A stretch of DNA of 13,525 nt from Fidelibacterota bacterium. GTDB lineage: Bacteria > Fidelibacterota > Marinisomatia > Marinisomatales > TCS55. The DNA lies in contig JBHHTW010000044.1 in the NCBI GenBank assembly GCA_046861385.1, positions 1 through 13,525 of the forward strand, read 5' to 3'. This document shows, one piece after another, positions 1 to 13,525 of the stretch. Below the pieces are notes generated by a model. It was not told the DNA's origin, did no database searches, and saw only the letters and a program-made list of their open reading frames with translations. Every line of letters starts with the position of its first letter. The first letter of the stretch is position 1. The position numbers and the translations under genes were made by a program.

Positions 1-33
1 TATTAAATGGAAATAATTAATTTGAGGTTCAGG

Positions 34-65
34 AAATCCCCCTTTTGAAAGGGGGTTTGGGGGTT
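34..65. repeat. GC-rich REP-like palindrome CCCCCTT-TTGA-AAGGGGG followed by a second G-run; possible terminator downstream of lhgO
   Basis: Stem CCCCCTT (38-44) pairs with AAGGGGG (49-55) around a 4-nt loop, followed by TTTGGGGGTT (56-65). It lies about 100 bp downstream of the lhgO stop in otherwise AT-rich DNA. The U-tract on the minus strand is weak (ATTTCCT). Confidence 0.55.
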
Positions 66-160
66 ATATCAAACATTGGGAAAATGCACTGATTGTTTAC
101 TCAACGATCTTTGAACAACAACCAAGTAAATGGGTAAACGAACCAAAAATCTGATTGTAC

Positions 161-1345
161 TTATAAATAATTTGTAATTTCTTTCGCAATGGCAAACGAC
201 GCCGTTGCTGCAGGAGAGGGCGCATTCAATACATGAATGGCCTGCTCGTTTTGAATAATGTGAAAATCATCCAGTAATTTCCCTGTAGATGAAAGAGCTT
301 GGGCCCGGACACCCGATCCGCCCGGACTCAAATCATCTGCTGTGATCTCGGGAATCATTTTCTGTAAAGCAGCAACAAACGCTTTTTTGGAAAAGGAGCG
401 TACCATTTCCCCCAATCCCGTTTTCCAGTAAGGTTTTGCCATTTTCCAAAAAGGATAGAAAGTCAGAGTCTCCAGCAATTCAGGCAGATTGATATTGGAT
501 TTATGATAACCCTCCCGGGCAAAAGCCAGAACAGCATTGGGTCCTGCTTCAATTTCACCATTTAATCTTCTCGTGAAATGAACGCCTAAGAAAGGAAATT
601 TGGGATCCGGAACCGGGTAAATCAGGTTTTTTACTAAATAACGGCTTTCTGGTTTAATCGTATAATATTCTCCCCTGAATGGAATGATTTTCATGTCCGG
701 TTTGGCACTGCTTAACACCGCTATTTTGTCCGTATACAGCCCTCCGCAGTTTATCAGCATTTTACCATGGTATTCATCTTTGGCGGTGGATACAACTGTT
801 TCGCTCCTTTTTGATTGAATGTCATCTGCTTTTGCAGAAAATATCATTTTTCCACCCCGTATTAATATGTCGTTTTTCAATGCATCCGCTACTTGACTAT
901 AATCCACAATGCCCGTTTCAGGACAATGAATAGCTTTAATTCCGGACACATGCGGTTCCATTTCATTCAGTTGTTTAGAATCAATCAAAGATAGACTGCC
1001 GATTCCGTTGGCTTTCCCCCTTTCGTATAGATCATCTAGCCTTGTTAATTCAGTTTCATCCGTTGCGACGATGACTTTTCCGCAGATCTCAAAAGGGAGT
1101 TCATGTTGGATACAAAAGTCCTTTAAAAGTCTGATTCCATTGCGGCAGGTACGGGCTTTTTTTGATCCGGGTTGATAATAAATACCGGAATGAATCACAC
1201 CGCTGTTGTGCCCTGTTTGATGTAAGGCCACATCTGTTTCTTTTTCCAGAATAAGAAGGTTTGTATCCGGTTTTTCTCTCAGTATAGTATACCCGGTTGT
1301 TAAACCAATTATTCCACCACCAATAATAATAACGTCATATTTCAT
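161..1345 (-). CDS. lhgO: L-2-hydroxyglutarate oxidase (LhgO/DAO-family FAD-dependent oxidoreductase)
   Basis: N-terminal Rossmann motif DVIIIGGGIIG, then HQTGHNSGVIHSGIYY, PFRGEYY, IYPVPDPKFPFLGVHFT, GPNAVLA, GVRAQA and C-terminal NAPSPAATAS. Start placed at ATG 1345 (MKYDV) rather than TTG 1393. Confidence 0.93.
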   Translation of the reverse strand: MKYDVIIIGGGIIGLTTGYTILREKPDTNLLILEKETDVALHQTGHNSGVIHSGIYYQPGSKKARTCRNGIRLLKDFCIQHELPFEICGKVIVATDETELTRLDDLYERGKANGIGSLSLIDSKQLNEMEPHVSGIKAIHCPETGIVDYSQVADALKNDILIRGGKMIFSAKADDIQSKRSETVVSTAKDEYHGKMLINCGGLYTDKIAVLSSAKPDMKIIPFRGEYYTIKPESRYLVKNLIYPVPDPKFPFLGVHFTRRLNGEIEAGPNAVLAFAREGYHKSNINLPELLETLTFYPFWKMAKPYWKTGLGEMVRSFSKKAFVAALQKMIPEITADDLSPGGSGVRAQALSSTGKLLDDFHIIQNEQAIHVLNAPSPAATASFAIAKEITNYL

Positions 1346-1495
1346 CACTAAATTTAACTTAAATCGGCAACAACAATGTTCTACAGTTATCAAATAAGAT
1401 CAGGTTTCATGCTGGTTTTTTGAGCAGTATGATCCGATTATTTCTAATGTTATTGGGTATTTCTTTTTAAATTGATTTATTCAGTCGGCGCAAAT

Positions 1496-1530
1496 GATTT
1501 ATTATTTGTAAATAAATATTGTAATAAATC
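1496..1530. promoter_or_regulatory. Perfect 9-bp inverted repeat GATTTATTA-N17-TAATAAATC; candidate operator
   Basis: Arms at 1496-1504 and 1522-1530 are exact reverse complements. The right arm overlaps the predicted -35 element. Confidence 0.45.
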
Positions 1531-1547
1531 CGAATAAACATTAAACT
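1519..1547 (+). promoter_or_regulatory. Putative sigma70-type promoter of the polysaccharide operon
   Basis: TTGTAA (1519-1524), a 17-nt spacer, then TAAACT (1542-1547), ending 24 nt before ATG 1572. Confidence 0.5.
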
Positions 1548-1571
1548 AACCTGAATTAATTAGAATAAACC

Positions 1572-3518
1572 ATGAAAAAACTCGAAAGAATTATATTATT
1601 TCTTCTGATTCCCCTTCAGATATCGTTTGGCCAATCCATAGAAGAGCTGAAGCAGGTACAAAAAGCCTACAATGATATTGTTCGCATAAAACAGGCAGAA
1701 GAAGCCTTGGCAAAAGAATTAGGCAGAGATGAAGTGCTCATCGATGAAGTACCCACAAAAGTGTTAGTCAAACCCCAGGATATACTTTTATATTATTCGG
1801 AAAAAATGGCGAGGATTCAAACGGAATTAAAGGACCTGGAAGATTTAATACCCCTCATCAATAAACCAGATAAATTACCATTTTACGGCTATAATTATTT
1901 TTTCGTTCGTGATACACTTACCTATTGGCAGAATCGTCCGGTTTCTGATAATTATCCCCTCGGCCCCGGAGATGAAATCATTATTTCATTATGGGGTGAA
2001 GCTGAACATTTAGTTAAACAAACCATTTCAAGGGATGGGTCAATTATTGTTGAAAACGTGGGTAATCTCTTCCTGGGGGGTAAAACAATCAATGAAGCGA
2101 AACCATATATTCAAAACAGATACGCAGCTGTTTATTCCACGATTCGCGGGAAAAAACCGTCGACATTTTTAGATTTATCCCTTGGAAAGCTAAAAGGGTT
2201 AAATGTGCAGATAACCGGTGCGGTGAATGCCCCCGGACTCTACGCAATCAATTCTTTGGCGACGGTAAATACTGCTTTAACACAGGCAGGCGGCATTGAT
2301 ACAACCGGTTCACTGAGAACCATTGTAATCTTGCGTAACGGTTCAGCGGTAGATACTTTGGATTACTACGCGTTTTTAAATGGAAAGTCCCGTTTAAATG
2401 ACAGTCGTCTTTTGGAAAGAGATATAATTCATGTGCCGAATCGTAAAAGTATAGTCACCATAGATGGCGCCATATGGCAGCCTGCTCATTTTGAAATGCT
2501 TCCCGGTGAAACCATCAAGGATCTGATTGGATATGCCGGAGGTGTTCGGCCGAATGCCGGTAATACATTTGTGTTAGTTCACCGGTACAATAATAATCAG
2601 CAAGCTGAATATGTTTCTTCCGAAAATATCAATAATATTCTCATAGAAAATGGGGATAGCCTCTATATCCCAATAAAGCAATTACCATTATTAACCGTTT
2701 CAATTGCCGGTGAAGTTGCCAGCATTGGGACGTACCCCTGGTTCGCCGGTATGACTCTTATGGATTTACTCCAGGTTGCAGGCTTTGAATATGAGAAAGC
2801 ATATTCTTCTGCCAACATGAATGCAGCAGAATTGGTACGCTTGCAAATTGATGGTGGTGGATTTAAACCCGTCACCGTGGATGTATCAGGTCTTTTATCA
2901 GGTAATGAAGAATCAAATATCGAATTATATCCTTACGATCGTCTTACGATTCCCAGGAAAAAAGATTTAATGGCTTCTAGAATAGTTGTGATCCAAGGTG
3001 AAGTATCTGCCCCTGGGACCTACCCACTGCTCCATAATCAGGAATCATTAAATTCTTTGCTAAAACGCTCTGGCGGTGTAACCGAATTGGGATTTAAAGA
3101 GGGAATTTCCATCCTTCGCGATGGCTATCATGTGGGCTGGTCTAACGAAAATGCGTTTCTTGTGCCCGGGGACACTGTAGAAGTTCCGATAAAAACCGGT
3201 ACCATATATGTCACGGGCGCTGTCCACAATCCCGGTGCCTTCACCTGGGAAAAGGGAAAATCAATCAAATATTATCTACGACTCGCAGGGGGAATTAATA
3301 CCCTGGGAGATCCCAAGCACATTTTCATTCAATATCCCAATGGACAGGGAGCGCCTGTAACCTTTTGGCATAAACCGGTTGTATTGGAAGAATCTAAAAT
3401 CCATGTAAGTGGTAAACCTTTTGCCGCACAAACGGCCACTACCTCATTGGACATTATTCAGCAGTTTGCCGGAATTGCAGGCTCTTTGGCAACGCTTGTG
3501 TTGATAATGAACAACTAA
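1572..3518 (+). CDS. Polysaccharide export protein (OPX; Wza/KpsD-like) with Poly_export domain and multiple SLBB domains
   Basis: Sec signal peptide (MKKLERIILFLLIPLQISFG-Q). Poly_export motif YPLGPGDEIIISLWG...ISRDGSI. Repeated SLBB motifs: ITGAVNAPGLY...AGG, IDGAIWQPAHF...AGG, IAGEVASIGTY, IQGEVSAPGTY...SGG, VTGAVHNPGAF...AGG. Hydrophobic/amphipathic C-terminal helix. Confidence 0.9.
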   Translation: MKKLERIILFLLIPLQISFGQSIEELKQVQKAYNDIVRIKQAEEALAKELGRDEVLIDEVPTKVLVKPQDILLYYSEKMARIQTELKDLEDLIPLINKPDKLPFYGYNYFFVRDTLTYWQNRPVSDNYPLGPGDEIIISLWGEAEHLVKQTISRDGSIIVENVGNLFLGGKTINEAKPYIQNRYAAVYSTIRGKKPSTFLDLSLGKLKGLNVQITGAVNAPGLYAINSLATVNTALTQAGGIDTTGSLRTIVILRNGSAVDTLDYYAFLNGKSRLNDSRLLERDIIHVPNRKSIVTIDGAIWQPAHFEMLPGETIKDLIGYAGGVRPNAGNTFVLVHRYNNNQQAEYVSSENINNILIENGDSLYIPIKQLPLLTVSIAGEVASIGTYPWFAGMTLMDLLQVAGFEYEKAYSSANMNAAELVRLQIDGGGFKPVTVDVSGLLSGNEESNIELYPYDRLTIPRKKDLMASRIVVIQGEVSAPGTYPLLHNQESLNSLLKRSGGVTELGFKEGISILRDGYHVGWSNENAFLVPGDTVEVPIKTGTIYVTGAVHNPGAFTWEKGKSIKYYLRLAGGINTLGDPKHIFIQYPNGQGAPVTFWHKPVVLEESKIHVSGKPFAAQTATTSLDIIQQFAGIAGSLATLVLIMNN

Positions 3519-3535
3519 GTCATTAATTTTATTGA

Positions 3536-5173
3536 ATGAATAATACTGAGCATTACAATATATTTCAATGTGGCCTGTTATCTGCCCATTTTGATCATAT
3601 AAACAAATTCAAGCAAACTGTTGTTGATTACGGCATTAATGGTACGCCATTTAAGACCGCAAAATATCTTCCCTTCCGAAAGATAATCTGCCTGATATTA
3701 TTTATTTTCTGTTTTATCTCAATATCTTTTCCTCAAGTTTACACCCCAGCTGATCCATATTATTTATTAGAATTGGATAGAGCTTTATTTGATAGTGACA
3801 CCCATGCCCAGACGACCATTATAAGACCTTTTTACATTGATAATGGTCAGCAATGGTCCATTTGGTTTCGAAGTGAATACTACCTGAATGATAATGCGCC
3901 TAATCAGGAAAATATGGATGTCAGATATTTCGGCAAAGGGGTCGGCATGTTCAACAGTTTACACATGTCCTTTTATAATGATTTTATAGCGTTTAGTTTT
4001 GAACCTTATATGCTGCAAGGGGAAAATAAAGCGGTGAAAATATATGACCGTCCGGGATCATTTGCTGTATTAAACGATACGCCAAAAAATCTCAATACAA
4101 AATTTTCAAAAGGAGGTCTTCGGGATGCTCAGGTGTATCTCCATTTTAAAGGATTTGGAATAGGGATTTCAAACGCTGGTATGTGGTGGGGCCCCGGAAT
4201 ACAGGGAACCCTGTCTATGACGAATAATACGATTGGGTTTCCCCATTATATGCTGGGTACCATTCGGGAATTGCGCTGGAGGAATATAGGCTTTATGGGT
4301 CGTTATACGTTTGCTGAGATTGCACGAAAACCTTATGTGGATCCGACATATTTCACATCTCTTACTGGAATAATTTCGTTTTATGTAAATCCCATTATTT
4401 CTATTGGCTTTAGCCGAAATTATCTTTCAGGAGGAGTGGATGTGGGGACTCCTTGGACAGCGGAAAGAGCAGCCCTGATTGTTTTTGAAAGCTTCCTCAT
4501 TGAAAATAATTATATAAATGATTATACCATTGCCGGTCATGATCCGTTCGATCAAACATTATCCGGCTATTTTTCCATGTGGTATCCAGATTCAAAACTG
4601 AAATTGTATCTGGAAATTGGTTTCAATGATAATCGTCAGAATTTCTGGGATTTTGTTGTTCAGCCGGACCATGCAATGGCCACCATCATTGGGTTTCAGC
4701 ATTATAAATTTTTAGGAAATAAAAATCTCTTATTTGGATTTGAATATGCAAACTTAATTAATGGCCGCATGCAAGTATTTCGAGTGACACCACCTTGGTA
4801 TAACAGGAGCCATTACGATCATTTTTCTTACGAAGGGCGACGCTGGGGAGCGCACAGCGGCTCCGATTCCGATGATTTGTTAATATTTTTCGGATGGATG
4901 GGGGATAAATGGACTATCATTCCCATGTGGAATTATGAGCGTCACGGTGTTACAACTTATCGTCCCAATGAAATCAAATCAGAAATACGTTTGGATACCC
5001 GATATCAATTAACATCAGATATGCAATTAGGCGTTTATTATGAATGGCAGTATGAAGCGCATTTAGGCTTTCCAAAAGATCATTATTTTATTAATGAAAT
5101 TACGGGAGAACGCAGAACACACACACTCATACTGCGGTTTGAATATACAATTAAGAATTATATGAAAAACTAA
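3536..5173 (+). CDS. wzi: Capsule assembly Wzi-family outer-membrane beta-barrel protein
   Basis: WWGPGIQGTLSMTNN motif as recalled for the Caps_assemb_Wzi family, Y..H....Y.GRRWG segment, and alternating aromatic beta-strands. It follows the OPX gene. The start is uncertain because the hydrophobic signal-like stretch begins only at about residue 50. Confidence 0.75.
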   Translation: MNNTEHYNIFQCGLLSAHFDHINKFKQTVVDYGINGTPFKTAKYLPFRKIICLILFIFCFISISFPQVYTPADPYYLLELDRALFDSDTHAQTTIIRPFYIDNGQQWSIWFRSEYYLNDNAPNQENMDVRYFGKGVGMFNSLHMSFYNDFIAFSFEPYMLQGENKAVKIYDRPGSFAVLNDTPKNLNTKFSKGGLRDAQVYLHFKGFGIGISNAGMWWGPGIQGTLSMTNNTIGFPHYMLGTIRELRWRNIGFMGRYTFAEIARKPYVDPTYFTSLTGIISFYVNPIISIGFSRNYLSGGVDVGTPWTAERAALIVFESFLIENNYINDYTIAGHDPFDQTLSGYFSMWYPDSKLKLYLEIGFNDNRQNFWDFVVQPDHAMATIIGFQHYKFLGNKNLLFGFEYANLINGRMQVFRVTPPWYNRSHYDHFSYEGRRWGAHSGSDSDDLLIFFGWMGDKWTIIPMWNYERHGVTTYRPNEIKSEIRLDTRYQLTSDMQLGVYYEWQYEAHLGFPKDHYFINEITGERRTHTLILRFEYTIKNYMKN

Positions 5174-5212
5174 ACCGGAATGAACCATACCGATTGATAA
5201 GGAATATAAAAA

Positions 5213-6442
5213 ATGAGAAGGAATATGAAAAAACCAGAAATTGTATCACTCATATTGATTACACTTTTATCTTTCTCCTGTAAAAAAATAGTATATGTTG
5301 AGAATAATCCACCAGTGAATACCGGATTCATGAGGACATTTGGGACCGATTTTTATGATTATGGATGGGGTGTCGATGAAACTTTTGATGACGGATTTAT
5401 TATTGCAGGGGCAAAACAATCCAGAACAGACTTAACCAAGGATGCTGTTTTAATCAAAACAGATGAGAAAGGATTTGGTGTATGGGAAAAGAATTATGGC
5501 GGAACTGGAGATGAGGAATTTTATTCAGTAAAACAATGTCTAAACGGGGGCTTTATTGCTGTGGGTTATACATCCTCTCACGGAGATTTTAAACAAGTAT
5601 ATGTAGTGAAAACGGATTCTTATGGCACCATAGAATGGGAAAAAATCGATGGCGGTCCGAATCTGGATGTTGGGAATGAGATTATTGAAACGAGAAGTGG
5701 AAATTTTATCATTGTTGGTTTTACGAATTCTCCCGGCATAAGTCATGGGAATCATGACATTTGGCTTCAGAAAATTGATAATAAAGGCAATAATATTTGG
5801 AGAAAAGCGTATGGTAAAATAAATCATGAAGTCGGGTATGACGTCAGGGAATTGGAGAATGGAAATTTATTGGTATTAGGATATAAAGACTTTTATGGAG
5901 ATGCGGGGAAAGATACTTATCTGTTTAAAACAGATTCTATCGGAGGCGTGCTATGGGAAAAGACATTTGGCTCTTCTGGCGAATATGATGAAATCGGCTA
6001 TTCCATTGACGAAGTTTATCCTTCGGGATATGTGATTTGCGCATCTACAAATTCTCGAGGCAACGGGTGGTATGACCCCCAAATTATTAAAATAGACTAT
6101 GATGGAAATATGGATTGGTCCGGTATTTATAACGGTAGTAGCTATGGATATACACGATGGGTATCGACCCCCACATATGACGGAGGTACGATCATAGCCG
6201 GAACGACAACACATTTTAATGGCAATAATGAAGATATATATATGATTAAAATTGATGCAAGCGGCCAACAACTCTGGAATAAATCATTTGAGGGAAAAAG
6301 TTCTGATTTGGGTTGGGCGGTGAAAGAAACCCGTCTCAATAACTTAATCCTCGTGGGCTCTACAAAATCATATGGGCGTGGATTATATGATATTTTTCTT
6401 ATGAAAACTGATGAATATGGACATTATGACTTCGATAATTAA
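5213..6442 (+). CDS. Lipoprotein with seven ~52-aa repeats (probable 7-bladed beta-propeller)
   Basis: AAGGA SD-like sequence upstream of ATG 5213. Lipobox-like LSFS-C23 (Cys codon at 5279). Seven repeats of W.K..GG...D.G..V.E...G.II.G.T.S.G...D.YL.KTD..G from about residue 39 to the C-terminus. Confidence 0.8.
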   Translation: MRRNMKKPEIVSLILITLLSFSCKKIVYVENNPPVNTGFMRTFGTDFYDYGWGVDETFDDGFIIAGAKQSRTDLTKDAVLIKTDEKGFGVWEKNYGGTGDEEFYSVKQCLNGGFIAVGYTSSHGDFKQVYVVKTDSYGTIEWEKIDGGPNLDVGNEIIETRSGNFIIVGFTNSPGISHGNHDIWLQKIDNKGNNIWRKAYGKINHEVGYDVRELENGNLLVLGYKDFYGDAGKDTYLFKTDSIGGVLWEKTFGSSGEYDEIGYSIDEVYPSGYVICASTNSRGNGWYDPQIIKIDYDGNMDWSGIYNGSSYGYTRWVSTPTYDGGTIIAGTTTHFNGNNEDIYMIKIDASGQQLWNKSFEGKSSDLGWAVKETRLNNLILVGSTKSYGRGLYDIFLMKTDEYGHYDFDN

Positions 6443-6498
6443 CTTTATTGGCTTGATAAATATTATTGAACAAGTTCCGCTCTAATAATCAAAAACGC

Positions 6499-7737
6499 AT
6501 GACACAGAATAAACAAGAGACTGTAAAAGACATTATGTTCAAAGTAATGCAGCATTTTGGCTATCGTCACCAATACGAGGTGGCTAAGTATTTTAATGTT
6601 ACTGCCCAGACTTTATCCGGATGGATAAAAACAAATACAATTCCCACTAAACATCTGGTTAAATACACGCAAGAGATTGCCGAACCAGACAACGATCAAC
6701 GAGTTAATATTGAAAAAGAAAAGATTTTTGTAGAACTTCCCATGTCGTCCGATCGTCGAGAATTTTCTGAGAAATTAATTTCTATTACAAAAATTCGATC
6801 TTTACTGGCAAAATCAATTCGGCTCCTTATTCTGCTGCCGGTTCTTTTTTCGAGTATATCAGCTGTATATGTTTTTTTTATTGCCGACCCTGTTTATTCA
6901 TCAATATCCAAAGTTCTTCCTATTGCAGAAGATAATAATGCTCTTTCAGGAATATCAGGAATGGCCTCACAATTTGGGTTTAATATTCCAACGGGCGTCG
7001 GTAGTGTAATTCCATGGGACGATCTCTACCCTGAAATTGTTCATAGCGAGAACTTAATGCGGGTAATTGTCCAAAAAAAAATAAAGTCCGAAAAATACGG
7101 CCCAGATATAACACTTCTTGATGTGTTGGCATCCGAAGGCAGGTATGACGATGAAGAACACGATGTAAAATTAAAAATGGCTGTTGAGAATCTAAAAAAA
7201 ATGATCACAGTTCAAAAAAATAGACTTTCCCCGATTGTCACCATTGTTGTAAATGGAATAGAACCCCAGTTTGCAAGCGATATTGCATCGGCGGTTCTTG
7301 ATGAATCTGGAAAAATCCTTCGTAATCTTAAAACAAAACAGATAACTGAGAAAAGACTATTTATCGAAAACCGCATTGTGGAAGTTCGGGCATCCCTCCT
7401 GGAAGCAGAAAATGCAGTGGAAGAATTTCGCCATACCAATCGAAATATCAATCAGTCTGCATTTTTATCTATTGAAGAAAATCGACTAACAAGAGAAGTT
7501 GAACTTCAAAATAGTCTTTATGTTACATTGAAAACCCAATACGAACAGGCCAAGATAGAAGAAGTAGAAGAGGCAACATTGATTCAAATTATTGATGGGC
7601 CATTGAAACCGTTGAAAATGATATCCCCTAAACCATTCATTACAATATCTCTTTCATTCTTTTTTGGATTTATTCTTGCGCTTTTTACTGTGTATTCCCG
7701 AGAGTATATCTTTAGCTCTGATAAATTAACACCTTGA
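6499..7737 (+). CDS. Polysaccharide co-polymerase (Wzz/GNVR type, no kinase domain) with an N-terminal phage CI-repressor-like HTH domain
   Basis: HTH-like segment IMFKVMQHFGYRHQYEVAKYFNVTAQTLSGWIKTNTIP. TM1 (~6823-6885) is followed by PVYSSISKVLP. Periplasmic coiled coil (FIENRIVEVRASLLEAENAVEEFR...LKTQYEQAKIEE), Pro-rich IQIIDGPLKPLKMISPKP, then TM2 (7636-7695). ATG 6499 is preferred over TTG 6466. Confidence 0.85.
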   Translation: MTQNKQETVKDIMFKVMQHFGYRHQYEVAKYFNVTAQTLSGWIKTNTIPTKHLVKYTQEIAEPDNDQRVNIEKEKIFVELPMSSDRREFSEKLISITKIRSLLAKSIRLLILLPVLFSSISAVYVFFIADPVYSSISKVLPIAEDNNALSGISGMASQFGFNIPTGVGSVIPWDDLYPEIVHSENLMRVIVQKKIKSEKYGPDITLLDVLASEGRYDDEEHDVKLKMAVENLKKMITVQKNRLSPIVTIVVNGIEPQFASDIASAVLDESGKILRNLKTKQITEKRLFIENRIVEVRASLLEAENAVEEFRHTNRNINQSAFLSIEENRLTREVELQNSLYVTLKTQYEQAKIEEVEEATLIQIIDGPLKPLKMISPKPFITISLSFFFGFILALFTVYSREYIFSSDKLTP

Positions 7738-7769
7738 TAATATGACATCAAAAAAATACACAAACGATG

Positions 7770-7799
7770 TTGAAAATCGGTTCTAAATCAAAATAAAAT
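7770..7799 (+). promoter_or_regulatory. Putative internal sigma70-type promoter upstream of wzx
   Basis: TTGAAA (7770-7775), an 18-nt spacer, then TAAAAT (7794-7799), within the 101-bp AT-rich gap 7738-7838. Confidence 0.35.
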
Positions 7800-7838
7800 T
7801 AATTCAATCTTACAAATTAATAACATTTAACGCTGAAT

Positions 7839-9107
7839 ATGCGTTTGTTTAATACAAGCCAACTCGGAAATAAATTATATAAAGAAACACTTGCATACGT
7901 TTTTACAAAAGCCTTTCCAGGTATAACAGGATTATTATCTGTTATTTTATTTTTTCGACTGGTGGGGCCGGTGGAATATGGGCGCTTTAGCCTTCTTTTT
8001 TTATTTGCAAATATGTGTTCAGCGTTCAGTTTCGGCTGGTTGAACCAGGCCATTTTACGATATTATTCCAAGGTAAGTAATCATAGCCGTCTCTTAAATA
8101 TTGCATCCAAAGGGTTTGCTTTATCCGGTGTATTTTGCATTTTATTGATTGCAATATTCCAATGGTTTTCCTTTCCACAAAATTCATCAATTTTAATGCT
8201 GATTATTTTGAGTATAATGATAGGGATTTTTTCACTGTCAAATATTTTTTATCAGGCGAGACAGCAACCGCTTATGGTGGTGAAACTAACGTCGTTACAA
8301 GGGTTGTTATCCGTTGGAATTCCGTTGATATTTATTTGGCTGTTAAGCAAGGAGCACACCAGCATCATTTGGGGTTTTGCTCTGGCATATGCTCTACCGG
8401 TTTTACTTTTATTTAAGTATTGGAATAATGAAATGCCAAAAAATAAAAGCAATACGCATGAGGTTCAGCTTTTTTCATTTTTTAGATATGGCTGGCCGCT
8501 ATCATTTTGGTTCGTGGCAAACATTTCATTACGATTTTTGGATCGATTTTTTATCGAAAGGTTTTTGGATACATCTATCATGGGTTCGTACGCGAGTTTT
8601 GTCGATTTAATCACTAGAATCTTCTCTTTAATTCTTTTCCCGATTACAATGGCTCTTCATCCTAGAATCATGAATAAGTGGAACAATAATAATTTAAAGG
8701 GTGCTGTTAGAGATTTTAAAAAGGGTTTAAAATACCAACTGGTTATTTTCGCGATTTGTTTATCAATATTTTATCTTTTTGACCAACAAATTTTTCAAAT
8801 TATTATTCGGTTAATTCCAGAAGTTGATTTATCAATAAAGCCCATATTGATTCCTGTGTTAATTGGCGGTTTTTTATGGCAGTTTGCCTTATTGATTCAT
8901 AAACCACTTGAGCTGAGTGAAAAATCCGGAATCATGCTTTTGTGTATTAGTGTTTCGGTCCTTGTGAATATTTCAGGTAACATCATATTTCTTCCTATTT
9001 ATGGCATTATTGCGACTGCCTATACTATGGTAGTGTCGGGAAGTGTATATATTATTATGGCCGTTTTATTTGCAGGCGATCTTTTAAATAAAATCAAAAA
9101 GATATGA
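7839..9107 (+). CDS. wzx: Oligosaccharide flippase (Wzx, MOP superfamily)
   Basis: Many TM segments. Motifs GPVEYGRFSL, FGWLNQAILRY, FFRYGWPL, FLDRFFI...MGSY and LPIYGIIATA. Confidence 0.88.
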   Translation: MRLFNTSQLGNKLYKETLAYVFTKAFPGITGLLSVILFFRLVGPVEYGRFSLLFLFANMCSAFSFGWLNQAILRYYSKVSNHSRLLNIASKGFALSGVFCILLIAIFQWFSFPQNSSILMLIILSIMIGIFSLSNIFYQARQQPLMVVKLTSLQGLLSVGIPLIFIWLLSKEHTSIIWGFALAYALPVLLLFKYWNNEMPKNKSNTHEVQLFSFFRYGWPLSFWFVANISLRFLDRFFIERFLDTSIMGSYASFVDLITRIFSLILFPITMALHPRIMNKWNNNNLKGAVRDFKKGLKYQLVIFAICLSIFYLFDQQIFQIIIRLIPEVDLSIKPILIPVLIGGFLWQFALLIHKPLELSEKSGIMLLCISVSVLVNISGNIIFLPIYGIIATAYTMVVSGSVYIIMAVLFAGDLLNKIKKI

Positions 9108-10354
9108 GCGCCTACATTCCCCTCATTGTGTTGGGAGGCGCATCCTTGGTCATGCGAAAGATCTATAAGTCATGGTTCGCACCGGGGGCATTTTTCCCAT
9201 TAGCCTGGTTTTTTTTCATTTTAATACCAATGATATTTGCTCCTGAATTTCCATTTTATTTTTTTGGTTTGTGGGTCATTACGGCTATGGCTATAGCGTT
9301 TGCCGCTGGTTCTCTATTGGGGTATAATGAAGAGGAAAACTTGGAGAATAAAAAGTCTGAAATGGTAAAACCAATATCCGGATATAAATCAATTATCTCC
9401 TACTCAACATTGACGATGACAGGTTTATCGTTTTTGGGAGTGATTTTATTACTTCGCTTCAGTATGGAAAAGTTTCAAATGAATTTTTCATTATTCAGTC
9501 TATTTATATTACCAAGTAATATTACAGCAGAAAGATATAATGAATTATTGGTGTACCCTGTTTATTTGAAATTCTTTTTATATTTTCTTTTTCCGGCATC
9601 TCTGATTGCAGGAATAGGTTATTCACTAACCAATAAAAAATTACATTTTTTATACCTATCCCCACTATTTGTGTCCATATTAAAAGGGACATTGGAAACT
9701 ACGCGTTCAACAATATTATTATCCGTAATTCTTTGGCTGGCCGGATTTGCCGGTGGAAGAGTTATTACCCGTGATCATCTGCATCGGTTAATGGAAAAAA
9801 AATTATTGATATTCCTGACCTTAGCCGGTATTGCATTCACCTTTTTATTTATTGGATTGCAATGGATTCGGGAGGCGGGTGGAGATATAATCTTTTTAGT
9901 TATGATAAAAAGAATTAAGCTGTATTTTTTTGGTTATTTATCTGCATTTACTATCTGGGTAAAAAATATACGGGAACCAGGGCTGACATTGGGTCTGACG
10001 ACATTTGCCGGTCCGTTTAATATCCTGGGATTGATTGATCGGGAACTCGGCTTTTATTCCCACACCTTTGTTTATAATGGATCTTATACGAATGTTTATA
10101 CAGCATTACGAGGATTAATACATGACTTTTCAATTATGGGGTCTCTGCTTGTATGTATGGTAGCAGGGTTTTTATCAACAATATCATATTATAAATCATT
10201 ACGGGGGTTCGTTTTCTGGCTGATACCATTGACCATGTTTTATAGTTTCACTCTTTATTCACCACTGATCAGCGTATTTCATTATAATAGCATTATCATG
10301 GCTTGGGTAATTGTTTTTGCTATTTTTTTTATCAAACCAAGACTTAGGTTATAA
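9104..10354 (+). CDS. wzy: O-antigen/capsule repeat-unit polymerase (Wzy-like)
   Basis: Highly hydrophobic multi-TM protein with a late periplasmic loop TNVYTALRGLIHDFSIMG (NVYT...DFG-like motif). ATGA overlap with wzx. Confidence 0.78.
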   Translation: MSAYIPLIVLGGASLVMRKIYKSWFAPGAFFPLAWFFFILIPMIFAPEFPFYFFGLWVITAMAIAFAAGSLLGYNEEENLENKKSEMVKPISGYKSIISYSTLTMTGLSFLGVILLLRFSMEKFQMNFSLFSLFILPSNITAERYNELLVYPVYLKFFLYFLFPASLIAGIGYSLTNKKLHFLYLSPLFVSILKGTLETTRSTILLSVILWLAGFAGGRVITRDHLHRLMEKKLLIFLTLAGIAFTFLFIGLQWIREAGGDIIFLVMIKRIKLYFFGYLSAFTIWVKNIREPGLTLGLTTFAGPFNILGLIDRELGFYSHTFVYNGSYTNVYTALRGLIHDFSIMGSLLVCMVAGFLSTISYYKSLRGFVFWLIPLTMFYSFTLYSPLISVFHYNSIIMAWVIVFAIFFIKPRLRL

Positions 10355-10355
10355 A

Positions 10356-11192
10356 ATGGCAGAAATAGTATTCATCACTGTTAATTATAAGAATTCAGCA
10401 ATGACAGAGAGATTTGTTTCCAGTGTAAATAATTGTATAGATAATTCAAATTCATCAATACAGATTGTGGATAATCAGTCAACCAAGAAAAGTGCGGATG
10501 AACTGAATATAATCGGTGACAATTCTGTTGTTCCAATTAAAATTATTCCTTCTGAAAAAAATCGATACTATTGGGGCGGGGCGGCATTGGCTGTGGATAC
10601 AATATCATTTAACAATTCGGATGGTCCTTCTTGGATAATTATTGCCAATAATGATATTGTTTTTTATAAGGAAGATTTTATCACGAGGTTGAGTGGATTA
10701 AATCCAAAAGATTACCCCATTATTGCTCCGAAAATTACATTACAGGATACAGGAAAGAATCAAAATCCCCACTTGATTGACCCATTAACAATGTTTCATA
10801 AAATGTATTATTCGATTTATTATTCCCACTTTATTACTGCAAAATTGGTCCATAAAACAGGTCGGTTGATTCATAGTATTTTCACCGGTAAAAACCGTAC
10901 AAATTCTCTTAATAAAGAAATGAAAATATACGCTCCCCATGGTTCGTGTATTATTTTTTCAAAAGAGTATTTTCGTCAAGGAGGAAATATTGACGGTGGT
11001 TTTTCTTTTTATGGAGAAGAACTCTCTGTGGCAGAAATTGCCCGTGAGATCGATTTACCCGTAACATATATCCCCGATTTGGAAGTTCTTCACAACGAAC
11101 ACGCGTCCACAAGTTCCCGCGACTGGCTAACGGCGTATAATCAATCCAGAGAAACGTATCGATATTTAAGAAAAAAATACATTTTTAAGTGA
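10356..11192 (+). CDS. Glycosyltransferase family 2 (WbbL/rhamnosyltransferase-like)
   Basis: Motifs ITVNY, IVDNQS, IIIANNDIVF, HGSCIIF, GGFSFYGEE and VLHNEHAS. Start placed at ATG 10356, 1 nt after the wzy stop. Confidence 0.85.
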   Translation: MAEIVFITVNYKNSAMTERFVSSVNNCIDNSNSSIQIVDNQSTKKSADELNIIGDNSVVPIKIIPSEKNRYYWGGAALAVDTISFNNSDGPSWIIIANNDIVFYKEDFITRLSGLNPKDYPIIAPKITLQDTGKNQNPHLIDPLTMFHKMYYSIYYSHFITAKLVHKTGRLIHSIFTGKNRTNSLNKEMKIYAPHGSCIIFSKEYFRQGGNIDGGFSFYGEELSVAEIAREIDLPVTYIPDLEVLHNEHASTSSRDWLTAYNQSRETYRYLRKKYIFK

Positions 11193-12394
11193 TGAGAATT
11201 ATTTATCTCCATCAATATTTCAACACACCAGACATGCCCGGTTCAGTCCGTTCTTATGAGTTAGCCAGTAAACTGGTTAAAAGTGGACATGAAGTTCACA
11301 TGATTACATTAAAACAAGGTTCAAGCCAACAGTTACAGAAAAGATTTTCAATAGAAAATGGAATTAATGTTTACTGGCTACCAGTTAAATATTCTCATAA
11401 AATGGGGTTCCTTAAACGTGTTATTTCATTCTTAATATTCTCTGTTTATGCTGTGAAACAAGCTTTAAAAATTAATTCAGATTTGATTTTTGCTACGAGT
11501 ACTCCTCTCACTGTCGCCATACCTGCCCTTATAGTAAAGAAACTCCGCGGACTACCATTGGTTTTTGAGGTTCGCGATTTATGGCCTGCTATCCCCATTG
11601 CATTAGGTGAAATAAAAACACCTTTGCTGATTTACCTTTCTAAGTGCCTGGAATGTGTTGTTTATAAAGCTTCAAAGCAGATCATTGCACTATCACCCGG
11701 TATGGCATCCGGCATTCATTCTACAGGCATTCTGAAAGAAAAAATTACCATCATTCCGAATACTGCAGAATTAAAACGATTTTCGGTCCCTCATCAAATT
11801 GGAGAAAAGTTCCGAAATAAACATACTTGGATAAAAAATCGCCCATTAGTAGTTTATACAGGATCGTTAGGCCGAATTAATGGTGCTTCTTATTTGGTAG
11901 ATATGGCAAAAGCTATGCGTTCTATTTACCCGGATGTACGGTTTCTGCTTGCTGGTGATGGCCGGGAAAAGAATGTTGTGATTTCTTACGCTAAAAGAAT
12001 GGGTGTATACGAAAAAACAATGTTTTTTATTCCACCAGTTTCCAAACAAGAACTGCCAACGCTACTTTCTGCTGCGACTGTCTGTATGTCAGTAATCATT
12101 CCGGTTCCAGAGCTGGAACATAATTCGGCCAATAAATTCTTTGATGCTTTGGCGGCTGGACGTCCCATGATAATTAACTATGGGGGATGGCAAAAAATAA
12201 TTCTGGAAAATCACCGAGCAGGACTTGTTTTACCATCGAAGGATACAGACAAAGCTGCGCGTATGTTAGCTGAACTTTTAAATAATCAAGATAAGTTAAA
12301 AACTATGAACCGCGCTGCTCTGGACACTGCTCGCCAGTTTGATTTGGATGTTTTGGCAAATAAATTTCTATTAACAATAGAATCAGCAAATTAG
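11192..12394 (+). CDS. Glycosyltransferase family 4 (WbuB-like)
   Basis: Motifs LHQYFNTPDMPGSVRSYELA, FATSTPL, FEVRDLWP, YTGSLGRING and NKFFDALAAGRP. TGATG overlap with the GT2 stop (alternative start GTG 11189). Confidence 0.88.
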   Translation: MRIIYLHQYFNTPDMPGSVRSYELASKLVKSGHEVHMITLKQGSSQQLQKRFSIENGINVYWLPVKYSHKMGFLKRVISFLIFSVYAVKQALKINSDLIFATSTPLTVAIPALIVKKLRGLPLVFEVRDLWPAIPIALGEIKTPLLIYLSKCLECVVYKASKQIIALSPGMASGIHSTGILKEKITIIPNTAELKRFSVPHQIGEKFRNKHTWIKNRPLVVYTGSLGRINGASYLVDMAKAMRSIYPDVRFLLAGDGREKNVVISYAKRMGVYEKTMFFIPPVSKQELPTLLSAATVCMSVIIPVPELEHNSANKFFDALAAGRPMIINYGGWQKIILENHRAGLVLPSKDTDKAARMLAELLNNQDKLKTMNRAALDTARQFDLDVLANKFLLTIESAN

Positions 12395-12400
12395 ATAGAA

Positions 12401-13252
12401 ATGCCTAATCATAACAAAAACACTCTTCCCCATTGTCCTGTCTGTATGGAAAATAATTTTCTGAAATCCTTTACTTGGGCTAATCAGGAAATTATTTCAT
12501 GTAAGATCTGTGATCTGGATTATTGCAAAGAGATTATTCACAGGGACTTTGGTGCACAAACAACTGAAACCCCTAAAGAAAATCTGGCAATGTTAATGGA
12601 CACATTTGAAACCTGTAGAAGTATTGCAACTCAGCGTTGCCATGCACGACTCAATGCATATAAAAAATTAAAAGGTAGTTCAATCCATGATGTGTTAGAA
12701 ATAGGATGTGGCCCAGGTATCTTTTATGAACCTTTCACCAATGAAAAAATTGAGTGGACTGGACTAGAGATTAACCCTATGTGGTTAAAATGGGGTGCTA
12801 ATAATAATATCCCGATCGAAAATGGACTCATTTGTGATTATAAGGAACGCTTCGATTTGATTTTTGCATGCCAATTATTGGAACACTTCGAAAAACCACG
12901 CCAATTCCTAAAGGATATATTAGGTGCTTTACGTCCAGGTGGGTTACTACATTTTGAGGTTCCGAACCATAATTCTTTTGTATCGAACCTCAGAAAAATT
13001 TCACCGTTAATTTCCCATAAATACGGATGTATTCAACCTACGCAGCATATGCGTGCCTATAGTGCACAAACTTTGAATCACTTATTCAGTGATTTTCATA
13101 TGAATTTGAAACTATTATCTGCTTTCCCAAATGATCATAAAGTCTGGGGACAGGTTCGTGTGAAACAGCCATTAATTAATCGTATGGCCTTTAGAATTTC
13201 AGATTTCCTGGGTCGAGGAAGTCTTTTAGTGGGTATTGCACAGAAAAAATAA
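12401..13252 (+). CDS. Class I SAM-dependent methyltransferase with N-terminal CxxC...CxxC zinc ribbon
   Basis: CPVC...CKIC, then motif I VLEIGCGPG, FDLIFACQLLEHFEKP, LRPGGLLHFEVPN and a downstream His (QHMRAYS). Confidence 0.85.
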   Translation: MPNHNKNTLPHCPVCMENNFLKSFTWANQEIISCKICDLDYCKEIIHRDFGAQTTETPKENLAMLMDTFETCRSIATQRCHARLNAYKKLKGSSIHDVLEIGCGPGIFYEPFTNEKIEWTGLEINPMWLKWGANNNIPIENGLICDYKERFDLIFACQLLEHFEKPRQFLKDILGALRPGGLLHFEVPNHNSFVSNLRKISPLISHKYGCIQPTQHMRAYSAQTLNHLFSDFHMNLKLLSAFPNDHKVWGQVRVKQPLINRMAFRISDFLGRGSLLVGIAQKK

Positions 13253-13280
13253 ACAAAAATTTGAAAATTAATTTGACCAA

Positions 13281-13525
13281 ATGATAATACGATTCGATCA
13301 AGTTCTCAGTTGTATTCTTTTACTATTACTGGCCCCACTATATTTTATTTTAATAGTTTTGATTTTTGTAATGGATGGTCCTCCAATTTTTTTCAAACAC
13401 AAACGTCTGGGATACCTTAGCATCCCATTTACACTAATTAAATTTCGAACAATGACTTCCGGAAAATCCATCAGCTCCCATCATGATGAGTCAAGAATCA
13501 CATCGTTTGGAAAATTCTTAAGAAA
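13281..13525 (+). CDS. Small phosphoglycosyl transferase / initiating sugar transferase (Bac_transf, PglC-like), partial; runs off the window end
   Basis: Not in the ORF track. Manual translation gives MIIRFDQVLSCILLLLLAPLYFILIVLIFVMDGPPIFFKHKRLGYLSIPFTLIKFRTMTSGKSISSHHDESRITSFGKFLR, which contains the RFD...P membrane segment, KFRTM and RIT.FG.FLR motifs. Confidence 0.9.
   Translation, partial: MIIRFDQVLSCILLLLLAPLYFILIVLIFVMDGPPIFFKHKRLGYLSIPFTLIKFRTMTSGKSISSHHDESRITSFGKFLR

Follow-up and report, generated by a model that had tools for sequence, protein, structure and literature searches.

A helix-turn-helix domain joined to a kinase-less polysaccharide co-polymerase in Fidelibacterota, a candidate transmembrane transcription regulator

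A polysaccharide co-polymerase (PCP) encoded in a surface-polysaccharide locus of a Fidelibacterota bacterium carries an N-terminal helix-turn-helix (HTH) domain of the XRE/CI type. The gene, P0001, lies on the forward strand (+), as do the other features of the locus described below, of a 13,525-nt stretch of DNA (the window), and consists of a single unbroken frame of 412 amino acids (6499..7737), as an initial annotation made from the letters alone had noted. Its ATG at 6499 agrees with the N-termini of homologues; an alternative TTG start at 6466 would add 11 residues to the protein. From N- to C-terminus the product is confirmed to consist of a cytoplasmic HTH, a disordered linker, a first transmembrane (TM) helix (TM1), a complete PCP body and TM2; the same order had been read in the initial annotation and is borne out by homologues, by Pfam matches to Phage_CI_repr, Wzz and GNVR, by an AlphaFold2 (AF2) model and by hydropathy. 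The HTH, we infer, binds DNA, and the protein would therefore be a transcription regulator of the transmembrane type with a PCP as its outer module, a reading to which we give an even chance.

The HTH domain comprises residues 8-62 (6520..6684), and the extent of ~6520-6675 first assigned to it holds. In the AF2 model it forms four helices (residues 9-20, 25-31, 36-45 and 50-61; pLDDT 85-94, and 85.8 for the domain), of which helix 2 (residues 25-31) and the recognition helix (residues 36-45), with the turn between them, make up the helix-turn-helix proper (6571..6633), the site of the invariant residues described below. The best structural neighbours of the N-domain were almost all XRE/Cro/CI HTH domains, DNA-binding proteins such as Aca10, HigA, RsaL, N15 Cro, TP901-1 CI, ImmR and P22 c2 among them; their Z-scores of 4-6 (top 6.0) lie in the range, up to 6, that the tool rates as common for small helical domains, which counts against a DNA-binding reading. 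Superposition on phage 186 CI (2fjr) gave a TM-score of 0.63 normalised to the query, a modest value for a 60-residue domain. A Foldseek search with the N-domain returned nothing at E≤0.001, and sequence comparison with solved structures produced no more than weak HTH matches (best E 0.28). The profile check proposed in the initial annotation had a divided outcome: residues 1-81 or 1-65 scanned alone reached 22.2-22.9 bits for Phage_CI_repr (PF07022) against a cut-off of 22, and in the whole protein the match, at residues 15-55 and covering model positions 5-45 of 65 only, scored 18.5 bits and stayed under it. Among orthologous N-domains, HTH_17 was matched by 11 of 11 and Phage_CI_repr by 9 of 11 at E<0.01. 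The model and the structural neighbours place the N-domain in the XRE/lambda-repressor-like helical HTH fold and, with the ortholog profile matches, agree with the CI/XRE assignment made at the outset.

The HTH is followed by a variable cytoplasmic linker (residues 63-95, 6685..6783; pLDDT 30-41), with disorder at residues 64-93 in the model; across 75 sequences it spans 19-42 residues and has a mean majority-residue fraction of 0.27. TM1 (residues 107-128, 6817..6882) is a helix in the model and is oriented N-in, with hydropathy windows of at least 1.6 at residues 99-115 and basic residues ahead of the TM segment. The periplasmic PCP domain (residues 129-378, 6883..7632) has an alpha/beta base and a long helical hairpin, modelled as helices 256-313 and 321-356, and leads into a Pro-rich stretch and TM2 (residues 379-402, 7633..7704; model helix 379-408, hydropathy peak at 377-383). 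Pfam matches to Wzz (PF02706, residues 94-155, 30.1 bits, cut-off 25.5) and GNVR (PF13807, residues 329-402, 40.6 bits, cut-off 27.7) cover the two ends of the body, and Foldseek matched it to Wzc (9r6b, E 9.5e-11), KpsE (8tsh) and WzzE (8p3p), with E values from 9.5e-11 to 4.7e-6. With both signatures over their cut-offs, two TM helices in an N-in/C-in arrangement and an association with Wzx and OPX genes, the protein belongs to the PCP superfamily. It stops at residue 412 after a cytoplasmic tail of some 10 residues past TM2, and carries no kinase domain; the C-terminal BY-kinase with a Tyr cluster that marks PCP-2a proteins (Wzc/Etk type) is missing from it. A search of the genome (97.85% complete) with the TIGR01007 model found no BY-kinase either, the best scores being 65.5 bits for a ParA and 41.8 bits for another protein against a cut-off of 108. 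The fusion body is shown by these data to be a kinase-less polysaccharide co-polymerase.

The neighbouring genes place the fusion gene within a conserved Wzx/Wzy-type surface-polysaccharide locus. Upstream are genes for a Wza-like outer-membrane polysaccharide export protein (1572..3518; Poly_export and SLBB, syntenic in 7 of 11 related loci), a Wzi-like capsule assembly outer-membrane protein (3536..5173; Caps_assemb_Wzi, 44.4 bits, cut-off 30.1) and a predicted lipoprotein with propeller-like repeats (5213..6442; PQQ_2 at E 6e-5, under its cut-off, and synteny). Of the 11 related loci, 10 have the lipoprotein gene immediately 5′ of the fusion gene; the remaining one, L004, starts within the gene. 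Downstream follow a syntenic Wzx-type flippase (7839..9107; Polysacc_synt, 46.1 bits, cut-off 28.2), a multi-pass membrane protein without a Pfam match (9104..10354) that adjoins Wzx in 8 of 11 related loci and is a candidate Wzy polymerase by position only, and a stretch (10311..13252), assigned by Pfam and synteny, holding a conserved frame of no known family (orf293), a GT4 glycosyltransferase (11189-12394) and a methyltransferase (12401-13252). Adjacent genes of the cluster follow the same order in all but one of the 11 loci.

Several observations bear on whether the N-terminal region could be an artefact, that is, a chimeric assembly, a wrong start in place of a true one at Met82, or a decaying remnant. 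An internal ATG is present at 6742 (residue 82), and contigs from a second study do not bridge 6650-6800, the short contigs of a relative covering 6300-6625 and 6712-7029. Against this, the fusion gene recurs at 11 independent genome loci within Marinimicrobia/Fidelibacterota, among them single-cell genomes and one chromosome closed at 2.14 Mb, and Logan contigs (3.7 and 4.3 kb), which may share the sample of the window, span the junction; the assembly chimera that the initial annotation had asked to exclude is contradicted by both. Residue 82 is Met in only 1 of 75 sequences, so that translation from Met 6742 alone, named at the outset as a refuting result, is contradicted on conservation. 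The HTH is also the best conserved region of the gene (0.77 over 75 sequences). Residues Y26, V28, A29, F32, T35, Q37, T38, L39, S40, G41 and W42 are invariant in 75 of 75 sequences and K44 is kept in 74, leaving the recognition helix near-invariant, and of the 240 homologues found, the 120 listed (coverage 89-100%) retain the QTLSGW motif in 119 cases; the persistence of fusion and recognition helix that had been called for is thereby seen. The sole exception, P0002, is a gene call truncated at its N-terminus on a 1.7-kb contig. Comparison of the window with its closest relative, L001, gave dN/dS values of ~0.02 for the HTH, ~0.08 for the body and ~0.13 for the linker, and purifying selection is thus strongest on the HTH. 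A search for sequencing runs listed no RNA run. Judged by these sequence comparisons, the HTH is translated and under selection, and an artefact is very improbable indeed.

The origin of the domain was traced through its relatives. The fusion occurs in 6 of 201 sampled genomes of the phylum, all from one family, which answers with a narrow distribution the question of how widespread it is. The same genome encodes an HTH-less PCP that is 40% identical to the fusion body and a soluble HTH-coiled coil-PAS protein (L013:1495-2211) whose HTH is 48% identical to that of the fusion; further soluble proteins of the latter kind, P0168 and P0176, are found elsewhere. Solved PCPs and the HTH-less paralogue align with the fusion protein only from about residue 78-89 on, in keeping with the earlier statement that PCPs usually lack such an N-domain. 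A profile search with the HTH against 1.84 billion representatives gave 118 matches. All 12 matches of at least 200 aa with E≤2.1e-17 carry a PCP body; the next best are soluble HTH-coiled coil-PAS proteins, followed by a CI_repr plus Peptidase_S24 repressor to which intermediate sequences connect the fusion HTH. The exposed positions of the recognition helix are invariant in the fusion family and positions 38, 41 and 44 differ in the PAS paralogue, a pattern that would be anticipated for paralogues that bind DNA. Longer proteins with the N-domain were sought by a word-based search, which scored 23 candidates and yielded nine matches, eight of them from the fusion family (six with Wzz and GNVR, P0121 with Wzz only, and the truncated call P0002). 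The ninth, P0123, is a protein of 143 aa with a PF01546 match. These comparisons show that the fusion arose by the joining of a lineage-specific regulator HTH to a PCP. A second PCP of this genome bears a different, unrelated, winged-helix-like N-domain (L016:226-435), of a type present in 37 of the 201 genomes of the phylum. The initial annotation had known of no characterised co-polymerase of this architecture and had allowed that it might already be annotated. Automatic annotation does show it, 6 of the 120 listed homologues pairing a precomputed PF07022 or PF12728 with PF02706 and an ESM Atlas cluster of 260 members being auto-named for GNVR and a CI repressor HTH; a full-text literature search found no paper on an HTH-PCP fusion.

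Candidate operators were sought in the non-coding DNA. Inverted-repeat searches of three intergenic regions of the window returned AT-rich pairs only, palindromes of 5-mer half-sites in the non-coding DNA of 10 loci recurred in at most 3 of the 10, the same as in shuffles, and a promoter and terminator scan gave counts not above shuffles. Upstream of the first export gene, likeness was limited to the window and a near relative, L010. A hairpin, ACGC-N-GCGT, over the wzx start was common only to the window and L001 and was set aside. The 10-mer AATTAATAAC upstream of wzx, chosen post hoc, recurs unchanged in L003 and L004 and with a single mismatch in L008; L005, L007 and L009 lack it, the control windows consisted largely of coding DNA, and it was judged unconvincing. 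Motif scans thus identified no conserved operator upstream of the cluster or of wzx, which counts against the DNA-binding reading, as do the whole-protein Phage_CI_repr score under its cut-off, the lack of a Foldseek match at E≤0.001 and the net charge of the HTH, which averages only +1.1 (range -2 to +5).

In the regulator reading, the HTH would bind DNA from the cytoplasmic face of a membrane protein, and multimerisation, which otherwise comes from repressor C-domains or from the coiled coil and PAS of the paralogue, would be provided by the PCP oligomer. How many HTH domains are able to engage operator DNA could then depend on the assembly state of the machinery for polymerisation and export. 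This reading is favoured by the nearest relatives of the HTH, proteins of regulator type that carry PAS or Peptidase_S24 modules, by the presence on PCPs of two unrelated HTH classes whose common feature is DNA binding, and by the finding of no BY-kinase in the genome. A wider version, offered tentatively and on balance doubtful, is that the PCP ring of Fidelibacterota serves as a membrane-anchored, multivalent DNA-binding platform, onto which CI/XRE and winged-helix HTHs were grafted independently to replace the missing BY-kinase as control module, and which would either couple the polymerisation/export state to transcription or tether the locus to the export site. The main rival holds that the HTH is a RodZ-like protein-protein adaptor and makes no contact to DNA: it would tie the PCP/Wzy machine to a partner in the cytoplasm, for instance a protein of the cytoskeleton or of cell-wall synthesis, a glycosyltransferase or a second regulator. 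The order of N-terminal cytoplasmic XRE-type HTH, linker and TM helix is that of RodZ, which also provides a precedent for a membrane-anchored XRE-type HTH that binds protein and not DNA; the invariant face of the recognition helix is equally compatible with a conserved protein partner, and the near-neutral charge and the outcome of the motif scans suit an adaptor. On the other side, the RodZ-type profile HTH_25 gave no match to the fusion at E≤1, an HTH_25 protein is encoded elsewhere in the genome, the proteins most closely related to the HTH are of regulator type, and the second HTH class on a PCP would require two recruitments, harder to explain for protein binding than for DNA. An adaptor is possible, if somewhat improbable. 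Alternatively, the protein could be a tethered precursor from which proteolysis in the linker, or intramembrane cleavage, frees the HTH, which would then act in soluble form as a repressor or activator. Being long, disordered and variable, the linker could plausibly serve as a protease substrate, and the nearest soluble relatives are free regulators; however, the linker, with its low majority-residue fraction, contains no conserved cleavage motif, and an HTH of 60 residues, once cut free, would be left without the module that oligomerises it. Such a precursor is unlikely.

How Wzy-dependent polysaccharide machines signal their state to the cell has, to our knowledge, not been established, and the BY-kinase is the only cytoplasmic control module that we know of in model systems. 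The model used detects no BY-kinase in this lineage, whose PCPs bear HTH domains instead; should these bind DNA, a single protein would directly link a polymer assembly machine to gene expression. The hosts are abundant, uncultured marine bacteria (SAR406), and their surface glycans therefore matter for ocean carbon flow and for interactions with phages and grazers. Clean domain boundaries and a soluble paralogue make the idea easily testable in vitro, though the organisms are uncultured.

Among the closest known systems are the polysaccharide co-polymerases Wzz/PCP-1 (WzzE, 8p3p), Wzc/PCP-2a (9r6b) and KpsE/PCP-3 (8tsh). Like these proteins, the fusion has two TM helices flanking an alpha/beta base and hairpin, bears Wzz and GNVR signatures and is encoded beside Wza, Wzi and Wzx; unlike them, it has a folded HTH of ~60 residues on a tether of 20-40 residues ahead of TM1, and unlike Wzc it has no C-terminal BY-kinase, nor was one found in the genome. 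With the N-domain of phage 186 CI and other XRE HTHs it shares four helices and the same succession of helix 2, turn and recognition helix, whereas its C-terminal partner is a membrane PCP and not a soluble oligomerisation or S24 domain, and it lies in a chromosomal polysaccharide locus and not, like phage CI, in a prophage. The soluble HTH-coiled coil-PAS paralogue belongs to the same lineage-restricted HTH subfamily, but has neither TM helix nor PCP, a coiled coil and a PAS fold following its HTH. In RodZ, the HTH itself is the contact to MreB. The cytoplasmic portion of RodZ is reported to interact with MreB, and the fusion resembles RodZ in layout, both being proteins of envelope-synthesis machines. 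The defining features of RodZ, namely HTH_25 (PF13413), one TM helix only and the RodZ C-domain, are absent from the fusion, where two TM helices and a PCP domain are found instead, and the separate HTH_25 gene of the same genome lies on contig C15. As in the transmembrane transcription regulators ToxR, TcpP, CadC and BcrR, a cytoplasmic HTH of DNA-binding type and a TM region are combined in one polypeptide. In a survey of such regulators (PMC10269533) they are defined operationally as proteins that combine a DNA-binding domain with one or more TM regions, a definition that takes in the fusion with its HTH domain and two TM helices; two-TM forms account for 17% of the regulators surveyed, and Wzz has 0 occurrences in the main text. 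In contrast to these regulators, the extracytoplasmic module of the fusion is a structural part of a polymer assembly machine and not a dedicated sensor, and if the HTHs bind DNA, a structural-machine class would be added to the transmembrane transcription regulators.

The ORF at 6499-7737 (+ strand) is one uninterrupted frame, running from an ATG at 6499 to a stop at 7735-7737 and encoding 412 aa. This ATG lies within a few residues of the starts of the homologous proteins; a TTG at 6466, in the same frame, could lengthen the protein by 11 residues. Pfam matches above cut-off were obtained for Wzz (residues 94-155, 30.1 bits, cut-off 25.5) and GNVR (residues 329-402, 40.6 bits, cut-off 27.7). 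Phage_CI_repr was borderline at residues 15-55 (18.5 bits for the whole protein, cut-off 22) and reached 22.2-22.9 bits when the N-terminal 81 or 65 residues were scanned alone. In an AlphaFold2 model built from 75 homologues (mean pLDDT 77.9), four short helices (9-20, 25-31, 36-45 and 50-61; pLDDT 85-88) are followed by a disordered stretch (64-93; pLDDT 30-41), a first transmembrane (TM) helix (107-128), an alpha/beta base with two long helices (256-313 and 321-356) and a second TM helix (379-408). Hydropathy analysis agreed with the model on the location of both TM segments and showed basic residues N-terminal to TM1. The protein terminates approximately 10 residues past TM2 and is therefore without a kinase domain. 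The coordinates and the description of a helix-turn-helix (HTH) domain joined to a polysaccharide co-polymerase (PCP), as proposed in the initial annotation, were borne out by the ORF, Pfam, model and hydropathy analyses.

When modelled alone from 11 orthologues, the N-domain gave the same four helices (mean pLDDT 85.8), and the orthologous N-domains matched HTH_17 in 11 of 11 cases and Phage_CI_repr in nine of 11 at E<0.01. Foldseek returned no match to the N-domain at E≤0.001; its top rows were HigA2, a Staphylococcus regulator, C.Esp1396I, 186 CI (TM-score 0.63, query-normalised), DdrO, HipB, P22 c2 and the 434 repressor. With VIA-align, comparison with 48,161 chains reached a Z of at most 6.0, in a range (below 8) that the program warns is common for small helical domains, and the best 50 rows were nearly all XRE/Cro/CI DNA-binding domains. 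The weight of these model comparisons lies in the consistency of one class rather than in the scores. The N-domain also fits the classic 20-residue HTH pattern: A29 supplies the Ala of position 5, and V34, L39 and W42 are the hydrophobic residues of positions 10, 15 and 18. Taken together, these comparisons identify the N-domain as an XRE/CI-type HTH.

Foldseek comparison of the body with the PDB matched Wzc (9r6b, E 9.5e-11) as well as KpsE (8tsh) and WzzE (8p3p), which identifies it as a co-polymerase; the locus is of the Wzx/Wzy type. Neighboring genes encode a Wza-like exporter, a Wzi-like protein, a Wzx flippase, a multi-pass membrane protein that is a candidate Wzy by position, with no Pfam match, a conserved 293-aa ORF, a GT4 glycosyltransferase and a methyltransferase. 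A lipoprotein with propeller-like repeats (5213-6442), for which no Pfam family scored over cut-off, is encoded immediately upstream of the fusion gene in 10 of the 11 related loci; extra copies lie nearby in two of them, L002 and L010. Wzx, the candidate Wzy and GT4 are found downstream wherever the contigs of the 11 loci extend, L002 being without Wzx and Wzy matches. A search with model TIGR01007 of the window's genome, which is 97.85% complete and encodes three PCPs, found no BY-kinase: the two highest scores, 65.5 and 41.8 bits, fall short of the cut-off of 108, and the first belongs to a ParA adjoining ParB. Comparison of window 161-12394 with L010, a close relative, gave a mosaic in which Wza and Wzi are 83% identical and a DAO gene 70%, and the central block from the fusion through Wzx to the candidate Wzy is only 33-37% identical, as is typical of a serotype-like cassette that has been exchanged while its flanks were conserved. 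About 100 nt 5′ of wza (1470-1571), including an AT-rich tandem element, are also conserved with L010; the conservation is limited to these two close relatives, and relatedness may explain it. An inverted repeat, AACGC-N7-GCGTT (7829-7845), spans the wzx start codon at 7839, is shared with the closest locus, L001, and absent from more distant loci, and could form a translational hairpin.

The possible origin of the two halves was investigated with an N-domain profile searched against 1.84 billion representative proteins, which matched 118 proteins at E≤0.001, 54 of them at E≤1e-10. At E≤2.1e-17, all 12 matches of at least 200 aa run on into a PCP body, and most of the shorter ones stop in the linker or TM1 and are fragment-like; two were off this pattern, P0136, with an ABC-ATPase-like stretch ahead of the HTH, and P0149. 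The next group has neither a TM segment nor a PCP; in P0168 and P0176 the HTH is joined to a coiled coil and then a PAS fold, with Phage_CI_repr above cut-off (25.9 and 33.2 bits, respectively). A more distant match, P0193, is a CI_repr and Peptidase_S24 repressor. On contig C96, the window's genome encodes a soluble paralogue of 238 aa (L013:1495-2211, + strand) with an HTH of the same subfamily, 48% identical to that of the fusion over residues 8-61, and with a coiled coil and a PAS-like domain C-terminal to it (PAS_3 at 23.2 bits, slightly below cut-off, and above cut-off in its relative P0168). This paralogue probably acts as a one-component regulator. A 358-aa PCP without an HTH is encoded in the genome as well, 40% identical to the fusion body from residue 89 on. 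The fusion thus arose when a lineage-specific regulator HTH became attached to a resident PCP, with the linker as the seam.

The same profile was used to search 201 genomes sampled across the phylum. Seven fusion-length frames (413-442 aa) were found in six genomes, all of the window's family, in which the fusion is present in 6 of 20 genomes, the window's own included. The fusion is accordingly an innovation at the family level. One genome of the family, G199, has two copies (contigs C12 and C50, frames of 413 and 424 aa). Frames of 210-284 aa with the N-domain, in 14 genomes of two families, are the soluble form by length, domain content having been confirmed for the window's own copy, P0168 and P0176 only. 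Marine metagenomes contain many carriers of the fusion (240 clusters). The initial caveat that the HTH-Wzz architecture might already be in databases was well placed, as it is visible in automatic annotation: six of 120 listed homologues have precomputed PF07022 or PF12728 together with PF02706, and one 260-member ESM Atlas cluster takes its automatic name from GNVR and a CI repressor HTH. Source names for the homologues are hypothetical, Wzz/FepE/Etk domain-containing or exopolysaccharide-related. Full-text literature searches found no paper characterising an HTH-PCP fusion, and the range of the architecture is a single family of uncultured marine bacteria.

The third PCP of the genome (512 aa; L016:226-1764, + strand, contig C80), with Wzz and GNVR above cut-offs and directly followed by a Wzy_C gene (L016:1764-3146), likewise has a conserved N-domain of about 60 residues ahead of TM1. 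Sequence matches of this domain were weak (the winged HTH of Csa3, E 0.018; an Lrp/AsnC protein, E 0.27; Pfam CggR_N, E 0.01), and the Atlas's own model of it resembles Lrp/AsnC HTH_24 clusters (TM-score 0.58-0.63, query-normalised), leads suggesting a winged helix. The protein has at least 637 homologues, the N-terminal motif being kept in 119 of the 120 listed, and the domain occurs in 37 of the 201 phylum genomes, spread over at least 12 families; two short fragments aside, the frames that carry it measure 393-598 aa. Should these leads be borne out, the HTH-PCP union is a solution that recurs.

That the N-region of the fusion is an artefact is very improbable. A first homologue search found 240 proteins, of which the 120 listed (371-447 aa) have 89-100% query coverage and 41-83% identity and, where a source is named, come from Candidatus Marinimicrobia or Neomarinimicrobiota. 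As the initial annotation had expected of a genuine fusion, homologues retain it together with the recognition helix: 119 of the 120 contain QTLSGW, P0002, which does not, being an N-truncated gene call, and Q37-W42 are invariant in an alignment of 75 of them (those omitted being mostly near-identical cluster members and partial sequences), along with Y26, V28, A29, F32, T35, P49 and K55. By mean majority-residue fraction in this alignment, the HTH (0.77) was the best conserved region, ahead of the periplasmic domain (0.71), TM2 (0.65), TM1 (0.50) and the linker (0.27). Relative to L001, dN/dS was 0.031/1.374 for the HTH, 0.132/1.052 for the linker and 0.096/1.255 for the body. Translation from the internal Met at 6742, named earlier as a refuting case, is disfavored, Met82 being Met in one of 75 sequences. 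The gene is found in eleven reference-genome loci, two of them from single-cell genomes and one on a closed chromosome of 2.14 Mb, with conserved gene order around it. Logan contigs of 3.7 and 4.3 kb span the whole gene and may derive from the window's own assembly sample; the short contigs that a second study yielded from a relative cover it in part, none bridging 6650-6800, the interval for which read mapping had been proposed. Conservation, selection, recurrence across loci and Met82 together set aside a chimeric assembly, a misassigned start and a remnant in decay.

In the fusion, a flexible tether of 19-42 residues links a PCP to a cytoplasmic HTH that is folded and under selection, and we put the chances that the protein is a membrane-bound DNA-binding regulator at about even. 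In favor of DNA binding by the HTH, its relatives are regulator-type proteins, exposed recognition-helix positions are invariant in the family and different in the paralogue, and two different HTH classes appear to sit on PCPs. In addition, paralogue and fusion alike have an oligomerisation module C-terminal to the HTH (coiled coil and PAS in the former, a PCP, ring-forming in solved relatives, in the latter), which is the standard repressor layout. Against DNA binding, motif scans of the window's intergenic regions and related loci found no operator, and the net charge of the HTH is near neutral. The earlier proposal of a candidate membrane-anchored regulator of capsule synthesis is partly supported, in its HTH-linker-TM-PCP architecture and conserved fusion. 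That the HTH serves instead as a protein adaptor is a possible but less probable reading, and a regulator released by proteolysis is unlikely. RodZ, with a membrane-anchored XRE HTH used for protein contact, is a precedent that counts against DNA binding by the fusion. With its putative DNA-binding domain and TM region, the fusion falls within the operational definition of a transmembrane transcription regulator, a class of which 17% have two TM regions in one survey (PMC10269533).
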